A stretch of DNA of 29,461 nucleotides from IMG/VR virus record IMGVR_UViG_2565956711_000012. The stretch is one strand, 5' to 3'. Positions 1 to 29,461 of the stretch are shown here, piece after piece; positions within the stretch are counted from its first letter, which is position 1, and each line of letters opens with the position of its first letter. The notes beneath the pieces were generated by a model. The model did not search any database, was not told the origin of the DNA, and saw nothing but the letters and a program-made list of their open reading frames with translations. The position numbers and the translations under genes were made by a program. Source of the DNA: a virus (taxonomy: Duplodnaviria; Heunggongvirae; Uroviricota; Caudoviricetes).

Positions 1-9785: not shown

Positions 9786-10389
9786 CAGTCTGTCCTTCTC
9801 TTACGTTTATGATTTGCGGCTCATCGCATACAGGCTGTCCGTTCACCACAATGGTTGCCCCCAGTCGCAGGAATTCCGGCAGCGTGGACAGGTCTATCTC
9901 ATCATCAAGACGGAATTCCTGTTCCCATGTAACGGCCCACATGGTGATCCCGAGATTGTCCAGGCCACCCGACCAGAGGTTTTCAGCGGCGATGTTCTCA
10001 GCCATACGCTCAGCCTTCATGCCCGCAGCCGCTTCACGACAACTGATACGACGGGCAAGGCGTCCGGCAATAACCTCACAGCGGGCATCGCGCGGGTATC
10101 CCCAGAAATCAGCCATCATGATGTAGGCCGCCCAGGTCACAAGTCCGGTCATGCCGCGACGGTTCTGGATATTCCTGACCCGTAAGGCCGCAATACGGAT
10201 ACTGCCGCCGCGCCCGGACATATAGCTTTTGACCTGATCCGGGGTGTTAAACTGACCGATGTGACGCTCCACCTTTTCAACCCGGTCAGGTTGCTTTTCA
10301 CCCTCCAGTTCAGCTTTCAGCCAGTTAACAATATTCTCGGCGGCACTGACCGTACTGCCCAGGGTGACGAACGCCGGACGTTCATTCAT
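9766..10389 (-). CDS. head-tail joining protein candidate (Mu gp37-like, DUF1834-like)
   Basis: 207-aa ORF in the neck module between capsid and sheath genes; 4-bp overlap with upstream gene. Confidence 0.5.
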   Translation of the reverse strand: MNERPAFVTLGSTVSAAENIVNWLKAELEGEKQPDRVEKVERHIGQFNTPDQVKSYMSGRGGSIRIAALRVRNIQNRRGMTGLVTWAAYIMMADFWGYPRDARCEVIAGRLARRISCREAAAGMKAERMAENIAAENLWSGGLDNLGITMWAVTWEQEFRLDDEIDLSTLPEFLRLGATIVVNGQPVCDEPQIINVREGQTDDKEND

Positions 10390-10931
10390 TGCAGAACCTC
10401 ATTCCAGAAATCCCCGATGACGTGCAGCAGTTCCTGACTGTTCCCGGAGGACAGGCCGAGGAACTCACGCTGCGGGATGTTCAACATACGTTTATGCGCC
10501 CCCACGGTTTGCCATACCCCGTGTTTAAGCGCCCGTCCAAATGCCTGTGAGATGAGTCGCTTATGGGCTGACACAGACACCGAGCCGGAAAACCCCTCGT
10601 TGTGCGTCCGGCCATAATCAAGCGGCGTACCCACACGAACGACAGAGCCGCTGACCACATACTGGATACTGTCGAGCAGATCGCCGTTGCCCTGTAACAG
10701 GCTCTGGTTGCTGTGTCTGGTTTTCGCGTAGCTGTCAGACCAGTCCTGCCATTTCTCGCCGGCAGGACTGGATTTTTCGCTGGAGATGCGCCGGCGGGTC
10801 TGTGACTCCACCACAGCGCCAATGCTCTCCAGTAGCTCCTGTTGCAGCGACTGGTCAGCCAGTCGCTCAATCGCACGGCGAATGTCCTGAAACTTCTGGT
10901 CTCCTCTGACCTCGACAGTAATTCCCATCAC
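10386..10931 (-). CDS. phage virion morphogenesis protein (Mu G / P2 gpS-like family)
   Basis: 181-aa ORF; N-terminal pattern I-x-V-x-V-R-G...I-R-R-A-I-E-R-L and downstream SPAGEKW motif resemble the virion-morphogenesis family. It sits in the neck module rather than between F and I as in Mu. Confidence 0.5.
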   Translation of the reverse strand: MMGITVEVRGDQKFQDIRRAIERLADQSLQQELLESIGAVVESQTRRRISSEKSSPAGEKWQDWSDSYAKTRHSNQSLLQGNGDLLDSIQYVVSGSVVRVGTPLDYGRTHNEGFSGSVSVSAHKRLISQAFGRALKHGVWQTVGAHKRMLNIPQREFLGLSSGNSQELLHVIGDFWNEVLQ

Positions 10932-11368
10932 AGCACCCCTTTCAGGTTGTTACGGGTGAACAGACGACGGTTTTCACTGACGATGATCAGCTTTCCGGTG
11001 TCGGTCTCAGGGACCGGGGTGTCAGACGGCACACCGAGGTCACGGGTGCCGTTGGCGATTTCACGCAGGGTGCGGAGGGCTTCGTCGTAACGCTTCTGGA
11101 TTTCATCGGTGATCTGATGGTCCCGTTCAGACAGCCAGTAGAACGCGATGGAAACCGCCGCCCGGCGCAACGGACTCGGCAGGCTCGGAAGGTTCAGCGG
11201 CAACTGATAACGCTTTGCCAGAAAGGAATTAATTTCTGCATCAGTGTCATCAATCGCACGCTGGATCTTTTCTTCGTCGAGCTGCTGCGTCTCTTTGTTG
11301 ATTGCCATGTTCCAGACGCGGTCACCATCGGTTGCCAGCAGGTCCTCACGCGTTACGTAGATGCCCAT
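10928..11368 (-). CDS. head-tail connector protein candidate (Mu gp36-like, DUF1320-like)
   Basis: 146-aa ORF, position after the gp35-like gene; overlapping start/stop. Confidence 0.55.
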   Translation of the reverse strand: MGIYVTREDLLATDGDRVWNMAINKETQQLDEEKIQRAIDDTDAEINSFLAKRYQLPLNLPSLPSPLRRAAVSIAFYWLSERDHQITDEIQKRYDEALRTLREIANGTRDLGVPSDTPVPETDTGKLIIVSENRRLFTRNNLKGVL

Positions 11369-11961
11369 TATTTGCTCTCCACGTCGGCTTCAGTCCCGGC
11401 AACGGTCGCCAGTTCGGTCACAATCAGCATCTTTTCAGCCTTCAGACGCAGGGCTGTGTCGGTACTGATCACGCACCCCTGTAGCGGATTACCACCGGCA
11501 TCTTCCAGAATCTGTTCATCCGGGTTATCGCTGACAAACACATGCACCGTATCGTGCGGCCAGAATCGGCCAGCCCGGCGAAAACCGTTTTCCGGAATGG
11601 CGCGGACCTCCAGCACCACGACATTTTCAGCAATGCGAACAGCCTCTGAATGGTCATGTGCCAGCGTCTCCTGCCAGAGATGTTTTCTCAGGTCATCACC
11701 CGTGTTCTCACCCGGTATGGTGACAAGACTGACTGTGGCCGGGATAACCGTTATTCCATTGTCATCGGGTACAGGTTCCGGGTCAGATGCGACATCTGAA
11801 GCTGCAACCGCCGGTTGTGATGCCTGACTGTCATCAGTAATAACTGGTGCCACCGGTGCCGGTTTCGCCGGGACAGGCGTATCCTTCGTTGCTTTGTCGT
11901 CTTTCTTTTCCGAAGTGGTTCCGGTCTTACCAGCGGCTGACTTATTAACTTTTCCACTCAC
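11368..11961 (-). CDS. head protein of unknown function (Mu gp35 position); GTG start
   Basis: 197-aa ORF starting with GTG preceded by GAGG 8 nt upstream; Lys/Pro/Ala-rich low-complexity N-terminus; located directly after the major capsid gene. Confidence 0.45.
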   Translation of the reverse strand: MSGKVNKSAAGKTGTTSEKKDDKATKDTPVPAKPAPVAPVITDDSQASQPAVAASDVASDPEPVPDDNGITVIPATVSLVTIPGENTGDDLRKHLWQETLAHDHSEAVRIAENVVVLEVRAIPENGFRRAGRFWPHDTVHVFVSDNPDEQILEDAGGNPLQGCVISTDTALRLKAEKMLIVTELATVAGTEADVESK

Positions 11962-11989
11962 TTTTTAAACCTCATTCAGGTTGGGTTTA

Positions 11990-12010
11990 AAGGAGGGTTA
12001 ACCCCTCCTT
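11990..12010 (-). other. GC-rich stem-loop between the major capsid gene and the next gene (possible attenuator)
   Basis: AAGGAGGG-TTAAC-CCCTCCTT: 8-bp perfect stem around an HpaI-like GTTAAC centre; no strong U-tract. Confidence 0.4.
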
Positions 12011-12039
12011 AATCCGGCATTACGTGATATTTTACGTAA

Positions 12040-12058
12040 TGACGTCATGCTTTGACGT
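12040..12058. repeat. direct repeat TGACGT-N7-TGACGT overlapping the capsid-gene stop codon
   Basis: Plus strand TGACGTcatgcttTGACGT; the first hexamer is part of the palindrome TGACGTCA; flanked by TTACGTAA-like palindromes. Confidence 0.5.
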
Positions 12059-12938
12059 AAGGTGAGACCAGCAGGTCAACATCCTTGTAATAGATGTTTG
12101 AACCACCACCATCAGCCGTAACCGCTTCAATCAGCGCCTTGGCCGCACCACGGTTGTTCTTACCGACGACCAGCAATGTCGGATTCATGCCCAGAGGTTC
12201 GCCGTTAGAGTCCGTGATACCCATCATTGCGGAGACAGCGGCTTCATAGTTCGCTTTGTTCAGTGCTGCTTTTGACCCCACACAGGTCTGCCAGAAACCA
12301 AAGCCAACGTTGCTGCGGCCATCGGTCCCGTAGGCGAATTCGTTCTGAAGGAACACACGCTCACTGGTGAGATCATCAAGGGCGATGAAGTTAAACGGAC
12401 GGCGCTCCTGGTAAATGATGGGCAGCAGCGCATGCGTTGCATCAATCAGGAACCACGGCTCACCCGTATCGGTCGCCGGGTCGCCCACAACGTTCGATTT
12501 GGTGGATGTACCAACAGGGTGATCAGTATCGAAGAAATACTGACCGTCCCAGCACAGCGTATCGAAGCCTTTGCACAGCAACTCAAACGACAGCTTGTCC
12601 GGGAAAATCGTGGTATCGCGGCCAAGCTGCTCAGCAATCACGGAATACTGACCAATCTGATCGTCCTCGATTTTTTCGCGCTTGACCTTGACCGAGTTTT
12701 CCCAGGTCTTGTTGGTAATGACATACCCGGCCTGAGCCAGTTCTTTCAGCTGACGCGCCCCGATCCATTCTTTGATGGTCGGGAAGTCTTCAACCCAGCC
12801 ATAAGTGTTAGACGCGCCGGAACTGGGGATAACCGTGGCGATGGATCGATACTGCGGATTGACCCGACCAACACCTTTGGTAAAGGCGGCGCTCAGTGCG
12901 GTGGTCAGGGCATGCAACACTTCTGCGGATACCTGCAT
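12045..12938 (-). CDS. T: major head (capsid) subunit, Mu T-like
   Basis: 297-aa ORF immediately downstream of the I-like gene; C-terminus SPYVKA-stop verified by hand; size and position match Mu T. Confidence 0.85.
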   Translation of the reverse strand: MQVSAEVLHALTTALSAAFTKGVGRVNPQYRSIATVIPSSGASNTYGWVEDFPTIKEWIGARQLKELAQAGYVITNKTWENSVKVKREKIEDDQIGQYSVIAEQLGRDTTIFPDKLSFELLCKGFDTLCWDGQYFFDTDHPVGTSTKSNVVGDPATDTGEPWFLIDATHALLPIIYQERRPFNFIALDDLTSERVFLQNEFAYGTDGRSNVGFGFWQTCVGSKAALNKANYEAAVSAMMGITDSNGEPLGMNPTLLVVGKNNRGAAKALIEAVTADGGGSNIYYKDVDLLVSPYVKA

Positions 12939-12941
12939 GAA

Positions 12942-13898
12942 TTATTTCTCCTGCTTACGAACGGAAAGGAATTCTTCTTCGCTGATGCCCATATGGCGGC
13001 ACATCGCGAGGTCTTCGTCAGAAAGCGAGGCATGACCTTCGGTGCTTTCTTTTTTGGTCGTCGTGGTCTTGCTGACAATGACCGGTGCCGCTTTCACGAA
13101 TTCAGCAAACTGCTTGCGGCCTTCTTCAGAGCGGCAGGTGGCGAGATACATTTCGCGGTTGGCCGGTGCGACTTTCCCCGCCTCGATGGCGCTGTCCACC
13201 AGTGCTTCTGATTCTTTGATGGCAATATCATTGAGTTTGCTTTCAGCGCTTTCCGCACGGTTAAGTGCTAACTGGTGAGTCTCAACCGGAATGAACTTCG
13301 TCAGGTCGGGATTCTCAGCACGGTTAAGCGCCACCTGCTCGGCGGTCTTAATCTGCTGAATGGCTTTTACTGCGTCGTCTGCTGTGGCAGTGGCCGCGAG
13401 GCCAAGCACTGTCACAATCTGGACAGGTACGGTCATCGTGTTTTCCTCGGAGTTGAGTGCGGGTAAATCAAGGTTGGGTTTGTTGGTCAGCGCGGCGCTG
13501 GACAGGCGGGTAACCTGACCATCCGCTGTGAACCGAAAGGCCGGACTGTAATAGCGGTACTTCTTGCCGCGCAGCTGCGCCACGCCGTCATCAGTCCATT
13601 CAACGTGCGCCTCCACCACGCCATCACTGACGCGATAGCCGTCAATCCAGCCATAAGCCGGGGCTTCATCGCCTTTCGGGCCTTTCAGTTCGGTGGAGTG
13701 CTCGATATCAAAGGGGAGCTTTGGATAAGCCATCGAGGCACGAATGATGGCTTCAGGATTGTTGTTCACCCACGAACGCCCATCACGCCCTGTAAAGGTT
13801 CCCGCCGGTATCATCGGCAGCCATTCCGGCAATGCATCATCGGTAAGGTCAGGAAGCTGAAAGCAGAGCGCCAGCAATTCCGTATTGTTCGGGTTCAT
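12942..13898 (-). CDS. I: head maturation protease/scaffold, Mu I-like
   Basis: 318-aa ORF; N-terminal protease-like region followed by a long Ala/Glu-rich helical C-terminus (scaffold-like); precedes the capsid gene. Confidence 0.8.
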   Translation of the reverse strand: MNPNNTELLALCFQLPDLTDDALPEWLPMIPAGTFTGRDGRSWVNNNPEAIIRASMAYPKLPFDIEHSTELKGPKGDEAPAYGWIDGYRVSDGVVEAHVEWTDDGVAQLRGKKYRYYSPAFRFTADGQVTRLSSAALTNKPNLDLPALNSEENTMTVPVQIVTVLGLAATATADDAVKAIQQIKTAEQVALNRAENPDLTKFIPVETHQLALNRAESAESKLNDIAIKESEALVDSAIEAGKVAPANREMYLATCRSEEGRKQFAEFVKAAPVIVSKTTTTKKESTEGHASLSDEDLAMCRHMGISEEEFLSVRKQEK

Positions 13899-13958
13899 GG
13901 TGTTGTCCGGTCACGTTGTTTACTTCCGGACAGTGTGGGGGGAAACGGGGACTCAGGT

Positions 13959-13974
13959 GGATTAACCGGCTTCA
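13959..13974 (-). promoter_or_regulatory. 16-mer TGAAGCCGGTTAATCC (copy 2, about 60 nt upstream of the I ATG)
   Basis: Exact repeat of the 16-mer upstream of the endolysin gene; here it lacks the hairpin partner and U-tract, so the shared element is not simply a terminator. Confidence 0.45.
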
Positions 13975-14042
13975 CTGTAAACGCGGCATGAAACCGCGTT
14001 TAAAACACGTTTAAAAACGCTGTGGCGCGTTTAACGATTTTT

Positions 14043-14061
14043 TGACGTGTCATCATGACGT
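14043..14061. repeat. direct repeat TGACGT-N7-TGACGT in the F-I intergenic region
   Basis: Plus strand TGACGTgtcatcaTGACGT; same hexamer pair with the same 13-bp phasing recurs at 12040-12058. Confidence 0.5.
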
Positions 14062-14107
14062 TATAATCGTTAATGCCGCCACGCGCGTTGTGGGATGGTT
14101 TTTATCT

Positions 14108-14896
14108 TTATGGCGAATGACTGTCAAACGCTTCCTGTTTTCTGCGTAGCTGTTCATCCAGCTCGCGACTGCGGGAGATTCCGGGGTTGTACGCCCAGCC
14201 GGGATCAATCCCCTCCGGAATGGTCTCTTCTTCGCCAGTGCGTTTGTTAACCCACCTGACCGTGCGGACTTCAGGGGCTTCCGTGTTGATAGTGCCGTTG
14301 GCCTTCATCTGCTCATACTCATACCGGCTGATTTGCCGCGTACCGCATTTGCAGCCCCAGCCGTTCGGCCCCATGTGTGTTCGCCAGAACGGATGATCCA
14401 CCGGCAGGCAGACATCCTTCCAGCGAAGATGCTCTGCACGGTGCTCACGTGAGGGGCCGACGGTGTAGACAAGATAAGGCATTGCCCGTTGGGTCCGTTC
14501 AATACGCTGCCATTGTCCCGCCGCGCGGGCTGTCCGCATATTGGTGTCGTAGATAACGCGCATCCGGCGGTCACTGCCGAGCTGAACAGTACGGGTTTCA
14601 CCGGTCAGTGGGTCATCCATCAGTTGCTGTCCCCACCATCCACGTTTGACGAGCAGAGGTTTAAGAACTTCGCGAAACTGCTCAAAGGTCTGGCCGTTCT
14701 CCAGCGCGTCCTCCACGAGCTGGCGAACGTCCGCCAGCAAATCAAGCTGCGTCATTTTTGCCACAGTAAAGCCGATGCTGTGTTCTTCCATCCAGACATC
14801 GCGGTAATCAAATCCCGGCTTCAGCTTTTTCGCCTTCAGCCAGGCCAGTGCTTCCTGGGGAATAATGCTGTATTTATCGCTGACCGGCTTAGCCAT
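14108..14896 (-). CDS. F: head morphogenesis protein, Mu F-like
   Basis: 262-aa ORF directly after the portal gene (8-bp overlap); size and position match Mu F. Confidence 0.8.
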   Translation of the reverse strand: MAKPVSDKYSIIPQEALAWLKAKKLKPGFDYRDVWMEEHSIGFTVAKMTQLDLLADVRQLVEDALENGQTFEQFREVLKPLLVKRGWWGQQLMDDPLTGETRTVQLGSDRRMRVIYDTNMRTARAAGQWQRIERTQRAMPYLVYTVGPSREHRAEHLRWKDVCLPVDHPFWRTHMGPNGWGCKCGTRQISRYEYEQMKANGTINTEAPEVRTVRWVNKRTGEEETIPEGIDPGWAYNPGISRSRELDEQLRRKQEAFDSHSP

Positions 14897-16457
14897 CGTT
14901 TACATCTCCCAGCGACCGGGCTTTAAAACAGAGCATCGCCAGCTGCGTCGCAAACTCATCCGCATCAAGTTCTTTCTGAAGCGCCGGCAGACCAGCAAGA
15001 AAGGATTCAAAACTGTCAGAGTTATTTGCCAGCTCAAGCACCGGACTGGTGAACGCATCGCCGGTACGCTGCCAGTCTTTCATGGCGTCATCCACCATCA
15101 TATCAAGGGCGTCAGGCTGGCTGCGGTTAAGTGCAGTCTGCTCACGGTTCATGGCCGGTAGTGGGTTAGCCATTTGCGCCGTTGGCGTCAGAATTTTTGC
15201 GCCTTTCTCCGGTTCTGACAGCCCGAATTTGTCTCGGATCTCTGACATCTGAACTTCCATCCCCCGGTCAATCAGTGGCGACAGTGCATCCACCAGTACC
15301 TTAAGGTCTTCCGGTTTGCTGATGCGCAGAACGACGCGGGGGTAATGCTCCTGTGGCCCGTAATTCATATCCACATAGGGACGGACAAGGAATTCAGACA
15401 GCGTGTTGGATAATTGCCAGGCATCCCATTTGGCGATGTCCATACGCACACCATTGTGGACTTCCGCCTGAGCACGTGAACTGCCGTCATCGGTGGTCAT
15501 GGTCTGCCCCAGTACGGCCTTACTAATCTGCGCGTCACACCATTCGGCCATCTCTTTAAAGAGAGTGCCACCGCTGTTACGGCTCGCCGCTTCCTGCATC
15601 TCCAGTTTCATCGAATCGGGGATTGCGCAGCCGGCATCTGATGCCAGTGATGCAATCGCATCCAGCAATGTCTGGATTTGTTCCGGGCTGGCATTGTTGC
15701 CGTATTTACCCACCACAATCGGGATACCAAATTTTTCAGCAAACGCCCACCAGTCCCGGACGGTGTAGGACTTGAGCATATACATAACGGCCACCAGTCG
15801 CGCCAGACCGTTACGCAAGGGCAAACCGGATTTCAGGCGGGGTTTATGGACGATAAATTTCCCCGGTGACAATGCTTCACCATCAATGGGGTTCCTGTCC
15901 GTCAGTAGTCTGAAATCACGCAGGGTTTCCCGGTCAGGTTTCAGAAAGCGCGGATCAACCCATTCATAATCGCGGGGTTTCCAGAGTGTGGTGCTGGTAT
16001 TCCAGAGGATTTCGCAGACGCCAACCCCTTTACCAAGCCCGTCCAGCAGATCGAACAGCAGTTCAGGAACCTGCGGTTGCGCCATGAGATTACGGATATC
16101 ATCTGCGATTTCCACATCACGAGGGGAATCGCTCCCGGCTTCCACCGAAGGTTCAATCCCGGAAACCGTCAGCTTGCGCGTACGTAAAACGCTGGCGTAG
16201 TGGAGGTCACGCTCCTCCAGTTCTTCCGCCATGATGAAGAAATCACGCGCATGACCATCGGCTGCATTACGTAAGATCCCCGCAAGCCTGCCGGGACTCA
16301 GCGTACTGGCAACGCTGATGCCTACCGAGGGGGAACGTACACTCATTACCGCCGCTGCGGATTGCGTCTGCTTCAGCTCGTCCTTGTTCACGGTGACAAC
16401 TTCCCCCGTGGCAGGACTGAACAGCCGACGAACGGCTCCGGTTAGTTGTTTAAACAT
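14889..16457 (-). CDS. portal protein (Mu gp29-like, DUF935)
   Basis: 522-aa ORF immediately downstream of terminase large subunit (1-bp overlap). Confidence 0.85.
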   Translation of the reverse strand: MFKQLTGAVRRLFSPATGEVVTVNKDELKQTQSAAAVMSVRSPSVGISVASTLSPGRLAGILRNAADGHARDFFIMAEELEERDLHYASVLRTRKLTVSGIEPSVEAGSDSPRDVEIADDIRNLMAQPQVPELLFDLLDGLGKGVGVCEILWNTSTTLWKPRDYEWVDPRFLKPDRETLRDFRLLTDRNPIDGEALSPGKFIVHKPRLKSGLPLRNGLARLVAVMYMLKSYTVRDWWAFAEKFGIPIVVGKYGNNASPEQIQTLLDAIASLASDAGCAIPDSMKLEMQEAASRNSGGTLFKEMAEWCDAQISKAVLGQTMTTDDGSSRAQAEVHNGVRMDIAKWDAWQLSNTLSEFLVRPYVDMNYGPQEHYPRVVLRISKPEDLKVLVDALSPLIDRGMEVQMSEIRDKFGLSEPEKGAKILTPTAQMANPLPAMNREQTALNRSQPDALDMMVDDAMKDWQRTGDAFTSPVLELANNSDSFESFLAGLPALQKELDADEFATQLAMLCFKARSLGDVNDG

Positions 16458-18040
16458 CAGAGTAATCCCCGCTGATTTTTAAGACCCCGTGTGATGCGGA
16501 CCTGACGGTGTTCATTACGCTCATCGGGGCGGGAAGGTTTCTTTAACTTGTGGACTTCATAACGCCGGCAGTCCTCGCGACTGGCGAGGAAACCGAGAAA
16601 AATAGCGATAGCGGAGTCACCGTGACGCTTGCGGCCATCGGTGCCGGTAGTGCGTGCATCATCAATGCCAGGTACGCCGCGATAAAGCTGAATAGCGCCG
16701 AGATCGGTGATCACATCTTCATGCTTTGGCAGTACCAGTTCATTGTCTTCGAATGCCGCACGGAACCGGGGCATGTTTTCCCGGTAGTATTTGACGGAAA
16801 GCTGCACCTGCTCAACTTCATCACCGTATTTTTCCGCCGCCTGTTCTGCCAGATACTGACCGTTACCCCGTGCATCGAGCTTGATGCCGTCGCGGCGGGG
16901 AAGACGATCACAGATATAAAACAGCGCCTGTTCCTGCTGTTTAAATGGCACATTGCTGAGTTCCACCAGGAACGGGACGTTGCGCGTCGTGTCATCGTTG
17001 ACTGTCACCGGCGCAAACACGGTCAGGTCACCGTTACGCGCAAAGTCCTCCCCCAGACAGTGGCGCAGGTTCTGCGGCAGTTTCTCCAGTTCGGGAAGTA
17101 CGACCGTCTCCAGCCATTCCTGCATGTCCACACGGCGCAGCCCGTCCGGCATCGCGTTAAAATCAGCCGTACCGGTGAAGCGCAGGACAACGGTCGGACC
17201 TCTGGCCGCGCGTTCGCGCAGGGAACGTGCGATATAGACGCCACCGCCGTTCTTCGGCTCGCAGTAATACTCCTCGCGGGCATCTTCCTCTGTGGCCGTG
17301 TCGCTCAGCAGGTTAGCCAGCCATTCCGCTTCGCCCTCCACAGACCAGACTTTTTTTGTGACCTGACAGATGCGCTGATACAGCCCCTCAGCAATGGCCG
17401 TTTCAATATCGACGTGATGGACAGAGTAGCGTTTTTTCCCGGCCCGGCTGTCGGTGATGATGGTGTTAAACAGGTTATCAATACCGTTGTGGGTGGAAAT
17501 AAGGCGAACATTATTCCCCCACATTGTCAGCGCCAGCGCCGCCTTGAGTACCGCTGCAAGGTCAGCCTGGAATGCGGCCTCATCAATGATGACGTTACCC
17601 TGCATACCACGCAGGTTCGACGGGTTAGACGACAGTGCTTTGATTTTGTAGCCACTGGCGAACTGGATGACATAGACCAGGATGTCTTTGTCTTCATCCT
17701 TCAGCACTTCTTCACCAATGCCAGACGCGGCGCGGTCATAGGCTTTCGCCCACATGGCACAGGCATCAATAAACTCACGGGCCATGTCTTTCGTCGTACC
17801 GACGTAGAACGTGTCGCACCCGCCGGCCTCCACCGACATTGAGCCATTCAGGGCCGCGTCAGCCGCTTCCGCCCAGGTCAGACCGGTACGACGCGACTTC
17901 TCGGCAATCTTCAGTTGAGAGGAATCAGCAATCCACCGCTTCTGGTAGGGAAGCAGTAGCTGGCTTTTGTCGAACTCACCCGACAGGATAGCCGCAGCGG
18001 ACTGACTGGTGAGTGTTCTGTCCGGCGTCATCGTCGTCAT
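16457..18040 (-). CDS. terminase large subunit (Mu gp28-like)
   Basis: 527-aa ORF between terminase-small-like and portal genes; acidic nuclease-like C-terminal half. Confidence 0.85.
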   Translation of the reverse strand: MTTMTPDRTLTSQSAAAILSGEFDKSQLLLPYQKRWIADSSQLKIAEKSRRTGLTWAEAADAALNGSMSVEAGGCDTFYVGTTKDMAREFIDACAMWAKAYDRAASGIGEEVLKDEDKDILVYVIQFASGYKIKALSSNPSNLRGMQGNVIIDEAAFQADLAAVLKAALALTMWGNNVRLISTHNGIDNLFNTIITDSRAGKKRYSVHHVDIETAIAEGLYQRICQVTKKVWSVEGEAEWLANLLSDTATEEDAREEYYCEPKNGGGVYIARSLRERAARGPTVVLRFTGTADFNAMPDGLRRVDMQEWLETVVLPELEKLPQNLRHCLGEDFARNGDLTVFAPVTVNDDTTRNVPFLVELSNVPFKQQEQALFYICDRLPRRDGIKLDARGNGQYLAEQAAEKYGDEVEQVQLSVKYYRENMPRFRAAFEDNELVLPKHEDVITDLGAIQLYRGVPGIDDARTTGTDGRKRHGDSAIAIFLGFLASREDCRRYEVHKLKKPSRPDERNEHRQVRITRGLKNQRGLL

Positions 18041-18615
18041 TCTGCAATCCCCAGAATCTGGCGTTTGATATCAGCCGCTGTCTCAGCAGACAGCCCGGCA
18101 GAACGGGTGATGGTTTCTGCGGCCGCAGCGGCTTTTTTCGCAAACTCCTGCTGGATCTCTTTCTCGCGTTTGTGGCTTGCCATCGCTGCGGCTTCCAGTC
18201 GCTGGGCGACAAGTGCAAGCTGACCCAGCGCTTTTGGCTCAACGCTCTTACCGCTGTCAGCCATGTCCATTGAGGTTTCAAAGGCCAGTGTTTTGACAAA
18301 CTCCAGCAGTAACTTCCCGACATCTGACGTCGGCGCAGAGCCAAGTTTTGAGGCCCATATTTCAGCCATCTCGCGTGAAGCGCGAATCTTTGACCCCATC
18401 GTTTCCATGCGGCTTGCGTAGCGGTTCAGACCAGTACGACTGATTTGCATGTCCTCCGGGAGGTTATATTCGTTGATCAGCTCGTTAATAGCTTCGCGGA
18501 TTTCTTCCTGGGTATGTCGTTTATCGCGCAGCATCTGATGCAGTTGCTCCCGGACCGCATCCGGGAGCAAATCAATCTTTGAAGGTCGTCCGCGCGTCTG
18601 GCGTTCACTTGCCAT
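18037..18615 (-). CDS. terminase small subunit candidate (Mu gp27-like, DUF3486-like)
   Basis: 192-aa ORF; N-terminal basic region (RGRPSKIDLLPDAVREQL), helical C-terminus; 4-bp overlap with terminase large subunit. Confidence 0.6.
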   Translation of the reverse strand: MASERQTRGRPSKIDLLPDAVREQLHQMLRDKRHTQEEIREAINELINEYNLPEDMQISRTGLNRYASRMETMGSKIRASREMAEIWASKLGSAPTSDVGKLLLEFVKTLAFETSMDMADSGKSVEPKALGQLALVAQRLEAAAMASHKREKEIQQEFAKKAAAAAETITRSAGLSAETAADIKRQILGIAE

Positions 18616-18904
18616 TCTCCCTCCTCATACGCTCAAGGAAGTCACGTTCAACGCTGGATTTGTCTTTCAGCAGCAACTTCCAGACGCGTTTATATTCCGG
18701 GTTGCTGTTGAGGAATGTGTTCAGATACGAATCAGCGGATTCGGAGTTGTATTTTTTACCCGTCGATTTTTCAAACTGCGGCGCAATGGCTCTGACTTCA
18801 ATTTCCGCACAGACGAGAATGGCGGCCATTTTCCGGATAATGTCGCGCTGGCTGTTGCTCAGTGGCTTAAGGGCTTTAGTCATGGCTGATGTTCTCCAGT
18901 TCAA
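18605..18904 (-). CDS. hypothetical protein (late operon); true start may be the internal ATG giving MTKALKPL
   Basis: 99-aa ORF, overlaps the terminase-small start by 11 bp; no recognisable motif. Confidence 0.4.
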   Translation of the reverse strand: MNWRTSAMTKALKPLSNSQRDIIRKMAAILVCAEIEVRAIAPQFEKSTGKKYNSESADSYLNTFLNSNPEYKRVWKLLLKDKSSVERDFLERMRRENGK

Positions 18905-19256
18905 AAATACGCTCTGTCACATCGTTAATCGCATCCGTAAAACCAAATGCGCTGCTCCACTCCGGGGGCGCACCGGTTACAGCCTCATACATGCTGTCCA
19001 GTGCGGCGATGACCTGATCGCGCTCTCCGATAAGCTGGGTTTCAGAGCGATCCAGCCGGGCAATACCTTCCAGTGCTTTTTCATTTGCACTGATAAGGGA
19101 TTCAATGATCACAGCGGCCTGAAAAAGCGCATTTGCTGACATGCAGATTTCCCCAGACTCCCGACGTTCTGCCAGACCTGACAGGCGGCGCAGCTGTTCC
19201 GCCTGCTGGCGGCAGGTCATTAACATTTGAAGTATTCTGGCCCGTTCCATCGTCAC
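18876..19256 (-). CDS. hypothetical protein (late operon)
   Basis: 126-aa ORF with 4-bp overlap to the upstream gene; predicted helical. Confidence 0.4.
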   Translation of the reverse strand: MTMERARILQMLMTCRQQAEQLRRLSGLAERRESGEICMSANALFQAAVIIESLISANEKALEGIARLDRSETQLIGERDQVIAALDSMYEAVTGAPPEWSSAFGFTDAINDVTERIFELENISHD

Positions 19257-19546
19257 TCCCGCGCACGTGGTTTTTTGACGCCGGGGACCGTCGCCAGCCC
19301 GAAGGCCACATCTTCACCGCGTCCTGTGATGCCGGCGACGTAACACCCGGAGACATCTGACAGGGTGACGAGTCCCTGTTCACGTAGCCACGCAAGGAGG
19401 GTGCGGACGGTGTCACGGGAAACCCGATGGCCGTAAGTCTGAAGGCAGGTCTGTAGAATGGATTCGTTTGCACTGTCTCCGCACTCCACCAGTGAGCGCA
19501 GAATGACCAGTCGCTGGTCGCTGTTGAGGATTTCTTGCATGCTCAT
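19253..19546 (-). CDS. small winged-helix-like DNA-binding protein candidate
   Basis: 97-aa ORF; pattern QRLVILRSLVECGDSANESIL...VSRDTVRTLLAWLREQGLV resembles winged-helix regulators. Confidence 0.4.
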   Translation of the reverse strand: MSMQEILNSDQRLVILRSLVECGDSANESILQTCLQTYGHRVSRDTVRTLLAWLREQGLVTLSDVSGCYVAGITGRGEDVAFGLATVPGVKKPRARE

Positions 19547-19552
19547 AGCCTC

Positions 19553-19858
19553 TTAATTTTTTTCCTTCAGTTCGTTTTCCAGCAACAGATCGCTGATACG
19601 TGTGGCCTGCCGGAGCATTCCGGAGAACTCCCGTATTTCGCCGCGCAGGTTGCTCATATCCAGTTGCAACTGGTGGAGTTCCTGCCGTGACGGCATCCCG
19701 TCGATGGCCTTTTCAAGTGCACTCATCCGGCTGTTAACTTTCTCCATCTCTTCCCGGCGGGCATAGGTTTTCACCAGCAGCAGGTGGATAATATTGATAC
19801 CGGACATCAGTCCGGCCCAGATGACAGCCCAGTTACTTCTTACGGTTTCCCATTCCAT
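19553..19858 (-). CDS. membrane-anchored coiled-coil protein (Mu gp25-like / DUF2730-like; lysis-associated)
   Basis: 101-aa ORF; N-terminal hydrophobic segment WAVIWAGLMSGINIIHLLLV followed by a heptad-rich coiled coil. Confidence 0.5.
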   Translation of the reverse strand: MEWETVRSNWAVIWAGLMSGINIIHLLLVKTYARREEMEKVNSRMSALEKAIDGMPSRQELHQLQLDMSNLRGEIREFSGMLRQATRISDLLLENELKEKN

Positions 19859-20065
19859 TTATGCCGTCTCCCTGAGTGTCTGGCAGTCAATGCAGGTCAC
19901 GGCATCCGGCATGGCCGCCAGTCGTTTAGGGTCAATTTCGTCACCACAGTCGTTGCAGTGACCTGGAGTATCAGGAGATTCTTTAACCCTGTTTAACAGG
20001 GCATTTAATGCCCGTTCACGGTCTGCCATCTCAAGGCCGCTGGCCTTGTCCAGTTCATCCGTCAT
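19859..20065 (-). CDS. TraR/DksA-family C4 zinc-finger protein
   Basis: 68-aa ORF with C-x2-C ... C-x2-C (CNDCGDEIDPKRLAAMPDAVTCIDCQ), the TraR/DksA signature. Confidence 0.75.
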   Translation of the reverse strand: MTDELDKASGLEMADRERALNALLNRVKESPDTPGHCNDCGDEIDPKRLAAMPDAVTCIDCQTLRETA

Positions 20066-20670
20066 TTACCCGCCGCCATCGTTTTGTGTTTGCTGGATTT
20101 GCTGTACCGGGCGAACCCGTCAAGGGTGCGAAAACCGAGATACCCGAGCGCCGGTGTCGCCAGCATGAGTGCGATATCCCAGTCCGGTGATGGCATGGAG
20201 AAGGCATGACCAAAAGCACCGGATACCGCGCCAGCCTGCTGACCCACTGACATCAGCATCACATACGCAATGCTGCTGTAGAGCGACAGCCTCGCCATCA
20301 GCGGCCTGGTCTGACGGACATATTCATCCGTGGCGTTGTCCCCGTTACGGATGGTTTCCTGCTGTTCATGGTGGGCAGCCTGACGGTCAGCCAGTACGGC
20401 TTTGTCCCGCTCAAGCTGGAATTGCTCAATCTGGACTTTTAGGGACTGGAGCTGGACGAACTGTTCTGGCGGCAGCGCCGCCAGTTTCTGCTCAAGCACC
20501 CGCTGCTGGTCCTGCGGGTTGATGACGCTGTTGACGTTCTCAACGATCCCCGCCACAGAATCTGCCGTTCTGGCGGTGTCGCCACCGAACCAGCCTCCCA
20601 CGGTACGCAGTAATGACGGTCCGGCCTTCATCAGAACGGAGGCAATGGTGGTGAGGGTTACTGGATCCAT
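20062..20670 (-). CDS. putative holin-like membrane protein
   Basis: 202-aa ORF; soluble N-terminal region and C-terminal hydrophobic segments (YSSIAYVMLMSV; IALMLATPALGYLGF); lies in the lysis block. Confidence 0.4.
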   Translation of the reverse strand: MDPVTLTTIASVLMKAGPSLLRTVGGWFGGDTARTADSVAGIVENVNSVINPQDQQRVLEQKLAALPPEQFVQLQSLKVQIEQFQLERDKAVLADRQAAHHEQQETIRNGDNATDEYVRQTRPLMARLSLYSSIAYVMLMSVGQQAGAVSGAFGHAFSMPSPDWDIALMLATPALGYLGFRTLDGFARYSKSSKHKTMAAGK

Positions 20671-21065
20671 ACAAGCAGCCCCTTACGTGCAACCCACTGA
20701 CAGAACAGAAATCCTGTGGCTGCGCCGAGTGGTTCAAGGACAAGCAGGTACAGCGGGCTGGCATAAAGTGGACTCAGGCAGATAAGAACGAACCCAACTC
20801 CCCAGACAACCCACGACCAGAAACATGCATGCCGGCTGATATGCATTTCAGGTTTAAGAAGCCTGTAAGGCAGATTGCCAAGAAAGATGCTGAACCCGAC
20901 CAGGACCACACCGGACAACGCCAGCCACCAGACCATAAATGCCTGGCGGCCTGAGAAACTACAGATGAACAGCGACAGGCCGACGAGAATGACAATGCTC
21001 CATCCGGAGCGCAAAACCTGTACCAGTGCCAGCTTTAACCAGTCACAGCTAAACGATTTAAACAT
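20658..21065 (-). CDS. polytopic inner-membrane protein (lysis block; holin/antiholin candidate)
   Basis: Start chosen at internal ATG (MFKSFSCDWLK...) which overlaps the upstream stop as ATGTTTAA; about four hydrophobic helices; the longer ORF-track version (to 21236) overlaps the upstream gene out of frame. Confidence 0.45.
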   Translation of the reverse strand: MFKSFSCDWLKLALVQVLRSGWSIVILVGLSLFICSFSGRQAFMVWWLALSGVVLVGFSIFLGNLPYRLLKPEMHISRHACFWSWVVWGVGFVLICLSPLYASPLYLLVLEPLGAATGFLFCQWVARKGLLVWIQ

Positions 21066-21276
21066 TGTGTTTTTCCTTGTATCGCTGGCATTGCCAGACG
21101 ATGTCTCTGATATCGACGGATGACCAGCCGCGCATGTAGTAACTGGCGTGTGTACCGTCATGACCTGCATAACTTGTCGGAACGGGGACGGGGCCACCTG
21201 CCATTCGGTGAAGAACTTCCTGCCGCAGCCGGTCACGTCGTCCCTGTTTCAGCGAAGCGTCCCATCCCTTGCCCAT
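21058..21276 (-). CDS. small hypothetical protein translationally coupled to the endolysin
   Basis: 72-aa ORF whose ATG lies 1 nt after the endolysin stop; GC-rich; no recognisable motif. Confidence 0.35.
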   Translation of the reverse strand: MGKGWDASLKQGRRDRLRQEVLHRMAGGPVPVPTSYAGHDGTHASYYMRGWSSVDIRDIVWQCQRYKEKHNV

Positions 21277-21277
21277 A

Positions 21278-21868
21278 TCAGCTCCGGGCTACCGAATAGC
21301 GGACACCGGAAATCTCACGACAGGCGTCAGCGAGGTTGTCCAGTCGGTTAAACCAGCCGTTGAGGAACTTGCCCTGTGAAGGATTTGATTTGATGATGTC
21401 GGCGTAATAGCGGGAACGACGCAGAAATAAACGGTTCAGCAGCCAGTCAGGGTCAGCACCTTCAACGGCTGCGCGGGTGTTTTTACCGGCGATACCATCA
21501 ACACTTTTGCCGGTGAAACCCGCAGCTTCCTGAAGCAACTGGACAGCCTTTTTGACGCCATGCTGGACGGCAGAGTCAAAGGCAAACAGGGCTATATCAT
21601 CCGGCCAAAACTGGCAATACGCGGGATACCAGTAGTCACGGAAGTAAATCTGTCCGGCCTGTTCAACCGTTAAATCACGAATACGCGTATCAGGCTTGCC
21701 ATCGCCATTAACGTCGGTCATGCCATCGGCAACACCGTCGCGTTTATCTGATATACCGAAGTTGGTTTCACCGCCACGGTCAGTGGGGTCATTGACATAT
21801 CCGCGTTCTGCGCTGAGCACGAAAGCAAGAGCATTGCGAAATGCGGGAGAATCGGGGGTGTTGTTCAT
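21278..21868 (-). CDS. endolysin, GH108-type N-acetylmuramidase with C-terminal peptidoglycan-binding region
   Basis: 196-aa ORF; N-terminal ERGYVNDPTDRGGETNFGIS matches the GH108 catalytic motif as I recall it; no signal peptide or SAR segment; AGGTG about 7 nt upstream of ATG. Confidence 0.75.
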   Translation of the reverse strand: MNNTPDSPAFRNALAFVLSAERGYVNDPTDRGGETNFGISDKRDGVADGMTDVNGDGKPDTRIRDLTVEQAGQIYFRDYWYPAYCQFWPDDIALFAFDSAVQHGVKKAVQLLQEAAGFTGKSVDGIAGKNTRAAVEGADPDWLLNRLFLRRSRYYADIIKSNPSQGKFLNGWFNRLDNLADACREISGVRYSVARS

Positions 21869-21919
21869 AAAACGGCACCTTTGGAAGTGGGTTAGTTTTC
21901 CCTTCCATCATGTGCCGGA

Positions 21920-21946
21920 CGAAAAAAAAGCCGGATTAACCGGCTT
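21920..21946 (-). terminator. intrinsic terminator ending the early (mor-moron) transcript
   Basis: Minus-strand RNA: AGCCGG-UUAAU-CCGGCU stem-loop followed by 8-9 U; located 30-50 nt after the moron stop. Confidence 0.65.
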
Positions 21947-21948
21947 CA
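21933..21948 (-). promoter_or_regulatory. 16-mer TGAAGCCGGTTAATCC (copy 1, about 64 nt upstream of the endolysin ATG)
   Basis: Identical 16-mer occurs again at 13959-13974, about 60 nt upstream of the I ATG; candidate late-activator site. Confidence 0.45.
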
Positions 21949-21978
21949 TTCAATGGATATAACTAGCGAATTCACTCA

Positions 21979-22488
21979 CTATGCTTTTCGTAAATCGCAG
22001 GAGTAAGTAACTGACTCCATAACTTTTCGAATAGTGGCTCGTAATTCCATTCCAGATGTAAAACCTGATGCTGAATAAGAGTCGTCTTCTCTTCTATTTG
22101 CCGTCGCTTTTGTAAAAATCTCAGCAACTTGATTGATTGAGTTTTCTGAGTCTTTCTTTCCCGTCACCCCCTCTACGAGTTTTACACATTGATTAACAGC
22201 AGCCAGTGATTCACCGTCAATATCTTTACCACTTGAAAACACCATTGCTGTAACTGCATCTGTACCTAATGCCCAAACGGTACTTACAGTGGAATCTTCA
22301 GTTGTTGCTGTATAAACCTGAACACCATCAACTATGGCTCCTTTTTTCCATTCTGTTTTTTTCAGGACACCCATTTTATCAAATTGAGAAATAAGCTTTT
22401 CATTACCTGTTAGTTCATCTTTATCGAAAAAATAGTGATACCCCCCAACTAAAATAACGGCCAGTATTAATGCATCAGTAAATTTCAT
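21979..22488 (-). CDS. moron: membrane-anchored or secreted protein of unknown function
   Basis: 169-aa ORF; N-terminal hydrophobic stretch (FTDALILAVILVGGYHYFF); clearly AT-rich compared with flanking DNA; GGAG about 7 nt upstream of ATG, inside the end of mor; followed by an intrinsic terminator. Confidence 0.6.
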   Translation of the reverse strand: MKFTDALILAVILVGGYHYFFDKDELTGNEKLISQFDKMGVLKKTEWKKGAIVDGVQVYTATTEDSTVSTVWALGTDAVTAMVFSSGKDIDGESLAAVNQCVKLVEGVTGKKDSENSINQVAEIFTKATANRREDDSYSASGFTSGMELRATIRKVMESVTYSCDLRKA

Positions 22489-22491
22489 ATG

Positions 22492-22902
22492 TTACTCCCT
22501 GCCAAATAAATCCAGTTGATGCTTGCGGTGCTCTAGTTTACGCATGCGTCTGATGGCTTTATACACCGTTTTATAGGTAACACGGTAACGCTCAACCAAC
22601 TCTGTGATGTTTCTGCCATTGAAATCACGCCAGATTTTCATATCACGAATCAATGACTCAAGAGTCTGGCCGCGTGGGAAATAAATCTGCATACCGCCAA
22701 TCTGACAGCTAATCGCGTAAACCAGCTCCAGAGAGATACGTGGGTCAACGCCATGCTTTGTCAGTTCGCCACGCAGCAGCGTATTCAGTTCTGTCAGCAG
22801 TGCAGGGAAACGCACTGTTTCCGCCGAACTGTCATCGTCCAGGTGCTCCAGAATGCTGTCATCCTGGATATCACCAAACAGATCATTCTGCTTTTCGCTC
22901 AT
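22492..22902 (-). CDS. mor: middle-operon regulator Mor (Mor/C family transcription activator)
   Basis: 136-aa ORF; DLFGD near the N-terminus, FPALLTELNTLLRGEL, IRDMKIWRDFNGRN and C-terminal HTH YKTVYKAIRRMRK match Mor as I recall it; sits right after the gemA-like gene as in Mu. Confidence 0.8.
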   Translation of the reverse strand: MSEKQNDLFGDIQDDSILEHLDDDSSAETVRFPALLTELNTLLRGELTKHGVDPRISLELVYAISCQIGGMQIYFPRGQTLESLIRDMKIWRDFNGRNITELVERYRVTYKTVYKAIRRMRKLEHRKHQLDLFGRE

Positions 22903-23426
22903 GTGCGCACCTTTCTTACTTTACTGGAATACAGGCTGTTGATGGCGTCATAACCCCGATTATCCTGAAATGCCAGGTCTCGCGGACTCAGCGCCTCTGT
23001 CATTTCTCTCAGATGCCATTGCTTGAGGCTTTCCAGCACCATCAGAAGATTATCGCCACGGCACCATGCCAGGCTGGCGATACCTTTACCTTTGTTGGTT
23101 CTGACAGTCATCTTCGAGACGAACGTATCCAGTGCGGTATCGCTGCCATCACGGATAAACCCATCAAGATGCATCTGCCGCCAGATGCTGCGAACCTTTG
23201 CGGTGATATCTGTTTCACGATGACGGCGAGCCGGAGAACGGGGGCGAGTACGCCTGAATCCCTTATCCTCCAGTACCTTCAGTACATCCTCCAGTTGGCC
23301 GACCTTCAGATCACGACAACTTTGCTTTCCCGTTACGCGATAAAGCACTGAACGGTAGGTGTCATCGTCCAGCTGTAGATTGCGACGGGCAACATGGATT
23401 AACTTAATCAGGGATGCGCGGCTCAT
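22899..23426 (-). CDS. gemA: GemA-like early protein (Mu gp16 position, DUF1018-like)
   Basis: Start set at internal ATG (MSRASLIKLIHVARRNLQLDD...); stop overlaps mor start by 4 bp, as for gemA-mor in Mu. Confidence 0.5.
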   Translation of the reverse strand: MSRASLIKLIHVARRNLQLDDDTYRSVLYRVTGKQSCRDLKVGQLEDVLKVLEDKGFRRTRPRSPARRHRETDITAKVRSIWRQMHLDGFIRDGSDTALDTFVSKMTVRTNKGKGIASLAWCRGDNLLMVLESLKQWHLREMTEALSPRDLAFQDNRGYDAINSLYSSKVRKVRT

Positions 23427-24114
23427 CGTTACTTCCCTCCGTCTGGCGGTCAATGCGCTCAATTTCTGCAATCAAAAGCGCACATGCTTTCACTAAATTT
23501 CGACGATAGTCTGATGGTTTGAAACTGTCATCATGCCAGTCAGCAGGCCAGTATTCTTCAGCCGCCAAAGGCTCTATGTAACTGATAGCCGCTGCGGCCA
23601 GCTCACCTTCAATATATGTGTCGTCCTGCTGTTTGGTGTATCCCTTAACCGATGTTTGCCGCTGGCGCTCGGCCAGAACATCAGATGTTGCTGGTGACAG
23701 TGAAAGCGATGGCGGTGCGGCTCCAATAGCTTTGCCCAGATCGTTGTTTTGCTTTTCCAGACATTCGATACGGTCTGCCTGCTGATTGATGTGATCATCC
23801 TGAGCGGTGTTAGTGCGTTCCTGTTCAGCTATGCGTTTTTGGGCCTTGACCAGTTCATCCGCCAGTGTCCATTCTGATTTTGACAGGACGTCTATTTCAT
23901 CCAGCAACAATTCCACGACTTCAAGAGTGAAACTGCGCTGGGTCTCATTGATAGTTTTAAGACGATTAATACTGGTATCGGGGCCAAATGGCGGCATTGC
24001 TTTACGTTTGCAGATATCGTCACGTATCTGCTGGATATTGATAATCGTATGCCTAGTCATTCGCTTAAACTCCATATTTAGTTGCCTGCGGGTGCACGAA
24101 GCCCCGGCAGGCAT
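23404..24114 (-). CDS. hypothetical early protein with central coiled coil (start uncertain; internal ATGs possible)
   Basis: 236-aa ORF between gam and the gemA-like gene; no recognisable motif. Confidence 0.4.
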   Translation of the reverse strand: MPAGASCTRRQLNMEFKRMTRHTIINIQQIRDDICKRKAMPPFGPDTSINRLKTINETQRSFTLEVVELLLDEIDVLSKSEWTLADELVKAQKRIAEQERTNTAQDDHINQQADRIECLEKQNNDLGKAIGAAPPSLSLSPATSDVLAERQRQTSVKGYTKQQDDTYIEGELAAAAISYIEPLAAEEYWPADWHDDSFKPSDYRRNLVKACALLIAEIERIDRQTEGSNDEPRIPD

Positions 24115-24149
24115 GCCGTATTAAAATTCTGAGAATCAAAGAAAGTTAA

Positions 24150-24677
24150 TTAATCAGTTACAGTTTGTTCAAATGGGATTATTTCAAAATCCTCAACATC
24201 TGATTTAATGGATATTCCTGCAATTCCCTTAACTTCATTCGGTGATGCAAGAATTGCCTCTTTGTTTATTTCCTCTTTATTGCGAAGAAATTTACCCAGA
24301 CTAAATTTTTTGAGTAACGCAATAACATCTTCAACTTTGCGAATAGTGACGCTGGGTGGTCGTTTACGCCAGCGAACCTCACCCGTTGTCAGGTTAGCAG
24401 TCTTGGTCTTACCGTCTTTGGTCAGTTCTGCACGGTTAGCTTCACACCATGTCTGAACGCCAGCCTGCAAACGTCCAAGCTCTTTTTTAAGCGCTTCAAT
24501 GCCGGGCGCAACATCATTTGTCAGGGCCGCTATTTTGTCATTCAGTTCCGTTTCACGGCGCAGAATGACACGGGTAATATCGCCAATCTTGCGGATGTCG
24601 CTGATTACGTCATCGCGGCATTGAGGAACGGCGACAGCAGCGGCTGATTTTGCGCGGGGCTTTTTGGGTGCTTTCAT
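24150..24677 (-). CDS. gam: host-nuclease inhibitor Gam (Ku-like DNA end-binding protein)
   Basis: Start at internal ATG (MKAPKKPRAKSAAAVAVPQCRDDVISDIRKIGDI...; cat at 24675-24677). Motifs KSAAA, RKIGD, TWCEANRAELT, VKTANLTTGEVRWR, IIPFEQ agree with Mu Gam as I recall it. Confidence 0.75.
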   Translation of the reverse strand: MKAPKKPRAKSAAAVAVPQCRDDVISDIRKIGDITRVILRRETELNDKIAALTNDVAPGIEALKKELGRLQAGVQTWCEANRAELTKDGKTKTANLTTGEVRWRKRPPSVTIRKVEDVIALLKKFSLGKFLRNKEEINKEAILASPNEVKGIAGISIKSDVEDFEIIPFEQTVTD

Positions 24678-24684
24678 ATAAACC

Positions 24685-24936
24685 TCAGTGTTTAATAATT
24701 TTACGGTTATCCAGATCAACTTTCTGTTTTGCAAATTCAGTGACCTGCTGGATAGCCATTGGAAAAATAGCTGACAGTCCTTCCGCAACCAGATACGAAA
24801 ATGAACCATCATCATTGGCGTTGTTAAGGTGAAAACTGATAGCGAGCTTTCCTGAGTTCTCACCGGTTTTAACCATTTCCCCGTTTTTAATTACCGCATC
24901 ATCCTCGAGAATAATGGTGATTACCTGTTTAGCCAT
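24685..24936 (-). CDS. small hypothetical early protein (AT-rich gene)
   Basis: 83-aa ORF immediately upstream of gam; lower GC than neighbours; no recognisable motif. Confidence 0.45.
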   Translation of the reverse strand: MAKQVITIILEDDAVIKNGEMVKTGENSGKLAISFHLNNANDDGSFSYLVAEGLSAIFPMAIQQVTEFAKQKVDLDNRKIIKH

Positions 24937-24948
24937 CTCACACCTCCA

Positions 24949-25239
24949 TTAATTACCTTTATAAATAATGTTAAATACCTGACTGCGAGACATTTCCATT
25001 TTTTCGGCGATAACCGATATGGTCAGTCCCTCCCTGTAAAGTTCACGACACAAATATGCGTCGTCTTCATTTCCCGCTCTGATGCGTAGCGAAAGGCCCT
25101 GCCTAATGGCGCAATTCTGCACTGACTGTTTAGAGCGCCCCAGTTGCAGTGCCAGACCGCTTACACTTACCTTTCCCGCGTTCTGTTCAAGAATGCGGAG
25201 TTCTTCACGTGACCATGCTCTCCCCGTACTCCAGCCCAT
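24949..25239 (-). CDS. small HTH DNA-binding protein (GcrA-like N-terminal motif)
   Basis: Start set at ATG giving MGWSTGRAWSREELRILEQ..., preceded by GGAGG 7 nt upstream; the ORF-track start at 25263 is a TTG. WSREEL...GLALQLGRSKQSVQNCAIRQGL resembles GcrA-type HTH; second HTH-like segment LTISVIAEKMEMSRSQVFNIIY. Confidence 0.45.
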   Translation of the reverse strand: MGWSTGRAWSREELRILEQNAGKVSVSGLALQLGRSKQSVQNCAIRQGLSLRIRAGNEDDAYLCRELYREGLTISVIAEKMEMSRSQVFNIIYKGN

Positions 25240-25241
25240 AC

Positions 25242-25481
25242 TTACCTCCAGATAATCCGGCAACCTTCCAGACTGGCTACCCAGACGGAGCGGGTGCCGC
25301 CGTTGTGTGTTTCTGATATACGGGATGCACTACGCACCAGCTCTGTTGGTGGGCAGACAATCTCCAGTAACGGGCGACGCATGAAAACCCGAACGTCAGT
25401 GACACGGCTACCACGGGAGCGAAGCCAGTTCTGCGCCGCCTCTGCCATGCTGATGTGTTCTGCAATACGTTCAGTAATCAT
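25242..25481 (-). CDS. small early protein at the position of Mu kil (function unknown)
   Basis: 79-aa ORF starting a few nt after the B stop; identity with Kil not established. Confidence 0.35.
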   Translation of the reverse strand: MITERIAEHISMAEAAQNWLRSRGSRVTDVRVFMRRPLLEIVCPPTELVRSASRISETHNGGTRSVWVASLEGCRIIWR

Positions 25482-25485
25482 GGTG

Positions 25486-26424
25486 TTATTCCTCGTTCAG
25501 ATTGCTGTGACCCAGTTCCAGCATCGCAGACTGGATGTGTGACGTACCGATGGTCTCACCCTTGCCCTGTGCATAAATCCCCGCCAGCGGAAGGATGTGA
25601 GACAGAGAACGGAGAGCGCCGGGACGACGGGCGATCATCTTCAACAGTTTCCGTTCCTCCTGTCCGCTGACCTGCCAGGCATCACAAAAACTGTCCACAT
25701 CTCCGGCTGATACGGTATTGATGACGTATTTTTTAGAGACGCGGGAGAACAGACGGGCGAAGTCCACACTGCGTTGTCCACCTGTCAGGCGGTCGTAGAC
25801 TTTATGGTTTCCGACCAGCGCCAGACCAACACCGCATTCCTCCTGGAGAATACGCAATTCTTCTACGGCATCCAGACTCAGCCAGTCAGCTTCATCCACA
25901 ACAATCAGACCACGCGTATCCGGCAGGCGCTGGCGTAACAGACGGGACAAAGCACCGCGACGATATGGCGCGTCAGCAATCCCCATTTTCAGTGCCAGTT
26001 CGTAAAGCGTTTCCAGTTCGTTGCTGCGGGACTTGCTGGCGGTGATATGCCAGACATTGTTGCCAGTCGCGGCATACTGTCTGATGGCTTTTGTTTTACC
26101 GACGCCGGGATTGCCGTATACCAGTACAATCGTTCCGGCCAGTTGCGCCCACGTCAGGGTGGCGAGAATTTTTTGTGAGGTCGGTGTTTCAACGAAATCC
26201 GGAGCCACGGGCAACGAGGTTTTTGCGGCGTTGTGGCTTTCCAGCCAGGTATTCAGGCTGGCGGCAACCGTATCGTTATCGCCCTTGTATTTCCCGTTAA
26301 GAAACTGAGAGACCGTAGCCGTTGAGGTGCCGGTTTCACGCGCCAGAGCTGCGCCTGAAATAGCTTTGCTGTCAATTAGTTCACGAATGGCACTACGCAC
26401 AACATCATGGTTAATTTGCGTCAT
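25486..26424 (-). CDS. B: transposition ATPase / target DNA activator MuB
   Basis: Walker A GNPGVGKT; N-terminal HTH region; start placed at the internal ATG (MTQINHDVV...) giving about 312 aa, since the ORF-track start at 26448 is a TTG. Confidence 0.85.
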   Translation of the reverse strand: MTQINHDVVRSAIRELIDSKAISGAALARETGTSTATVSQFLNGKYKGDNDTVAASLNTWLESHNAAKTSLPVAPDFVETPTSQKILATLTWAQLAGTIVLVYGNPGVGKTKAIRQYAATGNNVWHITASKSRSNELETLYELALKMGIADAPYRRGALSRLLRQRLPDTRGLIVVDEADWLSLDAVEELRILQEECGVGLALVGNHKVYDRLTGGQRSVDFARLFSRVSKKYVINTVSAGDVDSFCDAWQVSGQEERKLLKMIARRPGALRSLSHILPLAGIYAQGKGETIGTSHIQSAMLELGHSNLNEE

Positions 26425-26492
26425 GATTATTAATCCTGTATTTTTCAAATGGCCTGTACTTAATCAGGTGTTAAAACTGATTCACTTAATTC

Positions 26493-26520
26493 AAAGCGGC
26501 GCTCGCAACGTCGCTTTTTT
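26493..26520. other. stem-loop in the A-B intergenic region flanked by A/T runs
   Basis: AAAGCGGCG-ctcgcaa-CGTCGCTTT followed by TTTTTT on the plus strand; the hairpin is better (G-U wobble) on a plus-strand RNA, weaker with a short U-tract on the minus strand. Confidence 0.3.
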
Positions 26521-28505
26521 TATTTCTGCGACTGTTTCGCTTTATTAACGAACGTCTGAAAAATCACATCATTCTCGGTTTGCGTGTCCTGCATTTCCTC
26601 CACGCGTCTGACGGTATTACCCATATTGAATACGCGCTCAACAACATGACGTTCTGGCAACTCCGTATGTTCTGTCTTCGGTAGCAGGTCGTTAACTTCA
26701 ATCGCTGTCATGCGGTTTAGTGCCTTCGCTGCTTTCTTCGTGCTGCGCATCATTTCACGACGGGCGCGGTTGTGTTCCCGACCAGCCTCGGTATCACCAA
26801 ACGCCACTGCGGCGCGACACTCCGCCATACAGAGGAAGCGGCCATCAAGGTCGTAACAGGCCACTTCACTGTGAAGGTTGCGCGGATCAAAACGGACTGT
26901 AATTTTGCGTGAGCGATGGCTGACAAGTTGCTCACTCCAGTAGGTGTTCTTGCGGCCAAACAGGGTGCCGCCGCTTTCCATCGTGAATTCTCCGGTTGGT
27001 TTCACGCGAACCGACTCTGCCGGCAGCATGAACTGGCGGATTTGTTCTTCAGTTAAACGGGTGATCACAGCCTGGCTGTAGCTTTGTTCGAAAGCCTGAT
27101 CAAAGGACAATTCCCCCCGGCACATTTCCGTTTTACGCTGGGTCTTCCTGTTAAACATGGCGACACCTTCACTGATAATTTCCATAAAGGTCTCAACATC
27201 AACGGCGCGGCTGCCGTAGTTCTCCGGTTTTGAACTGACGTTTTCACCGGCAAATGCACCAGCCAGTGCCGGGTGTTTATCTATGTATTCACCCAGACCA
27301 CCCACACCAAAGGCACGTTCTACGGGTTTAGCCTGGCCCCAGCCTTTACCACCGATAACGCCAGTCCAGTGCAGCTTGATACCCAGCAGAGGGATGATCC
27401 CCATCGGGTCATCTTCACGGACTTTGAACCGATAGCGGTTAGGAACGCCACCAGACAACCATTTGTTCGCCGCTGCACGGGTGTTGTCTATCGTGATGTG
27501 TTGTGGTTTCCCGTAGGTTTTCAGTGTATCCATGAGTGACAGGCGGATACTGTCGCTGTTTTCTGATACATCAGCCCGCCAGCCGACAATTTTGCGGCTG
27601 TGGACGTCCTGCCAGAACCATGTTTTAGGGCGGATGATTTCACCGTTAAACCAGCGGACAAACACGTTGTGCTGATAACCGTCACCGTTAATCCATTCCA
27701 TCGCATGCAACTGCGCGACGGTGCGCTGTTGAGATGGATGCATCTGCGCTAGGGCGTTTTCACCTTCACGGGTGGCAACGACAATACGCGGATCAACTTC
27801 ACGTTCCAGCTTACGACGCAGGGTACGTTCAGCCGGTATGGTCCAGCCATGTGTTTCTGCGGCGATTTCCAGCCGTTCATAGCATTTGGAGAAAAACGGT
27901 GCTTCGTTGCGCAGGTAATCGCCCAGGAAGAATTGCCAGGCATCATCAGAAATTTCAGCCGAACGTCCCGTAACGCGTTTTTCACGAACCCGGCGATCGA
28001 GCAGTACCGGTCCCCAGAGATCAGGGCTGAAGTCCTTCACTTTGTAGTACAGATTGCGCAGCGTTCCTTCACTGATTTGAAGTTGCTTGGCAGCAAGGGT
28101 AATAGCTTTGCGGTTGCCAACACCTGATGCCATCAGCTCAGCCACCAGCGCGGCAGCTTTCGTGCGACGCTCTGCATGCAGTCGCTGTTCGCCTGTTGCT
28201 TTCTCCCAGGCTGACCAGAGACGCTGACGATCAAGGTCGTCAGCAGCCACACGTTCAGGCTCTTGCGGCAAAGTAATGAGTCCGGATGAGGTTTCAATCA
28301 AACCACGAGTTGCCAGCAATTCAGCCCGAACTTCTGGTGGCAATACTGATATGTGGTATTCAAATGCTTTGGTGCCGGCACGTTTGCGGCGTAGCTCACT
28401 GCGACCGCAAACCAGATCCTCAAGTTTTTTCCGTGCATTAGACTCAGCCTGTGGGAAACCACAGACGCCAACGCATTCTTTCACTGATACCCAAAACTCC
28501 ATCAT
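26520..28505 (-). CDS. A: DDE transposase MuA
   Basis: 661-aa ORF; N-terminal winged-helix domain paralogous to repressor c; long stretches (HAMEWINGDGYQHNVFVRWFNGEIIRPKTWFWQDV; GKGWGQAKPVERAFGVGGL) match MuA as I recall it; 4-bp overlap with ner. Confidence 0.9.
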   Translation of the reverse strand: MMEFWVSVKECVGVCGFPQAESNARKKLEDLVCGRSELRRKRAGTKAFEYHISVLPPEVRAELLATRGLIETSSGLITLPQEPERVAADDLDRQRLWSAWEKATGEQRLHAERRTKAAALVAELMASGVGNRKAITLAAKQLQISEGTLRNLYYKVKDFSPDLWGPVLLDRRVREKRVTGRSAEISDDAWQFFLGDYLRNEAPFFSKCYERLEIAAETHGWTIPAERTLRRKLEREVDPRIVVATREGENALAQMHPSQQRTVAQLHAMEWINGDGYQHNVFVRWFNGEIIRPKTWFWQDVHSRKIVGWRADVSENSDSIRLSLMDTLKTYGKPQHITIDNTRAAANKWLSGGVPNRYRFKVREDDPMGIIPLLGIKLHWTGVIGGKGWGQAKPVERAFGVGGLGEYIDKHPALAGAFAGENVSSKPENYGSRAVDVETFMEIISEGVAMFNRKTQRKTEMCRGELSFDQAFEQSYSQAVITRLTEEQIRQFMLPAESVRVKPTGEFTMESGGTLFGRKNTYWSEQLVSHRSRKITVRFDPRNLHSEVACYDLDGRFLCMAECRAAVAFGDTEAGREHNRARREMMRSTKKAAKALNRMTAIEVNDLLPKTEHTELPERHVVERVFNMGNTVRRVEEMQDTQTENDVIFQTFVNKAKQSQK

Positions 28506-28738
28506 GCAACCTCTTTAACAGTCAGATTCTGATAACGCGAAGGCCATATCTCTGATGGCTCCATGTTGAGAAAGTCAGCGATAATTTTCTCCCCTTTGGG
28601 CCAGTGGTGACGGAATACGTTACGTAATGTTGATTCCGCTAGCCCATGACAACGGGATAACTGACTGGTCGTCATTCCGCGTTTTCTAATCGCTGCTTTG
28701 ATGTCTTCAGGGTGCCAGTCTTGGCTTTTGGTCATCAT
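28502..28738 (-). CDS. ner: Ner DNA-binding early regulator
   Basis: 78-aa ORF; DWHPEDIKAAIRKRGMTTSQLSR...HWPKGEKIIADFLNMEPSEIWPSRY matches the Ner family; AAGGA 9 nt upstream of ATG. Confidence 0.8.
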   Translation of the reverse strand: MMTKSQDWHPEDIKAAIRKRGMTTSQLSRCHGLAESTLRNVFRHHWPKGEKIIADFLNMEPSEIWPSRYQNLTVKEVA

Positions 28739-28969
28739 TCTGCGATCCTTAAATATTTACTCGTTGCGGTGAACTAAACTGCTCACCTTTACGTGTAAAA
28801 ATATAGCACACAAAAAATCGAATTCAATCTTTTTGTCAGTCTTTTGTCGGTTTAATCAAATCTAAATAAATCGAATTTAAGTCTTTGATTTTTGTGAAAG
28901 CATGTTTTTACACCATAAAAAATCGAATCGAATTTTTTGTGAGCCAGAAAAAATCGGAAACAGGAGGTA
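28739..28969. promoter_or_regulatory. early operator / divergent promoter region between ner and c (Mu O1-O3 and enhancer equivalent)
   Basis: 231-bp AT-rich non-coding region with two repeat families: AAAAATCGAAT (about 28812, 28866, 28918 and a degenerate copy near 28950) and CTTTTTGT(C/G) (about 28829, 28840, 28888, 28933). Confidence 0.6.
28798..28829 (-). promoter_or_regulatory. candidate sigma-70 early promoter (Pe) driving ner-A-B
   Basis: On the minus strand: TTGAAT, 16-nt spacer, TATATT, placed about 60 nt upstream of the ner ATG. Confidence 0.4.
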
Positions 28970-29461
28970 ATGATGAATGAGCAAACTTGGTTTACGGCTC
29001 AAGAGTGTGCGGGGATGCCCGGATTCCCAAGTGGAGTATCCAATGTACGTAAGCAGTTAGAAAAACTCGCAGAAGGGTTGGACGGAGTGCGGCGGAAACG
29101 AGGAGGGACTAAAGCCACGGAATACCATATATCGATATTGCCTGCACGGACCCAAAATTATCTTGGGTATAGCAACAAAGGACAGCCATCTATGGGAGTT
29201 GAGGATTTCAAGACAAAAAGTGGCTTAGCAAATGATGAGAAGCAAGCACTCTGGATGATGATTTATCAGGGGATGACTGAAGCCCAACGTGAAGCTGTCA
29301 TGGAGATATTTATCACTGGTGGCTTAAAGATGCTTATGCCTGCGGTGCTTGAGTTATCTGATTCAAATCCGGTCCGACAGAAAGAGATTTTCGGACAATG
29401 TGATTCCATTGAAAAGGATAGCCCAGCGTCGAACGTAAGCACGCAAAACAAGGCTGGCTGA
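28970..29461 (+). CDS. c: repressor c (Mu Repc-like)
   Basis: 163-aa ORF divergent from ner; strong AGGAGG SD 5 nt upstream; N-terminal 60 aa are clearly paralogous to the MuA N-terminus (WxxxxECxGxPGFPxxxSNxRKxLExLxxGxxxxRRKRxGTKAxEYHISxLP). Confidence 0.7.
   Translation: MMNEQTWFTAQECAGMPGFPSGVSNVRKQLEKLAEGLDGVRRKRGGTKATEYHISILPARTQNYLGYSNKGQPSMGVEDFKTKSGLANDEKQALWMMIYQGMTEAQREAVMEIFITGGLKMLMPAVLELSDSNPVRQKEIFGQCDSIEKDSPASNVSTQNKAG

Follow-up and report, generated by a model that had tools for sequence, protein, structure and literature searches.

The window analyzed here, a 29,461-nt stretch of viral DNA from a Mu-like transposable prophage, carries all of its annotated phage genes on the minus strand. 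Among them is the major head subunit gene of the Mu gpT family (12045 to 12938, minus strand), which was recognized from the open reading frame list, a Pfam match (PF10124, Mu-like_gpT; E = 2.1e-109), and the RefSeq annotation of a prophage in Escherichia coli ECONIH5. The protease gene (12942 to 13898, minus strand) precedes it, and an intercistronic spacer of 83 nt (11962 to 12044, minus strand), among the few noncoding gaps of the late region, separates it from the next cistron. Because the genes are on the minus strand, this spacer lies directly 3' of the capsid gene. The downstream cistron (11368 to 11961, minus strand) starts with GTG and encodes a protein of 197 amino acids at the position of Mu gp35. 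It was taken from the open reading frame list and matched PHROG 10420 (function unknown; E = 3.5e-84), and a Pfam search of the protein gave no match. The gene after it is a homologue of Mu gp36 (PF07030, Phage_Mu_Gp36).

The ECONIH5 prophage was 100% identical to the window over the 1.7 kb queried (11300 to 13000). Its RefSeq annotation describes a Mu-like transposable phage with transposase, AAA ATPase, Gam, Mor, lysis genes, terminase, and portal, followed by the gpF-like protein, protease, gpT capsid, gp36, sheath, tube, baseplate, and tail fibers. The prophage, of about 32 kb (NZ_CP026202.1, about 441150 to 473100), is inserted in narX (L165, 435 to 2147; L001, 1 to 392), with a truncated narX annotated at one end and narL at the other, so that the lysogen is probably without a working NarX sensor. 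Only 5 of the 5,426 complete E. coli genomes carry this prophage.

Structured elements of the spacer

The main hairpin of the spacer occupies positions 11990 to 12010 on the minus strand. In the mRNA, it consists of the 5' arm AAGGAGGG (12010 to 12003), the loop GUUAA (12002 to 11998), and the 3' arm CCCUCCUU (11997 to 11990), with a folding energy of -14.2 kcal/mol. On the plus strand, the arms read AAGGAGGG (11990 to 11997) and CCCTCCTT (12003 to 12010). They form a perfect 8-bp stem with five G-C pairs that extends imperfectly to 11986 to 12014. The preliminary description had reported an 8-bp perfect stem around GTTAAC close to palindromes and TGACGT repeats. All of these are present in the sequence; the loop is the 5-nt TTAAC, and the first letter of GTTAAC is the last G of the stem.

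These features exceed chance expectation. Perfect hairpins with a stem of at least 8 bp and a loop of 3 to 8 nt occurred eight times in the window as distinct structures, compared with 2.9 ± 2.0 in dinucleotide shuffles, and two of the eight fell within the 83-nt spacer. The count becomes 11 if alternative stem and loop registers are included, and the shuffles were counted identically. A 111-nt region folded on the mRNA strand into consecutive hairpins with an energy of -33.6 kcal/mol (z = -4.5), and the opposite strand reached -39.8 kcal/mol (z = -5.9); on either strand, none of 200 shuffles was as good. By GC-corrected folding energy, the 90 nt from 11957 to 12046 ranked 5th among 1,959 sense-strand windows.

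An Rfam scan of 11000 to 13000, with E values up to 10, returned nothing overlapping 11962 to 12044. No sigma-70 site was found between 9000 and 15000 by a method that is blind to activator-dependent late promoters, and the TAAAAT at 12034 to 12029 (minus strand) has, by eye, no usable -35 element. The GTTTAAAC-type motif was mildly enriched in the window (19 occurrences versus 8.7 expected), and this enrichment was not specific to the spacer.

Several other gaps of the window are also structured. The gap between the gpF-like and protease genes (13899 to 14107, 209 nt, minus-strand sense) is strongly conserved across the enterobacterial clade and lies within about 130 to 330 nt of the prophage center, the place occupied in Mu by the P_I late promoter and the strong gyrase site. 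It contains three tandem (T)TTTAAACG motifs, the hairpin AAACGC-N6-GCGUUUUU, and a second hairpin, a 9-bp stem at 13978 to 14002; after these two hairpins come GTGAAGCCGGTTAATCC and, immediately upstream of the protease ATG, the hairpin CACACTGTCCG...CGGACA. In one IMG/VR locus of the Klebsiella clade (L103, about 300 to 700), the gap upstream of the protease gene is enlarged to about 570 nt by an A/T-rich insert with an apparent small open reading frame, which looks like a moron-type insertion at a conserved regulatory gap. A perfect 10-bp hairpin, AGCAACTGCC-GCAGG-GGCAGTTGCT (7297 to 7321), is located between the genes for the tail assembly chaperone and the tape-measure protein, in a gap of 86 nt where tail-chaperone frameshift extensions are usually found. 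Ahead of the GH108 endolysin gene, a 110-nt gap (21857 to 21961) ranked 2nd of the 1,959 sense-strand windows by GC-corrected folding energy and may be the leader of a lysis or late operon.

Conservation of the main hairpin

For comparison, 160 loci encoding relatives of the capsid protein were gathered from GTDB genomes and IMG/VR, and the DNA 3' of each capsid stop codon was examined. The aligned set comprised 40 distinct sequences including the window, with a capsid identity of at least 62% for the relatives. All 40 fold as a hairpin at the same position, and the stem is continuous over 10 to 18 bp in 38 of them; in the other two (L127 and L143), it is broken by a bulge or an internal loop. 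Counted by distinct spacers, the hairpin is present in 47 of 47 at a capsid identity of at least 62%. The spacer hairpins had a mean energy of -18.1 kcal/mol, compared with -12.0 kcal/mol for length-matched capsid-coding segments.

The stem sequences themselves vary widely among relatives, with AAGGAGGG, CAGGAGGG, CAGGCAGG, CAGCGGGC, AGCGGGUG, AUCGGGUG, and AAACGGUCU among the forms found. Throughout, the 5' arm is G rich and the 3' arm is C rich. The loop is A/U rich and centered on UUAA or UUA (UUAA, UUA, GUUAA, and CGUUAAA), and some relatives have GCAA, ACAA, or UCAA. As the first MAFFT alignment (A1) misregistered some stems, a stem-registered alignment (A4) was built; the alignment from the covariance-model search (A3) was left out of the counts, since it mixed both strands. 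In A4, 92.4% of the cells formed standard pairs, compared with 66.8 ± 1.9% when the letters of the 3' arm were shuffled, a level reached by none of 500 shuffles. Shifting the structures by 1 to 3 columns left a pairing of only 37 to 48%. Both sides had changed in 9 of the 11 pairs, and the covariation score was 0.60 versus 0.16. As an example of compensatory change, GGAGGGG/CCCUCC in the window corresponds to GGAGGAG/UCCUCC in one relative (L091).

A covariance model of the hairpin (R1) found its best match in the window at the main hairpin (34 bits; E = 6.5e-9). A single site was found in each close-relative locus searched; a weaker hit fell on a hairpin of the gap that precedes the protease gene. 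The hairpin is also present in the sequenced Klebsiella phage Kp4866-3, where R1 scored 42 bits. The hairpin is conserved by structure and not by sequence, as a single copy per phage at a fixed place. A dispersed REP or BIME repeat or a mobile element was rejected as an identity for it, given the single site per close-relative locus searched and the lack of an Rfam match; the spacer DNA occurs only in five E. coli genomes with the prophage.

In Mu, the interval between T and gp35 (NC_000929, 20056 to 20121) contains the hairpin AAAAGGCGGU-UCAG-ACCGCCUUUU (-16.2 kcal/mol), which, in the form UUAAAAGGCGGU-UCAG-ACCGCCUUUUAA, gave a z score of -6.3. It shares with the window hairpin the operon position, an A-rich flank, a G+C stem, and a U/A-rich flank followed by AACCUGA; the stem is succeeded by AACCUGAUUUAAAGGA, resembling AACCUGAAUGAGG in the window. 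The two differ in stem sequence and in the number of U residues after the stem (four in Mu and three in the window), and R1 scored the Mu hairpin at only 14.5 bits (E = 0.25). The two hairpins are probably homologous. The Mu hairpin is unannotated in the NC_000929 record, and literature searches turned up no account of a hairpin or terminator that follows Mu T or a homologous gene. Conservation in related phages, on which the preliminary description had made its reading depend, was therefore found: all close relatives, as well as Mu, retain the structure, and compensatory changes in it are abundant.

Such a pattern raises the question of whether RNA or DNA is under selection. With the palindrome center defined in a strand-neutral manner and only interior positions counted, the positions that were not Watson-Crick on the mRNA strand comprised 16 G.U, 2 A.C, and 8 others. 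One U.G was inherited by eight sequences, which leaves roughly eight independent G.U events against two A.C. Since A.C on this strand is G.U on the opposite strand, the G.U excess suggests that selection acts on the sense RNA, although part of this excess could arise from a bias toward C-to-T mutations in the C-rich 3' arm. Mean folding energies over the 40 sequences (-19.35 versus -19.72 kcal/mol) did not favor the sense strand, and for the window sequence, the antisense strand gave the more stable fold.

A palindrome acting at the DNA level, whether bound by a dimeric protein, extruded as a cruciform, or used as a signal for recombination or replication, would account for the near-equal folding of both strands, for the scoring of both strands by R1, and for the fact that the element, including its loop center, is often a near-perfect DNA palindrome (e.g., GCGGGTGTTTAAACGCCCGC). 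However, a protein operator would not permit half-sites to change as freely as they do among the relatives, where the arms vary while pairing is kept, and on this ground the main hairpin was rejected as such an operator. The 16 G.U against 2 A.C on the mRNA strand also speak against a DNA-level role, as do the single-copy nature of the element and the absence of similar sites from the operator region. Moreover, the hairpin lies about 1.8 kb from the prophage center (about window position 13770, beside the 13899 to 14107 gap), the expected place of a Mu-type strong gyrase site, and its identity with that site was rejected. We consider a DNA-level function highly improbable; the element probably acts as RNA.

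The ACGT palindromes

Upstream of the main hairpin in the mRNA, a weaker hairpin or ACGT module, CAUUACGU-N8-ACGUAAUG (12018 to 12041, minus strand; -7.5 kcal/mol), contains TTACGTAA (12032 to 12039). Its plus-strand arms, CATTACGT (12018 to 12025) and ACGTAATG (12034 to 12041), form 8 bp with 8 nt between them. A further palindrome, described by ACGTCA-N7-ACGTCA and TGACGTCA (12040 to 12060, minus strand), covers the codons for the capsid C terminus (Y-V-K-A) along with the stop codon and is largely fixed by coding. Here TGACGT occurs at 12040 and 12053, and TGACGTCA (12040 to 12047) overlaps the capsid stop codon (TGA, 12047 to 12045, minus strand). Relatives whose capsids are 95% identical do not conserve this second palindrome. 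ACGTCA-N7-ACGTCA has exact copies at 12040 to 12058 and 14043 to 14061 (minus strand), whereas its 12 specified bases would be expected to match only about 0.004 times per window by chance. A regulatory site shared with the gap upstream of the protease gene was nevertheless rejected, because neither copy is conserved in relatives.

The history of the module differs from that of the main stem. TTACGTAAAAAAT-N-ACGTAA is retained at capsid identities as low as about 85%, including in relatives with an altered main stem. The pairing of the module is lost in one relative (L016) and weakened in another (L097), two more (L098 and L099) have only scattered TTACGT motifs, and the Klebsiella clade is devoid of the module altogether. 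In addition, TTACGTAAAA in the spacer repeats the capsid-terminal TTACGT(C/A)AAA (Y-V-K), with 10 of 10 positions identical in L095, which suggests that the spacer copy is a vestigial duplication of the end of the capsid gene. T-N-ACGT-N-A octamers occurred 12 times in the window (5.9 expected), and 4 of the 12 fall within 41 bp here.

The duplicated codons, the clustered octamers, and the retention of the sequence beside a changing main stem would all fit the idea that the ACGT palindromes (12018 to 12060) are an element separate from the hairpin device, which would be either a decayed duplicate of the capsid end codons or a site bound by some factor. Against this idea, they are restricted to a subclade with a capsid identity of at least about 71%, the second exact ACGTCA-N7-ACGTCA is not conserved in relatives, and the module also folds as a weak RNA hairpin, with one compensatory change from A-U to G-C. 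The module is also absent from the operator region of the prophage, and the octamers, which do not cluster in the c-ner intergenic region there, were rejected as a repressor or Ner operator motif. We give even odds to a separate element.

Possible roles in termination, translational control, and mRNA protection

The spacing of the hairpin relative to both genes was also compared. In the window, it lies 30 to 34 nt past the capsid stop codon, and in 38 of 39 relatives, it starts 14 to 42 nt past the stop codon and ends 16 to 26 nt before the next start codon (median, 23 nt over all 39). In the 39th relative, L143, the hairpin was misdetected (5 pairs; 9 and 47 nt). At a distance of 14 to 42 nt, the hairpin lies outside the footprint of the terminating ribosome and so would not be melted by it. 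The Shine-Dalgarno sequence of the downstream gene, GAGG (11970 to 11973, minus strand), is located 8 nt before the GTG start codon (11961 to 11959). Alignments A1 and A5 show no variation in either GAGG or the start codon, and both are unpaired or nearly so in the mRNA fold.

The AAGGAGG within the stem, previously singled out as Shine-Dalgarno-like, is present and does resemble such a site, but it is incidental. No ATG, GTG, or TTG follows at 5 to 10 nt on either strand, and a role as a ribosome-binding site or as the start of a small open reading frame was rejected. The motif is buried in the stem and restricted to a subclade with a capsid identity of at least 95%, while other relatives have unrelated stems in its place (CAGCGGGC, AGCGGGUG, and AUCGGGUG).

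Translation of the gp35-position gene could still be set through the hairpin as an RNA operator, with a phage or host protein, or a ribosome standby site, recognizing the hairpin and its UUAA-type loop. The loop stays A/U rich throughout while the stem varies, and the distance from the hairpin to the start codon is narrow and varies less than that from the stop codon to the hairpin. However, the loops are not identical, some being GCAA, ACAA, or UCAA; the Shine-Dalgarno sequence and start codon are outside the stem and unpaired; no candidate RNA-binding protein was identified; and tight spacing is expected anyway in a compact phage genome. Control of this kind appears quite unlikely. A more specific form of it is more doubtful again, namely that the UUAA-type loop, the conserved UUA...UAA base, and the fixed spacing of 16 to 26 nt make the hairpin a specific operator through which a phage or host RNA-binding protein or ribonuclease times or limits the gp35-position protein. 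If true, it would represent a new cis-regulatory RNA family of Mu-like phages and not a passive decay barrier.

The main competitor to mRNA protection is a leaky intrinsic terminator, at which part of the RNA polymerase would stop and thereby lower transcription of the downstream head-completion and tail genes. The main hairpin has the G+C-rich stem-loop of an intrinsic terminator (8 bp, five G-C pairs, -14.2 kcal/mol), followed by UUUAAA in the window and by UUUUAA in Mu, and a similar design is seen in the hairpins of the gap that precedes the protease gene, one of which carries a run of five U. The U-tract of about 5 to 8 U, however, is absent after the stem, where the window reads UUUAAACCC, with three U, and a consensus terminator scan did not call the site. 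Efficient release by E. coli RNA polymerase requires such a tract. Moreover, only four late promoters (lys, I, P, and mom) are known in Mu, so its downstream genes would rely on read-through.

The close relatives point the same way. Among the 47 distinct close relatives with a capsid identity of at least 62%, all keep the stem and none has a U-tract after it; in the close clade, selection therefore keeps the hairpin and not a terminator. Farther away, at 50 to 62% identity (Vibrio, Rheinheimera, Marinomonas, and others), the hairpin was found in 24 of 26 spacers, 4 of them canonical terminators with runs of 5 to 6 U and 14 with a weak U stretch. Below 50% identity, it was found in 19 of 56, 3 of them canonical; 31 of this set had a gap shorter than 25 nt or a next gene start that could not be placed within 140 nt. 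Seven more distant relatives thus have a textbook hairpin with a run of 5 to 7 U at the same position, which favors termination. A structured 3' boundary after the capsid gene is a feature common to these lineages, some of which have true terminators. For the hairpin of the window, we regard leaky termination as unlikely.

The reading that we prefer, at a probability of roughly 0.45, is that the main hairpin is an intercistronic mRNA element that protects the 3' end of the capsid mRNA and causes at most weak termination, a function inferred from position and conservation. It is a stable stem-loop 3' of the more needed cistron, it is clear of the terminating ribosome, and its pairs show compensatory changes. 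In this mechanism, the hairpin would define and protect the 3' end of the protease-capsid message upstream of it. Transcripts that are cleaved, or now and then released, within the downstream A/U-rich stretch would be trimmed by 3'-to-5' exonucleases up to the hairpin, and intrinsic termination would be weak because the stem is not followed by a proper U-tract. The capsid mRNA could then outlive the downstream message for the low-copy proteins of head completion and the tail. Two observations stand against a pure decay barrier. The near-perfect DNA palindrome, with its often self-complementary loop (UUAA or UUUAAA), is not required for such a barrier, and termination is a possible alternative route, given the canonical terminators that distant relatives carry at this position.

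The preliminary description had proposed a partial terminator or mRNA stabilizer that raises capsid expression relative to the downstream genes. A canonical terminator is contradicted by the missing U-tract in the window and its 47 relatives, and the stabilizer fits better. The capsid protein is present in hundreds of copies per virion, whereas adaptor proteins number about 12, and the position of the hairpin, after the most abundantly needed gene of the operon and ahead of genes with far lower copy numbers, fits a raised capsid expression, which may follow from it.

Current ideas are not challenged by this hairpin. It provides a covariation-backed example of how Mu-like phages may set unequal amounts of capsid and downstream proteins from one late transcript, and it could be added to databases of RNA families to mark the gpT-gp35 junction. 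Among known systems, the T7 terminator T-phi after gene 10 is similar in lying directly after the major capsid gene, with a presumed purpose of high capsid expression with read-through. It differs in that the window and its 47 close relatives have no U-tract and in that host RNA polymerase, not a phage polymerase, transcribes the genes here. Intercistronic hairpins that stabilize upstream mRNA are known from the malE-malF REP sequences, pufBA, and papBA. Compared with REP sequences, the window hairpin is single copy, phage specific, and not dispersed, it has no Rfam family, and its stabilizing effect is a predicted one. The resemblance to all three lies in a stable stem-loop 3' of the more highly expressed cistron, which requires no U-tract and is expected to block 3'-to-5' exonucleases, increasing upstream expression relative to downstream expression. 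The hairpin is thus real but ordinary, a so far unannotated addition to the intercistronic hairpins and leaky terminators after phage capsid genes.

Follow-up and report, generated by a model that had tools for sequence, protein, structure and literature searches.

[quoted passage not shown] It serves gyrase structural work as well as plasmid engineering, and what makes it special is still debated. In the Mu record (AF083977), the gyrase cut (17879/17880), a predicted terminator, and the late promoter P_I are all located in the 196-bp intergenic region between genes G and I. [quoted passage not shown] Cryo-EM has shown how the right arm wraps the C-terminal domain of GyrA, with its A/T repeats facing the protein (PMC11626157). 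The Mu middle promoter Pm depends on the activator Mor, whose dyad element lies at -51 to -36, centred at -43.5, and the permanganate-sensitive positions of this promoter have been published (PMC4287176). Mu-like prophages with a central gyrase site have been described before, and so have Mor-type promoters.

Other gyrase sites do not necessarily behave as the Mu site does. In 1999, Pato and Banerjee reportedly found that the sites of pSC101 and pBR322 cannot replace it, and in 2004 Oram and Pato are said to have tested the central gyrase sites of prophages of E. coli O157 Sakai, H. influenzae, S. Typhi, and N. meningitidis. Some central sites in Mu-like prophages were reportedly cleaved by gyrase and yet unable to support Mu replication, so positional homology gives no guarantee of strong-site behaviour.

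The gap between the F-like and I genes

The DNA analysed here, referred to as the window, is a stretch of 29,461 nucleotides of viral origin (IMG/VR record IMGVR_UViG_2565956711_000012), and coordinates refer to it unless another record is named. A first reading of its letters had drawn attention to a gap of 209 bp (13899-14107) between the F-like and I genes, both on the minus strand, and had proposed that this gap may combine the promoter of I with a gyrase or nucleoid-organising site. Across the gap, 701 bp (13700-14400) match a prophage of E. coli ECONIH5 with 100% identity (NZ_CP026202.1), and this prophage type is present in 5 of the 5426 complete E. coli genomes. The ECONIH5 prophage interrupts the host gene narX, has TG...CA ends, and is bordered by a 5-bp duplication, GCCGT. 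It is a Mu-like prophage of 31,978 bp, 4.7 kb shorter than Mu, and has the Mu order on the minus strand: repressor, transposase A, B, gam, gemA-like, mor, endolysin, terminase, portal, F, I, T, and tail. The genes relevant to the gap are the following:

14108-14896, minus strand: F-like minor head gene, 262 aa (ORF; Pfam Phage_Mu_F, E 8.5e-13; PGAP 'phage minor head protein')
12942-13898, minus strand: I protease/scaffold gene, 318 aa (ORF; Pfam Mu-like_Pro, E 4.6e-48)
10386-10931, minus strand: G-like virion morphogenesis gene (Pfam Phage_tail_S, E 1.3e-17; PGAP annotation)
22492-22902, minus strand: mor gene, 136 aa (64% to Mu Mor, E 7e-61; Pfam Mor, E 3.6e-31)

The upstream border of the gap is the stop of the F-like gene, whose product is shorter than Mu F (439 aa), and the downstream border is the start of the I gene. 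The G-like gene, which resembles Mu G only weakly (21%, E 8e-6), lies downstream of the head genes and not between F and I. The original prediction had assigned both gene G and the central gyrase site of Mu to the interval between F and I; in Mu, this site belongs to the G-I intergenic region rather than to gene G itself. Two further points of that prediction hold as described: the neighbouring late genes abut or overlap, with the F-I gap as the exception, and no ORF of at least 40 aa lies wholly within 13899-14107. Eight ORFs of at least 20 aa overlap the gap; five have 21-35 aa, and the other three, with 128, 51, and 51 aa, are mostly inside the neighbouring genes.

These short ORFs bear on the view that the gap has no cis role at all, and is either a decayed remnant left behind when G moved or a hidden small protein gene. 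Mu does have G between F and I, with the G-like gene of the prophage found elsewhere, and the record of phage D108 annotates a small 'gene 31.5' in the G-I region. Against this, no similarity to G could be detected in the gap, the match of Mu G in the prophage being located at L002 23473-23985, and the gap contains two sharply conserved islands with ~40-50% identity between them, which is unlike a decaying coding pattern. Moreover, relatives of the prophage differ in the gap by indels of 14-21 nt, and a search of the gap against Rfam gave no family at threshold, the sole match being a spurious one to mir-592 (22 bits against a threshold of 67). We therefore consider a remnant or a concealed gene highly improbable.

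A conserved right-arm core and the predicted gyrase site

Alignment of the gap with the Mu G-I region and SGS, the check proposed in the original prediction, gave one strong co-linear block, in which Mu AAACGCGCCACGGGATTTTTAAACCGGTATTTAACG (17898-17933) pairs with AAACGCGCCACAGCGTTTTTAAACGTGTTTTAAACG of the window at 28 of 36 identical positions. The local score of this block was 37, compared to 17.4 +/- 2.4 for dinucleotide shuffles, of which 1 in 2000 reached 37, and no better match to the Mu G-I region was present anywhere in the window, on either strand. In Mu, the block sits on the I side, thus to the right, of the gyrase cut, and within the 133-bp 'Mu SGS' fragment (17812-17944) of the Topo-Seq paper (Sutormin et al. 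2019). Because the flanking proteins of Mu and the prophage are so distant (F 35-36% and I 24-25% identical), a non-coding block with 78% identity indicates selection. The elements of this part of the gap are as follows, the strand being left open for the two arms:

13996-14035, minus strand: conserved right-arm core GTTAAACGCGCCACAGCGTTTTTAAACGTGTTTTAAACGC, ~40 bp, homologue of the Mu SGS right arm, motif ~+19 to +58
13988-14034, strand not assigned: right arm, +20 to +66, with phased A/T tracts (the 'GTTTTAAACG-like' repeats of the first reading), from the A/T match to the consensus
14043-14061, plus strand: TGACGT direct repeats around the predicted 4-bp cleavage stagger at 14051-14054, from sequence and approximate matrices
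14071-14117, strand not assigned: predicted left arm, motif -17 to -63, with its register taken from the predicted cut, poorly conserved and entering the 3' end of F

Conservation among relatives, the lack of which the original prediction had named as counting against it, was examined in relatives from Pluralibacter and Kluyvera and in Klebsiella phage Kp4866-3, whose I proteins are 65-68% and overall DNA ~70% identical to those of the window. The core is 83-93% identical in these relatives and forms the most conserved part of the gap, with flanks at ~50%: the gap upstream of the core is 46-52% and the promoter spacer 38-48% identical. The predicted cut region and the left arm are not conserved. 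The pair of TGACGT motifs is present on the plus strand at 14043-14048 and 14056-14061, as first noted, and it flanks the predicted cut site, but the relatives have not conserved it.

When the 209-bp gap was compared with phage records by BLAST, the sole real match was Kp4866-3, over gap positions 66-129, which include the core (E 6e-8). The other phage matches were at chance level (E ~8). When E. coli genomes were searched by BLAST with a 61-bp region that includes the core, five genomes matched and no others, those with this prophage type. Subsequently, 2.9 million viral contigs were scanned for the exact pattern AAACGCGCCAC-N4-TTTTTAAAC, with 20 specified bases, and 36 contigs matched. In all 35 with recognisable neighbours, an I gene follows the core after 134-220 nt, always with the same relative orientation, and the core comes directly after either G, as in Mu, or F, as in the ECONIH5 prophage. 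The contigs span at least six lineages, including G+C-rich ones, between which the F and I proteins are 24-40% identical. A link of one related lineage, L043/L045, to the O157 Sakai prophage was not found, the L045 contig having no E. coli match. The sequence around the core differs among all lineages, and what they share can be written as ~A5-6-T-NN-TT-AAACGCGCCAC-GGCG-TTTTTAAAC-G.

The near invariance of AAACGCGCCAC GGCG TTTTTAAAC across lineages, the G+C-rich ones among them, is tighter than bendability alone seems to need, and the core is partly palindromic (TTAAACGC-N6-GCGTTTTTAA), a partial dyad symmetry that is compatible with a dimeric DNA-binding protein as well. The core could thus be bound specifically not by gyrase but by some dimeric protein, encoded by the phage or a conserved factor of the host, that acts in transposition, packaging, or domain organisation. 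We know of no such core-binding protein for Mu. If a phage factor co-evolved with the core, this site should have changed, since the flanking phage proteins have diverged to 24-40% identity between lineages, and the Mu counterpart of this DNA has been seen wrapped on the C-terminal domain of GyrA (PMC11626157). This makes a dedicated dimeric protein very unlikely in our estimation, and a role of the core in gyrase binding the preferred explanation.

The right arm has further properties that fit a gyrase site. The GTTTAAACG-like repeats that had been noticed in the gap are indeed there, as CGCGTTTAA, CACGTTTAA, and CGCGTTTAA at 13995, 14006, and 14026, respectively. The A/T tracts of the arm, at +20-24, +37-44, +49-55, and +61-63, are spaced by ~10.5 bp and fall where the published gyrase consensus has A/T (+19-22, +39-41, +49-53, and +61-64). 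When bases were reduced to strong (G+C) and weak (A+T), the right arm matched the consensus at 33 of 47 positions, the same number as in Mu, which places both only in the top 0.7-0.8% of positions. The power of its A/T periodicity (10.2-11 bp) is at the 99.5th percentile of the window, compared to the 98.3rd percentile for Mu. A strong/weak template taken from the published 133-bp consensus was also tried and dropped; the Mu site was not among its top scores in Mu.

To score cleavage positions, approximate gyrase matrices were built from 416 published scored cleavage sites in bases 1-200,000 of W3110, in a register with G at 0 and C at +3. The rebuilt frequency matrix agrees with 95 of 130 consensus positions, and the cross-validated correlation with the published scores was ~0.55-0.82 depending on the model (ridge, symmetric, reduced), with 0.76-0.82 for the best. 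With two of these approximate matrices, which failed calibration on the Mu site, the stagger at 14051-14054 scored 6.7 and 8.4 (ranks 26 and 27 of 29,332), and the authentic Mu site scored 7.0 and 9.4 (ranks 40 and 18 of 36,588), thus not first in Mu either. The two sites therefore score alike, both within the top 0.1% of positions on these approximate matrices. Because the correlation is imperfect and the Mu site does not rank first in its own genome, the matrices were used only for comparison with Mu. The stagger at 14051-14054 is the matrix maximum of the gap and falls in the Mu cut register, 18 nt before the core. This Mu-homologous register was a local optimum in 11 of 12 lineage representatives when scored with the approximate matrices, an agreement that is partly driven by the shared core.

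The gap had also been described as roughly central, and this is borne out by the prophage as a whole: 15,696 bp separate the predicted cut from the left end and 16,281 bp from the right, which puts it at 49.1% of the prophage length, compared to 48.7% in Mu and 48.0% in Kp4866-3. The predicted site remains central despite a shorter prophage, a shorter F, and a G-like gene that has moved downstream.

Based on these features, the F-proximal two thirds of the region (~14117 to 13988) would form a Mu-type strong gyrase site, to which host DNA gyrase would bind and which it would cleave with a stagger at ~14051-14054. The right arm, which faces I and contains the phased A/T tracts and the conserved core, would wrap the C-terminal domain of GyrA and supply the transported segment. 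Since the site is central in the prophage, processive supercoiling there would pull both prophage ends towards each other for transposase synapsis at the onset of replicative transposition.

Mor boxes and the predicted I promoter

The I-proximal part of the gap contains a second conserved island, and comparable elements occur upstream of the endolysin gene (lys). The features of this part are:

13976-13961, minus strand: Mor box AGTGAAGCCGGTTAAT, 15/16 identical to Mu 9173-9188, predicted -51 to -36 of the I promoter
13924-13937, minus strand: candidate -10 CACACT (13937-13932) and predicted start at ~13925, from the spacing after the Mor box
21925-21950, minus strand: second Mor box AATGAAGCCGGTTAAT (21950-21935) with terminator hairpin, upstream of the endolysin gene, 14/16 to the Mu dyad
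13978-14002, strand not assigned: inverted repeat TAAACGCGG-N7-CCGCGTTTA, a hairpin that separates the core of the gyrase site from the Mor box
13904-13932, minus strand: hairpin TGTCCGG-N15-CCGGACA, just 5' of the I start codon, with an RNA fold of -11.0 kcal/mol

The original prediction had listed a 'late 16-mer' in the gap. This 16-mer, TGAAGCCGGTTAATCC at 13974-13959 on the minus strand, is present, with an exact recurrence at 21948-21933 (minus strand) upstream of the endolysin gene and, when up to three mismatches were allowed, 2 matches against 0.17 expected. It is, however, not a late element of the C type but lies mostly within a box of the Mor type, as found in the Mu middle promoter. 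To compare the two, the +1 of Mu Pm was set at 9224 using the permanganate positions in PMC4287176, which gives AGTAAAGCCGGTTAAT as the Mu Mor dyad, in a promoter that reads ...AGTAAAGCCGGTTAATCCGGCTTTTTTT-N13-TATCCT... The prophage contains exactly two Mor boxes, upstream of lys and upstream of I, and the box in the gap is 72-89% conserved in the three relatives. In front of lys, the box shares its sequence in part with a perfect terminator hairpin, GAAGCCGG-TTAAT-CCGGCTT, which T8 follows (fold -12.6 kcal/mol), and the layout of Mu Pm is alike. At the I copy, both in the prophage and in Kp4866-3, the 3' arm of this hairpin is degenerate and the half containing the box is intact, which suggests that the Mor box is kept for protein binding rather than as a hairpin.

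The start of the I transcript was placed at ~13925 by subtracting 43.5 from the centre of the box (13968.5). An A2/T6-type hexamer is found 22-23 nt after the box in 7 of 7 promoters, namely Mu Pm and six from four related phages: TATCCT in Mu Pm, CATGAT at lys in the window, CAAAAT at lys in Kp4866-3, CACACT at I in the window, GACACT at I in Kp4866-3 and Pluralibacter, and CATACT at I in Kluyvera. The candidate -10 of the I promoter, CACACT, lies 23 nt after the box compared to 22 nt for TATCCT in Mu, and is weak, with 3 of 6 positions matching TATAAT. A -35 or a sigma-70 consensus promoter was not found in 13700-14300, and the I promoter has no extended -10 either. A C-dependent late promoter, of the type of Mu Plys, P_I, PP, and Pmom, would require an encoded C activator, and six-frame searches of the prophage and Kp4866-3 with Mu C found no C homologue and no second gene of the Mor/C family, as only the Mor-like gene was matched, whose product in the prophage is 38% identical to Mu C.

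The inverted repeat of 8 bp with a 7-nt spacer had been part of the first reading and is real: the arms TAAACGCGG and CCGCGTTTA, at 13978-13986 and 13994-14002, are 100% complementary, and by our own rough estimate a perfect 8-bp repeat with so short a loop would arise by chance in 209 bp with a probability of ~0.02. It is nevertheless a separate hairpin, distinct from both the gyrase-site core and the Mor box between which it lies. As RNA, it folds with -14.7 kcal/mol into a 10-bp stem, a G+C stem followed by only 3 U, and it was not among the minus-strand hits of a terminator scan. A hairpin is found near this place in every lineage compared, each time differing, and the one in the window may act as a weak terminator of transcription that enters from F. 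The same scan gave two weak sites in the plus strand only, the wrong strand for the late genes. The arms of the hairpin close to the I start codon are kept in four relatives, with one compensatory pair (G:C in the window and T:A in the others). An 11-mer, TTAACCGGCTT, has a copy at 7323 on the opposite strand, which we regard as a chance match and not a dyad.

The proximity of the core to these elements raises the question whether the gap is purely transcriptional, comprising the end of the lys-F transcript and a Mor-dependent I promoter, with the core as curved, UP-element-like DNA or as a site for IHF, Fis, or H-NS that boosts or silences this promoter. The core is only ~20-75 bp upstream of the Mor box, with the hairpin in between, phased A-tracts are also typical of curvature upstream of promoters, and the gyrase matrices do not put 14051-14054 first. 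However, the core is present in Mu as well, where P_I is of the C type and located ~80 bp further downstream, and it is kept in lineages with unrelated downstream sequence that have no Mor box, which means that its conservation is independent of the promoter type. In addition, the Mu core is inside the experimentally defined gyrase-site fragment 17812-17944, and the IHF consensus WATCAANNNNTTR was not seen in the core when inspected by eye. A purely transcriptional gap is thus unlikely. More generally, the rival explanations lose ground because the core is kept whatever the promoter type, and because the core of Mu is part of the DNA that gyrase wraps.

We consider it probable that the gap is a composite cis region with the layout of the Mu G-I region, in which a Mu-type SGS is followed by an activator-dependent I promoter. 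This agrees with the original prediction, and homology to characterised Mu elements as well as conservation in relatives support it. In the I-proximal third, a Mor dimer would bind to 13976-13961, at -51 to -36, and RNA polymerase would use CACACT and start at ~13925, so that this part would act as an activator-dependent promoter for the head genes I-T and probably the tail genes. Transcripts from F may be weakly terminated at the inverted repeat that separates gyrase site and promoter. From homology, conservation, phasing, centrality, and spacing we infer that gyrase binds and cleaves the site, that the site has a role in replication, that Mor binds its box, and where transcription starts.

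Most likely, therefore, the gap is an expected further example of known elements, a central gyrase site and a Mor-type promoter, and these results extend known biology without overturning any of it. There are two modest twists, the sharp conservation of the right-arm core over divergent lineages and an apparent cascade without C, with Mor boxes in front of the lysis and head genes. The latter suggests that some Mu-like phages may express their lysis and head genes from Mor-type promoters without C. A bolder proposal is that the ~36-bp core (~+12 to +46) is a sequence-specific module rather than simply bendable DNA, and that gyrase site and promoter are physically coupled in a two-tier Mor cascade lacking C. 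We consider this rather unlikely; if true, the core would account for the special behaviour of Mu-type gyrase sites, and Mor would fire the lysis and head promoters directly. In any case, the prophage offers a natural variant of the Mu site, with a near-identical proximal right arm and an unrelated cut site and left arm. The comparison of at least six lineages singles out a short core that can be mutated directly, and that provides a simple annotation signature for gyrase sites in Mu-like prophages.

Comparison with known gyrase sites and promoters

The closest described system is the Mu SGS. Both sites are intergenic and central (48.7% in Mu and 49.1% here), they lie immediately upstream of I with the right arm towards I, and they share the core AAACGCGCCAC-N4-TTTTTAAAC, the phased A/T tracts, the 18-nt spacing from cut to core, and an adjacent I promoter. 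They differ in that the prophage has F instead of G upstream, an unrelated cut-site sequence and left arm, flanking proteins with 24-36% identity, and a distal right arm with a different hairpin, and in that the prophage site is predicted from its sequence. The sites studied by Oram and Pato resemble the present one as candidate gyrase sites at the centre of Mu-like prophages, and to our knowledge this prophage type was not among theirs. Their paper (J Bacteriol 186:4575) is cited in PMC3820752 and PMC10052514.

For the promoter, the closest relative is Mu Pm with its activator Mor. The activator (64%), the dyad (15/16), the spacing of the -10, and the absence of a -35 are all shared, and the lys copy also has the overlapping terminator hairpin and T-run. 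Unlike Mu, where Pm drives a middle operon that ends in C, the prophage has no C gene and its boxes directly precede the genes for lysis and head. At the I copy, the hairpin has a degenerate 3' arm. The C-dependent P_I of Mu (AF083977, 17977-18043) is comparable in its location between the gyrase site and I, and in having an activator-dependent -10 without -35, but the upstream element in the prophage fits a Mor site and not P_I, and a C homologue is lacking. Finally, the strong gyrase sites of pSC101 and pBR322 are likewise preferred by gyrase and have a high Topo-Seq motif score (PMC6379681), but they have no sequence homology to the window and do not share the central prophage context that the predicted site has in common with Mu.

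Late activation and the start of the I gene

C, the late activator of Mu, has no homologue either in the region at window 21979-22902 (minus strand) or in the whole prophage as contained in the ECONIH5 chromosome stretch, and the sole Mor/C-family gene of the prophage is a Mor orthologue. There are only two Mor boxes, the predicted Mor-binding elements, in the prophage, one located 5' of the endolysin gene and the other 5' of the I gene. The absence of a C homologue, the single Mor orthologue and the restriction of the boxes to these two genes suggest a two-tier regulatory cascade, early and then Mor. Between mor and the lys promoter, the same region (21979-22902, minus strand) contains a 169-aa ORF, for which no Pfam match was found.

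The I gene is preceded by an inverted repeat:

13904-13932, minus strand: hairpin TGTCCGG-N15-CCGGACA, directly 5' of the I start codon, -11 kcal/mol

Sequence comparison showed that four relatives keep its arms. One pair is compensatory, being G:C in the window prophage and T:A in the relatives. The 5' arm ends just before the predicted transcription start of the I promoter, P_I (~13925), thus read-through transcripts from F could fold the hairpin and P_I transcripts could not. In the former, the hairpin could cover the GGA-containing ribosome-binding region. Alternatively, the inverted repeat could be a DNA operator, spanning -10 and +1.

The predicted cut site and the repeats beyond the core

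In the putative gyrase site, two TGACGT motifs (window 14043-14061, plus strand) are placed symmetrically about the predicted 4-bp cleavage stagger, and the sequence at these positions, GTCATGATGAC, is a near-palindrome. The pair is peculiar to the prophage type of the window; relatives show TACGATGAT at the same position. Of note, the 133-bp 'Mu SGS' fragment in the Topo-Seq supplement and the Mu record AF083977 differ by a single base adjoining the cut site, at position 17881 of that record (aaaatcaCccgc versus aaaatcaGccgc).

Approximately 40-70 nt downstream of the core, the right-arm block of the putative site, a G+C-rich inverted repeat is present in every lineage compared (Mu and the viral contigs L021, L029, L034, L041, and L043). 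Its sequence differs per lineage (e.g., GGGGG-N7-CCCCC, GCGGGC-N10-GCCCGC, and GCGGCG-N6-CGCCGC), so that structure and not sequence is kept, at a roughly constant distance from the core. A T-run after the repeat is absent in the non-Mu lineages. The repeat may be an RNA 3'-end stabiliser, a weak terminator, or a DNA structure where the wrapped arm ends.

Prophage ends and gene order compared with Mu

The prophage interrupts narX, and its left end lies past the right edge of the window:

4646-4651 and 36628-36633 of the ECONIH5 chromosome stretch: prophage termini, TGACTAG...GCGCGGCA

It measures 31,978 bp and is flanked by a 5-bp target duplication, GCCGT. These clean ends suggest a recently inserted, possibly intact transposable prophage. 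At the right end (34080-36563 of the same stretch), pairs of tail-fibre and assembly genes in opposing orientations adjoin a serine recombinase, an arrangement that resembles the Gin-type invertible host-range segment of Mu.

The G-like gene is not located between F and I:

10386-10931, minus strand: G-like virion morphogenesis gene, after the head-completion genes

The F-like protein (14108-14896, minus strand) is 262 aa long, compared to 439 aa for Mu F. Despite the displaced G-like gene and the shorter F, the putative gyrase site is still located mid-genome.

Follow-up and report, generated by a model that had tools for sequence, protein, structure and literature searches.

The window, by which we mean the whole stretch of 29,461 nt analysed here, was tested over 2.1 kb and there proved 100% identical to a Mu-like prophage that E. 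coli ECONIH5 carries in narX. The narX sensor-kinase gene is split by this prophage, its flanking fragments being found at 4785-4880 and 36852-38564 of the ECONIH5 locus (L001). All phage genes except the repressor are carried on the minus strand. In the order of transcription, the early part consists of ner, transposase A, B, gam, gemA, a Mor-family gene and an unannotated ORF of 169 aa. The later part has the endolysin, packaging and portal genes, an F-like head gene, a gap of 209 nt and protease I, downstream of which come the major head protein T and then the tail and baseplate genes. No Rfam family was detected anywhere in the window. The genes bordering the regions discussed below were:

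22492-22902, minus strand: mor, the sole Mor/C-family gene, near the end of the early operon, with one ORF (21979-22488) before the terminator
21979-22488, minus strand: unannotated ORF of 169 aa, between mor and the terminator
21278-21868, minus strand: endolysin (GH108), first gene of the lysis/packaging operon, ATG at 21868
14108-14896, minus strand: F-like head gene, preceding the 209-nt gap before protease I
12942-13898, minus strand: I protease/scaffold, first gene of the head-tail operon, ATG at 13898

The ORF at 21979-22488 had no match in Pfam or PHROG. In relatives its slot was variable, being occupied by weak homologues (28-44% identity) or by other genes, or left empty, and the position looks like an accessory-gene slot that ends the early operon. 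Between the divergent repressor and ner genes (28809-28938) there were three direct repeats of ~25 nt, with the core AAAAAATCGAAT and a spacing of 52-53 nt, which are probably repressor operators. Directly 3' of the major head gene we found a 21-nt palindrome, AAGGAGGG-GTTAA-CCCTCCTT (11984-12015, minus strand), with no T-run; the Mu record has a terminator annotated at the corresponding place behind T.

Upstream of the endolysin and of protease I lies one and the same sequence of 16 nt, which occurs exactly twice in the window, both times on the minus strand, the coding strand of every late gene:

21933-21948, minus strand: 16-mer TGAAGCCGGTTAATCC, lys copy, matching the Mu middle promoter Pm from -49 to -34 at 15/16 bases; matrix score 30.3
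13959-13974, minus strand: 16-mer TGAAGCCGGTTAATCC, I copy, the same box with no hairpin partner; matrix score 33.1

The preliminary description of this DNA had reported the two identical copies in the same orientation, about 60 nt before the I start codon and about 64 nt before that of the endolysin. We located both of them, at exactly 60 and 64 nt from the respective ATG. It had further considered an exact 16-mer very unlikely by chance in 29 kb, which overstates the case where length alone is concerned. The 16-mer is the longest exact repeat within the window, and at least one exact 16-mer repeat appeared in 25% of first-order Markov shuffles of the window, so repeat length alone proves little. 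Both copies fall inside the intergenic DNA, which totals 1,279 nt, on the same strand and at a similar distance to the first gene of an operon; ~2e-4 exact direct repeats of 16 nt are expected in that amount of DNA (1279^2/2 divided by 4^16). The significance of the repeat is in its position and its conservation, not in its length.

A portal-protein scan of IMG/VR returned 75 loci. The same box was present at both places in ~60 related Mu-like prophages (portal 70-100% identical); within the related set, 61 loci had a copy upstream of lys and 67 had one upstream of I. The variants were AAGCCGGT[T/A]AATCC, AAAGCGGTTAATCC and AAGCCCGTTAATCC. In Klebsiella phage Kp4866-3, with ~70% identical DNA, the box upstream of lys was GGAAGCCGGTTAATCC, and that at 60 nt from the start of I was GGAAAGCGGTTAATCC. 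The agreement among relatives does not amount to 60 independent observations, because they are phylogenetically related. From the sites of the related loci, including the copies of the window prophage and those of Kp4866-3 and leaving Mu out, we derived a 20-nt weight matrix. Against the 33.1 and 30.3 of the two sites, the next best position in the window scored 12.4, and the 95th percentile of the shuffles was 14.4. Exactly two matches of ≥15 were found in 56 related loci, those with fewer than two being mostly incomplete contigs or distant relatives. In the Mu genome, Pm was the single strong match, with 30.3 vs 17.4 for the next. The motif scan of the prophage and of Mu-like relatives, which had been proposed as a check, recovered the box before lys and I in the relatives. 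A megablast of the I-upstream region gave no match with phage records, and species genomes searched with a peptide pattern from the Mor protein yielded no relative.

Mu Pm reads cagTAAAGCCGGTTAATCCGGCTTTTTTTacg (also given as cagTAAAGCCGGTTAATCCGGCTTTTTTT). We set its numbering by the published -57G and -54A (PMC4390567), with which a single numbering agrees, +1 being Mu 9224. The binding site of Mor is a 16-bp dyad element from -51 to -36, centred at -43.5 (PMC4287176), and the Mor footprint at Pm extends from -56 to -36 (PMC4287176, PMC4390567). The element was described as two 5-bp inverted repeats flanking a G/C-rich hexamer (PMC4390567), a description which the Mu sequence from -51 to -36, AGTAA-AGCCGG-TTAAT, fits. 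The 16-mer of the window was identical to Pm from -49 to -34 in 15/16 bases, the mismatch being at -48 (G in the window, A in Mu), and it covers 14 bp of the dyad element. In the lys copy, the core of the Mor box is extended by CC, the two bases that follow it. Adjacent downstream bases were called important (PMC2582627), and those just 3' of TCC were ACC at I vs GGC in Pm. This difference and the mismatch at -48 speak against a Mor site.

Pm is laid out as the box, 20 nt, TATCCT, 7 nt and +1. Both boxes in the window had a dyad of the Pm type, A(G/A)T(A/G)A-AGCCGG-TTAAT, with the same offset to the -10 as in Pm. The corresponding elements, of which the -10s and the starts are predictions, were:

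21935-21950, minus strand: counterpart of the Mor dyad at lys, AATGA-AGCCGG-TTAAT, from a by-eye alignment to Mu Pm
13961-13976, minus strand: counterpart of the Mor dyad at I, AGTGA-AGCCGG-TTAAT
21907-21912, minus strand: predicted -10 of the lys promoter, CATGAT, 20 nt after TCC
13932-13937, minus strand: predicted -10 of the I promoter, CACACT, 21 nt after TCC
21899, minus strand: predicted transcription start of the lys operon, from Pm geometry
13924, minus strand: predicted transcription start of the I operon, from Pm geometry

A hexamer of the form nAnnnT was found 20-21 nt downstream of the box in every unique relative sequence. A generic sigma-70 scan detected no -35/-10 pair at the lys or I site, and neither CATGAT nor CACACT was preceded by the TG of an extended -10.

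At the lys site, the box overlaps with the end of the early operon:

21922-21947, minus strand: early-operon intrinsic terminator, stem GAAGCCGG/CCGGCTTT, loop TTAAT, then a T-run

The hairpin has 8 pairs (-13.7 kcal/mol), and the 16-mer supplies its 5' arm and its loop, in agreement with the preliminary description, which had seen in the lys copy one half of an early terminator hairpin. In a test for rho-independent terminators the lys copy passed and the I copy, with no partner arm and no T-run, failed. The overlap of box and upstream terminator is also seen at Mu Pm, inside which the Mu record annotates a terminator predicted by TransTermHP; in the window it is present at the lys copy and absent at the I copy. 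In the cited papers it is not named among the things that Mor action requires. In all 33 unique sequences from relatives, the stem at lys was perfect over its 8 bp and was accompanied by a T-run, with T at 8 or more of the 9 positions between -30 and -22. At the I site, most relatives kept the hairpin through two-sided compensatory changes (-45:-31 GC/AT, -44:-32 CG/GC). The absence of a hairpin partner at I, as described earlier, is a feature of the window's lineage and one other, in which the right arm has decayed and -52..-34 is intact, and does not extend to most relatives. One Mor must read both sites in each phage, so the compensations at I point to selection on RNA pairing rather than on contacts with protein. 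RNA structure is therefore selected as well, and part of the conservation does not come from protein binding.

The repeat could then be a duplicated intrinsic-terminator or RNA-hairpin module, which acts at the RNA level only and binds no activator. The canonical terminator at the lys copy, its perfect stem and T-run in all unique relatives, and the compensated hairpins at most I sites are what such a module would leave. We regard this explanation as improbable, with a small share of the likelihood. The I copy of the window is identical over 16 nt despite having no partner arm and no T-run. Further, the loop T[T/A]AAT, the bases from -52 to -49 outside the stem and the fixed spacing to the -10 are conserved, none of which a terminator needs, and in Mu Pm this sequence is where the Mor site was mapped. 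Across the I sites, the left half of the box was conserved, and the right hairpin arm was variable or missing. The loss of the right arm with -52..-34 retained indicates that operator and terminator functions are separable. As far as can be read from the DNA, the lys site is the terminator of the early operon and a putative Mor box at once, as at Mu Pm, and the predicted operator half is the indispensable part at I. There the conserved element is the motif itself, as had been proposed.

The candidate activator is the mor product of 136 aa, WP_023277384.1, which matched Pfam Mor (3.6e-31) and the PHROG late transcriptional activator (8e-45). Its identity was 64% with Mu Mor vs 37.5% with Mu C. 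Its recognition helix, TVYKAIRRMR, is that of Mu Mor, where C has QIYQIIARQR, and hardly varied across the 46 unique Mor proteins that the relatives encode. [quoted passage not shown] The consensus operator of MuC is TTAT-N5-6-ATAA (PMC12867686). It was absent near lys and I, and a C-type late box at these sites was ruled out, there being no C homologue and no C box. Two perfect TTAT-N5-ATAA matches (2260-2272 and 15844-15856; 0.21 expected) were found inside genes, and are probably due to chance, because the prophage has no C gene.

Both termini of the window's Mor, QNDLF (N) and QLDLF (C), fit the sliding-clamp-binding motifs of MuC (PMC12867686). Mu Mor has only the N-terminal clamp-binding motif (PMC12867686), and its C-terminus reads QPSLL. 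Of the 46 unique Mor proteins from relatives, 12 had the C-terminal motif.

The F-I gap contains, directly before the I box, a block, TTAAACGCGCCACAGCGTTTTTAAACGTGTTTTAAACGCGGT (13993-14034, minus strand), that aligns with Mu DNA immediately downstream of the gyrase cut site annotated in the G-I gap of that phage. Many columns of this alignment are invariant, and the block is conserved in Kp4866-3 too. It is situated near the centre of the ~32-kb prophage, like the central gyrase site of Mu, and at the matching place Shewanella phage MuM16-2 has phased TTTAAAC repeats. The block probably corresponds to the strong gyrase site.

Nothing positive speaks for a factor other than Mor, either a host protein or another phage regulator, binding the box while Mor acts elsewhere; the I box does adjoin this block. 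The homology to the gyrase site stops upstream of the box, the box has the identity to the Mu Mor site described above, the recognition helix is identical to that of Mu Mor, and neither a C homologue nor the MuC consensus near lys and I offers another candidate. We therefore hold this explanation to be very unlikely, slightly more so than a module acting on RNA only.

A scan of 185,579 species genomes found the 16-mer in at least 120 stretches, and among these matches each stretch had a single copy and none had several. Among the 82 matches listed, the stretches come mostly from unrelated taxa; for a 16-mer in 596 Gb, by our own arithmetic, a few hundred occurrences are expected by chance. At least five of these stretches have a Mu-like mor, lys or I gene as neighbour, in the same arrangement as here, and the enterobacterial matches with Mu-like genes nearby were at the lys or I positions. 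In the 12.6 kb of L001 beyond the window, consisting of host DNA on both sides and the tail-fibre end of the prophage, there was no further copy. A REP-like dispersed repeat was ruled out by the one copy per stretch among the matches listed and by the lack of copies in the flanking host DNA. The frequency of 16-mer repeats in shuffles and the presence of the 16-mer in many unrelated genomes notwithstanding, the idea that the 16-mer recurs by chance or was copied from some generic repeated element of the host is effectively refuted by these counts and by the conserved position in ~60 relatives, and its probability is negligible.

With high confidence, we interpret the 16-mer as the core of a Mor operator of the Mu Pm type, through which Mor would directly activate late promoters. 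The preliminary description had suggested a late-activator site, for a Mor-like protein, in the places where Mu has Plys and PI; the match to Pm, the Mor orthologue and the spacing to the -10s all argue for it. Mor binding, the transcription starts and activation in the window prophage are what we infer from the sequence. A single Mor-family activator (22492-22902) would be produced near the end of the early operon and bind the box (~-52 to -34), standing in for the missing -35. Bound Mor would recruit the host sigma-70 RNA polymerase to the -10s 20-21 bp downstream (CATGAT at lys, CACACT at I), with the lysis/packaging operon starting at ~21899 and the head-tail operon at ~13924. The cascade would proceed from early to late, vs early, middle and late in Mu. 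The DNA of the lys site would at the same time encode the hairpin and T-run ending the early transcript. At the I site, in the window's lineage, the terminator arm would have decayed and the operator alone been retained.

Mu Pm is like the window sites in its 15/16 box, the overlapping hairpin and T-run, the 20 bp from TCC to the -10 and the lack of a -35. Its activator is an orthologue whose recognition helix is identical, and the gene for it likewise lies directly before the box, towards the end of the early operon. Unlike in the window, there is one box in Mu, driving the middle operon (E18-E20 and C), whereas the window has the box twice, perhaps three times, before late lysis and head-tail genes, an extra ORF of 169 aa between mor and the terminator, and an I copy without terminator. 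The C-dependent late promoters of Mu have the same positions as those predicted here (before lys, before I and within the tail/baseplate cluster) and the same layout (activator box at ~-43.5, -10 hexamer, no -35), but a different operator (TTAT-N5-6-ATAA) and a different activator. The more distant Shewanella phage MuM16-2, whose Mor is ~37% identical, has the same gene order and also shares a motif of ~18 nt, TAGAGCAACCGnCGTTA, before lys and I. It differs from the window in having the hairpin and T-run at the I copy and lacking them at the lys copy.

A weak third site was found in the tail region:

2562-2581, minus strand: third, weak site resembling a Mor box, AAAGGGAAATCGGTTAATTA, within the baseplate-V gene; GATAAA follows 21 nt downstream

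It lies 148 nt before the ATG of the gp46-like gene and scored 12.4 with the matrix set to the window composition and 11.1 with a uniform background. The homologous position scored 19.8 in Kp4866-3, at 5921-5940 of its locus (L002), and 17.7-25.0 in more distant relatives, where TATTAT or CATTAT follows 21 nt downstream, and was the only position of ≥15 in 414 kb of related tail DNA. The codons at this site retain ..CGGT.AAT despite an amino-acid change (ACG, TCG, GCG). This putative third box looks degraded in the window's lineage. The internal tail promoter PP of Mu is in gene N, while the candidate of the window is in the baseplate-V gene. In Mu, the second-best matrix match, AAGGCAAAGCCGGTAAATCC (Mu 30674-30693; 17.4), lies inside the baseplate gene gp47, at the edge of chance. 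To our knowledge, it has never been described as a Mor site.

Two further candidates were rejected. The 11-nt partial copy in the opposite orientation noted in the preliminary description does exist (AAGCCGGTTAA, plus strand, 7323-7333), but as a site it failed, with a matrix score of <8. By our own estimate ~0.08 such copies are expected by chance, and it is probably a chance occurrence; it falls where the tail-chaperone gene of Mu has its frameshift extension. The matrix match at 4122-4141, before the P homologue, scored 9.8, which is within chance, and had no -10 at the right spacing.

Both predicted promoters are followed by an inverted repeat:

21883-21906, minus strand: inverted repeat GGAAGGG...CCCACTTCC, starting at the first base after the lys -10
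13904-13932, minus strand: inverted repeat TGTCCGG...CCGGACA, starting at the end of the I -10, with the 3' arm ending 5 nt before the ATG

A hairpin in the lys start region was found in nearly all of 29 unique relatives, with differing sequences, and the arms of the hairpin in the I start region differed between lineages. Single-sequence folds gave a median z-score of -0.9 at lys, which is modest, and a clearer one of -2.6 at I; the lys hairpin sequences were too different to align, so no alignment-based consensus fold was obtained for that leader. Mu Pm has TGATGA...TCATCA at the corresponding place after its -10 (L078 619-649). If the Pm geometry holds, the 5' arm is upstream of +1, and only read-through RNA could fold the hairpin. 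In the fold-back inhibition of IS10 and IS50, read-through transcripts form a hairpin that is missing from the transcript of the element's own promoter. The window would be similar in having both arms only in transcripts coming from upstream, again if the Pm geometry holds. At lys, unlike in IS10 and IS50, the 3' arm does not reach the ribosome-binding site.

The Mor operator of Mu Pm was already known; here it appears, from its sequence context, to be used at late promoters in a prophage family without C. We tentatively suggest two linked readings, possible though on balance doubtful, namely that an ancestral two-step circuit has been kept, and that a fold-back lock is present at every Mor promoter. 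If the first is true, the three-step cascade of Mu arose from a two-step circuit like that of this prophage family. A middle operon with a duplicated activator (C) would then have entered between lys and the Pm-type box, after which the late operators would have switched to C. If the second is true, every Mor promoter, including Mu Pm, has a hairpin with its 5' arm between the -10 and the start, and the lock would prevent early read-through transcripts from being translated into lysis and head proteins.

For annotation, where a hairpin resembling a terminator precedes the lysis gene in a Mu-like prophage, it may also be a promoter element. The results provide a testable map of late control for a Mu-like prophage family in Escherichia, Klebsiella and other enterobacteria, containing one activator, two strong operators and a weak one, predicted -10s and predicted starts. 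The putative reuse of the Mu Pm operator without C offers a comparison for why Mu needs two paralogous activators, and this comparison would also bear on how the operator specificities of Mor and C diverged.

Follow-up and report, generated by a model that had tools for sequence, protein, structure and literature searches.

The gp25–gp27 interval of a Mu-like E. coli prophage: an ortholog of Mu gp26 and two small genes predicted to be exchangeable

The locus and its reading frames

The window, that is, the whole stretch of 29,461 nucleotides analysed here, is a Mu-like transposable prophage of E. coli. It matches the prophage integrated in narX of E. coli ECONIH5 at 99.9% identity over the 2.1 kb tested. 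A megablast search with the region yielded five E. coli genomes (96.5–99.9% identity) and no match among deposited phages. The genes considered here are all encoded by the minus strand; in the order of transcription they are:

22492–22902, minus strand: Mor-family activator gene, the first in transcription order
21979–22488, minus strand: low-GC ORF of 169 aa, after the Mor-family gene
21278–21868, minus strand: GH108 endolysin, after the low-GC ORF
between the endolysin and the TraR/DksA gene, minus strand: three small/membrane ORFs
19859–20065, minus strand: TraR/DksA zinc-finger protein, preceding the DUF2730 gene
19553–19858, minus strand: DUF2730 protein, counterpart of Mu gp25 (releasin); Pfam PF10805, E = 2e-30
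19253–19546, minus strand: ORF A, 97 aa, ATG start; Mu gp26 ortholog by sequence comparison, core gene of the lysis/head late block
18876–19250, minus strand: ORF B, 124 aa from ATG 19250; putative acidic accessory protein, predicted to be helical; phrog_16295
18605–18883, minus strand: ORF C, 92 aa from ATG 18883; putative basic accessory protein, modelled as a helical hairpin
18037–18615, minus strand: small terminase of the Mu gp27 type (DUF3486); Pfam PF11985 (Phage_Mu_Gp27), E = 2e-56; phrog_426
16457–18040, minus strand: large terminase of the Mu gp28 type, annotated as terminase large subunit; 47% identity to Mup28

The flanks of the three small ORFs had been described as gp25-like and terminase-small-like, and the matches to DUF2730/gp25 and to Phage_Mu_Gp27 (DUF3486) confirm both assignments. 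Mu gp25 has been shown to be a "releasin" (PMC9239132). The only Mor/C-family gene of the window, at 22492–22902, encodes a protein with 64% identity to Mor and 37.5% identity to C. The 169-aa low-GC gene following it looks like a classical moron.

The longest ORFs at the positions of B and C have 126 aa (GTG, 18876–19256) and 99 aa (TTG, 18605–18904), respectively. For ORF B the start codon suggested as most likely by the sequence is ATG 19250, yielding 124 aa. It is preferred because it has GGGAG 5 nt upstream, is situated 2 nt past the stop codon of ORF A and agrees with most database calls, which are of 124 aa; the PGAP call is 116 aa. For ORF C, ATG 18883 is chosen, since all full-length homologs have 88–104 aa, nearly all of them 90–93 aa, and PGAP uses the same start. 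The PGAP start of ORF A is the second ATG, yielding 95 aa. At the remaining two junctions the genes overlap, by 8 nt where B ends and C begins and by 11 nt where C ends and gp27 begins. Neither a sigma-70-like promoter in 17900–22600, nor a minus-strand terminator-like hairpin within 18600–19550, nor a match to an Rfam family in 17900–20200 was found.

The pairwise dN/dS ratios, calculated against four diverged relatives, are 0.02–0.18 for A, 0.07–0.14 for B and 0.08–0.15 for C, resembling the values of gp27 and TerL; judged by these comparisons, all three ORFs are under purifying selection. Each matches a PHROG family (A, phrog_436, E = 6e-38; B, phrog_16295, E = 1e-65; C, phrog_8988, E = 2.3e-46), and homologs of each are present in many prophages. 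These matches, the prophage homologs and the low dN/dS identify A, B and C as real protein genes and not chance ORFs. Thus the three coupled small ORFs noticed in the sequence-only reading stand, with their abutting or overlapping starts and stops. The base composition of B (GC 53%, GC3 54%) and C (GC 48%, GC3 61%) is inside the range of the neighbouring genes.

ORF A and the gp26 family

Sequence comparison identifies ORF A as the ortholog of Mu gp26 (Mup26). It aligns with Mup26 (12014–12304) at 58.5% identity (tblastn, E = 6e-29), and its score with NCBIfam NF050184 (the VpaChn25_0724 family) is 121.6 bits, the cut-off being 65 (E = 1.2e-35). The gp26 family comprises 1,114 representatives (50% clustering, E ≤ 1e-3). 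All three ORFs had been considered extra, making the interval richer than that of Mu. This holds for B and C, whereas the 97-aa ORF is gp26, found in the same interval in Mu. As one of the "extra" genes is the conserved gp26, what truly distinguishes the interval from that of Mu is an insertion of two cargo genes, which corrects the logic of the annotation. Homology to a conserved Mu protein, which the earlier reading had set against its own proposal, was found for A only; B and C are homologs neither of structural proteins nor of terminases.

The AlphaFold2 model of ORF A, built from an alignment of 100 sequences, has pLDDT 96.2 and pTM 0.88. Its topology is H1, beta, H2, H3, beta-hairpin, H4, that is, a single winged-helix domain of the size of the family, about 95–100 aa. 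The top Foldseek matches of the model in the PDB are all wHTH DNA binders (probability 1.0, TM about 0.6), among them the centromere-binding AspA of pNOB8, F93 of STIV and SSV1, HlyU, MarR, PadR and TubR. HlyU is also matched by the gp26 family profile (E = 4.7e-4), and Fur N-domains are matched more weakly. In GenBank AF083977, Mu gp26 is labelled "winged HTH domain-containing protein". The proposal that the 97-aa protein has a winged helix is thus well supported by the model, the Foldseek matches and the profile match to HlyU. Sequence searches of the PDB with A, B and C produced nothing meaningful. A similarity between ORF A and designed armadillo proteins was rejected, as its score is summed over repeats and the per-domain E-value is about 200.

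Two natural proteins, P0155 and P0161, are tandem gp26-gp26 fusions, which at most suggests that gp26 functions as a dimer. The structural neighbours of gp26 are dimeric. From these fusions and neighbours, we infer that ORF A, given its modelled fold, would bind DNA, probably as a dimer. Another two proteins were considered as functional clues and set aside as apparent artefacts of assembly or gene calling: P0105, in which six gp26 repeats are joined to part of a glycosyltransferase, and P0219. The pI of gp26 is near neutral, 6.6; this is atypical and counts against avid DNA binding. A literature search retrieved no function for gp26 and no mention of it.

Using a 10-sequence gp26 alignment as the query, we surveyed 160 gp26 loci, 80 from species-level genomes and 80 from viral contigs. 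A gp27 homolog is situated within 460 bp after gp26 in all loci but one (159/160), the order being gp26, gp27, gp28. The order gp25-gp26-gp27-gp28 is also seen in Mu, Vibrio martha, Pseudoalteromonas HS6, Pseudomonas Ps59, Microcystis Mwe-Yong1 and BcepMu. The gp26 protein of BcepMu is missed by tblastn; it scores 39.8 bits with the family profile over the full length and has the C-terminal PG(V/I)xRP motif.

The strict gp26-gp27-gp28 synteny across distant Mu-like phages is the sole ground for a tentative suggestion that gp26 may be a DNA-binding accessory in the recognition of packaging DNA, together with gp27 and gp28. ORF A would then be a small winged-helix protein aiding gp27 in the DNA-recognition step of packaging, and not an activator of late transcription. 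The packaging specificity factor suggested in the sequence-only reading is plausible on this ground, but such a role, if real, would belong to the gp26 family at large and not to this particular prophage. None of the terminase small-subunit families in Pfam, PHROGs and NCBIfam matches A, B or C, while gp27 matches strongly. The classical amber-mutant screens of Mu are not known to have revealed an essential gene in the lys–D interval. Hence gp26 may be dispensable under laboratory conditions, and the case for a central role in packaging is the weaker for it. With a linkage to the terminase genes that extends from Mu of E. coli as far as BcepMu and the Microcystis phage, the winged-helix protein gp26 is an inexpensive candidate, open to test, for DNA recognition in Mu packaging, a step that is poorly defined.

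ORFs B and C at the gp26–gp27 junction

The content of the gp26–gp27 junction varies among the 160 loci: it is empty in 75, contains C only in 64, both B and C, as in the window, in 13, B only in two, and belongs to neither of these types in five. A partial C duplicate (52 aa, the N-terminal half of C) is present in 8 of the 64 C-only loci. Four of the five remaining loci contain unrelated small ORFs (Aeromonas, Endozoicomonas and two Vibrio), and the fifth has a frameshift in gp27 and no insert. A separate look-up added B-only loci of Klebsiella and C-only loci of E. coli and Edwardsiella. The junction of Klebsiella phage Kp4866-3 also has C only: its small ORF, in the same position between gp26 and gp27, is 47.6% identical to C.

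The clearest pair is formed by two loci, L046 with C and L149 with B, whose gp27 proteins are 99.5% identical. Sequence identity in the flanks is 96–97%; it extends exactly to the gp26 stop and resumes at the gp27 start, and the cassettes between these points are non-homologous. As read from the alignment, this is a precise swap of B and C. In a further close relative, L137, having neither gene, the first codons of C (MEKSKPLS) are retained after the gp26 stop, and this remnant indicates that C was lost there by deletion. Since close relatives carry neither gene, one or the other, comparison of the loci identifies B and C as independent exchangeable cargo, neither an obligate pair nor core packaging or structural genes. 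For the same reason both are likely to be dispensable for virion assembly.

ORF B encodes an acidic protein (pI 4.6), predicted to be small and helical from its sequence and by analogy with Ea22. Its family is small, 39 clusters restricted to the Enterobacteriaceae, with the motifs LDRSETQLIxERD and PEW invariant or nearly so; the match to phrog_16295 covers profile positions 1–114 of 114. ORF B is similar to Ead of Salmonella phage MG40 and to the Ea22-like proteins of E. coli phage ZX5 and of PhiR57_1 (44–56% identity in tblastn and BLASTP; BLASTP E = 2e-19), sharing with these Ead/Ea22-like proteins of lambdoid and P22-like phages the pattern LxxSE(T/E)QLIxERD ... PEWS. The similarity is confined to residues 62–122 of B, aligned by hhalign with the Ead/Ea22-associated module at a probability of 99.3% (61 columns, 54% identity). 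In the Ead/Ea22-like proteins this module directly follows the Ead_Ea22 domain of Pfam (PF13935) on its C-terminal side. The PF13935 HMM, with a membership threshold of 27 bits, matches the MG40, ZX5, PhiR57_1 and lambda Ea22 proteins; ORF B has no Pfam match at E ≤ 0.1, and 17 members of its family have none at E ≤ 1. Lambda Ea22 lacks the module and does not match ORF B.

As PF13935 is not matched and the module is absent from lambda Ea22, sequence evidence places ORF B outside the Ea22 family, with a subset of whose members it appears to share a shuffled module. Unlike Ea22, it has neither the N-terminal region nor the C-terminal domain and is half the size. The genomic context differs too: the Ea22-like genes adjoin exo/bet or erf/abc, in the early exo-xis/ea region, whereas B belongs to the late operon of a transposable phage. 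Lambda Ea22 is reported to be pro-lysogenic (PMC10834534, PMC7093339), and Ea22 is an early, tetrameric protein (PMC10834534). A transmembrane segment in ORF B, considered at residues 35–53 (Kyte-Doolittle mean 1.69), was rejected, as this region is polar and amphipathic in the homologs.

ORF C encodes a basic protein (pI 9.8), modelled as a helical hairpin with pLDDT 94. It covers positions 1–91 of 92 in the phrog_8988 profile, and no structural relative of ORF C or of phrog_8988 was found. Neither C nor B has matches in NCBIfam, PADLOC or Pfam. About half of the sampled gp26 loci have C; it is absent from Mu and the Vibrio, Pasteurellaceae and Pseudomonas relatives. In every enterobacterial locus it directly precedes gp27, and the two genes overlap. 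In Pseudoalteromonas HS6 the homolog, gp37, is part of the lysis cassette, flanked by the endolysin gene and a gene annotated as holin, at a distance of four genes from gp27. There is neither a transmembrane segment nor a signal sequence in ORF C, the maximum 19-residue Kyte-Doolittle mean being 1.39 and GRAVY −0.72.

Alternative readings and comparison with known systems

We consider it probable that the interval consists of one core gene, gp26, and two exchangeable cargo genes, read within the late lysis-head block; the evolutionary and structural part of this explanation is held with high confidence. The gp26–gp27 junction would be a recurrent insertion slot, filled here by B and C. These would be independent, soluble, all-helical small proteins, expressed via translational coupling and having no promoter of their own. 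As for their function, the chances are about even that they are late-expressed cytoplasmic protein binders with an accessory role. In the late phase of infection they would bind a protein of the host or the phage and modulate some process.

The sequence-only reading had proposed another role for the 97-aa protein, that of a missing late regulator; in its full form this explanation takes all three ORFs for additions with respect to Mu and the 97-aa protein for a phage-specific late regulator replacing the missing C activator. Its premise is true, as the window indeed has one Mor/C-family gene, nearer to Mor, and the modelled fold of ORF A is that of a DNA-binding protein. However, the gene is orthologous to gp26 of Mu, a phage that possesses Mor as well as C, and the same gp26 arrangement is seen in HS6 and martha, phages with a single Mor/C gene. 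Moreover, ORF A is downstream of the endolysin, within the late block, and hence cannot switch this block on, nor does it match the Pfam Mor family (PF08765). The proposal is not supported, and we regard it as very unlikely. Even less probable is a two-gene system made up of B and C, such as a toxin-antitoxin, abortive infection or other defence pair. The two genes are adjacent and overlapping, their products are oppositely charged (pI 4.6 and 9.8), and within the window's own clade they always occur together. On the other hand, close relatives have one gene without the other (C without B in 64 loci, B without C in at least four), and there is no PADLOC match at E ≤ 1. Further, unlike prophage defence genes, which the lysogen normally expresses, B and C are part of a late lytic operon and lack their own promoter.

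For C, and perhaps B, one may consider a lineage-specific role with the gp27/gp28 terminase, as an accessory subunit or as a modulator, for instance a cofactor of pac recognition or assembly. The invariable position of the enterobacterial C, directly upstream of gp27 and overlapping it, the basic character of the protein, the purifying selection on it and its presence in about half of the sampled gp26 loci are all consistent with such a role. Still, it is unlikely, since the unrelated B replaces C next to a gp27 that is 99.5% identical, C is deleted in L137, the Mu, Vibrio, Pasteurellaceae and Pseudomonas relatives do without it, and in HS6 the homolog is four genes away from gp27. The location of that homolog, between the endolysin and the holin-annotated gene, and the fact that C shares its late block with the lysis genes of the window would fit a protein that controls the timing of lysis or otherwise assists it. 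Yet C has neither a transmembrane segment nor a signal sequence, and in enterobacterial phages it follows the releasin and gp26 and adjoins the terminase; hence the lysis role is highly improbable, on a par with the defence pair.

A bolder version of the cargo explanation would make the junction a slot for late counter-defence or host-takeover proteins, with C, B or both representing a new class of inhibitors and gp26 being the pac-recognition partner of the Mu terminase. C or B might then protect the terminase or portal against detection by host sensors, or adjust packaging of the Mu type. Taken as a whole, this version seems rather unlikely, somewhat less so than the terminase modulator. The junction is of interest as a cassette-swap site of small function-unassigned proteins; sites of this kind often harbour genes for anti-defence or host modulation.

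The feature as such is ordinary phage mosaicism in a Mu-like prophage and will not surprise a phage specialist: one of the ORFs is already known in kind, being gp26, and the other two are members of existing function-unassigned families. ORF A resembles Mu gp26 in length, in the position between the DUF2730 and DUF3486 genes, in the winged-helix fold and in the conserved C-terminal tail G-x3-VPGV-x-RP; it differs in being separated from gp27 by the two inserted genes, and otherwise in nothing of note. Phage "morons" and hot spots of accessory genes are a general concept in phage genomics. Like these, B and C are small non-core genes at a fixed junction of conserved genes, exchanged among close relatives. 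A classical moron, however, has its own promoter and terminator and a deviant base composition, neither of which is seen for B and C. Given their neighbour-like GC and GC3 and the lack of own signals, B and C are better described as embedded cargo than as classical morons.

Gene turnover at the gp26–gp27 junction

Evidence of turnover between gp26 and gp27, the small terminase gene, comes from two prophages, one of which (L046, 3791-4072) carries C, the basic helical-hairpin ORF, whereas the other (L149, 3791-4170) carries B, the acidic ORF. The cassettes are exchanged exactly, from the gp26 stop to the gp27 start, while the gp27 proteins are 99.5% identical and the cassette flanks 96–97% identical. 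A close relative, L137, has neither B nor C, and retains the N-terminus of C, MEKSKPLS, directly after the gp26 stop (3786-3830); this remnant is a deletion scar. In L185, C is followed by an ORF (4086-4244) similar to the N-terminal helix of C. The same additional ORF, of 52–56 aa, is seen in L186, L188-190 and L194-196, and is a partial tandem duplication of C.

Two long ORFs lie on the opposite strand in this region:

18579-19139, plus strand: antisense ORF of 186 aa, overlapping B and C
16550-17842, plus strand: antisense ORF of 430 aa, overlapping the large terminase gene (TerL)

Both are shadow ORFs, since conservation and purifying selection in the B/C and TerL regions fall on the minus-strand frames.

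P0155 and P0161 are natural proteins formed by two gp26 copies in tandem. The metagenomic protein P0105 (722 aa) combines six near-identical gp26 repeats with a fragment of a glycosyltransferase, and this fusion is probably a misassembly.

The Mor/C-family gene and a possible second variable slot

22492-22902, minus strand: the sole Mor/C-family gene of the window
21979-22488, minus strand: 169-aa ORF, downstream of the Mor-like gene and upstream of the endolysin gene

The Mor/C-family protein is 64% identical to Mu Mor and 37.5% identical to the Mu late activator C, and, as it is the only such gene, the window has no separate ortholog of Mu C.

The 169-aa ORF has a GC content of 37.8% (GC3 25%), compared to 52% in the window. 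Its product has a hydrophobic N-terminus, and the gene is followed by a terminator-like hairpin (21947-21927). In the ECONIH4 relative its place is taken by a different gene, of 107 aa. The 169-aa ORF looks like a true moron, occupying a second variable slot of the prophage. Other GC dips, at 6001-7000 (42.7%), 24001-25000 (42.7%) and 28001-29000 (46.3%), may correspond to other cargo or early-region genes.

Neighbours of B-like and C-like genes in other phages

19859-20065, minus strand: TraR/DksA zinc-finger gene, two genes upstream of B
L034 (Pseudoalteromonas phage HS6), 4001-4282: gp37, a C homolog in the lysis cassette

In the lambdoid phage PhiR57_1 (L039, 1860-2842), a TraR/YbiI gene is situated directly upstream of the Ea22 gene bearing the B-like module, a segment homologous to the C-terminal half of B. 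The presence of a TraR-type gene upstream of this module in both the window and PhiR57_1 may be a coincidence. The C homolog of HS6 does not adjoin the terminase; it is flanked by the endolysin gene on one side and by a gene annotated as holin on the other.

Follow-up and report, generated by a model that had tools for sequence, protein, structure and literature searches.

The 29,461-nucleotide window, meaning the whole stretch of DNA that was analysed (IMG/VR record IMGVR_UViG_2565956711_000012), derives from a Mu-like prophage of E. coli, and a 99.9% identical E. coli prophage, ECONIH5, is available for comparison. The lysis region lies on the minus strand and adjoins the packaging genes within the complete prophage. 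At its centre are four ORFs, all of which are also called by NCBI PGAP in ECONIH5. The first, lys (21278..21868), encodes a 196-residue GH108 muramidase with a PG_binding_3 domain. It is followed by orf72 (21058..21276), which encodes a soluble homologue of Mu gp18/E18 (PF26867, Phage_Mu_gp18) recognised by tblastn and Pfam, and by orf135 (20658..21065; phrog_12596), the product of which is predicted from hydropathy to be an inner-membrane protein with four transmembrane (TM) segments. The fourth, orf202 (20062..20670), encodes a TeaA/GTA-holin-like protein placed in the PF11351 superfamily by profile and fold. Two further genes lie downstream on the same strand, encoding a TraR/DksA C4 zinc-finger protein (19859..20065; Pfam zf-dskA_traR, 7e-13; TIGR02419) and a DUF2730 protein of the Mu gp25 releasin family (19553..19858; Pfam PF10805). 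A reading made from sequence only had confined the cassette to 20062-21868; this is too narrow, as traR, the DUF2730 gene and a putative upstream Pm-like promoter form one unit with it.

The genes are tightly packed. Overlapping stops and starts, described earlier for the whole set, occur at the orf72/orf135 junction (8 nt, ATGTTTAA) and at the orf135/orf202 junction (13 nt), whereas lys and orf72 are separated by a 1-nt spacer (TGA-T-ATG). Further downstream, orf202 and traR meet in ATGA, and the TAA of traR is followed without a gap by the ATG of the DUF2730 gene. Each of orf72, orf135 and orf202 has length-conserved homologues, and they are therefore real genes rather than chance ORFs. The cassette is frequent among Klebsiella and Citrobacter prophages, and plaque-forming Vibrio and Shewanella Mu-like phages carry it too. 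For conservation, 80 related loci were found from a 12-sequence alignment, and these are close relatives only (65-100% identity). Searches of PADLOC, NCBIfam and Rfam revealed nothing useful about the ORFs without assignment or about the region, in which no notable repeats were found.

Upstream of the cassette lies a gene for a Mor/C-family transcription activator (22492..22902, minus strand; Pfam Mor, 3.6e-31; phrog_532, late transcriptional activator). It is the sole Mor-family CDS annotated in the whole ECONIH5 prophage, and its product presumably activates the lys operon, which would make the operon Mor-dependent. About 50-80 nt upstream of lys, at 21917..21946 on the minus strand, is a terminator-like site consisting of a hairpin (AAGCCGGTTAATCCGGC), a T-run and CGTCC. 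The sequence AGCCGGTTAATCCGGC, together with the T-run and CGTCC, is that of the Mu mor-gp18 intergenic region, bar one base of the T-run, and the matching Mu sequence falls within the 'Mu Pm nt9163' primer of Chamblee et al. (PMC9239132). Pm-type sites are defined here by a 16-bp element with two 5-bp inverted repeats, situated upstream of a weak -10 and with no -35; no sigma-70 consensus promoter was found at the Pm-like element. Judged from its sequence, the hairpin would end the upstream early transcript as an intrinsic terminator and also serve as a Pm-type Mor-binding inverted repeat, the presumed activator site thus doubling as the terminator hairpin.

The lys product contains Glyco_hydro_108 (3.3e-21) and PG_binding_3 (1.8e-16) domains and no secretion signal, the combination that defines GH108 endolysins here. 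Its catalytic motif is E-R-G-Y, in place of the usual GH108 form E-G-G-Y. No 19-residue window reaches a Kyte-Doolittle value of 1.5, no TM or signal-anchor-release (SAR) segment was found, and the alignment to PDB 2is5 begins at residue 9, which leaves no N-terminal extension. The enzyme was thus correctly described as lacking both a signal peptide and a SAR segment and, being a soluble GH108 protein, it needs an export route. Type 10 secretion systems and TtsA-type GH108 muramidases likewise involve a signal-less, holin-dependent GH108 and PG_binding_3 muramidase, and those of Salmonella are also without spanins; these are, however, chromosomal secretion islets, whereas the present cassette lies inside a complete Mu-like prophage.

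In Mu itself the order is Pm-gp18-gp19-gp20-C-Plys-gp22-gp23/23.1-gp24-gp25, and lysis is holin-free, proceeding via a DUF2730 releasin (Chamblee et al. 2022, PMC9239132). Common to Mu and the prophage are a Pm-like hairpin upstream with its presumed Mor site, a gp18 homologue (67% identity) followed with an 8-nt overlap by a polytopic membrane protein and, downstream, genes for a Zn-finger protein, a DUF2730 protein, a gp26-like protein and the gp27 TerS. Only Mu has the second activator C, the SAR lysozyme gp22 (PF00959) and the two-component spanins gp23/23.1; the prophage instead has its soluble GH108 gene between the Pm-like element and gp18, and orf202 at the place of the C-lys-spanin block. 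The earlier view that the cassette differs from that of Mu therefore holds for the lysozyme and the spanins, but not for orf72. The cassette recurs in the Mu-like Vibrio phages of the Nahant collection (e.g. 1.028.O), Vibrio phage Martha 12B12, Shewanella phage vB_SspM_MuM16-2 and Klebsiella phage Kp4866-3, the last with about 71% DNA identity to the prophage. The order there is Mor, a hypothetical protein, endolysin (GH108), gp18-like, orf202-like, DksA/TraR, DUF2730, gp26-like and TerS. In the marine phages the gp18-like protein has 86-91 residues and the orf135 slot is empty, and Martha 12B12 has a DUF5675 enzyme in place of GH108. In all of these phages the three genes are annotated as hypothetical only.

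All three genes downstream of lys had been left unassigned in the sequence-only reading, and two of them can now be placed. The orf72 protein shares 66.7% identity with Mu gp18 over all 72 residues (tblastn) and has no TM segment, as was expected of a soluble protein. PF26867 is annotated on every one of its homologues, which have 72-87 residues (precomputed annotation), and homology together with coupling to a downstream membrane-protein gene identifies orf72 as a Phage_Mu_gp18 member. Its AlphaFold2 (AF2) model is a three-helix structure (pLDDT 87), and fold searches with it returned nothing significant. The middle operon of Mu begins with gp18 and has no known lysis role there.

The second, orf202, belongs, though divergent, to the PF11351 "GTA_holin_3TM" superfamily. 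Hydropathy shows a weakly hydrophobic N-terminus, two TM segments at about residues 128-148 and 164-180, which correspond to the C-terminal hydrophobic segments noted previously and are only moderately hydrophobic, and a basic tail. The AF2 model (pLDDT 91) has helices at residues 3-28, 116-152 and 164-182 along with a central helical domain, and residues 68-111 form a long coiled-coil-like helix. This arrangement of one N-terminal and two C-terminal helices is the three-helix layout of the superfamily, and family-averaged hydropathy agrees with it. Although orf202 itself falls below the Pfam gathering score of PF11351 (15.3 against 24.8 bits, E 0.03), 28 of its 61 full-length relatives match the profile at E<=0.01, the best at 8.4e-9. 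Its top Foldseek match in BFVD is 'Holin of 3TMs, for gene-transfer release' (E 1.5e-7, 34% identity, full length), and the match of rank 3 belongs to the same holin family. The membership rests on transitive and profile homology and on fold.

Within the superfamily, the characterised relative is TeaA of Vibrio phage ICP1, which behaves as a holin (Hays and Seed 2020, PMC7182436). An hhalign comparison of the orf202 family profile with ICP1 ORF137, taken as TeaA from ORF numbering and size rather than an explicit accession, aligned 132 columns, with E 8e-6 and a probability of 84%. TeaA (PF11351/DUF3154) and the RcGTA holin rcc00556 have the architecture of orf202, namely a weakly hydrophobic helix at the N-terminus that closes with WFGG, then a helical domain in the middle, two C-terminal TM segments and a basic tail; the middle domain comprises roughly 100 residues and is predicted to be cytoplasmic. 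Both teaA and orf202 are linked to endolysin or lysis genes. They differ in that sequence identity is low and that ArrA, the partner of TeaA, has no detectable counterpart in the prophage. Neither ICP1 ORF139, which has a TM segment and a coiled coil, nor the Cys-rich ORF136 proved related to the DUF2730 and TraR profiles, respectively, and the parallel between the teaA neighbourhood and the cassette is thus an analogy at best.

Gene neighbourhoods point in the same direction. Two genes lie between lys and orf202 in the window, while only a gp18-like gene separates the endolysin from the orf202 homologue in the Vibrio and Shewanella Mu-like phages. In unrelated phages, orf202 homologues are found directly downstream of genes for three endolysin types, LD-endopeptidase, amidase and GH108, and an endolysin is always their neighbour in those examined. 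In Vibrio phage 1.028.O and Shewanella MuM16-2, which encode a soluble GH108, the orf202 homologue and the DUF2730 protein are the only membrane proteins of the cassette, and few cassette genes are as well conserved across the 80 related loci as orf202. Two observations weigh on the other side. The GH108 enzyme of Yersinia phage vB_YpM_5 is 70% identical to lys, yet that phage has no orf202, and Janthinobacterium phage Donnerlittchen carries a separately annotated 'holin III' upstream of its endolysin in addition to an orf202 homologue downstream, so the family need not be the sole or primary holin. The holin, which the sequence-only reading had not assigned, is nevertheless probably orf202, which profile, fold and synteny make the best candidate in the cassette.

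Taken together, we lean, though not strongly, towards reading the region as the stretch next to the promoter in the Mor-activated late operon of a transposable, Mu-like myovirus prophage, in which the GH108 endolysin is freed by orf202 acting as the holin. A transcript from the Pm-type promoter would run through lys, gp18, orf135, orf202, traR and the DUF2730 gene into the packaging genes, with ribosomes handed from gene to gene over 0-1 nt gaps or 4-13 nt overlaps. The muramidase would build up folded in the cytoplasm while orf202 accumulates in the inner membrane, which it would permeabilise at a set time, giving the enzyme access to the murein.

The remaining membrane protein of the central cassette, orf135, has four hydrophobic segments (about residues 19-37, 43-63, 81-100 and 104-123), as anticipated for a polytopic protein of about 135 residues, and hydropathy and charge predict an N-in/C-in topology. 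Its homologues form only 21 clusters, all from Enterobacteriaceae and nearly all of 135 residues, and it diverges far faster than its neighbours. At the same loci its identity is 52%, against 86% for orf202, making it the worst conserved gene of the cassette among the 80 related loci, and in related loci unrelated polytopic proteins of 110-135 residues replace it in the slot after gp18. Kinship with Mu gp19 was rejected (BLASTP E 0.65, hhalign probability 0.4%), position and polytopic nature being all that the two share, as was kinship with the ICP1 antiholin ArrA, to which there is no similarity.

Holins are notoriously diverse and fast-evolving, and the variability of orf135 would suit such a class. 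It is conceivable, if unlikely, that orf135 is the true holin and that orf202 serves as its regulator (antiholin) or has some other envelope role. The protein is small, polytopic and predicted to be N-in/C-in, and its gene falls between those for the endolysin and orf202, to both of which it is translationally coupled; Donnerlittchen, moreover, offers a precedent for a separate small holin beside an orf202 homologue. However, the Vibrio and Shewanella phages that share the cassette, with its soluble GH108, have no gene in this slot, and those of Vibrio are plaque-forming. Mu gp19, the positional counterpart of orf135, was tested and, like gp20, is neither a holin nor needed for lysis (PMC9239132), and orf135 itself has no similarity to the holin families in Pfam, PHROGs and NCBIfam. 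With orf202 as the holin, orf135 would instead be the local occupant of a fast-evolving polytopic slot, held by gp19 in Mu and translationally coupled to gp18. An accessory or antiholin role for orf135 is a guess, and orf72 and orf135 would form a module that is probably accessory, for example in lysis timing, antiholin activity or exclusion.

No lipobox-bearing spanin had been noticed at the locus, and a scan that took in all start codons in all six frames bears this out. It found no lipobox ORF in 17500-23000 and no credible one across the whole ECONIH5 prophage, and it does recover Mu gp23.1. Weak lipobox-like matches inside terL, inside the minor head gene or in antisense orientation were put down to chance, the boxes being non-canonical, out of frame in structural genes and without a partner i-spanin. 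Taking as a spanin signature a lipobox-Cys ORF for an outer-membrane lipoprotein that is embedded in, overlaps or adjoins the gene of a periplasmic coiled-coil protein with an N-terminal TM segment, the prophage thus encodes neither a two-component nor a unimolecular spanin, and homologues of Mu gp23 or gp23.1 are absent from all 80 related loci. Likewise, the entire genome of Vibrio phage 1.028.O has no lipobox ORF on its coding strand, nor do the neighbourhoods of five other orf202-bearing phages contain a plausible one. With no spanin encoded, the outer membrane must rupture either unaided or through one of the cassette's unassigned proteins.

This lack of lipoproteins beside orf202 and its homologues could mean that the orf202 family performs the last step, by outer-membrane disruption or envelope fusion in substitution for a spanin, and that another protein exports the endolysin. 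The position of orf202 is that of the Mu spanin slot, gp23/23.1, between lys and gp24, and the order in Donnerlittchen is holin, endolysin, orf202-like, the last being the usual place of Rz/Rz1; the long coiled-coil-like helix of orf202 would also be in keeping with such a function. This reading is nonetheless improbable. Basic residues before TM2 and in the C-terminal tail put the helical domain in the cytoplasm by the positive-inside rule, from where it cannot reach the outer membrane, and TeaA, the characterised relative, behaves as a holin. Nor is the absence of spanins unusual, as it applies to about 15% of phages of Gram-negative hosts (bioRxiv 10.1101/515445). Comparison of orf202 with the Mu i-spanin gp23 showed no similarity.

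Of the two downstream genes, traR is the positional equivalent of Mu gp24, to which its product shows weak similarity; the traR product is probably an RNA polymerase modulator rather than a lysis protein. The DUF2730 protein matches PF10805 with 105 bits (E 2e-30) over profile positions 2-102 of 102 and is 28% identical to Mu gp25 (E 7e-12). Members of this group are recognised by an N-terminal TM domain, N-out/C-in topology and a gene no more than five genes downstream of the endolysin (PMC9239132). The prophage protein has an acidic N-terminus, a TM segment at residues 10-30 with K30, R34 and R35 after it, and a predicted cytoplasmic coiled coil, giving a predicted N-out/C-in arrangement, and its gene is the fifth after lys. 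What differs is the partner, for lys has no SAR or TM segment; without such an anchor beside it, the role of the DUF2730 protein must differ from SAR release. Chamblee et al. note pairings of DUF2730 with non-SAR endolysins, that with GH108 being already in their Table S1, and leave the function open (PMC9239132). The prophage is thus an E. coli case of the situation left open in that study.

That the DUF2730 protein, rather than orf202, gets the soluble endolysin past the inner membrane by a releasin-like or holin-like action is very doubtful: in every one of the 34 phages of the Chamblee et al. survey, those with cytoplasmic endolysins included, the DUF2730 gene follows the endolysin gene at a distance of at most five genes, and Mu gp25 is required for endolysin function, but gp25 is neither lethal nor triggered by DNP (PMC9239132), its known activity is the release of a membrane-anchored SAR domain, which lys does not have, and the non-Mu phages with orf202 homologues beside their endolysins have no DUF2730. 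There is also a slim chance that soluble endolysin, TeaA-like protein and DUF2730 constitute a conserved, spanin-less Mu-like core with a lysis pathway of its own, the TeaA-like helix being SAR-like and the target of DUF2730, and spanins being unnecessary. In such a pathway the Gly/Ala/Ser-rich, weakly hydrophobic N-terminal helix of the TeaA-like protein may be the trigger, with DUF2730 acting there and not on an endolysin anchor, and the resulting lesion, or a gp18/orf135 partner, may make spanins unnecessary.

With orf202 as the favoured holin, the main value of the cassette is as an E. coli system for the role of DUF2730 beside a cytoplasmic endolysin and for spanin-less lysis. Holin identity, the need for DUF2730, the role of gp18 and its variable partner, and outer-membrane breach without spanins are all testable by standard lambda/Mu genetics. 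Otherwise the region is a mosaic phage lysis locus of the ordinary kind, and its arrangement is common. Several hundred proteins now listed as 'hypothetical' (248 clusters at 90% identity, 133 at 50%) can also be annotated from the assignments. One database family bears on the two newly placed genes, as positions 3-74 of phrog_2121 match orf72 and positions 90-275 match orf202. A fusion of the two genes elsewhere was considered and rejected because the gp18 homologues are all within 51-87 residues and orf202 relatives do not exceed 230; phrog_2121 probably merges two families.

The lysis region of this Mu-like prophage is a holin-endolysin unit with a candidate holin of the PF11351 type, set inside a Mu-type late operon that includes gp18 and DUF2730 genes. 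The minus strand carries every gene of the window. In transcriptional order, a Mor-family activator (22492-22902; 136 aa) is followed by orf169 (21979-22488; 169 aa), a low-GC gene whose product has a hydrophobic segment at its N-terminus, and, across 110 nt of intergenic DNA (21869-21978), by lys, encoding a GH108 + PG_binding_3 muramidase (21278-21868; 196 aa). Downstream lie orf72 (21058-21276; 72 aa), orf135 (20658-21065; 135 aa), orf202 (20062-20670; 202 aa), a TraR/DksA zinc-finger gene (19859-20065; 68 aa), a DUF2730 gene (19553-19858; 101 aa), a gp26-like 'VpaChn25_0724' gene (19253-19546; 97 aa), two unknown ORFs (18876-19256, 126 aa; 18605-18904, 99 aa) and the DUF3486/gp27 small terminase gene (18037-18615; 192 aa). 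The overlapping stops and starts described for this cassette in the sequence-only reading are present at orf72/orf135 (8 nt) and orf135/orf202 (13 nt), but lys and orf72 are separated by a 1-nt spacer without overlap. Further on, orf202 and traR overlap by 4 nt (ATGA), and traR and the DUF2730 gene abut with a spacer of 0 nt. Neither ORF between the gp26-like and small terminase genes (18605-19256) has a family hit, no gene occupies this position in Mu or the Vibrio phages, and of 80 related loci only 18 contain the 126-aa ORF.

Prophage DNA of Escherichia coli ECONIH5 is 99.9% identical to the window, and its PGAP ORF calls match those used here exactly. The ECONIH5 element is ~32 kb long and represents a complete Mu-like myovirus: it encodes a repressor, transposase A and B, Gam, GemA, Mor, Mu-type head and contractile-tail proteins, and an invertase. 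It is inserted in the nitrate sensor gene narX, which it splits into a truncated narX at one end and, at the other, a small remnant beside narL (935-2647 and 34619-34714 of the ECONIH5 region, L005).

The questions raised by the sequence-only reading were sensible, and homology answers most of them. Of the three downstream genes it had left unassigned, orf72 proves to be a gp18 homologue and orf202 falls near PF11351 and TeaA, the holin of Vibrio phage ICP1; only orf135, whose family has no Pfam match, remains so. The C-terminal hydrophobic segments reported for the 202-aa protein correspond to two predicted TM segments, preceded by a weakly hydrophobic N-terminal helix and followed by a basic tail. 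Taken alone, orf202 reaches PF11351 (GTA_holin_3TM) only at a sub-threshold E of 0.03. An exhaustive HMMER search recovered 133 representative clusters, typically of 170-210 aa, and PF11351 is matched by 28 of 61 full-length family members (best 8.4e-9). The AlphaFold model built from the family alignment is all-helical and confident (pLDDT 91), and the viral models closest to it carry the annotation 'Holin of 3TMs, for gene-transfer release' (E 1.5e-7, 34% identity, full length). ICP1 ORF137 (182 aa), taken to be TeaA, matches the orf202 family profile with an E of 8e-6 and a probability of 84%; the two proteins have in common an N-terminal helix ending in WFGG, a central helical domain, two C-terminal TM helices and a basic tail. 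Lysis and release of RcGTA need the locus rcc00555/556 (PMC5026251).

Comparison of cassettes points the same way. The Vibrio and Shewanella phages have a soluble endolysin, and their cassettes encode no membrane proteins besides the orf202 homologue and the DUF2730 protein; the sequences of the Nahant and Martha isolates are plaque-derived. The DUF2730 protein of Mu is non-lethal and DNP does not trigger it, and Mu gp19 and gp20 are not holins and are dispensable for lysis (PMC9239132). In unrelated phages, orf202 homologues immediately follow the endolysin gene, which is of three different types: Janthinobacterium phage Donnerlittchen has an LD-endopeptidase, Vibrio podophage 219E41.2 an amidase and Vibrio phage LP.1 a GH108 enzyme. 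Conservation within the cassette is lowest for orf135, and orf202 ranks with the best conserved genes. Because of this kinship with TeaA and the GTA holins, together with the Vibrio and Shewanella cassettes, the Mu data, the endolysin adjacency and the conservation, orf202 is favoured, with moderate confidence, as the best holin candidate. Against this assignment, the protein itself falls below the Pfam threshold, the link to TeaA is moderate, and Donnerlittchen has, in addition to its orf202 homologue, a separately annotated holin upstream of the endolysin.

A minority reading, in which orf202 acts on the outer membrane, draws on the position of its gene in the 'spanin slot', and the prophage does appear to lack a recognisable spanin. 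A lipobox scan covering all start codons in all frames of both strands, which recovered the Mu o-spanin gp23.1 as a control, found no candidate in 17500-23000 and nothing credible across the entire prophage, in agreement with the earlier failure to see a lipobox spanin. The genome of Vibrio phage 1.028.O, scanned in full on its coding strand, likewise has none, the neighbourhoods of orf202 homologues in five other phages contain no plausible candidate, and homologues of Mu gp23/23.1 occur in 0 of 80 related loci. Approximately 15% of phages of Gram-negative hosts are without spanins (bioRxiv 10.1101/515445); the absence is unusual but not unprecedented. The outer-membrane reading is disfavoured because the charge distribution of orf202 places its soluble domain, by prediction, in the cytoplasm. 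The scan also matched an unannotated 41-aa ORF of Vibrio phage Martha 12B12 (L004, 4617-4742), which is situated between the DUF2730 gene and the gp26-like gene and has one strong hydrophobic TM segment; it was rejected as unlike an o-spanin.

A holin would be needed by an endolysin that cannot leave the cytoplasm unaided, and the earlier statement that lys has no export signal holds: no 19-residue window of the whole protein reaches a Kyte-Doolittle value of 1.5, and the enzyme has no N-terminal extension, since its alignment to the GH108 structure 2is5 runs from residue 9 onward. Its catalytic motif is ERGY, the usual form being EGGY. An insertion in the GH108 domain at residues ~41-65, DKRDGVADGMTDVNGDGKPDTRIRD, carries a DxNxDGxxD motif resembling a calcium-binding loop; it is missing from 2is5 and kept in the 70%-identical enzyme of Yersinia phage vB_YpM_5.

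The product of orf72 is 66.7% identical to Mu gp18/E18 over its full length, and PF26867 (Phage_Mu_gp18) is found on every homologue. Its AlphaFold model has three helices (pLDDT 87) and no significant structural neighbour. In Mu, gp18 opens the Mor-dependent middle operon and overlaps the gene after it, for the membrane protein gp19, by 8 nt, just as orf72 overlaps orf135. The orf135 product is indeed polytopic, with four hydrophobic segments. From family-averaged hydropathy and charge, both of its termini and the central loop are predicted to be cytoplasmic. Similarity to Mu gp19 was not found. The family is small (21 clusters, Enterobacteriaceae only, nearly all of 135 aa), and where recognisable it diverges fastest in the cassette, with 52% identity against 73-86% for its neighbours at the same loci. 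All but one of the IMG/VR cassette relatives having both flanking genes encode a polytopic protein of 110-135 aa between gp18 and orf202. These proteins begin at the same overlapping ATG and are of at least four types, unrelated or unrecognisably diverged; in the Vibrio and Shewanella relatives the slot is empty. The PHROGs profile phrog_2121 (284 positions) covers, one after the other, the gp18-like and the orf202-like proteins. In the searches, no actual protein of that length came up, and the double coverage probably reflects an artefact of clustering, or else rare ORFs that are fused or frameshifted.

A Pm-like element lies directly in front of lys. Here a hairpin, AAGCCGGTTAATCCGGC, is followed by a T-run and CGTCC, all of which recurs in the mor-gp18 intergenic sequence of Mu bar one T-run base. 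The Mu counterpart sits within the fragment cloned as 'Pm', the Mor-activated middle promoter, by Chamblee et al. (PMC9239132), and the Mor target in Pm comprises two 5-bp inverted repeats in a 16-bp element at -43.5 (PMC4390567). We infer that the hairpin is both early terminator and putative Mor site, and lys would thus open a Mor-activated operon. The whole prophage (L005, 2900-34700) has only one Mor/C-family gene, so its cascade probably has two tiers (early, Mor, late) as opposed to three in Mu. Between mor and the hairpin, orf169 has a GC content of ~43% against 52-57% around it, and nothing in Pfam, PHROGs, NCBIfam or PADLOC matches it. Homologues occur in only 23 of 80 related loci; other strains have a 107-aa ORF at this position, Klebsiella one of 174 aa, and Vibrio and Shewanella phages one of ~150 aa. 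The position resembles a moron slot, located where the early operon ends.

The DUF2730 protein covers the whole Pfam model (105 bits) and matches Mu gp25 (E 7e-12), the 'releasin' that frees the Mu SAR endolysin (PMC9239132). In all 34 phages examined by Chamblee et al., DUF2730 lies within five genes of the endolysin; most partner endolysins, the GH108 enzymes of Nahant Vibrio phages among them, have no SAR domain, and the role of DUF2730 there was flagged as an important open question (PMC9239132).

The region combines known modules in mosaic fashion, and its arrangement already occurs in sequenced, plaque-forming phages. Whereas Mu has the order Pm-18-19-20-C-Plys-22 (SAR lysozyme)-23/23.1 (spanins)-24-25-26-27, the prophage has the Pm-like element, GH108, 18, orf135, orf202, traR in the gp24 position, DUF2730 of the gp25 family, the 26-like gene, two extra ORFs and 27. 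Vibrio 1.028.O, Martha 12B12 and Shewanella MuM16-2 share the order Mor, hypothetical gene, endolysin, 18-like, orf202-like, DksA, DUF2730, 26-like and TerS. The neighbourhood of teaA in ICP1 (NC_015157, 18541-20097) parallels the window in architecture: ORF139 (TM and coiled coil) matches DUF2730 in build, ORF138 (ArrA, polytopic) orf135, ORF137 orf202, and ORF136 (small, Cys-rich) TraR. The parallel is at most an analogy, because hhalign found no homology of ORF139, ORF138 or ORF136 to their counterparts. Yersinia Muvirus vB_YpM_5 (MT374853), which forms plaques, has its soluble GH108 gene between Pm and gp18 (2648-3208) and keeps the complete Mu set of SAR lysozyme, gp23/23.1 spanins and gp25; it thus has two muralytic enzymes, and no recognisable holin. 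Since GH108 is present there on top of the full Mu set, the gene is a movable module. Klebsiella prophages have the same arrangement as the window, with a 201-aa variant of orf202 indexed in 919 blocks of the collection, and the cassette is widespread in enterobacterial prophages.

Follow-up and report, generated by a model that had tools for sequence, protein, structure and literature searches.

A TraR-family zinc-finger protein encoded in the lysis/head operon of a Mu-like prophage, a probable regulator of host RNA polymerase

The stretch of DNA analyzed here, 29,461 nucleotides in length (IMG/VR record IMGVR_UViG_2565956711_000012, referred to below as the window), comes from a transposable, Mu-like prophage that is carried by Citrobacter and related enterics. 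An open reading frame (ORF) located among its lysis and head genes encodes a small zinc-finger protein, which raises the question of what a protein of the TraR/DksA type does in such an operon. Most probably, it is a TraR-family regulator of RNA polymerase (RNAP) that would inhibit host rRNA and ribosomal-protein promoters without the aid of ppGpp.

The original prediction placed a 68-aa ORF at positions 19859 to 20065, and an ATG-to-TAA frame of 68 codons occupies exactly these positions; the strand, which had been left unstated, is minus (Table 1). The encoded protein is MTDELDKASGLEMADRERALNALLNRVKESPDTPGHCNDCGDEIDPKRLAAMPDAVTCIDCQTLRETA. The length of this ORF alone is not significant, since the ORF list has 63 entries of 30 aa or more that overlap a 5-kb stretch here. 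Among relatives, however, the gene shows a dN/dS of 0.07 to 0.17 and is therefore under purifying selection, and the identical 68-aa protein is found on 679 contigs and listed in 1435 index blocks. The gene has been confirmed as genuine, the family evidence exceeding chance by a wide margin. A chance frame or a decaying, functionless relic might be suspected because some cluster representatives have a frameshift or have lost a zinc ligand (C37Y, C40F), and prophage accessory genes are often dispensable. Given the selection and occurrence figures, family E values from 1e-13 to 1e-19, and the intact state of every key motif in the 68-aa protein, the probability of this explanation is close to negligible. 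The 90% cluster that includes the protein also lists DUF2730 proteins and is represented by a DUF2730 fragment; this mix was read as a database quirk, and a TraR-like/DUF2730 fusion was rejected.

Table 1. Positions of the TraR-like gene, its parts, and related features in the window
Feature	Position	Strand	Basis or remark
TraR-family gene, 68 aa	19859..20065	minus	ATG 20065-20063, TAA 19861-19859; ORF list, Pfam, PHROG, dN/dS
DxxDxA tip motif, codons 3-8 (D-E-L-D-K-A)	20042..20059	minus	gapless alignment to TraR MSDEADEA
N-terminal helix, codons 2-27, including L23 and V27	19985..20062	minus	AlphaFold helices 2-24 and 3-27
C4 zinc-finger globular region, codons 37-61 (C37, C40, C58, C61), including R48	19883..19957	minus	
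Short C-terminal helix, codons 59-67, with E66	19865..19891	minus	AlphaFold helix 59-67
Upstream 202-aa gene (PHROG 1544, function unknown)	20062..20670	minus	stop codon shares ATGA with the start of the TraR-like gene
Downstream DUF2730 gene (counterpart of Mu gp25, “releasin”)	19553..19858	minus	Pfam DUF2730, 2.1e-30
Endolysin (GH108 + PG_binding_3), first gene of the operon	21278..21868	minus	Pfam, PHROG
Pm-type dyad element AATGAAGCCGGTTAATCCGGC followed by T8	21927..21948	minus	64 nt upstream of the endolysin ATG
Second exact copy of TGAAGCCGGTTAATCC	13959..13974	minus	60 nt upstream of the protease/scaffold gene
Mor/C-family activator gene	22492..22902	minus	Pfam Mor, 3.6e-31; PHROG 532

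In the Pfam scan, the protein matches the zf-dksA_traR family (PF01258) with an E value of 7.4e-13 and a score of 48.7 bits (gathering score, 24.9); in the same scan, F-plasmid TraR scores 50.7 bits and the experimentally validated Orf73 of phage lambda 34.8 bits. The match to PHROG 54 (“DksA-like zinc-finger protein”) covers residues 1 to 67 at 1.3e-19. The NCBIfam profile TIGR02419 (C4_traR_proteo; “phage/conjugal plasmid C-4 zinc finger, TraR family”) aligns over its full length, with residues 3 to 66 against profile positions 1 to 64 (E value, 9.8e-16), and its score of 58.1 bits lies 1.6 bits below the cutoff of 59.7. The DksA equivalog TIGR02420 is far below its cutoff (36.1 versus 115.5 bits). 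A sequence search of the PDB retrieves DksA (4.6e-8) and TraR (0.018). The TraR/DksA assignment made in the original prediction is thus borne out by Pfam, PHROG, the PDB matches, and the TIGR02419 alignment, and the sequence clearly marks the protein as a TraR-family member, a short single-helix relative of DksA. This identity is already known from public databases, NCBI annotating the exact 68-aa protein as a TraR/DksA family regulator, and its novelty is low. A word-indexed protein search found 14 close relatives only; the family became visible in an exhaustive search of cluster representatives, which returned 2085 of them at E values of 1e-3 or below. As zf-dksA_traR was the sole Pfam match and no match to the P2 Ogr/Delta family was found at E values of up to 0.01, an Ogr/Delta-type late activator was rejected. 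A defence or anti-defence role was rejected as well, there being no PADLOC matches for the ORF or three of its neighbours.

The four-Cys zinc-finger signature that had been recognized in the ORF is found as C37-x2-C40 and C58-x2-C61. The AlphaFold model (pLDDT, 89.9) contains helices at residues 2 to 24, 46 to 51, and 59 to 67, in a three-part layout of one N-terminal helix, a globular zinc domain, and a C-terminal helix, and its best Foldseek matches are the DksA and TraR chains of RNAP complexes (probability, 0.99 to 1.0). The acidic tip residues of TraR/DksA had been named for checking, with their absence set beforehand as evidence against the assignment. The tip is present (M-T-D3-E-L-D6-K-A8) and reads D3-x-x-D6-x-A8, exactly as in TraR. 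The wording “of the coiled coil” did not hold up, however: in the AlphaFold model, as in TraR-type proteins, there is a single N-terminal helix, and the tip is the extreme N terminus. In an alignment of 87 diverse homologs, the columns that are invariant or at least 90% conserved are D3, D6, A8, R16, C37, C40, I44, R48, C58, C61, and E66; D6 and R48 are invariant, and D3 and A8 reach at least 90%. Among cluster representatives, the DxxDxA motif is found in 125 of 149, R48 in 144 of 146, and Glu at position 66, the equivalent of TraR E66 and DksA E143, in 132 of 146.

The F-plasmid TraR protein (73 aa; PDB entries 5W1S and 6N57) is of similar length and aligns without gaps over residues 1 to 66 (5w1s). 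Although the two proteins are only 25% identical, D3, D6, A8, C37, C40, R48, C58, C61, and E66 all match, the spacing from D6 to C37 is 31 residues in both, and positions 20, 23, and 27 are hydrophobic in each, with L23 and V27 standing in for I23 and I27 of TraR. The three-element fold is also common to both, the model superimposing on RNAP-bound TraR (6n57_M) with TM-scores of 0.66/0.63 and an rmsd of 2.9 Å over 65 columns. The differences lie in the globular part and the tail. TraR residues E46, R49, and K50, which contact β'Si3 and are required for full activation (PMC6970531), are replaced by P46, L49, and A50, and TraR's C-terminal helix, which contacts βSi1, is five residues longer. The tail past C61 is 7 aa here versus 12 in TraR, which makes the tail of the 68-aa protein one of the shorter ones in the family (median, 11; minimum, 6).

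A mode of action can be proposed on the analogy of TraR from the F plasmid and Orf73 from lambda. The N-terminal helix (residues 2 to 27, as in TraR_N [PMC6970531]) would enter the secondary channel of the host RNAP, and its DxxDxA tip is predicted to reach the active-site region, with D3, D6, and A8 beside the active site; the role of this motif has been described (PMC9239242, PMC2613031), and the D6N substitution abolishes TraR function (PMC2613031). The globular zinc-finger domain would dock on the β' rim helices via R48, and the short C-terminal helix would touch the β lobe/Si1 through E66; the protein itself is expected to bind no DNA. Promoters that form short-lived open complexes, such as those of rRNA and ribosomal-protein genes, would be inhibited. 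Since the three β'Si3-contacting residues of TraR are not conserved, amino-acid promoters may be activated only weakly; in TraR, the R49A substitution mildly impairs inhibition and halves activation (PMC6970531).

Phage-encoded relatives lend weight to the analogy. The statement in the original prediction that phage TraR homologues can reprogramme host transcription is documented: the five that were tested, Orf73 of lambda, Orf82 of P2, Orf8 of VHML, Orf61 of VP882, and Gp34 of X. bovienii, all bind RNAP and inhibit rRNA and ribosomal-protein promoters (PMC9239242). They are also small TraR-family proteins with the DxxDxA motif, the C4 finger, and R48; lambda Orf73, which has the lower Pfam score of the two, is 35% identical to the 68-aa protein. 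These validated homologs are 32 to 49% identical (PMC9239242), versus the 25% identity to TraR seen here, and they keep the R49 equivalent, whereas the 68-aa protein has L49, like DksA. Phage searches queried with TraR and with the 68-aa protein returned largely different sets of records; judging by this small overlap, the protein belongs to a sub-clade other than that of TraR and the validated phage homologs. In the sub-clade, 124 of 146 representatives have a hydrophobic residue at position 49, comparable to L126 of DksA.

The likeness to DksA deserves a closer look, as the E. coli protein (151 aa; PDB entries 1TJL, 5VSW, and 7KHI) is the best sequence match among solved structures. It shares the DxxDxA tip and the C4 finger, its R125-L126, E143, and R91 correspond to R48-L49, E66, and R16, and its residues 69 to 151 are 40% identical to the 68-aa protein. 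The closeness to the C-terminal half of DksA, with an identity higher than that to TraR (40% versus 25%), a better PDB search E value (4.6e-8 versus 0.018), and the similarity of K47-R48-L49 to DksA R124-R125-L126, suggests a DksA-type cofactor that requires ppGpp. Such a cofactor would, however, have to work without the first 68 residues of DksA, which comprise the N-terminal region and the first coiled-coil helix, with the tip at residue 3 of a 68-aa chain, and with a tip-to-finger helix that is 9 residues longer in DksA (spacing of 40 versus 31). Of the five basic residues that contact ppGpp at site 2 (R91, K94, K98, R129, and K139 [bioRxiv 10.1101/188680]), R91 alone has an equivalent, R16; the HMMER alignment to DksA places A19, L23, M52, and Q62 at the other four positions. 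The pocket carries hydrophobic residues, as it does in TraR, where I23 and I27 occupy ppGpp site 2 (bioRxiv 10.1101/188680), and the score against the DksA equivalog is low. Dependence on ppGpp was rejected on these residues, and a DksA-type cofactor is highly improbable. Instead, a TraR-like mode is predicted because the first helix of DksA and its basic ppGpp-contacting residues are missing, and action without ppGpp is predicted because L23 and V27 fill the TraR pocket positions and counterparts of DksA K94, K98, R129, and K139 are absent.

The surroundings of the gene indicate when such a regulator would be made. Its neighbours include genes for the endolysin, membrane proteins, the Gp27 small terminase, the large terminase, the portal protein, and Mu F. 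The ATG of the DUF2730 gene abuts the TraR-like stop codon (TAAATG), and because the two junctions of the TraR-like gene overlap (ATGA) or abut, the gene is regarded as translationally coupled to both neighbours. The original placement of the gene inside a lysis/packaging operon is supported by these junctions and by the lysis, terminase, portal, and head genes around it. By hydropathy, the DUF2730 protein has one N-terminal membrane segment (for the role of Mu gp25, see PMC9239132), and the endolysin has no membrane-like N-terminal segment. No convincing minus-strand terminator was found from position 21868 to position 14108, and a search of the window for structured RNAs gave no Rfam match at or above the gathering score. 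TraR is similarly encoded inside a long mobile-element operon and not beside its targets; that operon is devoted to conjugative transfer, whereas the gene studied here is phage-borne and lies in a lysis/head operon.

A Pm-type dyad element, one mismatch from Mu Pm and with 0 to 2 mismatches in relatives, occurs twice in the window at equivalent distances to start codons (for the Mor dyad, see PMC4390567; a primer named “Mu Pm nt9163 F” is listed in PMC9239132). The copy upstream of the endolysin gene is predicted to be the Mor-dependent promoter element that heads the operon of the TraR-like gene, and the copy upstream of the protease/scaffold gene is predicted to start the next transcription unit and so to bound the operon. 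A plain terminator at 21947 to 21927 (hairpin plus T-run) was rejected, as it holds a 16-mer that resembles Mu Pm and recurs upstream of the gene for the protease/scaffold; termination of an early transcript may be an added role of this promoter/activator element. Only one Mor/C-family gene is found in the window, as is also the case for the gene calls in identical prophages, and its product is predicted to activate the operon. The transcription cascade appears two-tiered, since an element resembling the Mor-dependent middle promoter of Mu heads the operon and a single Mor/C-family gene is found. The designation “late” given to the operon originally fits its gene content; the element at its head is nearly identical to the middle promoter Pm of Mu.

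The position of the gene directly under a Pm-type promoter, which has no -35 element and would require an activator (PMC4390567), allows for a protein that binds RNAP but acts mainly on the phage's own Mor-dependent promoters, in positive feedback on, or timing of, the lysis and head genes. TraR strongly raises transcription from F-element promoters in vitro (PMC9239242), and the authors of the KS10 study speculated about coordination of head-gene modules (PMC2628397). The TraR activation residues E46, R49, and K50, which contact β'Si3, are absent from the 68-aa protein, though, and no sequence feature separates such own-promoter control from host-directed inhibition; own-promoter control is considered unlikely. 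The TraR-like gene would be transcribed from the Pm-type, Mor-dependent promoter together with genes for the endolysin, membrane/lysis proteins, terminase, portal, and head. With co-transcription and coupling to both neighbours, the level of the protein should rise with those of the virion and lysis proteins, and inhibition of host promoters would free RNAP and resources for phage genes towards the end of lytic growth, in keeping with the putative late-stage host takeover of the original prediction.

Mu-like phages of alpha-, beta-, and gammaproteobacteria likewise carry a TraR-like gene in this slot, between the endolysin or membrane-protein genes and the small terminase gene. Examples are gp7 of Burkholderia phage KS10 and HI1497 of Haemophilus FluMu, the positions of which were noted in 2008 (PMC2628397) and 2013 (PMC3877243), respectively, gp28 of Vibrio martha 12B12, p23 of Shewanella MuM16-2, and gp24 of Sinorhizobium StopSmel; the slot in Mu itself is taken by gp24. 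In Mu, Vibrio martha, and Shewanella MuM16-2, the slot gene is directly upstream of a DUF2730/gp25-type gene. The Vibrio and Shewanella proteins are 47% and 43% identical to the 68-aa protein, respectively; the latter has a DxxExA tip, and a sister enterobacterial lineage combines DxxDxI with a 14-aa tail. Synteny of the 202-aa gene extends over 34 related viral loci as well as the Vibrio and Shewanella Mu-like phages. A megablast search against annotated phages gave a single match, to an unannotated Klebsiella phage, at 73% identity; the annotated context was therefore taken from searches at the protein level.

Mu gp24 differs from the other slot proteins. It shares only the zinc-finger half with the 68-aa protein (hhalign probability, 83%), has no Pfam TraR/DksA match even at E values of up to 1, carries E3 and N6 in place of D3 and D6 and Val at the R48 position, and ends in a 4-aa tail, the C-terminal helix having been lost. 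Mu gp24 was accordingly rejected as a straightforward ortholog. Its loss of D6, R48, and the C-terminal helix means that the RNAP function is dispensable in at least one lineage or that the slot serves another purpose. The latter could be the case if the zinc finger had been co-opted for lysis or packaging through the coupled 202-aa protein or the DUF2730 “releasin” homolog, RNAP binding being vestigial. Mu gp24 retains the finger and the slot without the RNAP-contact motifs, the coupling to both neighbours is tight and the gene order is kept from alpha- to gammaproteobacterial Mu-like phages, TraR-like genes adjoin lysis genes in unrelated P2-like phages too, and the TraR protein of VP882 acts in complex with a protein encoded just upstream (bioRxiv 10.64898/2026.07.27.740977). 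Yet, apart from the Cys residues, conservation in the family is highest at D3, D6, A8, R48, and E66, a pattern to be expected only if RNAP contacts matter, and the lysis roles in Mu have been given to gp22, gp23, gp23.1, and gp25, the term “gp24” being absent from that text (PMC9239132). The upstream partner of VP882, QisA (199 aa), is encoded just like the 202-aa protein, with a 4-bp overlap with the TraR gene; the two proteins are without similarity, however, BLASTP yielding no alignment at E values of up to 100, and a QisA-like partner was rejected for lack of homology support. Co-option of this kind is very unlikely.

A combination of both functions can also be envisaged. The sub-clade from Mu-like phages might represent a late-expressed, “inhibition-only” TraR that is partnered with the DUF2730/gp25-type protein or the 202-aa protein, so that transcription shut-off is tied to lysis timing. 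This proposal is rather improbable as it stands; if it were true, the conserved coupling would reflect a physical partnership, like that of QisA and TraR in VP882, linking transcription shut-off to the timing of lysis, and Mu gp24 would derive from such a protein, with the finger for partner binding retained and the ability to bind RNAP lost.

With TraR-family proteins, mobile elements reprogram the host RNAP without a stringent response. Of the family members studied, those whose genomic context is known are expressed early or when lysis or lysogeny is decided; the genes for lambda Orf73, P2 Orf82, VHML Orf8, and VP882 Orf61 lie in early or lysis-lysogeny regions (PMC9239242), in contrast to the gene described here, which would be co-transcribed with lysis and head genes. 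A well-conserved TraR-type protein is a standard part of the lysis/head operon of Mu-like phages in alpha-, beta-, and gammaproteobacteria. The finding is sound but ordinary and leaves the current understanding unchanged; what it offers is a modest but clear experimental opening, namely, the possible timing-specific role of a TraR-family protein in this setting and the significance of its DksA-like globular patch.

The 68-codon gene for the TraR-like protein (see the table) runs from ATG to TAA, as judged from the ORF list and the sequence, and encodes MTDELDKASGLEMADRERALNALLNRVKESPDTPGHCNDCGDEIDPKRLAAMPDAVTCIDCQTLRETA. The 5 kb around it are overlapped by 63 ORFs of at least 30 aa and, given that chance yields many ORFs of this size, the case for a gene comes from homology and conservation. 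The product matches the Pfam family zf-dksA_traR with an E value of 7.4e-13 (48.7 bits against a gathering score of 24.9; in the same Pfam library, the bit scores are 50.7 for F-plasmid TraR and 34.8 for lambda Orf73, which has been validated experimentally) and, over residues 1-67, PHROG 54, "DksA-like zinc-finger protein" (1.3e-19). Its match to the NCBIfam TraR family TIGR02419 has an E value of 9.8e-16, with 58.1 bits against a cutoff of 59.7. An exhaustive HMMER search with this protein returned 2085 cluster representatives at E<=1e-3, most of them 65-80 aa long, and dN/dS of the gene among relatives in its lineage is 0.07-0.17. The gene is real and kept by selection; that the ORF is non-functional is barely conceivable. 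In certain cluster representatives among its close relatives (P0001, P0002, P0010, and P0013), zinc ligands are lost (C37Y, C40F), the middle is scrambled, or the reading frame is shifted, which reflects either sporadic decay in resident prophages or sequencing errors.

In TraR, the N-terminal helix carries the DxxDxA motif at its tip and extends to the RNAP active site, R48 of the C4 globular domain contacts the beta' rim helices, E46, R49, and K50 contact beta'Si3, and the C-terminal helix contacts betaSi1 (PMC9239242; PMC6970531); the D6N substitution abolishes activity (PMC2613031). Residues 1-66 of the window protein align with TraR (5w1s) without gaps and include D3, D6, A8, the four cysteines C37, C40, C58, and C61, R48, and E66, with the D6-to-C37 spacing of TraR, 31 residues. 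When 87 diverse homologs are aligned, the columns that are invariant or at least 90% conserved (D3, D6, A8, R16, C37, C40, I44, R48, C58, C61, and E66) are essentially the zinc ligands and the known RNAP contacts. The DxxDxA motif is found in 125 and the C4 motif in 146 of 149 representatives. The acidic tip, on whose presence the original prediction of a TraR/DksA-type zinc finger had been staked, is therefore there and conserved, and the prediction stands on this point. AlphaFold models were moderate with a 13-sequence alignment (pLDDT 72.8; helices 3-27, 46-51, and 59-67) and confident with 87 sequences (pLDDT 89.9; helices 2-24, 46-51, and 59-67). In Foldseek searches of the PDB, the top matches were DksA and TraR chains of RNAP complexes (probability 0.99-1.0), and other DksA-family proteins ranked next; superposition on RNAP-bound TraR (6n57_M) gave TM-scores of 0.66/0.63 and an rmsd of 2.9 Å over 65 columns.

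By sequence, the window protein is nearer to the C-terminal half of DksA (PDB sequence match at 4.6e-8; 40% identity to DksA 69-151) than to TraR (0.018; 25% identity). It lacks the first 68 residues of DksA and, of the ppGpp site 2 residues (HMMER alignment; bioRxiv 10.1101/188680), retains only R91 (as R16) and L95 (as L20), while K94, K98, R129, and K139 are replaced by A19, L23, M52, and Q62. In TraR, I23 and I27 occupy the ppGpp pocket (bioRxiv 10.1101/188680); the corresponding residues here are L23 and V27. Given these changes, the protein is predicted to act in a TraR-like, ppGpp-independent mode; DksA-like, ppGpp-dependent action is very improbable. The Si3-contact patch differs from that of TraR, with P46, L49, and A50 in place of E46, R49, and K50, and 124 of 146 representatives have a hydrophobic residue at position 49, like L126 of DksA. 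In TraR, R49A halves activation and leaves inhibition nearly intact (PMC6970531). The tail beyond C61 has 7 residues; that of TraR has 12, and the median for the family is 11. From the patch, the R49A effect, and the short tail, inhibition can be predicted to be retained, with activation uncertain.

Positions of the features discussed
Feature	Sequence	Position	Strand
TraR-like gene, 68 codons	window	19859-20065	minus
DUF2730 gene (Mu gp25-type)	window	19553-19858	
135-aa protein, about three TM-like segments	window	20658-21065	
Endolysin, GH108 + PG_binding_3	window	21278-21868	
Pm-type element, hairpin then T8	window	21927-21948	minus
Second copy of 16-mer, upstream of protease/scaffold gene	window	13959-13974	minus
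169-aa ORF between Mor and Pm-type element	window	21979-22488	
Mor/C-family gene	window	22492-22902	
Mu gp24, 64 aa, "hypothetical", in TraR-like slot	NC_000929 (L001)	11524-11718 (2525-2719)	
TraR-like gene, Shewanella MuM16-2	L003	4001-4216	
TraR-like gene, sister enterobacterial lineage	L025-L043	5001-5228	
TraR-like gene, Mannheimia phage 1127AP1	L004	4001-4222	
TraR-like gene, Pseudomonas phage phi3	L056	3001-3210	
VP882 gp60-gp61	L053	905-1722	

Genes for an identical protein occur in many enterobacterial chromosomes, in every case within a complete Mu-type prophage. The gene order is repressor, Ner, MuA, MuB, Kil, Gam, GemA, Mor, a variable ORF, the GH108 endolysin, a gp18-like protein, the 135-aa three-TM protein, a 202-aa protein, the TraR-like protein, DUF2730, three small ORFs, Gp27, large terminase, portal, F, protease, major head, and tail genes. 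The 169-aa ORF had no match in Pfam, a PHROG scan, or PADLOC; otherwise near-identical prophages carry ORFs of 107, 169, or 172 aa there, and this is a variable accessory slot that ends the early operon.

The TraR-like start overlaps the upstream stop (ATGA), its stop directly adjoins the downstream ATG (TAAATG), and no convincing minus-strand terminator was found between 21868 and 14108. Upstream of the endolysin gene, a gap of 110 bp contains AATGAAGCCGGTTAATCCGGC, followed by T8. Its 16-mer TGAAGCCGGTTAATCC has one further exact copy in the window, on the same strand (0.17 matches expected by chance even at 3 mismatches); the copies end 64 nt (endolysin) and 60 nt (protease/scaffold) from the start codons. 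The element keeps its distance and has 0-2 mismatches in relatives with an endolysin of only about 65% identity. It differs by one base from phage Mu DNA immediately after mor, which lies within the middle promoter Pm, as indicated by a primer used for cloning, "Mu Pm nt9163 F" (PMC9239132); the dyad bound by Mor in Pm is centred at -43.5 (PMC4390567). The window yielded a single Mor/C-family gene and no C homolog, identical prophages likewise have one such gene called, and a gene homologous to gp18, a middle gene of Mu, follows the endolysin gene in the lysis operon. The TraR-like gene is therefore placed within a lysis/head operon under a Pm-type promoter, presumably Mor-dependent, and the cascade appears to have two tiers (early, then Mor-dependent), compared to three in Mu. 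The description of this operon as late was right by gene content, lysis and head genes lying alongside. The TraR-type biochemistry could instead be directed at the phage's own Pm-type promoters, which we consider unlikely.

The window endolysin has no membrane-like N-terminal segment, so that, unlike Mu gp22, it is not a SAR endolysin. Mu gp25 "releasin" is needed for SAR endolysin release (PMC9239132), and its DUF2730 homolog is retained here although the endolysin is not SAR. The 135-aa protein could be the holin. TraR-like genes also lie beside lysis genes in the late region of two P2-like phages, 1127AP1 and phi3, one following the spanin gene and the other in the tail tube/endolysin interval; the association with lysis cassettes is recurrent outside Mu-like phages too. 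Validated phage homologs with known context come, according to the authors, from early or lysis-lysogeny regions (PMC9239242). In VP882, the gene for QisA, described recently as the partner of TraR_VP882, lies immediately upstream of the TraR gene with a 4-bp overlap; the 202-aa gene matches this geometry and nearly matches the size, but its product and QisA have no sequence similarity. Co-option of the window protein as a lysis or packaging partner is quite unlikely and is without homology support, since QisA and the 202-aa protein gave no alignment.

The order 202-aa gene, TraR-like, DUF2730, gp26-like, Gp27, TerL is kept in 34 IMG/VR loci, with TraR-like identity down to about 50%. The equivalent slot holds a TraR-like gene in Vibrio phage martha 12B12, Shewanella MuM16-2, the alphaproteobacterial Mu-like Sinorhizobium phage StopSmel, Burkholderia KS10 (gp7; PMC2628397), and H. 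influenzae FluMu (HI1497; PMC3877243). The phage search sets of F TraR and the window protein are largely different. Mu gp24 shares with the window protein the finger half alone (hhalign probability 83%), keeping CxxC...CxxC, and has no Pfam TraR/DksA match. It starts MNEDQNRA (E3 and N6 for D3 and D6, a natural "D6N"), has V where R48 is expected, and ends in a 4-aa tail. Judging from these residues, gp24 is a natural loss of features required for RNAP regulation and resembles a TraR relic that has degenerated or been repurposed. Mu-like sub-lineages differ in the tip and the C-terminal helix: in the sister enterobacterial lineage, with 75 aa, the tip reads DxxDxI (A8 replaced by I) and the basic tail, RERRRKTCPGK, is longer, and the MuM16-2 tip is DxxExA, the Gre-factor form of the motif.

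The family, its mechanism class, and its occurrence in phages have been published, the position of the gene in Mu-like phages has been noted, and the exact protein is annotated in NCBI as "TraR/DksA family transcriptional regulator" or [quoted passage not shown] (679 contigs; hosts Citrobacter, E. coli, and Enterobacter). The initial observation of this gene is confirmed, and its interpretation as a TraR/DksA-type regulator is supported at the sequence level. The window protein is probably a ppGpp-independent, TraR-type secondary-channel regulator that would build up together with the late proteins and damp rRNA and r-protein promoters of the host, which could free RNAP and resources for phage production. 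[quoted passage not shown]

Follow-up and report, generated by a model that had tools for sequence, protein, structure and literature searches.

A Mu-like prophage with a single Mor-family gene, no C gene, and predicted Pm-type Mor boxes ahead of its late genes

[quoted passage not shown] The locus studied here raises the question of how late genes are activated in a Mu-like prophage where no C gene is seen between mor and the endolysin gene lys. The window (the whole stretch of 29,461 nt that was analysed) is a Mu-like prophage with its genes read on the minus strand: from position 29461 downwards the order is repressor, ner, transposases A and B, gam, gemA and mor, and 3' of mor follow the lysis, packaging, head and tail genes. 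A 4.7-kb query (window positions 19500-24200) was 99.9% identical to a prophage in the chromosome of E. coli ECONIH5, an element inserted in narX and 32.2 kb in full length. For the searches past the window ends we reassembled this complete 32.2-kb prophage from ECONIH5, flanks included. The 2.3 kb past the window start carry tail-fibre and tail-fibre-assembly (Tfa) genes, an invertible segment and a Gin-like recombinase, followed by the narX remnant; com and mom are absent from the complete ECONIH5 prophage. An Rfam scan of the window gave no match. The genes on which the argument turns are the following.

22899..23426, minus strand: gemA (gp16 family; PF06252, E = 3.9e-32; RefSeq 'gp16 family protein')
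22492..22902, minus strand: mor orthologue, 136 aa, the sole Mor/C-family gene of the prophage
21979..22488, minus strand: moron, a 169-aa ORFan with an N-terminal hydrophobic helix, 5' of the terminator
21278..21868, minus strand: endolysin gene lys (GH108 plus PG_binding_3, by Pfam), the first gene 3' of box A (see below)
21058..21276, minus strand: homologue of Mu E18, the first gene of the Mu middle operon (phmmer against Mu proteins; phrog_2121)
12942..13898, minus strand: head protease/scaffold gene I, the first gene 3' of box B (RefSeq 'phage protease'; phmmer labelling)
2411..2953, minus strand: baseplate V gene, which contains candidate box C

The 136-aa protein matched the Pfam Mor profile (PF08765) with E = 3.6e-31 and 107.8 bits (cut-off 24.9) over profile positions 2-107 of 107. 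It was 64% identical to Mu Mor (170 bits) and 38% identical to Mu C (85 bits), Mu Mor and Mu C being themselves 37% identical. Members of the Mor/C family are small proteins of about 100-150 aa in which the N-terminal half is acidic and the C-terminal half basic, with a helix-turn-helix towards the C-terminus (PMC2582627), and the window protein has this size and architecture, with a D/E-rich N-terminus, a K/R-rich C-terminus and a partial HTH_28 match at residues 95-122. The TGA of gemA overlaps the ATG of mor (ATGA), so that mor stands where it does in Mu, at the early operon's end. A cryo-EM study identified S110, Q113, Y115, Q116 and R120 as the helix-turn-helix residues with which C contacts DNA; the positions aligned to them are T, T, Y, K and R in both Mu Mor and the window Mor, and the helix TVYKAIRRMR is identical in the two proteins. 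These shared residues are consistent with the window Mor recognising the same box as Mu Mor. The original prediction had considered that the 136-aa protein might really be C; the identities (64% versus 38%), the position after gemA and the Mor-type helix-turn-helix residues rule this out.

The search for a second Mor/C member covered the whole 32.2-kb prophage, translated in six frames into 1157 stop-to-stop segments of 15 aa or longer; the queries were the window Mor, the Mor and C of Mu, and an HMM of 80 homologues plus the Mu and Yersinia Mor and C. The sole match was 22492..22902 (E = 1e-70), the next best having an E of about 2. This confirms the earlier claims that no C lies between mor and lys and that the window holds no second Mor/C ORF, and, since flanks were included, it also removes the possibility raised with them that C is encoded outside the window. 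The prophage has no gene for the late activator C, in the window or past its ends, and thus no C paralogue ending a middle operon, the mark of the Mu-type three-step cascade. C-type boxes were also sought: the pattern TTAT-N5-6-ATAA had two exact matches, both in coding regions (portal and gp46 genes), and none near the late intergenic regions. The strict C-box consensus gave no match in the related Klebsiella phage Kp4866-3. For both phages this is a weak test, given that among the known late promoters of Mu the consensus finds only Pmom, its other exact matches in Mu falling elsewhere, away from those promoters.

The interval between mor and lys had been described as holding only the moron and a terminator. 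Both are there, the latter as a hairpin with a T-run, while the word "only" does not stand: the hairpin overlaps a predicted Mor site, and in this interval the early terminator and a Pm-type promoter appear to overlap, as they do in Mu.

21935..21950, minus strand: Mor box A, AATGA-AGCCGG-TTAAT, 16 bp, equivalent to -51..-36 of Mu Pm
21919..21947, minus strand: intrinsic-terminator-like hairpin GAAGCCGG-TTAAT-CCGGCTTT plus T-run (terminator scan), overlapping box A
21907..21912, minus strand: -10-like hexamer CATGAT of the predicted Mor-dependent lys promoter, starting 23 nt past the last T of box A

The 19-mer AAGCCGGTTAATCCGGCTT is identical between Mu and the window, and the Mu sequence immediately 3' of mor, AAAGCCGGTTAATCCGGCTTTTTTT, contains the same hairpin element; the two phages agree exactly in the core box AAGCCGGTTAAT and in the hairpin terminator that overlaps it. 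The hairpin folds as RNA with -14 kcal/mol (z = -2.7). The register of Mu Pm was deduced from published KMnO4, mutation and footprint data. The KMnO4-reactive T residues at Mu Pm are at -12, -4, -1, +1, +3 and +4, a pattern satisfied by one position of the Mu Pm region, which gives a unique +1, and the deduced start reproduces the G at -57 and the A at -54 reported for Mu Pm (PMC4390567). The Mor element consists of 5-bp arms flanking a G/C-rich hexamer (5+6+5 bp), with its dyad at -51..-36, and in this register Mu Pm reads AGTAA-AGCCGG-TTAAT at -51..-36, with TATCCT as -10. TATCCT has the same 23-nt offset from its box as CATGAT in the window, and a -35 is absent from both; the left arm of the box differs, being AGTAA in Mu and AATGA or AGTGA in the window. 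In the window, the predicted lys promoter would start transcription near 21899, 31 nt 5' of the lys ATG (21868), and the last base of box A lies 66 nt before this ATG.

We then scanned the whole prophage with an 18-nt PWM from which the 3' hairpin arm had been left out, taking 200 shuffles as the null. The three best scores were 29.2, 28.1 and 20.2 bits, all on the coding strand, against a null maximum of 20.0. Box A accounted for the score of 28.1 bits, and the other two sites lay in late genes or before them.

13961..13976, minus strand: Mor box B, AGTGA-AGCCGG-TTAAT, in the 209-bp gap before gene I and about 62-63 nt from its ATG (13898)
13932..13937, minus strand: -10-like hexamer CACACT of box B, 24 nt 3' of the box
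2564..2579, minus strand: candidate Mor box C, AGGGA-AATCGG-TTAAT, in the baseplate V gene (18-nt PWM match at 2581..2564)

Box B had the highest score (29.2 bits); for the 19-mer given above, allowing up to 3 mismatches, 0.01 chance matches are expected. At boxes A and B alike, a 16-bp box centred at about -43.5 stands in a putative promoter that has no -35 and a -10-like hexamer at Mu's offset, and both hexamers are poor, as expected for activator-dependent promoters. The score of box C (20.2 bits) is at the edge of the null in the window, where the site has no clean -10 (GATAAA or ATAAAT). Its position was the same in 78 of 80 related viral contigs, and the wobble bases within it are fixed as the box requires, with entropies of 1 to 1.9 bits at the flanking wobble positions. 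The codon GGG was used in 52 of 55 distinct contexts, Val was always GTA or GTT and Asn always AAT, and the codon next but one to GGG always ended in G, though its residue varied (T, K, S, A, R, M). Fixed wobble bases point to selection on the DNA sequence itself, and box C is likely to mark a third, internal promoter, albeit one whose score and -10 are marginal in the window. On the plus strand, a match with a low PWM score was seen at 7322..7334 (CAAGCCGGTTAAC), at the tail chaperone/tape-measure junction and beside another hairpin.

The same elements were then compared in 94 loci with a Mor homologue, 14 from reference genomes and 80 from IMG/VR; the C-less relatives among them share phylogeny, and locus counts accordingly overstate the number of independent observations. 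The C-bearing loci, which are true Muvirus (15-16 of the 94), had exactly one Mor box each, at Pm, about 10 nt past the mor stop and followed by E18, or by a GH108 homologue and E18; in the Mu genome itself, no Mor box above 14.6 bits exists apart from Pm. In contrast, members of the C-less clade have three, with those at gene I and in the baseplate gene added. In the 79 C-less loci box A was followed by the GH108 lys homologue, at 72-94 nt in nearly all. Of the 68 C-less loci whose flank was long enough, 63 had a box B before I, as against none of the 10 Mor+C loci with sufficient downstream sequence (Fisher p = 2e-9, with lineages that are not independent); the PWM match of box B began 75-80 nt before the start of the I homologue. 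Of 51 distinct box A contexts, 98% had A as the second base of the hexamer at -13..-8 and 98% had T as its sixth, and the same A2/T6 pattern was found at -13 or -12 in all box B contexts. The variants TTAAT and TAAAT were mostly concordant between boxes A and B of one genome, six loci being discordant.

Could the element 5' of lys be an intrinsic terminator and nothing else, with the late genes reached by read-through or antitermination? The hairpin with its U-run makes a good terminator, and its coincidence with box A could alone explain why that box is conserved. The same 16-bp element, however, is the footprinted Mor site of Mu Pm, and further copies of the box, at gene I and within a coding sequence, have no hairpin. 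Box B has neither 3' hairpin arm nor T-run, in the window and in several relatives, so that its conservation is not attributable to terminator function, and the fixed offset of the -10-like A2/T6 hexamer from box A, as given above, also speaks against a terminator only. We regard the terminator-only explanation as very improbable.

The genes after box A gave further support to the assignment of a Pm-type site. They are, in order, lys (GH108), the E18 homologue, two unknowns, a TraR-like zinc-finger gene, a DUF2730 gene (gp25 homologue), a gp26 homologue and the terminase. Mu too has E18 among the genes that come early downstream of Pm, and some Muvirus genomes have the GH108 homologue as well. 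In two Muvirus contigs (L075 and L083) the middle operon reads Pm, GH108 homologue, E18, gp20 and C, after which come Plys and the Mu endolysin, and Yersinia phage vB_YpM_5 has ORFs of matching sizes in the order GH108 homologue, E18, gp20, C. The lys–E18 block is therefore colinear with the front of the Mu middle operon, which makes box A the positional orthologue of Pm. The difference lies in what follows: C, Plys and an own endolysin are interposed in Mu, whereas the Pm-type promoter of the prophage would lead directly into the lysis and packaging genes.

A regulator unrelated to Mor and C might replace C, or act alongside Mor, and the original prediction had pointed to the small late ORFs for such an activator. 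Small unassigned proteins are indeed present, and two of the genes that come into consideration, besides any unannotated small ORF, are the following.

19859..20065, minus strand: TraR/DksA-type zinc-finger protein of the late operon (PF01258, E = 7e-13; phrog_54)
24949..25263: 104-aa HTH early protein (HTH_23, E = 4e-7)

TraR/DksA-family proteins belong to a class that acts on RNA polymerase. The TraR-like gene, however, is itself one of the late-operon genes, and at the corresponding place Mu has gp24, to which it is weakly similar (E = 5e-5 in a single comparison); Mu still requires C, for which reason we rejected the zinc finger as a substitute for C. Nothing known connects the HTH protein with late control. 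Moreover, the Mor box is the only strongly repeated element of the late intergenic regions, which called for no further shared motif. A non-homologous activator thus finds no support among these genes, and we consider it improbable.

The moron begins 3 nt past the mor stop and has a GC content of about 39%. No family was found for it in Pfam, PHROG or PADLOC, its relatives amounted to 3 protein clusters in 5.8 billion, and its AF2 model (pLDDT 78) gave no fold match in the PDB with E <0.001. E. coli CAVP776 has in this slot a gene for a 107-aa membrane protein unrelated to the moron product, and other relatives have no gene there; the conserved sequence picks up again precisely at ...ATGAAGCCGGTTAATCCGGCTTTTTTTTCG..., the hairpin after the moron. 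The slot after mor is a genuine moron slot inside the early transcription unit. A foreign gene of low GC where Mu has E18-E19-gp20-C could nonetheless be read as the scar of a deletion, in a defective prophage that lost its middle operon with C, received the moron in its place and has its late genes off; the size of the element (32 kb, as compared with 36.7 kb in Mu) and the missing com/mom would fit such a history. This C-less layout, though, is shared by about 79 loci from many genera and by the deposited phage Kp4866-3 (an unverified record), with the moron present or absent, and the late ORFs are intact. In addition, it is only in the C-less lineage that gene I and the baseplate gene have Mor boxes, which would be pointless in a dead element. 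That the prophage is a defective deletion derivative is in our view barely conceivable.

The absence of C had been taken as more unusual than it is. In a tblastn search of 50,697 phage records for Mor/C places, two places were found only in Mu, D108, SfMu, PhiR68_1 and the Yersinia Mu phages, and among the records listed the Mu-like phages of Vibrio, Pseudoalteromonas, Shewanella, Pasteurella, Pseudomonas, Burkholderia and Klebsiella had one each. A single Mor/C gene is the rule among Mu-like phages outside the genus Muvirus. Adjacency of mor and lys without C is also already published: in SuMu of Haemophilus parasuis and in the Mannheimia phages 3927AP2 and phiMhaMu2, lys follows mor immediately, and C and com-mom are missing; Niu et al. 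(2015), who called for experiments, left the late activator of these three phages open (PMC4553209). Like them, the prophage has a single mor, a GH108/PG_binding_3 lys next, no middle genes and no com-mom, save that the 169-aa moron stands between mor and the lys promoter. With Mu and the other members of Muvirus (D108, SfMu, Yersinia vB_YpM), on the other hand, it shares a Mor orthologue (64%) after gemA. The Mor of the C-less Pasteurellaceae phages is distant, that of Pasteurella phage AFS-2018a being about 33% identical, and it is because the window Mor is close to that of Mu that a cognate box can be assigned in the prophage. AFS-2018a carries a different 26-nt repeat before both lys and a peptidase gene, which suggests the same logic with another box, perhaps a general one.

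Another close system is Klebsiella phage Kp4866-3 (OK490420, an unverified record), which, with related Enterobacterales prophages of IMG/VR, has the same gene order and one Mor (71% identical). It also has three Mor boxes at homologous positions, with scores of 26.4, 24.9 and 22.8 bits, the last being the counterpart of box C. The two phages differ in the gene of the moron slot, which in Kp4866-3 encodes another protein (110 aa), and in nucleotide sequence, with about 71% identity over the aligned mor-lys parts (51% of the query). In the searchable literature we found no report that links Pm-type Mor boxes with the late units in this enterobacterial C-less clade. The absence of C being ordinary for Mu-like phages, the assignment of the boxes is a useful, unsurprising refinement.

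We believe that a lytic cascade of two steps, with Mor activating the late promoters directly, is the most probable explanation for these results, instead of the three steps of Mu; the same would be expected of most Mu-like phages. Direct action of Mor had been among the possibilities originally put forward, and it fits the predicted Pm-type boxes before lys, before gene I and probably inside the baseplate V gene. Mor would be produced from the early operon (ner-A-B...gemA-mor), in which mor is the last conserved gene, here with one moron after it, and this operon would terminate at the hairpin 21919..21947. We infer that Mor binds to the boxes and that transcripts start there: each target would be a 16-bp box, with 5-bp arms around AGCCGG, centred about 43.5 bp 5' of the start, and Mor would recruit the sigma-70 RNA polymerase to promoters with a -10 and without a -35, as at Mu Pm. 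Box A would drive lys, the E18-like gene and the lysis/packaging genes, and box B would drive I, T and the head/tail genes. The weaker box C, in the baseplate V gene, would probably boost the distal baseplate and fibre genes. A C paralogue would not be needed in such a Mor-only scheme.

The Mor sequences bear on a further property of C. MuC needs the beta sliding clamp, through clamp-binding motifs at its N- and C-terminus; of these two motifs, Mu Mor possesses the N-terminal one alone (PMC12867686). In the window Mor, the N-terminus carries QNDLF and the C-terminus QLDLF, the latter of which corresponds to the canonical beta-clamp motif QL[SD]LF; the C-terminal end is QPDLF in MuC and QPSLL in Mu Mor. 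A Q..[LM]F near the C-terminus was present in at least 53 of the 79 C-less Mor proteins. By motif matching, the single activator may thus combine the DNA specificity of Mor with the clamp coupling of C. A possible history, which we advance tentatively and with some doubt, is that the Mor-only cascade is ancestral, that Mu C is a lineage-specific duplicate of mor that split the late operon and took over the downstream boxes, and that the Mor of the C-less phages carries the replication coupling of C. If true, late transcription would depend on the sliding clamp through Mor, and the C duplicate would have split a single Mor-driven late operon into the 'middle' and 'late' units.

For annotation, a C gene is not to be expected in Mu-like prophages, and the hairpin after mor should not be taken for a terminator only. 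The cascade of Mu, from Mor to C to the late genes, looks special to the genus Muvirus, and in the closest Enterobacterales relatives a single activator, with a single type of box, seems to serve every late unit. The prophage offers a simple system: a lone activator, 64% identical to a protein whose structure is available from both crystallography and cryo-EM, and three promoters predicted for it. This system could show how the specificities of Mor and C diverged and whether clamp-coupled late transcription marks the single-activator phages.

The single Mor of the window prophage carries two clamp-type motifs, QNDLF at its N-terminus (codons at 22882..22896) and QLDLF at its C-terminus (codons at 22492..22515), the latter matching, as a motif, the canonical beta-clamp-binding pentapeptide. 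This C-terminal sequence resembles the QPDLF of Mu C, whereas Mu Mor has a different one, QPSLL.

The layout of two Mor boxes, one before lys and one before the head protease gene I, has an analogue in Pasteurella phage AFS-2018a, another single-Mor phage, although the box itself is different. There, one copy of a 26-nt repeat lies upstream of the lysis gene and the other upstream of the head peptidase gene:

9607-9632 and 16817-16842, AFS-2018a: 26-nt repeat TCTTTAAA[C/G]CACTTTAAAATC

In two Muvirus contigs from IMG/VR (L075 and L083), the middle operon opens with a GH108 lys homologue, labelled by homology, and ORF sizes and order suggest that the same holds for Yersinia phage vB_YpM_5. Besides this homologue, these three genomes also have the normal Mu endolysin after C.

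Further features were located in the window and in the related prophage of E. coli ECONIH5:

24949..25263, minus strand: early ORF of 104 aa whose product has an HTH_23 domain (E 4e-7)
about 14000..14060, minus strand: pair of TTTAAACG-rich hairpins, located upstream of Mor box B
11985..12010, minus strand: hairpin AAGGAGGGGTTAACCCTCCTT, 3' of the major head gene, lacking a U-run
2564..2581, minus strand: third Mor-type box, within the coding sequence of the baseplate V gene (2411..2953)
about 441150-473115 of NZ_CP026202.1: ECONIH5 prophage, inserted in narX

The ECONIH5 prophage splits narX into two fragments, one of them annotated as a pseudogene, is only about 32 kb long, ends directly after a Gin-like recombinase and contains no com/mom module. 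The HTH_23 ORF is absent from its RefSeq annotation but annotated in a close relative (L007).

The strong gyrase site of Mu sits in the G-I intergenic region. This region (AAACGCGCCAC...TTTTTAAAC) resembles the two hairpins upstream of box B, and an equivalent of the gyrase site may be conserved there. The hairpin behind the major head gene may either terminate transcription partially or act on RNA stability. Finally, of 80 related loci, 78 keep the third Mor-type box at identical codon positions, with its wobble bases fixed to match the box requirement. Judged from sequence, it may be an internal promoter driving the distal baseplate and fibre genes.

Follow-up and report, generated by a model that had tools for sequence, protein, structure and literature searches.

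Gene X, the 169-aa open reading frame directly downstream of mor in a Mu-like prophage, is very probably a non-essential accessory gene that occupies a four-state slot at the 3' end of the Mu-type early operon. The gene was analyzed in a stretch of 29,461 nucleotides (IMG/VR virus record IMGVR_UViG_2565956711_000012, hereafter the window). The slot is bounded by mor on one side and by an invariant hairpin on the other, and its contents would be exchanged by recombination between the 3' end of mor and this hairpin. Within the literature and libraries searched, both the four-state slot at the mor/terminator junction of enterobacterial Mu-like phages and the invariant hairpin as the right-hand boundary of the exchange appear to be new. 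The X family itself, which is without a model in Pfam and NCBIfam and without an assigned function in PHROGs, appears by the same searches to be new as well. The general kinds of element to which these belong, i.e., variable accessory sites in Mu-like phages (those of Pseudomonas) and exported early exclusion proteins, are already known.

Gene X and its junction with mor

The features of the region are collected in Table 1. On the minus strand, mor is preceded by gemA, and the Mor protein of the window is 64% identical to that of phage Mu. The earlier note on this DNA had described a real 169-aa ORF between mor and the endolysin gene, starting just past the mor stop codon with its Shine-Dalgarno sequence inside mor, and the present analysis bears out this description in full. 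The mor stop codon TAA (22494-22492) is followed by a 3-nt spacer, CAT, and then by the ATG of X at 22488, with 6 nt between the Shine-Dalgarno sequence and the start codon. With so short a spacer and a ribosome-binding site that lies within mor, X is most likely translationally coupled to mor. In-frame readthrough from Mor into X was considered and rejected, since the frame relation between the two genes varies by locus, as illustrated by a 7-nt gap at locus L013 and a 13-nt gap at locus L021.

Table 1 Features of the gene X region and the basis of their assignment
Feature	Coordinates	Strand	Basis
Sigma70-like site upstream of gemA, ATGACA-17-TATCGT, 9/12 matches	23503..23531	minus	promoter scan
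mor, 136 aa	22492..22902	minus	Pfam Mor 3.6e-31
Exchangeable cassette: last ~12 mor codons, X and spacer	21965..22528	minus	blastn vs EC09 prophage
Shine-Dalgarno sequence AGGGAG of X, within last mor codons	22495..22500	minus	read from sequence
Gene X, 169-aa ORF, ATG start	21979..22488	minus	stop codon 21979-21981
Export signal, residues 1-21, MKFTD-ALILAVILVGGYHYFF; signal anchor or short cleavable signal peptide	22426..22488	minus	
Predicted periplasmic alpha/beta domain, residues 22-169, about 16 kDa, pI 4.95	21982..22425	minus	AF2
Backbone hairpin and T8, early-operon intrinsic terminator	21922..21947	minus	terminator scan, RNA fold
Leader from hairpin to lysin ATG, presumed Mor-dependent promoter and 5'UTR of lysis/late operon	21869..21921	minus	Mu Pm architecture
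GH108 endolysin, first gene past the slot	21278..21868	minus	Pfam Glyco_hydro_108 3.3e-21, PG_binding_3 1.8e-16

The base composition of X sets it apart from the rest of the window, as had been suspected. Its GC content is 0.378 and its GC3 0.253, compared with 0.525 ± 0.041 and 0.561 ± 0.081, respectively, for the 35 other ORFs (z-scores of about -3.6 and -3.8). In a sliding window, the GC content dips to 0.37-0.41 over about 21850-22600, and the homologues of X are likewise AT-rich. Judged by homologues in seven genera and a dN/dS of 0.15, X is a genuine gene rather than a chance ORF. A search of the whole window for RNA families in Rfam found none.

A four-state slot between mor and an invariant hairpin

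A 24-nt version of the hairpin downstream of X was used as a probe against IMG/VR and was found in 44 contigs, in each of which the ORF between mor and the hairpin was classified. Informative results were obtained for 43 of the 44, the remaining contig being too short to classify, and no slot ORF was left unclassified. A member of the X family occupies the slot in 17 of the 43 contigs, a family of 103-110-aa proteins with three transmembrane (TM) segments (phrog_36430) in 16, and a family of ~172-aa proteins with a signal peptide (phrog_28288) in 5; the slot is empty, as in Mu, in another 5. Both of the alternative families correspond to PHROGs without an assigned function. The proposal that X is not a core gene of Mu-like phages is therefore upheld by the comparison of the mor-lys interval, which is empty in Mu and in 5/43 contigs and holds families other than X in 21/43.

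The slot has a compact and regular geometry. In Mu and in the 5 IMG/VR contigs with an empty slot, the mor stop codon is 6 nt from the hairpin. All three cargo families start between -4 and +12 nt from the mor stop codon (26 loci) and end 3-32 nt ahead of the hairpin, and their mean GC content is 0.35-0.40, compared with about 0.48 for mor. Backbones in which Mor and the lysin are each 96-100% identical to those of the window hold all three cargoes, and since near-identical backbones carry different cargoes, the exchange is recent.

The limits of the exchanged segment could be read from prophages of E. coli. A prophage of E. coli ECONIH5 matches the window at 100% identity, and this phage type occurs in only 5 of 5,426 complete E. 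coli genomes; two of these five prophages carry X, and three carry in the same place a 107-aa gene whose product has three predicted TM segments. When the window is aligned by blastn with the EC09 prophage, the two are 91.6-97.5% identical, and homology ends at 21964 and restarts at 22529. In the sister E. coli prophages, the intervening cassette is replaced by a 361-bp segment with the 107-aa three-TM gene. The breakpoints thus define the exchanged segment as extending from the last ~12 codons of mor to a point just before the hairpin. Klebsiella phage Kp4866-3, the only isolated phage of the lineage among 50,697 genomes, carries the three-TM cargo, and blastn and tblastn searches of the 50,697 deposited phage genomes found no copy of X.

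X and the ~172-aa cargo have in common a signal peptide, a W-x-K-G motif and a matching Cys pair. A comparison of the two as remote homologues by hhalign returned a probability of 0.1-0.3%, and no such relationship is claimed.

The hairpin is the Mu early terminator inside Pm

The hairpin starts about 30 nt past the stop codon of X and has the sequence GAAGCCGG-TTAAT-CCGGCTTT followed by a T-run (21947-21922, minus strand), with eight stem pairs, five of which are G-C. Its 15-nt core, GCCGGTTAATCCGGC, is identical to positions 9179-9200 of the Mu record AF083977, where a terminator is annotated inside the Mor-activated middle promoter Pm (9163-9233). The core and the T-run have the same orientation after mor in Mu Pm as in the window, and in phage Mu the sequence AAGCCGGTTAATCCGGCTTTTTTT begins 6 nt past the mor stop codon. 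The core is invariant in all related loci that were fetched, i.e., those from E. coli, Citrobacter, Trabulsiella (three contigs), Brenneria, Klebsiella, Yersinia and Serratia, and its flanks diverge on either side between these loci. Mor binds Pm as a dimer, at a dyad-symmetry element located at -51 to -36 (PMC4287176), and by sequence comparison the hairpin matches this Mor-binding element.

Because it matches the terminator annotated in Pm of Mu, and because it is present also when the slot is empty, the hairpin is assigned to the phage backbone and not to X on these sequence grounds. The clean hairpin with U-tract that had been reported after X is thus present as described, however, it is base for base that of Mu and does not qualify as a terminator belonging to X. 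The accompanying claim that X is the last gene ahead of the early terminator holds: X sits between mor and a Mu-type early terminator, and is therefore the last cistron of the early operon.

The arrangement downstream of the hairpin differs from that in Mu. The order in Mu is mor, 6 nt, terminator/Pm, gp18, gp19, gp20, C, Plys and lys, so that the hairpin directly follows mor and its promoter drives gp18-gp19-gp20-C, whereas in the window a gene of 510 bp separates mor from the hairpin and the GH108 lysin is the first gene downstream. In the window lineage, the lysin follows the hairpin directly and is itself followed by a gp18 homologue. A -10 element and start site for the presumed Mor-dependent lysin promoter were sought at the spacing found in Mu, and no convincing hexamer was seen. 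The suggestion in the earlier note that X takes the place where Mu carries C has to be given up, since C lies downstream of Pm in Mu, whereas X lies upstream of the hairpin, at a junction where Mu has no gene. The Mor/C DNA-binding domain (PF08765) gave no Pfam match in X, and no second gene of the Mor/C family is present between the transposase and portal genes.

Expression of X and its status as a moron

A consensus scan of the X strand upstream of the gene, within mor, revealed no sigma70-like site, although a weak or atypical promoter could escape such a scan. The sigma70-like site upstream of gemA (Table 1) is at a position equivalent to that of an annotated semi-early promoter in Mu, and possibly provides a second route to a gemA-mor-X transcript. 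According to the proposed scheme, the early polycistronic mRNA would serve for the translation of X, coupled to that of mor. With its place at the end of the early operon and its coupling to mor, the protein would be made early after infection or induction.

X had been called a moron, and this designation is only partly appropriate. As in a moron, X is an AT-rich extra gene of deviant base composition between two features that are adjacent in relatives, namely Mu and the 5 IMG/VR contigs with an empty slot. The part of the designation that does not stand concerns transcription: the consensus scan yielded no promoter for X, and the hairpin, which persists when the slot is empty, is not a terminator of its own. 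Since X lacks its own promoter, it is not a moron in the strict sense.

The X family is a long-term resident of the slot

The X family is small. A word-indexed search of 5.8 billion proteins recovered only three X clusters, and an exhaustive profile search of 1.84 billion representatives gave 17 matches, about 15 of which are credible, with lengths of 160-192 aa. Among the named members, only Enterobacterales are represented (E. coli, Citrobacter, Trabulsiella, Klebsiella/Raoultella, Pantoea, Serratia and Yersinia), and all named homologues are labelled hypothetical. A contig profile search returned nothing with Mor alone and five loci with the alignment. X itself has no match in Pfam, PHROGs, NCBIfam or PADLOC, in agreement with the earlier statement that no motif identifies its function; when 22 family members were compared with profile libraries, only phrog_38744 appeared, for which no function is given, and a sequence-profile search of the PDB with X gave nothing below E = 0.3.

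Every context with enough flanking sequence has the order mor, X, GH108 lysin, and this holds down to about 20-28% identity between X proteins; X occupies the same slot in E. coli, Citrobacter, Trabulsiella, Klebsiella, Yersinia and Serratia. Synteny over such distances marks the family as a long-term resident of the slot, and a one-off recent import of X was rejected on this ground. X has changed more quickly than the genes around it: it is 44% identical between the window and Trabulsiella, where neighbouring genes are 77-87% identical, and 36% identical between the window and the Klebsiella locus L013, where neighbouring genes are 63-87% identical. At close range, comparison with the Citrobacter copy gives the dN/dS of 0.15 cited above, which indicates purifying selection, and positive selection on X was accordingly rejected at this range. 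The values in the same comparison are 0.02 for Mor, 0.07 for the lysin and 0.23 for a neighbouring 135-aa membrane protein.

A predicted periplasmic alpha/beta protein

The N-terminal segment of X likely directs Sec export and delivers an acidic alpha/beta domain of ~16 kDa to the periplasm, where it would be either tethered or released and would probably contain a C101-C164 disulfide. The Kyte-Doolittle profile (19 residues) has its maximum of 1.58 at residues 3-21, and the acidic flank behind the hydrophobic segment speaks for an N-in/C-out orientation. About half of the aligned homologues have cleavable signal peptides at the corresponding place (SVYA/DNN, TSLA/DTA, IALA/DTR and MAFA/KDL), and this assigns the site of action to the periplasm. 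Cleavage of the window protein at a V-G-G/Y site is possible from its sequence. Together, hydropathy, acidic flank and the signal peptides of the homologues agree with the original proposal of an exported or membrane-anchored protein. One homologue is entered in UniRef as a lipoprotein; this reading was rejected, as there is no lipobox Cys.

Beyond the start Met, only W47, C101 and C164 are invariant in an alignment of 22 sequences. The conserved C101/C164 pair fits a periplasmic disulfide, and since no polar residue is invariant, binding rather than catalysis is the most likely activity of the protein. The AF2 model computed with a 14-sequence alignment has a pLDDT of 86.1 and a pTM of 0.76, with the five models at pLDDT 84.5-86.1. 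The model consists of a TM or signal helix (residues 3-21), a helix at 28-38, four strands within 48-85, two long helices (90-109 and 114-128) and three strands within 137-168. As modeled, the fold is a generic two-layer alpha/beta sandwich without family assignment: Foldseek found nothing at E <= 1e-3 in the PDB (TM <= 0.3), and the best match in BFVD has a TM of at most 0.46. The nearest candidates among known two-layer alpha/beta binding domains are those with UTRA/chorismate-lyase-like and Mog1/PsbP/DcrB/LpqN-like folds; a weak resemblance of X to DcrB was noted and serves as a lead only.

Proposed function and alternatives

By analogy with known phage envelope proteins, we tentatively propose a role for X in superinfection exclusion or in protection of the infected cell's envelope, a reading that we regard as possible although not as probable. 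X would bind an envelope component, or a part of an incoming phage, in the periplasm, and this binding would keep superinfecting phages out or shield the envelope of a cell that is already infected and in which the phage grows lytically. The two alternative cargoes, which are membrane or exported proteins, may represent alternative solutions to the same task. Indirect support may be seen in the occupancy of one slot by mutually exclusive, unrelated envelope proteins with quick turnover between near-identical phages; also indirectly, the faster divergence of X compared with its neighbours would conform to the usual pattern of genes in phage-phage conflict. Against the proposal, selection in close comparisons is purifying and not diversifying, and searches of PADLOC, Pfam, PHROGs, NCBIfam and fold databases gave neither homology nor a fold match of X to any exclusion protein. 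If expression of X were confined to the repressed early operon, it could not protect a lysogen. A co-variation of X with the variable region of the tape-measure gene, of the kind associated with HK97 gp15, was looked for in the five E. coli prophages and rejected: a further prophage with X has the other tape-measure type, and no co-variation was observed.

A more far-reaching version of the exclusion proposal, which we consider unlikely, holds that the mor/terminator junction of enterobacterial Mu-like phages is a dedicated locus of the exclusion type, in which three unrelated envelope proteins, swapped as cassettes, decide on the entry of competing phages into a cell already bound for lytic growth, and that X represents a new periplasmic fold that blocks DNA entry. 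Under this version, X may mimic or sequester a host injection factor, for which the DcrB resemblance provides a lead.

The semi-essential early region of Mu is a collection of host-modulating accessory genes, and X shares its early operon with homologues of kil, gam and gemA. X could accordingly be a take-over effector that acts on a periplasmic or inner-membrane machine of the host (division, peptidoglycan synthesis, envelope-stress sensing or a transporter) and conditions the cell for transpositional replication, much as further non-essential early genes of Mu act in the cytoplasm. The dispensability of X, as seen from the empty slots, its export and its resemblance to a binder rather than an enzyme would all suit such a role. 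However, no target is indicated, and three unrelated cargo families with rapid turnover fit a conflict better than a conserved host target; this explanation also appears improbable.

An AT-rich extra gene with an exported product could also belong to lysogenic conversion, where low or conditional expression from the prophage would provide an envelope modification or a benefit in colonisation or resistance, and the sigma70-like site before gemA could give rise to a repressor-independent gemA-mor-X mRNA. Several features of the locus speak against this: X lacks its own promoter, the terminator is part of the backbone, no domain linked to virulence or fitness was detected in X, and the coupling to mor is tight in all loci, which means that constitutive expression of X would also produce Mor. 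We therefore hold lysogenic conversion to be rather improbable.

A role in lysis control, to which we give similarly little credence, is suggested by the location of X directly upstream of the GH108 lysin and the lysis cluster and by its expected early, periplasmic appearance. X might act like an antiholin (as T4 RI does) or as a muramidase inhibitor that affects lysis timing or lysis from without; in one variant, X would inhibit muramidase released by neighbouring lysed cells. The terminator/operator between them, however, places X and the lysis genes in separate transcription units, and the explanation is weakened further by the occurrence of the same GH108 lysis cassette with X, with either of the other cargoes and with an empty slot. 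X is thus not present with every cognate lysis cassette, as a lysis protein should be, and it does not have the TM helix plus coiled-coil periplasmic domain of an i-spanin, the AF2 model being globular alpha/beta with seven strands.

That X is a functionless filler, a decaying or selfish insert kept by linkage, would account for the empty slots and for the failure to identify a function, but is highly improbable given the purifying selection, an ORF that is intact and syntenic across seven genera to about 20% identity, and the conservation of the Cys pair, W47 and the export signal.

Comparison with known systems

X resembles the lambdoid morons in the sense of Hendrix and Juhala, such as HK97 gp15, in that it is an extra gene between neighbours and has a deviant composition. 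HK97 gp15 is a bitopic superinfection-exclusion protein encoded by a moron, and the product of X presumably has a similar inner-membrane/periplasmic topology; the two share no similarity in sequence or fold. Unlike the lambdoid morons, X is without its own promoter and uses the terminator of the backbone, is located inside the early lytic operon and not in the late region, and has resided in one slot for a long time.

Small exported or membrane proteins that are made early and act in the envelope against superinfecting phages include Sp and Imm of T4 and Llp of T5, and T4 Sp carries a disulfide. None of the three has homology to X, for which a domain of about 150 aa with an alpha/beta fold is predicted, and all three are absent from the structural matches of X.

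Among other transposable phages, the Mu-like phages of Pseudomonas have fixed sites that hold alternative short accessory ORFs (PMC4378225). Compared with these plasticity regions, the mor slot described here is restricted to just three cargo families and the empty state. In the transposable Pseudomonas phages Ps56 and Fc02, gene 10 of the early operon confers exclusion, apparently by blocking DNA injection (PMC9936078). This gene follows ner and not mor, belongs to another phage lineage and encodes a protein unrelated to X.

Significance

The anatomy of the slot is clean and the system is easily tested, and nothing about it is mechanistically surprising as yet. If the tentative assignment of X to superinfection exclusion is correct, the slot would provide three compact phage proteins that act in the envelope, together with natural swap controls in near-identical backbones, and thus an easy system in which to study how transposable phages defend the infected cell. 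In that case, new mechanisms that block phage entry in E. coli, Klebsiella and Yersinia might also be found there. The identification of the slot assists annotation, because the genes found in it are at present all labelled 'hypothetical'. Whatever the function of X, the sequence of the Mu early terminator inside Pm is invariant across genera, and this invariant terminator forms a fixed recombination boundary for the exchange of accessory genes.

Alternative contents of the mor-hairpin slot

The signal-peptide protein of ~172 aa that occupies the slot between mor and the terminator hairpin in some related loci resembles the 169-aa exported protein of the window in its signal peptide and comparable length, in having W-x-K-G at around residues 41-50, and in two invariant Cys at about positions 98 and 167. 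Despite these common features, profile-profile comparison detected no homology between the two (0.3% probability).

In four IMG/VR contigs (L028, L033, L056 and L067) the slot is empty, and a Mu-type Mor with 87-99% identity to that of Mu directly adjoins the hairpin. The hairpin is followed by a GH108 lysin and a gp18 homologue, and inspection of ~900 nt past it showed neither a middle operon nor C. These contigs resemble hybrids of Mu proper with the lineage of the window.

Features located in the window and in related loci
Feature	Locus	Position	Strand	Remark
~172-aa slot ORF	L012	226-744		also the slot ORFs of L025, L031, L038 and L046
Sigma70-like site, ATGACA-17-TATCGT	window	23503-23531	-	upstream of gemA
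Tape-measure gene	window	5366-7267	-	
TraR/DksA zinc-finger gene	window	19859-20065	-	part of the lysis/late cluster
DUF2730 (releasin-like) gene	window	19553-19858		next after the TraR/DksA gene

AT-rich and mosaic patches

The exported-protein gene is not the only AT-rich segment of the early region, as window 23950-24400 and 24700-25000 have GC contents of 0.39-0.40 and span small accessory ORFs (e.g., 24685-24936, 83 aa, GC 0.40). This part of the early region is only 80% identical to the sister prophage, with a small gap at 24937-24960. For the centre of the tape-measure gene (6170-7070), megablast gave no match to any of the four sister E. coli prophages, one of which is the other prophage that bears the exported-protein gene. 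This stretch is a mosaic patch in its own right.

Possible transcriptional control by a sigma70-like site and Mor

The predicted sigma70-like site before gemA could allow repressor-independent transcription of gemA, mor and the exported-protein gene; a "semi-early promoter" is annotated at the equivalent place in Mu (AF083977 8151-8217).

In the Yersinia locus L018, an inverted second copy of the 15-nt hairpin core, CCGGATTAACCGG, is present at about 5560-5575, ~45 nt downstream of the first copy and ahead of the start of the lysin gene.

No Mor/C-family paralogue was found from the transposase to the portal gene (L004 1-12510). A near-copy of the hairpin core with two mismatches, GCCGGTTAATCCACC, is located at window 13956-13970 on the minus strand, within the gap at 13899-14107 that precedes the protease/scaffold gene, where Mu has its late promoter P_I. 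Across the whole window, seven matches to the core with at most three mismatches were found, compared with 0.82 expected. The near-copy at the P_I position, together with this excess, suggests that the late promoters in the window's lineage, which lacks C, may be driven by Mor itself.

Follow-up and report, generated by a model that had tools for sequence, protein, structure and literature searches.

Genomic Context and Layout of the B-gam Interval

The window, the whole stretch of 29,461 nucleotides of viral DNA that was analyzed (IMG/VR record IMGVR_UViG_2565956711_000012), contains a group of phage genes of the Mu type, and the segment studied here lies between B and gam. B (312 aa, 25486..26424), the upstream neighbor, was identified by PF09077 and AAA_22 and by an identity of 47.5% to MuB, and gam (175 aa, 24150..24677), the downstream neighbor, by PF07352 (E 3e-37) and an identity of 57% to Mu Gam. 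GemA (PF06252) and Mor (PF08765) were also recognized with Pfam and PHROGs, and all of these neighbors are encoded on the minus strand. The segment corresponds to the semi-essential early region of a phage of the Mu type, as had been proposed in an earlier note made from the sequence.

The 797-nt B-gam interval is 100% identical to positions 445416-446212 of E. coli ECONIH5 (NZ_CP026202.1), and a second E. coli chromosome carries it with 99.4% identity. The RefSeq annotation around the ECONIH5 match is that of a Mu-like prophage, with a DNA-binding protein in the repressor position, a Ner-like HTH protein, the transposase and an AAA ATPase (B), followed by small hypotheticals, Gam, gp16/GemA, Mor and a GH108 lysin. 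A truncated narX adjoins the repressor end of the prophage. So far the element has been encountered only in prophage form, and when the region was compared by megablast with sequenced phages (INPHARED), no match was obtained at the DNA level.

The three small ORFs previously noted between B and gam were found at 25481-25242, 25239-24949 and 24936-24685, all of them on the minus strand, and are referred to here as ORF79, ORF96 and ORF83. The first one, ORF79 (79 aa, pI 11; 25242..25481), is the kil orthologue and the first gene after B; its ATG at 25481 comes 4 nt after the B stop codon (25488-25486), and a Shine-Dalgarno GAGGA was read from the sequence at 25490..25494, partly within the last B codons. 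ORF96 (96 aa, pI 9.4; 24949..25239) begins with an ATG at 25239 and is preceded by the strong Shine-Dalgarno that had been described for it, a GGAGG at 25245..25249 overlapping the last kil codons. Since the gap between the kil stop codon (25244-25242) and this ATG is only 2 nt, translational coupling of the two genes is suggested. ORF83 (83 aa, pI 5.5; 24685..24936) follows at a spacing of 12 nt with its own GGAGG at 24943..24947, and its stop codon overlaps the GAGG Shine-Dalgarno of gam, the latter gene starting with an ATG at 24677. The gaps across the interval are of 2-12 nt.

The selection acting on these genes was estimated against a diverged copy in E. coli ECONIH4, which has a nucleotide identity of 73-84%. 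The dN/dS values were 0.105 for kil and 0.225 for ORF83, B and gam both giving 0.027 against the same reference; for ORF96 a dN of 0.133 was obtained in this comparison, with dS saturated. This pattern of substitutions indicates that all three ORFs are under purifying selection. Together, the Shine-Dalgarno sites, the tight spacing and the dN/dS values establish the ORFs as real, co-oriented and tightly coupled genes of the early operon.

Promoters and operators were searched by consensus scans only. These scans found no minus-strand promoter-like or terminator-like site between B and gam (26424 to 24677), and the best minus-strand promoter-like site was located at 28827-28800, upstream of ner. 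No Rfam family, notable repeat or local inverted repeat was found in the interval. Transcription of the three genes would most likely start at the early promoter that precedes ner, within an operon that would run in the order ner, A, B, kil, gp9-like gene, ORF83, gam and onward, and would be translated in a coupled fashion.

ORF79, the Kil Protein

ORF79 had been described as a 79-aa protein at the kil position, and the comparison with Mu bears this out. A blastp alignment with Mu Kil (gp5) showed 54% identity across the whole Mu protein (E 9e-27), and phrog_2743 was matched over profile positions 1-75 of 75 (E 2.4e-35). The Kil copy of ECONIH4 is about 89% identical to ORF79, and PF26843 (Kil_protein), a newer Pfam family, is recorded in precomputed tables on proteins 97-99% identical to that copy. 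When the Mu, Klebsiella, Raoultella and Pluralibacter copies were aligned, 24 columns were invariant, including the C-terminal GC-x-x-IWR. Additionally, kil comes directly after B in Mu, as well as in every one of the 18 related loci in which this junction is present. As judged from sequence and gene order, ORF79 is clearly an orthologue of Mu Kil. Both proteins occupy the place right after B, belong to the same size class and share a conserved core made up of RP-LE-PP-EL and RS-W-A-GC-x-x-IWR; ORF79 differs by an N-terminus longer by five residues and by a second cysteine, C42, which Mu Kil does not have.

The expression of Mu kil is reported to render E. coli cells spherical, suggesting that elongation is inhibited (Waggoner, 1989, as related in PMC3961180). 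Deletion of the semi-essential region restored host viability after infection with MuBam, a replication-defective B amber phage (PMC3325207). By homology with the 54% identical Mu protein, this phenotype may be transferred to ORF79, a small and very basic protein that would most likely kill or arrest the host by blocking rod-shape elongation, with the cells rounding up. Mu Kil is reported to have no significant sequence similarity to the Kil proteins of lambda and Rac, which are FtsZ inhibitors (PMC3961180), and, despite the shared name, it gives spherical and not filamentous cells in the account of the older work found in the same article. The label of phrog_2743, "septation inhibition," does not fit the spheres described in the literature and is probably the result of a name transfer, because Mu Kil is reported to produce spheres and to be unrelated in sequence to lambda and Rac Kil. 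Literature searches for the target of Mu Kil gave nothing beyond the 1989 phenotype, and a search for a solved structure of Kil found none. The term "uncharacterized," previously applied to all three ORFs, thus does not hold for ORF79, whose family has a published phenotype, nor for ORF96, an orthologue of gp9, and is correct for ORF83.

ORF96, a Putative Bipartite DNA-Binding Protein

ORF96 aligned by blastp with Mu gp9 at 46% identity over 87/96 residues (E 1.5e-24), and matched phrog_323 ("transcriptional regulator, D5-like") with an E-value of 1.8e-22. The gp9 locus was matched by tblastn in Mu, D108, SfMu, Yersinia Mu-like phages and Klebsiella phage Kp4866-3, and weaker matches were obtained in phage D6, Dibbivirus phages and Vibrio phages. 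A profile search gathered 131 relatives, almost all of them unnamed, and the gp9-like genes of phage D6, a Vibrio phage and Pantoea phage PSKM are all located among unannotated small genes. The alignment of 44 sequences revealed a family core, HD-x-x-LCRELY-x-x-GL ... IA-x-KME, in which no variation was seen at L63, C64, G71, I77, A78, K80, M81, E82 and I91; D60 and L72 are likewise invariant in the family and H59 is nearly so, ORF96 itself having D at position 59. On the strength of these alignments, ORF96 is the orthologue of Mu gp9/E8, a conserved hypothetical protein for which literature searches found no published function. The two proteins are of near-equal length (96 vs. 95 aa), belong to the same early operon and share the core HD-x-YLCRELY-x-EGL ... 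IA-x-KME. They differ in their position, since gp9 is the last gene before gam in Mu, after gp6-gp8, whereas ORF96 comes directly after kil and ORF83 is placed before gam.

Two HTH-like segments had been noticed in this protein, and both reappear in its AF2 model (mean pLDDT 74, pTM 0.41) as two three-helix bundles, formed by helices 11-20, 26-33 and 37-47 and by helices 58-69, 74-81 and 85-94, respectively. The linker between them spans residues 48-57, with the pLDDT falling below 50 at 53-55, and the pTM value indicates that the two domains are probably independent. The N-terminal domain (residues 9-50; 25090..25215, minus strand) resembles the DNA-binding domain (DBD) of GcrA, and the C-terminal domain (residues 58-94; 24958..25068, minus strand) is of the HTH_23 or resolvase/transposase type. 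HTH_23 scored 30.5 bits on the second domain, above the Pfam cut-off of 24.6, and HTH_7 reached 20.5 bits on ORF96, below its cut-off of 23.8. The top whole-chain matches in Foldseek were the Tc3 transposase (1u78) and the CRISPR-repeat-binding protein Cbp2 (2lvs), with a non-significant E of 0.05; these E-values are weak because the relative orientation of the domains is undefined in the model. The gp9 family profile matched Cbp2 with E 9e-5, and gamma-delta resolvase residues 121-182 with E 0.003, the latter aligned to the linker and the second domain. ORF96 was also considered as a serine recombinase and rejected, as only the C-terminal HTH region aligns and there is no catalytic serine-recombinase domain.

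At the level of the predicted model, the fold search and the HTH_23 match establish a two-domain HTH architecture for ORF96, which is most likely an ordinary bipartite HTH DNA binder, the model being of moderate confidence. Two three-helix HTHs joined by a short flexible linker within about 100 residues are also found in Tc3 (1u78), the Pax paired domain (1k78) and archaeal Cbp2 (2lvs), all three among the top Foldseek matches; in contrast with these, ORF96 carries no transposase or other catalytic domain, and its DNA binding is predicted. The protein would act as a bipartite reader, with a GcrA-DBD-like and a resolvase/transposase-type HTH module on a flexible linker of about 10 residues, and each module would contact one half-site, as in the DNA-binding domains of Tc3, Pax or Cbp2. 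It would thus be an early regulator or an architectural factor. Several relatives of 150-166 aa contain a second GcrA-like module (P0030, P0031, P0104, and P0110) or an extra HTH_23 (P0077 and P0105), and these duplications would fit modules that each read DNA independently. A search for a candidate repeated binding site near the B-gam genes found none.

The first HTH had been called GcrA-like, and this holds at the level of the domain fold. The best structural match to the N-terminal domain was the GcrA DBD of Caulobacter crescentus (PDB 5yiu/5yiv), hhalign gave 93.5% for the pair, and ORF96 possesses an N-terminal three-helix DNA-binding domain of the GcrA type. PF07750 matched 21 of the 44 gp9 relatives at E ≤ 1, with a best E of 1.1e-5. 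The A1 protein of phage T5 has likewise been described as having a GcrA-DBD-like domain at its N-terminus (bioRxiv 10.1101/2022.08.27.505566), and the module therefore recurs in phage early proteins. From these matches, ORF96 could be proposed as a transcription factor of the GcrA type, one that reads methylation and responds to the m6A state of DNA from the phage or the host. However, PF07750 did not match ORF96 itself even at E ≤ 1. The sigma70 region-2 interacting domain (SID), which in GcrA comprises residues 108-173 (PMC5887438), is absent, since ORF96 ends at residue 96 and its residues 58-94 form the second HTH. Moreover, the methyl-pocket residues of GcrA, R33, N34, I37 and G38 (PMC5887438), align to K37, Q38, Q41 and N42 of ORF96, in columns that vary across the family. 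ORF96 is not a GcrA, and a role as a methylation reader is highly improbable.

A small HTH protein that sits beside variable small genes, ORF91 and ORF83 being downstream of it in relatives, could also be an Aca-like autorepressor with its own promoter, controlling a downstream accessory (anti-defense) cassette. This would call for a promoter and an operator, and neither a promoter-like site nor an inverted-repeat operator was found in or around the gene by the consensus scans; ORF96 appears, in addition, to be translationally coupled to kil, and the genes that follow it are others in the Klebsiella lineage (a 206-aa gene) and in Mu (gam). An autorepressor of this kind is thus improbable, although less so than a methylation reader, and the bipartite DNA binder of the early operon is the preferred reading.

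Gene Content of the B-gam Interval in Related Elements

The comparative genomics of the interval, which had been proposed as a check, revealed at least five architectures among the relatives. The arrangement kil-gp6-gp7-gp8-gp9-gam is that of Mu. The order kil-gp9L-ORF83-gam is found in the window and in loci L004, L014/L022 and L018-L020, while ECONIH4 and L023-L026 have kil-gp9L-ORF91-ORF83-gam. One locus (L013) carries kil-gp8L-ORF83-gam, with a 148-aa protein that resembles Mu gp8 (z 7.8), and another one (L021) has kil-ORF83-gam. In the Klebsiella/Raoultella/Pluralibacter lineage, kil-(ORF91L)-gp9L is followed by a 206-aa gene in place of gam, and ORF83 is absent.

Therefore, gp6, gp7, gp8, gp9, ORF91 and ORF83 come and go between B and gam, and kil is always first. 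With kil fixed and the gp9-like gene common yet dispensable, the interval behaves as a cassette site. ORF96 can be considered dispensable because close relatives lack a gp9-like gene. ORF83, where present, always adjoins gam, and all of its carriers belong to one lineage. The B-gam cassette site offers searches for accessory functions of transposable phages a defined target.

ORF83, a Lineage-Specific Small Protein

ORF83 had been described as AT-rich and without a recognizable motif. Its GC content is 40.1%, compared with 52.3% for the window, and no match was found in PADLOC, NCBIfam or Pfam at E ≤ 10 with any of the 12 family members. The only family matched was phrog_18464, which is unannotated, with a full-length alignment (E 7.5e-50); tblastn detected no relative of ORF83 among the sequenced phages of INPHARED. 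A word-indexed search of 5.8 billion proteins gave 15 clusters, all at least 61% identical to ORF83. In an exhaustive HMMER search of 1.84 billion representatives, the ORF83 profile recovered one full-length cluster, and the remaining matches were truncated or frameshifted copies and weak partial matches in long proteins. Among 5,426 complete E. coli genomes, 5 carry the gene, as do 9 contigs of IMG/VR, and it is confined to one gam-bearing lineage.

The structure prediction and fold search suggested in the earlier note yielded two HTH bundles for ORF96 and no fold assignment for ORF83. The AF2 model of ORF83, built from 12 sequences, had a pLDDT of 54, with low-confidence N-terminal strands and a helix at 52-75, and Foldseek gave no match below E = 1 against BFVD. 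A phmmer match to the designed repeat protein 8erw was taken as compositional, given that no stretch passes alone. ORF83 was also compared with Mu gp7/E6, as both proteins have about 85 aa and start with MAK-VI-I. This relationship was rejected: blastp gave no match, hhalign aligned 8 residues with a probability of 0.8%, and the Smith-Waterman z was 1.2 against shuffles.

The AT-rich composition, the lack of a characterized family, the low-confidence model, the truncated and frameshifted variants and the absence from Mu would all be expected of a chance ORF or of a decaying, functionless remnant. Against this, the dN/dS of ORF83 was obtained over 252 nt at 73% nucleotide identity, and 28 columns are invariant across 12 sequences that go down to 65% identity. 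The GGAGG stands at the proper spacing, and both the 83-aa length and the location are constant in all of the full-length copies. A spurious or decaying ORF is thus very improbable, and ORF83 is regarded as a genuine gene. Some assemblies contain copies with an in-frame deletion or a frameshift, and a prophage, at least, can thus do without the gene.

The alignments also delimited a variable segment at residues 13-30 (24847..24900, minus strand), flanked by the invariant blocks AKQ-ITI, DDGSFS, AEGL and DNR; K17 is the sole invariant column between D12 and L31. In the comparison with ECONIH4, the dN of ORF83 was 0.233 and that of gam 0.020, so that the protein sequence evolves roughly ten times faster in ORF83 than in gam.

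Every locus that carries ORF83 has it 7-8 nt upstream of gam, in all four of the ORF83-bearing architectures, and this adjacency is the only functional hint for the gene. As a best guess, its product would be an accessory factor of the early phase that binds some protein of the host or the phage and may have a connection with Gam. A more specific proposal is that ORF83 is a functional partner of Gam, modulating the protection of DNA ends or offsetting the cost of carrying Gam, for example toward host immunity that senses end-binding proteins. The adjacency is kept where other cassette genes have been lost or swapped, as in kil-ORF83-gam (L021) and kil-gp8L-ORF83-gam (L013), and the Klebsiella/Raoultella lineage lacks both ORF83 and gam. 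Such a cost would be in line with a proposal put forward in a preprint, that end-binding proteins antagonizing RecBCD sensitize phages to Gabija (PMC12407980). Nevertheless, the co-occurrence is confounded by shared ancestry, because all carriers belong to one phage lineage, and Mu has Gam without ORF83. A partnership with Gam is consequently rather unlikely, though less so than a chance origin of the ORF.

Overall Interpretation and the Anti-Defense Hypothesis

It is probable that the interval contains three accessory genes of a long early operon, which would encode a Kil toxin, a bipartite HTH DNA binder and a lineage-specific small protein; the biochemical activities that we infer for ORF79, ORF96 and ORF83 are all part of this reading. 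The region is an ordinary semi-essential early region of the Mu type, for which no new concept is needed. ORF79 and ORF96 are additions to known Mu families, and ORF83 is one of many small phage ORFans.

The earlier note had gone further, linking these genes to anti-defense functions and considering them the most plausible carriers of novel function in the early region, the latter being a guess based on position. PADLOC, family, fold and literature searches gave no link to anti-defense for any of the ORFs. In PADLOC, no match was obtained for ORF79 or ORF83, permissive scans with NCBIfam and Pfam gave nothing more for these two, and ORF96 matched only generic HTH models (mad1, CasR, Cbp1 and Csa3 HTH), far below the cut-offs. 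The hypothesis itself is that ORF96, ORF83 or both are novel anti-defense or host-takeover effectors, such as inhibitors of restriction, CRISPR or other immunity. Such functions are kept by Mu-like phages in the variable early region, the several architectures of the B-gam interval make it a mosaic cassette site, and the neighbors kil and gam are both host-directed; ORF83 is, moreover, AT-rich, narrowly distributed and fast-evolving, with a variable segment, as is typical of host-interaction genes. On the other hand, ORF83 is without a Pfam, NCBIfam, PADLOC or fold match and the literature searches gave nothing for it, its dN/dS of 0.22 denotes purifying and not diversifying selection over the whole gene, and a basic HTH protein such as ORF96 would be more usual as a regulator than as an inhibitor. 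For these reasons, an anti-defense or host-takeover role is considered unlikely, and the accessory genes of an ordinary early operon remain the preferred interpretation.

We give similarly low credence to the joint proposal that ORF83 represents a new family or fold with a host-directed effector function and that gp9/E8 represents a new modular class of phage DNA readers. If this were true, ORF83 would be an anti-defense protein or a modulator of the Gam/RecBCD axis from a rare lineage of enterobacterial transposable prophages, residues 13-30 being its specificity loop, and the GcrA-like plus resolvase-like HTH reader would supply the function that this Mu gene has lacked ever since the sequencing of the genome. 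ORF83 could be included at little cost in anti-defense and host-takeover screens, and nothing yet sets it apart from other phage ORFans. Additionally, Mu gp9/E8, a protein from one of the most thoroughly studied phages, gains a concrete and testable structural annotation, a predicted GcrA-DBD-like module joined to a resolvase-type HTH, with family variants that multiply either module.

Gene Calls Between B and gam

Two alternative starts were considered for gam. A mechanical ORF list gave an extended version on the minus strand at 24150-24863, with a GTG start at 24863 and a product of 237 aa, and this extension overlaps ORF83 out of frame. Three lines of evidence support the ATG at 24677 (175 aa) as the gam start: the alignment with Mu Gam, which begins at residue 1, the presence of a Shine-Dalgarno sequence, and the start annotated in RefSeq. 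In some assemblies, ORF83 itself is frameshifted or has lost internal segments in frame, leaving 59 and 76 aa (proteins P0002, P0014, P0024, and P0027), and these copies reflect either assembly errors or gene decay in resident prophages.

The gp9-like gene (24949-25239) corresponds to the sequence between C2U48_RS02295 and RS02305 in NZ_CP026202.1, the E. coli ECONIH5 chromosome. No CDS was found for it in the RefSeq annotation of ECONIH5, where RS02300 is absent among the locus tags, and NZ_LR536431.1, in which this sequence is identical, does carry the annotation (WP_023277389.1). The missing CDS is a gap in annotation, and the sequences do not differ.

Neighboring Genes in the Window and in Related Prophages

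The 91-aa ORF91 was located in three related loci (L002, 4699-4974; L007, 3722-3979; L008, 3552-3830). It lies after the gp9-like gene in the lineage of ECONIH4, an E. coli strain with a diverged copy of the interval, and before it in the Raoultella and Pluralibacter prophages; ORF91 is a "floating" cassette gene.

Directly after gam, on the minus strand, the window carries an ORF of 218 or 236 aa (23404-24060 or 23404-24114) matching phrog_9763 (E 9e-110), whose C-terminal ~100 residues also hit nine or more further PHROGs, all unannotated and differing greatly in length. This slot holds 189-201-aa versions with 57-65% identity in relatives and a Mu gp14-like gene in the related locus L018, and it is empty in L014. 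The ORF is another mosaic early gene.

At the position occupied by gam in Mu and in the window, Klebsiella-lineage Mu-like phages (e.g., Kp4866-3) have a conserved 206-aa gene (L005, 5067-5687; L006, 4289-4909), and gam was not found in the loci of this lineage retrieved. The 206-aa gene may provide an alternative end-protection or recombination function.

Between mor and the gene for the GH108 lysin, the window has a 169-aa ORF (21979-22488, minus strand). It is AT-rich (37.8% GC in the 22001-22500 bin), its N-terminus is hydrophobic (MKFTDALILAVILVGGYHYFF), and searches of Pfam, PHROG, and PADLOC gave zero matches. Since the gene found there in ECONIH4 differs in length (107 vs. 169 aa), this slot seems to be one that takes morons or accessory genes.

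Apparent Insertion Site of the Prophage

Past the right end of the window (L001, 11067-12779), the repressor end of the ECONIH5 prophage borders directly on narX, which the annotation marks as incomplete, with its C-terminus missing. Therefore, the prophage appears to have transposed into narX.

Follow-up and report, generated by a model that had tools for sequence, protein, structure and literature searches.

Paralogy between the repressor and the transposase of transposable phages was published for Mu and D108; the precedents are Harshey et al. 1985 (PMC391396) and Mizuuchi, Weisberg and Mizuuchi 1986 (cited in PMC3820752). One and the same stretch of Mu DNA serves as enhancer and as operators O1–O2 and is labelled O/E (PMC3820752). 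Paralogy that couples immunity to transposition control is known and is encoded in Pfam PF02316, and the locus described here, an ordinary further example of a textbook arrangement known since 1985–86, adds no new biological principle. The present result secures an immunity-region annotation for an uncharacterised Mu-like prophage of 32 kb that sits in narX, interrupting the gene, in a clinical E. coli isolate. The annotation comprises the repressor with its likely start and real stop, candidate operators/enhancer, a candidate IHF site and a Pe-like early promoter.

The prophage and its left end

The window (the whole stretch of 29,461 bp that was analysed) is most of a Mu-like transposable prophage. 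A blastn search against a phage collection gave no close relative, with only ~70% identity to Mu, SfMu and D108, within the transposase core. Through an E. coli genome collection the window was matched, at 100% identity, to a Mu-like prophage of 31,978 bp that lies in narX of E. coli ECONIH5. Its termini are TG...CA, and on either side stands GCCGT, a 5-bp target duplication within narX; both features are the mark of a MuA-family transposase, and the element is therefore a transposable phage. A left end at ...CCATACA (L001:7335), proposed from its resemblance to Mu ends, was ruled out by comparing both junctions; the true left end lies 16 bp further out (L001:7351), where the GCCGT duplication restores narX.

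The coordinates of the features are presented in Table 1. The control region at the left end has the classical layout of Mu, with c reading towards the phage end and ner–A–B in the opposite direction from a Pe-like promoter. A Mu arrangement had been proposed in the initial annotation, and c is found divergent from ner–A–B and adjoining the left end of the TG...CA element, which is the position of a Mu-type repressor. The stop of ner overlaps the start of A. Concerning A, the domain series that defines the MuA family is complete (I-alpha, I-beta, I-gamma, II with the catalytic DDE core, and III). The Pfam matches are DDE_2 (7e-111), HTH_Tnp_Mu_2, Mu-transpos_C and HTH_Tnp_Mu_1, and the PDB matches follow in order: 1TNS (residues 2–76), 2EZK (86–176), 2EZH (182–252) and 1BCM (256–578), together with 4FCY (87–609).

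Table 1. Features of the prophage left-end region, with positions in the window.
Feature	Position	Strand	Basis or remark
B, MuB-type AAA+ transposition ATPase	25486..26448	-	PF09077 Phage-MuB_C 5.8e-22; AAA_22
A, MuA-type DDE transposase, 661 aa	26520..28505	-	Pfam and PDB matches; 52% identical to MuA
A residues 5–56, I-alpha (enhancer-binding) block paralogous to c	28338..28493	-	BLASTP, Pfam and PDB match
ner-like early repressor, 78 aa	28502..28738	-	PF13693 HTH_35 1.4e-30; phrog_769 transcriptional repressor 2e-32
Pe-like sigma-70 promoter for ner–A–B	28800..28827	-	TTGAAT, 16 nt, TG-TATATT; consensus match only
Candidate operator S1 (CACAAAAAATCG)	28809..28820	+	Exact CANAAAAAATCG match; overlaps Pe-like -35; conserved in L087 and L089
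Candidate operator S2 (CTAAATAAATCG)	28862..28873	+	2 mismatches, weakest; poorly conserved in L089
IHF-core-like site AATCAAAGACTTA	28878..28890	-	Between candidate operator sites
Candidate operators S3 / S3'	28914-28925 / 28930-28941	+ / -	Imperfect palindrome, 28914..28941
Candidate operator S4 (CAGAAAAAATCG)	28945..28956	+	Just upstream of the c ribosome-binding site
c, immunity repressor (predicted)	28970..29461	+	ORF; PF02316; phrog_7148; D108 c match; ECONIH5 annotation
c residues 7–58, conserved winged-helix block	28988..29143	+	Whole domain ~residues 5–65
Prophage left end TGACTAGTGAC... / right end ...GCGCGGCA			Both flanked by GCCGT in narX

The domain shared by c and A, and the c–ner spacer

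The claim that c and A share a conserved N-terminal DNA-binding block was based on two quoted peptides, which are exactly those encoded (c residues 7–58 and A residues 5–56), and it is borne out by the alignment: BLASTP gives 30/52 identities and 36/52 positives without gaps (E=2e-18). PF02316 (HTH_Tnp_Mu_1) is found in both proteins, with 38.2 bits for c and 44.4 bits for A, above the gathering cut-off of 23.3 bits. The significance of the similarity, the point at which the claim was open to refutation, is high: the Smith–Waterman score of c against A is 159, compared with 33.8 ± 4.8 (maximum 60) for 1000 shuffles of c (z=26). The cores of the helix and the wing are nearly identical (SN.RK.LE.L and RRKR.GTKA.EYHIS.LP). 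At the nucleotide level the block is 56% identical, and only 10 of the 30 residues identical between c and A use the same codon. An old duplication maintained by selection follows from the third codon positions, of which 13/52 match, as expected by chance. The two N-domains are confirmed as paralogous copies of the Mu-type winged-helix domain (MuA I-alpha/Mu Rep).

A structural comparison with the Mu repressor or the MuA domain had been suggested as a check, and these are the top matches of the c model. The AF2 model of the c N-domain (pLDDT 85–93) has the order strand–helix–helix–strand–strand–helix. The top Foldseek match is 1TNS (MuA domain I-alpha; prob 1.00, TM to target 0.62) and a second independent fold search has 1QPM (Mu repressor DNA-binding domain) on top, the absolute scores being modest, as expected for a 60-residue domain within a partly disordered model. 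The profile of c homologues against the whole PDB matches only 1TNS (0.018) and 1G4D/1QPM (1G4D 0.065), and single-sequence phmmer of c against PDB sequences gives a marginal 1TNS match only (E=0.54); these matches are weak, so the domain call rests on Pfam and the fold searches. The fold predicted for c is a winged helix-turn-helix like that of 1TNS and 1QPM.

The c–ner spacer (231 bp) holds a CANAAAAAATCG cluster, the Pe-like promoter and an IHF-core match. The candidate operator motif was derived by repeat and consensus searching; exact CANAAAAAATCG matches occur three times in the window, all of them in the c–ner spacer, within 150 bp. The spacing from candidate S2 is 53 bp to S1 and 52 bp to S3. 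The only exact match of WATCAANNNNTTR in the window is that of the IHF-like site, whose TTGATT core L087 and L089 retain, and the S3/S3' block is almost invariant among the window and the same two loci. In relatives with 83% and 56% identity in c, S1, S3/S3', S4 and the IHF core stand out as conserved islands of the spacer. A sigma-70 consensus scan of 28650–29050 has the Pe-like promoter as its sole match and found no promoter for c. Judged from sequence, the candidate sites make up an operator cluster with an IHF-like site overlapping the early promoter, as for a Mu-type repressor, and they resemble the O1–IHF–O2 operator/enhancer of Mu.

We put the probability at about 85% that the paralogy comes from an old duplication, that c and A share the A-tract sites and that c masks the enhancer from A. 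By analogy, c and A would both bind the spacer sites and compete for them. Selection would keep the two N-domains alike because both must read the same DNA, the shared target being the A-tract site cluster (CANAAAAAATCG) and the IHF site in the spacer. In the lysogen, c would oligomerise via its central GGLKxLMP region and occupy these sites, which would shut off Pe and simultaneously hide the transpositional enhancer from A. Once c is lost, I-alpha of A would bind the same sites as an enhancer, leading to assembly of the transpososome.

Related loci and the repressor gene

Not all Mu-like elements have the Mu-type paralogy of repressor and transposase: of 69 MuA-family loci, 31 have it, while 37 keep I-alpha in A without a paralogous repressor and have a CI/XRE-type repressor instead. 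Cognate c–A identities elsewhere are 42% over 52 aa (Mu), 55% over 60 aa (D108) and 43% over 76 aa (L003). Cognate c–A pairs score 165.6 and random pairings 102.1 ± 7.4 (maximum of 10,000 permutations 133), in a test that cannot tell co-evolution from a linked module inherited together. When A of the window is compared with that of the heteroimmune relative L003 (CAVP776), divergence is greatest in the N-terminal 33-residue block (20/33 vs 24–33/33 elsewhere). The comparative value of the locus is modest: the paralogy is kept by selection and is not a recent conversion, it co-varies within phages, and it holds for ~45% of the sampled loci.

A sibling prophage of E. coli (L002; VREC0864) shares 95% identity over B, A and ner, and I-alpha of its A is identical. 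In its repressor an XRE/HTH_3 head is joined to a C-terminal body like that of Mu Rep, and there are three palindromic operators. A search of L002 for the AAAAATCGAAT motif showed that it has not been kept, the spacer there being without window-type sites. Since L002 combines an identical I-alpha with an HTH_3 repressor, and given the 37 loci mentioned above, a specificity shared by c and A is not obligatory. It is possible, if rather doubtful, that in this E. coli clade of Mu-like prophages the DNA-binding head of the repressor is a swappable module uncoupled from the transposase; the window and L002 would then be a natural isogenic test of the purpose of the paralogy. If L002 is functional, enhancer masking by a paralogous repressor would be dispensable, and I-alpha would be a relict unless it works with another enhancer or with none.

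These loci also bear on whether the N-domains, although paralogous, are sub-functionalised, with c binding the operators, I-alpha of A binding a distinct enhancer or being vestigial, and no direct competition between the two. The identical I-alpha of L002, without window-type sites or a paralogous repressor, and the 37 loci with I-alpha beside a CI/XRE-type repressor would agree with this, as would the 22/52 positions that differ between c and A, including residues flanking the predicted recognition helix. However, c and A hardly differ in the cores of helix and wing, the similarity has been held by selection while synonymous sites were randomised, divergence between the A proteins of heteroimmune relatives is greatest in the first 33 residues, and in Mu the enhancer and the operators coincide (PMC3820752); we consider such a division of roles unlikely.

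The likeness of the cognate N-domains (58%, vs ~30% for c to Mu c or D108 c) could also reflect a recent event, a duplication or a gene conversion of one inverted coding stretch by the other, and not long-term functional constraint. This was tested and rejected on codon-position identity, from the nucleotide, third-position and shared-codon values given above. Moreover, against the window c the best other c (that of L009) scores 178 and A of the window only 159, so the c and A domains form separate lineages, and a recent event is very improbable. The preferred reading remains that of an old duplication with masking of the enhancer by c.

Concerning the repressor gene itself, the initial annotation took the plus-strand ORF to be the repressor, 163 aa long with its stop at the window edge, and this reading holds. 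From the first ATG (28970) c has 163 aa; the PGAP start is the second ATG (28973), 5 nt after AGGAGG (28962–28967), which gives 162 aa (RefSeq WP_023277394.1) and is the likelier start. The TGA at 29459–29461 is the final triplet of the window and a real stop: in the ECONIH5 chromosome another 289 bp of non-coding prophage sequence separate it from the TG left end. Homologues in Escherichia, Citrobacter, Salmonella and Kluyvera have 160–164 aa, so c is not truncated; the C-terminal half is also conserved among them, with 55 invariant columns, and the GGLKMLMP motif is invariant. The best PHROG is phrog_7148 ('transcriptional repressor', E=4e-23, residues 1–129), followed by the transposase family phrog_310 (E=5e-16, residues 1–109). 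D108 c matches residues 7–127 (E=2e-15, 31% identity) and Mu c residues 15–127 (E=0.005, ~30% identity), the homology extending past the DNA-binding domain into the central leucine-rich oligomerisation region. Pfam gives no HTH_3 match in c, which lies outside the CI/XRE class. The comparisons support a Mu/D108-family repressor beyond the DNA-binding domain. The C-terminal tail of the Mu repressor (...VKKAV) modulates DNA binding and ClpXP degradation. The tail of c (...STQNKAG) is predicted to be disordered and is not alignable to it; S157, T158 and K161 are invariant in the homologues. A decayed transposase fragment (a pseudogene copied from the 5' part of A) or a chance ORF truncated by the window edge is hardly credible. 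The phrog_310 match and the coincidence of stop and edge might suggest it, but the best PHROG is a repressor family, the C-terminal half is alignable to c of D108 and of Mu and not to A, and the homologue lengths in four genera and the phage end after the stop refute it.

Comparison with CI/XRE-type repressors, D108 and Mu

The CI/XRE-type repressors (HTH_3 with or without Peptidase_S24; L002, L007, L011–L014) are found in the same position, divergent from ner/A, and those of L002, L007 and L018 share a Mu-Rep-like C-terminal region (GGLxxLMP ... KAG). Unlike window c, they have a DNA-binding domain unrelated to I-alpha of A, and no c–A paralogy.

The closest characterised repressor to window c is D108 c, and the c–A block of D108 is of similar strength. 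D108 also shows, as do the window and L003, divergence of c and of the A N-terminus between heteroimmune relatives. It has another DNA-binding subtype and other operators than the window; ner is common to the window, L002 and L003 but differs between D108 and Mu.

Compared with Mu, c is shorter (162–163 aa vs 196 aa), the c–A block is more alike (58% vs 42% identical), and the domain is of a sequence subtype in which the linker between helix and wing is longer (LExLxxGxxxxRKRxGTKAxEYHISxLP vs GWxKRxxxGVKGGKAxEY). The site motif CANAAAAAATCG and the c tail (...STQNKAG vs ...VKKAV) also differ, and the prophage has 32.0 kb instead of 36.7 kb. In common with Mu (Rep 1QPM/1G4D, MuA I-alpha 1TNS) are the divergent c and ner–A–B at the left end, PF02316 at the N-terminus of both proteins, the predicted winged-helix fold, a candidate operator cluster and IHF site between c and ner, the TG...CA ends with a 5-bp target duplication, and all the MuA domains in A.

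The N-terminal domain shared by c and A

The region at 28300-29160 comprises the 5' end of the transposase gene A, the Ner-like ORF, the c-ner spacer and the 5' end of c, the plus-strand ORF; the features are listed in the table. Both c and A open with the same block: an ungapped alignment pairs c residues 7-58 with residues 5-56 of A, with 30/52 residues identical and 36/52 positive (BLASTP, E=2e-18). This is exactly the alignment of the initial annotation, which had made its claim of a shared block depend on the significance of the similarity. The significance holds, as the Smith-Waterman score of 159 is far above chance (33.8 +/- 4.8, maximum 60, in 1000 shuffles of c; z=26). Looking at the nucleotides, the two blocks (156 nt each) are 56% identical, with matches at 37/52, 38/52 and 13/52 of the first, second and third codon positions, respectively, and of the 30 identical residues only 10 share their codon. 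The synonymous positions are therefore randomised; the duplication is old, and selection, not a recent conversion between the inverted copies, keeps the proteins alike.

Features of the immunity region and their coordinates in the window
Feature	Coordinates	Strand	Basis or remark
MuB-like gene	25486-26448		Pfam; next gene after A
MuA-type transposase A, 661 aa	26520-28505	-	Pfam DDE_2 (7e-111), HTH_Tnp_Mu_2, Mu-transpos_C, HTH_Tnp_Mu_1
First 33 residues of A	28407-28505	-	L003:5005-5103 in the relative L003
Ner-like protein, 78 aa	28502-28738	-	Pfam HTH_35 (1.4e-30)
c-ner spacer, 231 bp	between 28738 and 28970		
Pe-like promoter	28827-28800	-	TTGAAT, 16 nt, TG-TATATT; overlaps S1
Candidate site S1	28809		CANAAAAAATCG, exact
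Candidate site S2	28862	+	CANAAAAAATCG, 2 mismatches
IHF core match	28878-28890	-	WATCAANNNNTTR, sole exact match in the window
Candidate site S3	28914		CANAAAAAATCG, exact
Candidate site S3'	28930	-	CANAAAAAATCG, 2 mismatches
Candidate site S4	28945		CANAAAAAATCG, exact
AGGAGG	28962-28967		upstream of the c start
c, 163-aa ORF	28970-29461	+	window ends with its TGA
C-terminal tail of c	29429-29458		residues 154-163, predicted disordered

Concerning the fold, A matches solved MuA fragments of the PDB in sequence order: 1TNS (I-alpha, A residues 2-76, E=3e-5), 2EZK (I-beta), 2EZH (I-gamma), 1BCM (core) and 4FCY (transpososome). The single Pfam domain of c is HTH_Tnp_Mu_1 (PF02316; 38.2 bits, cut-off 23.3). 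The AlphaFold2 model of c, based on 12 homologues, is confident only in the N-domain (pLDDT 85-93, residues 10-60), which has the order strand-helix-helix-strand-strand-helix. Its top Foldseek match in the PDB is the winged helix of MuA I-alpha, 1TNS (probability 1.00, TM to target 0.62), and a profile of c homologues gives weak matches to 1TNS and to 1G4D/1QPM, and to nothing else in the PDB. Beyond the N-domain, c aligns to the c protein of D108 (alignment over residues 7-127, E=2e-15, including the invariant GGLKMLMP motif) and more weakly to that of Mu; the top PHROG is phrog_7148 'transcriptional repressor' (4e-23). The D108 likeness, the PHROG match and the 1TNS-like N-domain bear out the earlier reading of the plus-strand ORF as the immunity repressor, which is well supported.

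Extent of c and ends of the prophage

Over its final 3 kb the window matches the E. coli ECONIH5 chromosome (NZ_CP026202.1) at 100% identity, and RefSeq annotates c there as WP_023277394.1, a 162-aa 'DNA-binding protein' with its start at 28973 and the same TGA. The stop exactly at the window edge, as first proposed, is thus confirmed; past position 29461 come 289 non-coding bp of the phage end, followed by a truncated narX. Among 14 matches to c in a large protein collection, the full-length homologues (Escherichia, Citrobacter, Salmonella, Kluyvera) have 160-164 aa and are conserved to the last residues, so c is not cut by the window edge. The repressor is short, as the initial annotation had it. 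AGGAGG precedes two in-frame ATGs, by 2 nt at 28970 and by 5 nt at 28973, and 162 aa is more likely than the 163 aa first given, because RefSeq and several homologues start at the second.

Based on the comparison of both junctions (L001:7063-7356, L086:5090-5130), the prophage in narX of ECONIH5 has 31,978 bp and the ends 5'-TGACTAGTGAC...GCGCGGCA-3' (TG...CA), and is flanked by a 5-bp direct duplication, GCCGT, which restores narX. Such ends and such a duplication are characteristic of Mu-type transposition. The window thus falls short of the whole prophage by 289 bp on the left and 2,228 bp on the right; the latter hold a tail-fibre segment that appears to be invertible, and a Gin-like recombinase.

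Candidate DNA targets and co-variation of c with A

All three exact matches to CANAAAAAATCG in the 29.4-kb window fall within 150 bp of the spacer, and direct repeats occur there at 53- and 52-bp spacing. The match to the IHF core lies between the candidate operator sites. A simple scan detected no c promoter. In the otherwise diverging spacers of two relatives, with c 83% (L087) and 56% (L089) identical to that of the window, S1, S3/S3', S4 and the TTGATT core of the IHF match form conserved islands. This predicted anatomy parallels the Mu operator/enhancer with its IHF site (labelled O/E in a figure of PMC3820752), and because of this parallel we infer that c and the I-alpha domain of A may read the same DNA. 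By the same analogy, the two proteins would compete at the shared sites.

Cognate c-A likeness is also found in Mu (42% over 52 aa, E=4e-12), D108 (55% over 60 aa, E=4e-17) and the heteroimmune E. coli relative L003 (43% over 76 aa, E=9e-19). Scanning one genome per species with A gave 80 loci (L006-L085), 69 of them with enough upstream DNA; in 31/69, a divergent upstream ORF opens with a domain paralogous to the N-terminus of the cognate A (40-65% identity). For 28 non-redundant pairs, cognate scores average 165.6 vs 102.1 +/- 7.4 in random pairings (maximum 133 in 10,000 permutations), and the median rank of the cognate A is second of 28. This shows that c and A co-vary, which would fit both co-evolution and co-inheritance of a linked module. 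Between the window and L003, c is only 39% identical and A agrees at 20/33 of its first 33 residues, against 24-33/33 in all other 33-residue blocks of A; the N-terminus of A differs in the same pattern between Mu and D108.

In L003, the CAVP776 prophage, RefSeq has two probable start-codon errors. The repressor (L003:5446-6033), listed with 195 aa as 'MerR family', probably has its true start ~41 codons downstream, at MVDFSEW, and the transposase (L003:3121-5103) is annotated 26 codons short, with part of the I-alpha domain lost.

Loci without the paralogy and comparison with Mu

In 37/69 loci, A has the I-alpha domain but no paralogous repressor accompanies it; the candidate repressors of such loci (n=28) match HTH_3 in 26 cases and additionally Peptidase_S24 in 11. 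The sibling prophage L002 of E. coli VREC0864 (NZ_LR536431.1) is 95% identical to the window across B, A and ner and has an identical I-alpha block of A (33/33). Its repressor (L002:5340-6045) is chimeric: an HTH_3 (XRE-type) head is joined to a C-terminal body that resembles Mu Rep. The last 66 residues of this repressor share 51% identity with c, and phrog_7148 matches its residues 93-166. The L002 spacer contains three 17-bp palindromes, candidate operators TGCRAT-N5-ATTSGCA, and the A-tract motif of the window is absent from it. The ner of L002 is identical to that of the window. Given the 37 loci, Mu-like elements have at least two common solutions, of which repressor-transposase paralogy is one, and they cannot all depend on competition at a shared site.

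The finding itself is an ordinary one with little that is new, and is of use mainly for annotating the prophage immunity region. The tail of c, ...VSTQNKAG or ...STQSKKAG, is kept across genera and is also present in the repressors of L002 and of L018 (a locus from the scan), which have an HTH_3 head; it bears no resemblance to the ClpXP-related ...VKKAV of Mu and D108. The c-A paralogy is a further example of an arrangement that has long been known, already captured by Pfam and for which Harshey et al. are cited in PMC3820752. Compared with Mu, the window phage has a shorter c, a different site motif, a smaller genome and a longer linker (RKRxGTKAxEYHISxLP) in its sequence subtype of the domain; these are differences of degree.

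Follow-up and report, generated by a model that had tools for sequence, protein, structure and literature searches.

A putative Mu-type immunity region in which operator-like repeats follow the prophage repressor

The 231-bp, AT-rich stretch at positions 28739–28969, which is exactly the intergenic region between ner (minus strand) and c (plus strand), probably serves a Mu-like prophage as its switch for immunity and early control, with a layout like that of O1–IHF–O2 in Mu. In the sequence, two repeat clusters (28809–28851 and 28914–28959) are located on either side of an IHF core site, and the first lies over the predicted early promoter Pe. A previous sequence-only reading of this DNA had proposed repressor-type repeats and an IHF site here, for which matching repeats and an IHF core match are present, and had assigned the repeats to two families. 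These families appear to be mostly one unit of about 15 nt, (C/G)A(C/T)AAAAAATCGAAT, in both orientations, and the units are best read as operators of the c repressor.

Locus, genes and protein families

The whole stretch of DNA analysed (29,461 bp, hereafter the window) is identical to part of the chromosome of E. coli ECONIH5, in which narX is interrupted by a Mu-like prophage. According to the list of open reading frames, ner (28502–28738, minus strand; 78 aa) and the transposase gene A (26520–28505, minus strand) lie on one side of the intergenic region. A is followed by B (25486–26448, minus strand), and all these genes lie at the right end of the window. On the other side, c (28970–29461, plus strand) encodes a repressor of 163 aa. 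The left end of the prophage is located about 290 bp past the stop codon of c, outside the window past its right end, at the truncated narX, and finishes ...CA (L001 4062–4352); the control region is about 0.85–0.87 kb from this end. Related prophages are found in host genes that have nothing to do with one another, as would be expected if they insert by transposition.

The Ner protein has an HTH_35 domain (PF13693, E = 1.3e-30), and c has an N-terminal Mu-type winged-helix domain (PF02316), with a Pfam score of 38 bits against a cut-off of 23.3. The A protein carries the full Mu transposase set of Pfam domains (PF02316, PF09039, PF02914 and PF09299). PF02316, the Mu N-terminal DNA-binding domain, is common to c and A and scores above the Pfam cut-off in each. 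The N-termini of c and A are identical at 31 of 61 residues (51%, E = 1e-22); in Mu, this comparison gives 42%, and in D108 it gives 55%. Among characterised phages, the nearest to this prophage are Mu, D108 and SfMu, to which A is 51.5% and c about 30% identical. As a DNA query, the 1-kb control region gave zero matches in the phage collection. The assignment as a Mu-type divergent c/ner control region, already made from the sequence alone, is borne out by the domains of c, A and Ner and by the identity of A to these three phages.

Both ner and c begin with ATGATGA (Met-Met), and A also has a Met-Met start. Owing to the starts of ner and c, the intergenic region is bounded on both sides by an exact inverted repeat of 8 nt, TCATCATT/AATGATGA (28732–28739 and 28969–28976). 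The C-terminal tail of c, ...STQNKAG (about 29400–29461), is kept across repressors with unrelated N-terminal domains and may be a common regulatory or degradation signal.

Repeat units, early promoter and IHF site

Two exact matches to the first pattern, AAAAATCGAAT, are found (28813 and 28918), together with one at 28866 that deviates by a single base, and all of its matches with up to one mismatch in the 29-kb window are inside the intergenic region. When up to two mismatches are allowed, the 231-bp region contains seven copies, located at 28813, 28866, 28918 and 28949 on the plus strand and at 28822–28832, 28883–28893 and 28926–28936 on the minus strand. The chance level was estimated from 2000 dinucleotide shuffles of this AT-rich region itself; the mean was 0.69 copies, and none of the shuffles reached seven. 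The second pattern, CTTTTTGT(C/G), is matched exactly once (28829). Three further copies, at 28888, 28933 and 28809 (the last on the minus strand), have a single mismatch each, and a deletion variant, CTTTTGTCG, lies at 28840. With up to one mismatch, there are four copies against 0.37 expected locally (0/2000 shuffles reach four). Across the whole window, the second pattern shows no enrichment (18 matches against 16.7 expected). Both patterns are thus real and locally over-represented, as the sequence-only reading had it, but they are not independent of each other.

Every CTTTTTGTS match with up to one mismatch overlaps the A-run end of a AAAAATCGAAT-like copy on the opposite strand. The copy at 28809–28817 (minus strand) is the CACAAAAAA of the unit at 28813, and those at 28829–28837, 28888–28896 and 28933–28941 are the distal ends of the three minus-strand copies. 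One unit is the simplest description, and the second family consists mostly of the ends of units on the other strand. The copies in minus orientation are degenerate, having either two mismatches or a 1-nt insertion, and their designation as the same unit is based partly on analogy with the related prophage L003 (discussed below).

The units form two head-to-head pairs, at 28809–28837 and 28914–28941. The remaining ones are a weak plus-strand copy (28862–28876), a single plus-strand copy (28944–28959) and an extra degenerate minus-orientation copy (28838–28851). The starts of the plus-strand units are 53, 52 and 31 bp apart, corresponding to about 5, 5 and 3 helical turns. The minus-strand copy at 28883–28893 coincides with the IHF core and should therefore not be counted as a repressor site.

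Pe was predicted on the minus strand (28800–28827), with the -35 element TTGAAT (28827–28822), the -10 element TATATT (28805–28800), a 16-nt spacer, a TG extension at -10 and a start at about 28793. It is the only sigma-70-like match in 28600–29100, and in all relatives scanned it scores highest at an unchanged position. For c, a promoter scan of the region and its relatives gave no convincing or conserved plus-strand promoter. The -35 element and spacer of Pe fall inside the first candidate operator cluster, the head-to-head pair at 28809–28837 (both strands), which is placed like O2 of Mu. Its plus unit is CACAAAAAATCGAAT, and its minus unit reads GACAAAAAGATTGAAT on the opposite strand and ends in the CTTTTTGTC of the sequence-only reading. 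A second tandem copy, GTCTTTTGTCGG (28838–28851, plus strand), follows the first by 11 bp upstream of the Pe -35 element, and it could be a degenerate unit in minus orientation or, alternatively, an A-tract upstream of the promoter. A 12-nt inverted repeat, GTGTAAAAATAT/ATGTTTTTACAC (28793–28804 and 28902–28913; 92% complementary, 97 nt apart), has one arm in the -10/start region of Pe and the other just before the c-proximal dyad.

The middle unit, CTAAATAAATCGAAT (28862–28876, plus strand), has one mismatch to the core and is a candidate for a weak or auxiliary site. It is followed by the putative IHF core site AATCAAAGACTTA (28878–28890, minus strand), an exact match to WATCAANNNNTTR and the sole one in the 29,461-bp window. 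The c-proximal candidate operator, CATAAAAAATCGAATCGAATTTTTTGTG (28914–28941, both strands), resembles O1 of Mu and contains the near-palindrome AAAAAATCGAATCGAATTTTTT (28917–28938), in which A6 and T6 runs flank a tandem TCGAA repeat and 16 of 22 positions are self-complementary. This A6...T6 structure was also considered as a terminator and rejected, as there is no G+C stem and the terminator scan gave no match. The single unit, CCAGAAAAAATCGGAA (28944–28959, plus strand), contains an exact AAAAAATCG and lies just upstream of the ribosome-binding site of c (AGGAGG, 28962–28967, plus strand).

Comparison with related prophages

Relatives were gathered via c homologues, via Ner in viral contigs and via Ner in metagenomes. 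The metagenome scan with the Ner alignment gave 46 loci, six of which belong to this lineage and repeat types already seen. A scan of species-representative genomes with c gave only distant relatives in Vibrio and Mannheimia, which were left out. The alignment comprised 13 distinct intergenic regions, with c identity from 100% down to about 50%, and AAAAATCGAAT-like copies in the relatives were counted with up to two mismatches.

Copy number follows the type of repressor. There are 4–7 copies in group 1 (c at least 76% identical) and 3–4 in group 2 (c 50–56% identical). None is found in L003, L029, Mu and D108, which have other Mu-type c proteins, and 0–1 copies are found in L002, L024 and L025, which have an XRE-type repressor. 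In L002, both Ner and the A N-terminus are identical to those of the window, and in L024 and L025 they are 90–95% identical (A N-terminus 90–91%). Group 2, on the other hand, retains the units with a Ner that is only 64–74% identical and an A N-terminus that is only 66–74% identical. This combination indicates that the units follow c, not Ner or A, and as their number varies with the repressor type, they are best interpreted as c operators. The sequence-only reading had tied its proposal to the presence of the repeats in closely related prophages, and AAAAATCGAAT was found to be conserved in those with a homologous c and absent in those with other repressors; on this point, the proposal withstands its own check.

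In the 13 aligned regions, the conserved blocks are the ner leader, the position of a dyad downstream of Pe (described below), the Pe -10 region, CACAAAAAATCGAAT-TCAATCTTTTT, ATCTTTT, TTGATTT, AAAAAATCGAATCGAATTTTT and AGAAAAAATCG. The block at the Pe site, AAAAAATCGAATCGAATTTTTT and AGAAAAAATCG are kept (the last nearly invariant), and the sequence between them drifts. The core of the c-proximal dyad is almost invariant in these regions, down to a c identity of about 50%. The Pe cluster (28809–28837) is retained in group 1 and can still be recognised in group 2, and its place is taken by other motifs in L003, L029 and the XRE-type relatives. The middle unit survives only in the closest relatives and is degenerate or absent in the others, and ATCTTTT at 28838–28851 is conserved in nearly all relatives. 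In groups 1 and 2, L029 and Mu (TATCAACGCGTTA), an IHF core match, exact or with one mismatch, is found at a distance of 139–140 nt from the start codon of ner.

L003, a prophage of ECONIH4, and L029 have repeats of their own, CA.AAAAGTAC and ACAAAAGAAAG, at positions matching those of the window, namely at about 70 nt (plus strand), 100 nt (minus strand), 165–190 nt and 207 nt (plus strand) from ner. In both prophages, type-specific units are found at the position of the single unit at 28944–28959, about 207–211 nt from ner. In L003, a tandem pair upstream of the Pe -35 element is the reverse complement of its own c-proximal repeat, which supports a reading of CTTTTTGTC and CTTTTGTCG of the window as units in reverse orientation. 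The sister prophages, including the XRE types, are like the window in the ner leader, the dyad position, Pe and the positional plan of the repeats, but differ from it in a repeat tail that is particular to each repressor type. A common A-run core combined with a tail that is specific to the type agrees with repressors that form one family of related winged-helix proteins. The XRE-type sisters have no winged-helix repressor and carry palindromes such as GCGAA-N6-TTCGC.

In these XRE-type sisters, L002 (3024–3545), L024 and L025, the repressor N-terminus and the operators are swapped for those of the XRE type (HTH_3, found at the N-terminus of the L002 repressor), and the homologous C-terminal half of the repressor (...KEIF.Q...STQNKAG) is retained. 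Their DNA homology to the window breaks at about 28803–28845 and resumes near the 3′ end of c. In L003 (2875–3462), the repressor of the ECONIH4 prophage is annotated with 196 aa. Its start was probably placed too far upstream: other c proteins are homologous from MVDFSEW onwards, and operator-like repeats of the phage itself are present in the additional 5′ part.

The comparison bears on whether the repeats could be mainly phased A/T-tracts, which would produce intrinsic curvature or be bound by nucleoid proteins or the alpha subunit of RNA polymerase (H-NS, Fis or a UP-like element), and not by a protein of the phage. The spacing of the A6/T6 runs at whole helical turns (53, 52 and 31 bp) agrees with such a role, as does the persistence of CTTTT tracts upstream of the Pe -35 element in all immunity types and in Mu. 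However, the most conserved part of the unit is its non-A/T tail, TCGAAT, and the tails change with the type of repressor, whereas the A-runs remain. We therefore consider this explanation unlikely for the repeats in general. It could apply to the tandem pair at 28829–28851 alone; this CTTTT pair is partly retained in the XRE-type relatives and is perhaps not a repressor site but an A-tract upstream of the promoter.

Ner candidate, transposase and operator model

Between the predicted start of Pe and ner, a 7-N6-7 dyad, GGTGAAC-TAAACT-GCTCACC, is located at 28768–28787, about +6 to +25 of the predicted Pe transcript. A dyad with this arrangement is found at the equivalent position in 18 of 18 relatives, with the half-site pattern G-G/T-T/C-N-A-N-C. 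In Mu, the early leader contains the dyad ACTAAGT-GTAAAA-ACTTAGC at +4 to +25 of the annotated Pe start, and in D108 the dyad is CCGTGAGCTAC-N8-GTAGCTCACGG; we take these two to be the footprinted Ner sites. The spacer of the Mu dyad contains GTGTAAAAAC, which can be compared with the 12-nt inverted repeat described above. The dyad of the window has the geometry and position of that of Mu and a half-site resembling CCGTGAGCTAC of D108, GGTGA(A/G)C here being similar to GTGAGC. The D108 dyad differs in being 11-N8-11, with the GTGAGC centres 20 bp apart instead of 12 bp as here and in Mu. Among the relatives, Ner proteins with ..xH.. occur with GGTG half-sites and those with ..xN.. with GGT(T/C) or GTTT, although one or two independent events might be enough to account for this. 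The dyad at 28768–28787 is the best candidate for the Ner operator, and much better than the CTTTTTGT copies.

The same dyad would form a hairpin in the Pe transcript; the predicted fold of the leader RNA has -13.2 kcal/mol (z = -2.9). By our own tally in the 18 relatives, 7 of the 8 transition differences between the arms are G·U-compatible in the Pe-sense RNA. Because the mismatches are nearly all of this kind, selection may act on a 5′ RNA hairpin in the early transcript, besides or instead of a Ner site. A search of Rfam gave only a noise match (IS128; 17.7 bits, with the gathering score at 80).

The sequence-only reading had proposed two families for two proteins, with AAAAATCGAAT as the site of c and of the N-terminal domain of MuA, and CTTTTTGT(C/G) as that of Ner. 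Apart from the local over-representation of each pattern, the partial retention of the tandem pair at 28829–28848 in L002, where Ner is identical, agrees with this assignment. The rest of that set is not kept in L002, as the copies at 28888 and 28933 are missing there. The GT(C/G) ends are variable (GTC/ATC; GTG/ATG/ATA/GTT; GTG/GAG/ATG/GTA/ATA) among relatives in which Ner is unchanged or almost unchanged, and all four CTTTTTGTS matches with up to one mismatch overlap the A-run of a AAAAATCGAAT-like copy. Furthermore, the CTTTTTGT(C/G) copies show no Ner-type dyad and are placed upstream of Pe or near c, whereas the candidate Ner dyads of Mu and D108 are just downstream of Pe, with their counterpart here at 28768–28787. 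The assignment of CTTTTTGT(C/G) to Ner is not sustained, and a model with two families and two proteins now seems very improbable.

We propose the following model for the control region, in which the units are c operators. The sequence (C/G)A(C/T)AAAAAATCGAAT would be the binding site of the winged-helix c, consisting of an A-run core common to the family and a tail, ATCGAAT, specific to the type. Binding of c at 28809–28851, over the -35 element and spacer of Pe, would block transcription of ner, A and B, and the second cluster occupied by c (28914–28959) would adjoin the start of c. IHF bound at 28878–28890 could bend the DNA and, by looping, may allow the repressor at the two clusters to cooperate. 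Ner would most likely bind elsewhere, at the dyad just downstream of the Pe start (28768–28787). The N-terminal domain of the transposase probably recognises the c units as well, and the region, situated about 0.85 kb from the left end, would then also act as an enhancer of transposition.

Shared recognition by A is plausible because the N-termini of c and A are 51% identical, and use of the region as an enhancer by the transposase appears plausible on this basis. In Mu, the enhancer consists of two clusters of MuA sites around an IHF site and overlaps the operators (PMC3145075). It is hardly probable that the AAAAATCGAAT units are mainly such an enhancer for the N-terminal domain of the transposase, with c binding elsewhere: the PF02316 domain of A, its similarity to c and the overlap in Mu are in line with it, but the units are missing in prophages with an XRE-type repressor despite an A N-terminus that is identical (L002) or 90–91% identical (L024 and L025), they are kept with a homologous c where the A N-terminus is only 66–74% identical, and one cluster covers the Pe -35 element and spacer, where a repressor would act.

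With c operators as the preferred reading, the XRE-type relatives also call the additional enhancer role into question, because their A N-terminus is identical or nearly so in the absence of units. In these relatives, either the enhancer is dispensable or altered, or A uses the conserved A-run core or a Pe-proximal site; AAAATTCGCAT is retained in L002 at the Pe-proximal position. If the XRE-type prophages transpose normally, enhancer function might be uncoupled from the immunity operators, which we consider possible but rather doubtful. In that case, the enhancer might reside in the A-run core and a Pe-proximal site or be dispensable, a departure from the paradigm of Mu, where a single stretch of DNA serves as both operator and enhancer. 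We also compared the unit with the transposase end-binding consensus YMyNwRAARYRCGAAAR (of Mu, quoted in the D108 record). A link between the two was rejected, with 3 mismatches in 11 by eye and no copies outside the operator region.

The likeness to Mu extends over the whole arrangement. The divergent c and ner-A-B genes, the N-terminal winged-helix domain common to repressor and transposase, and the A-run/T-run repeats in both orientations, forming two clusters around an IHF core, are found in both. In each, the distance from the IHF core to the start codon of ner is 140 nt, Pe is covered by one of the clusters, a dyad is located just downstream of the Pe start, and the region is about 0.85–0.9 kb from the left end. 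In contrast, the proteins are distant, at the identities for A and c given above, and the unit tail is ATCGAAT here and of a GC type in Mu. The Pe -35 element is TTGAAT here and TTTACA in Mu. The intergenic region has 231 bp instead of the 169 bp of Mu, so that the whole c-proximal cluster is upstream of the start of c here. Unlike in Mu, the interval between Pe and ner in the window yielded no copy resembling O3. D108 resembles the window in the similarity of its c and A N-termini, which is about equal (55% in D108), but its operator repeats differ, with zero AAAAATCGAAT copies.

The region is a real, well-organised but ordinary Mu-type control region, and the sequence-only reading was right in its broad proposal of operators, an IHF site and a possible enhancer. 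The analysis provides a sequence-level map of the putative operators, IHF site, Ner candidate and Pe of an uncharacterised Mu-like immunity region, of a type found in prophages of E. coli, Citrobacter, Salmonella and Kluyvera. The map should be useful for annotation and for the design of binding experiments, and it leaves the understanding of Mu-type regulation unchanged. Within this family of prophages, the elements of the O1–IHF–O2 plan of Mu keep their positions, and the operator sequence differs from one type of repressor to the next.
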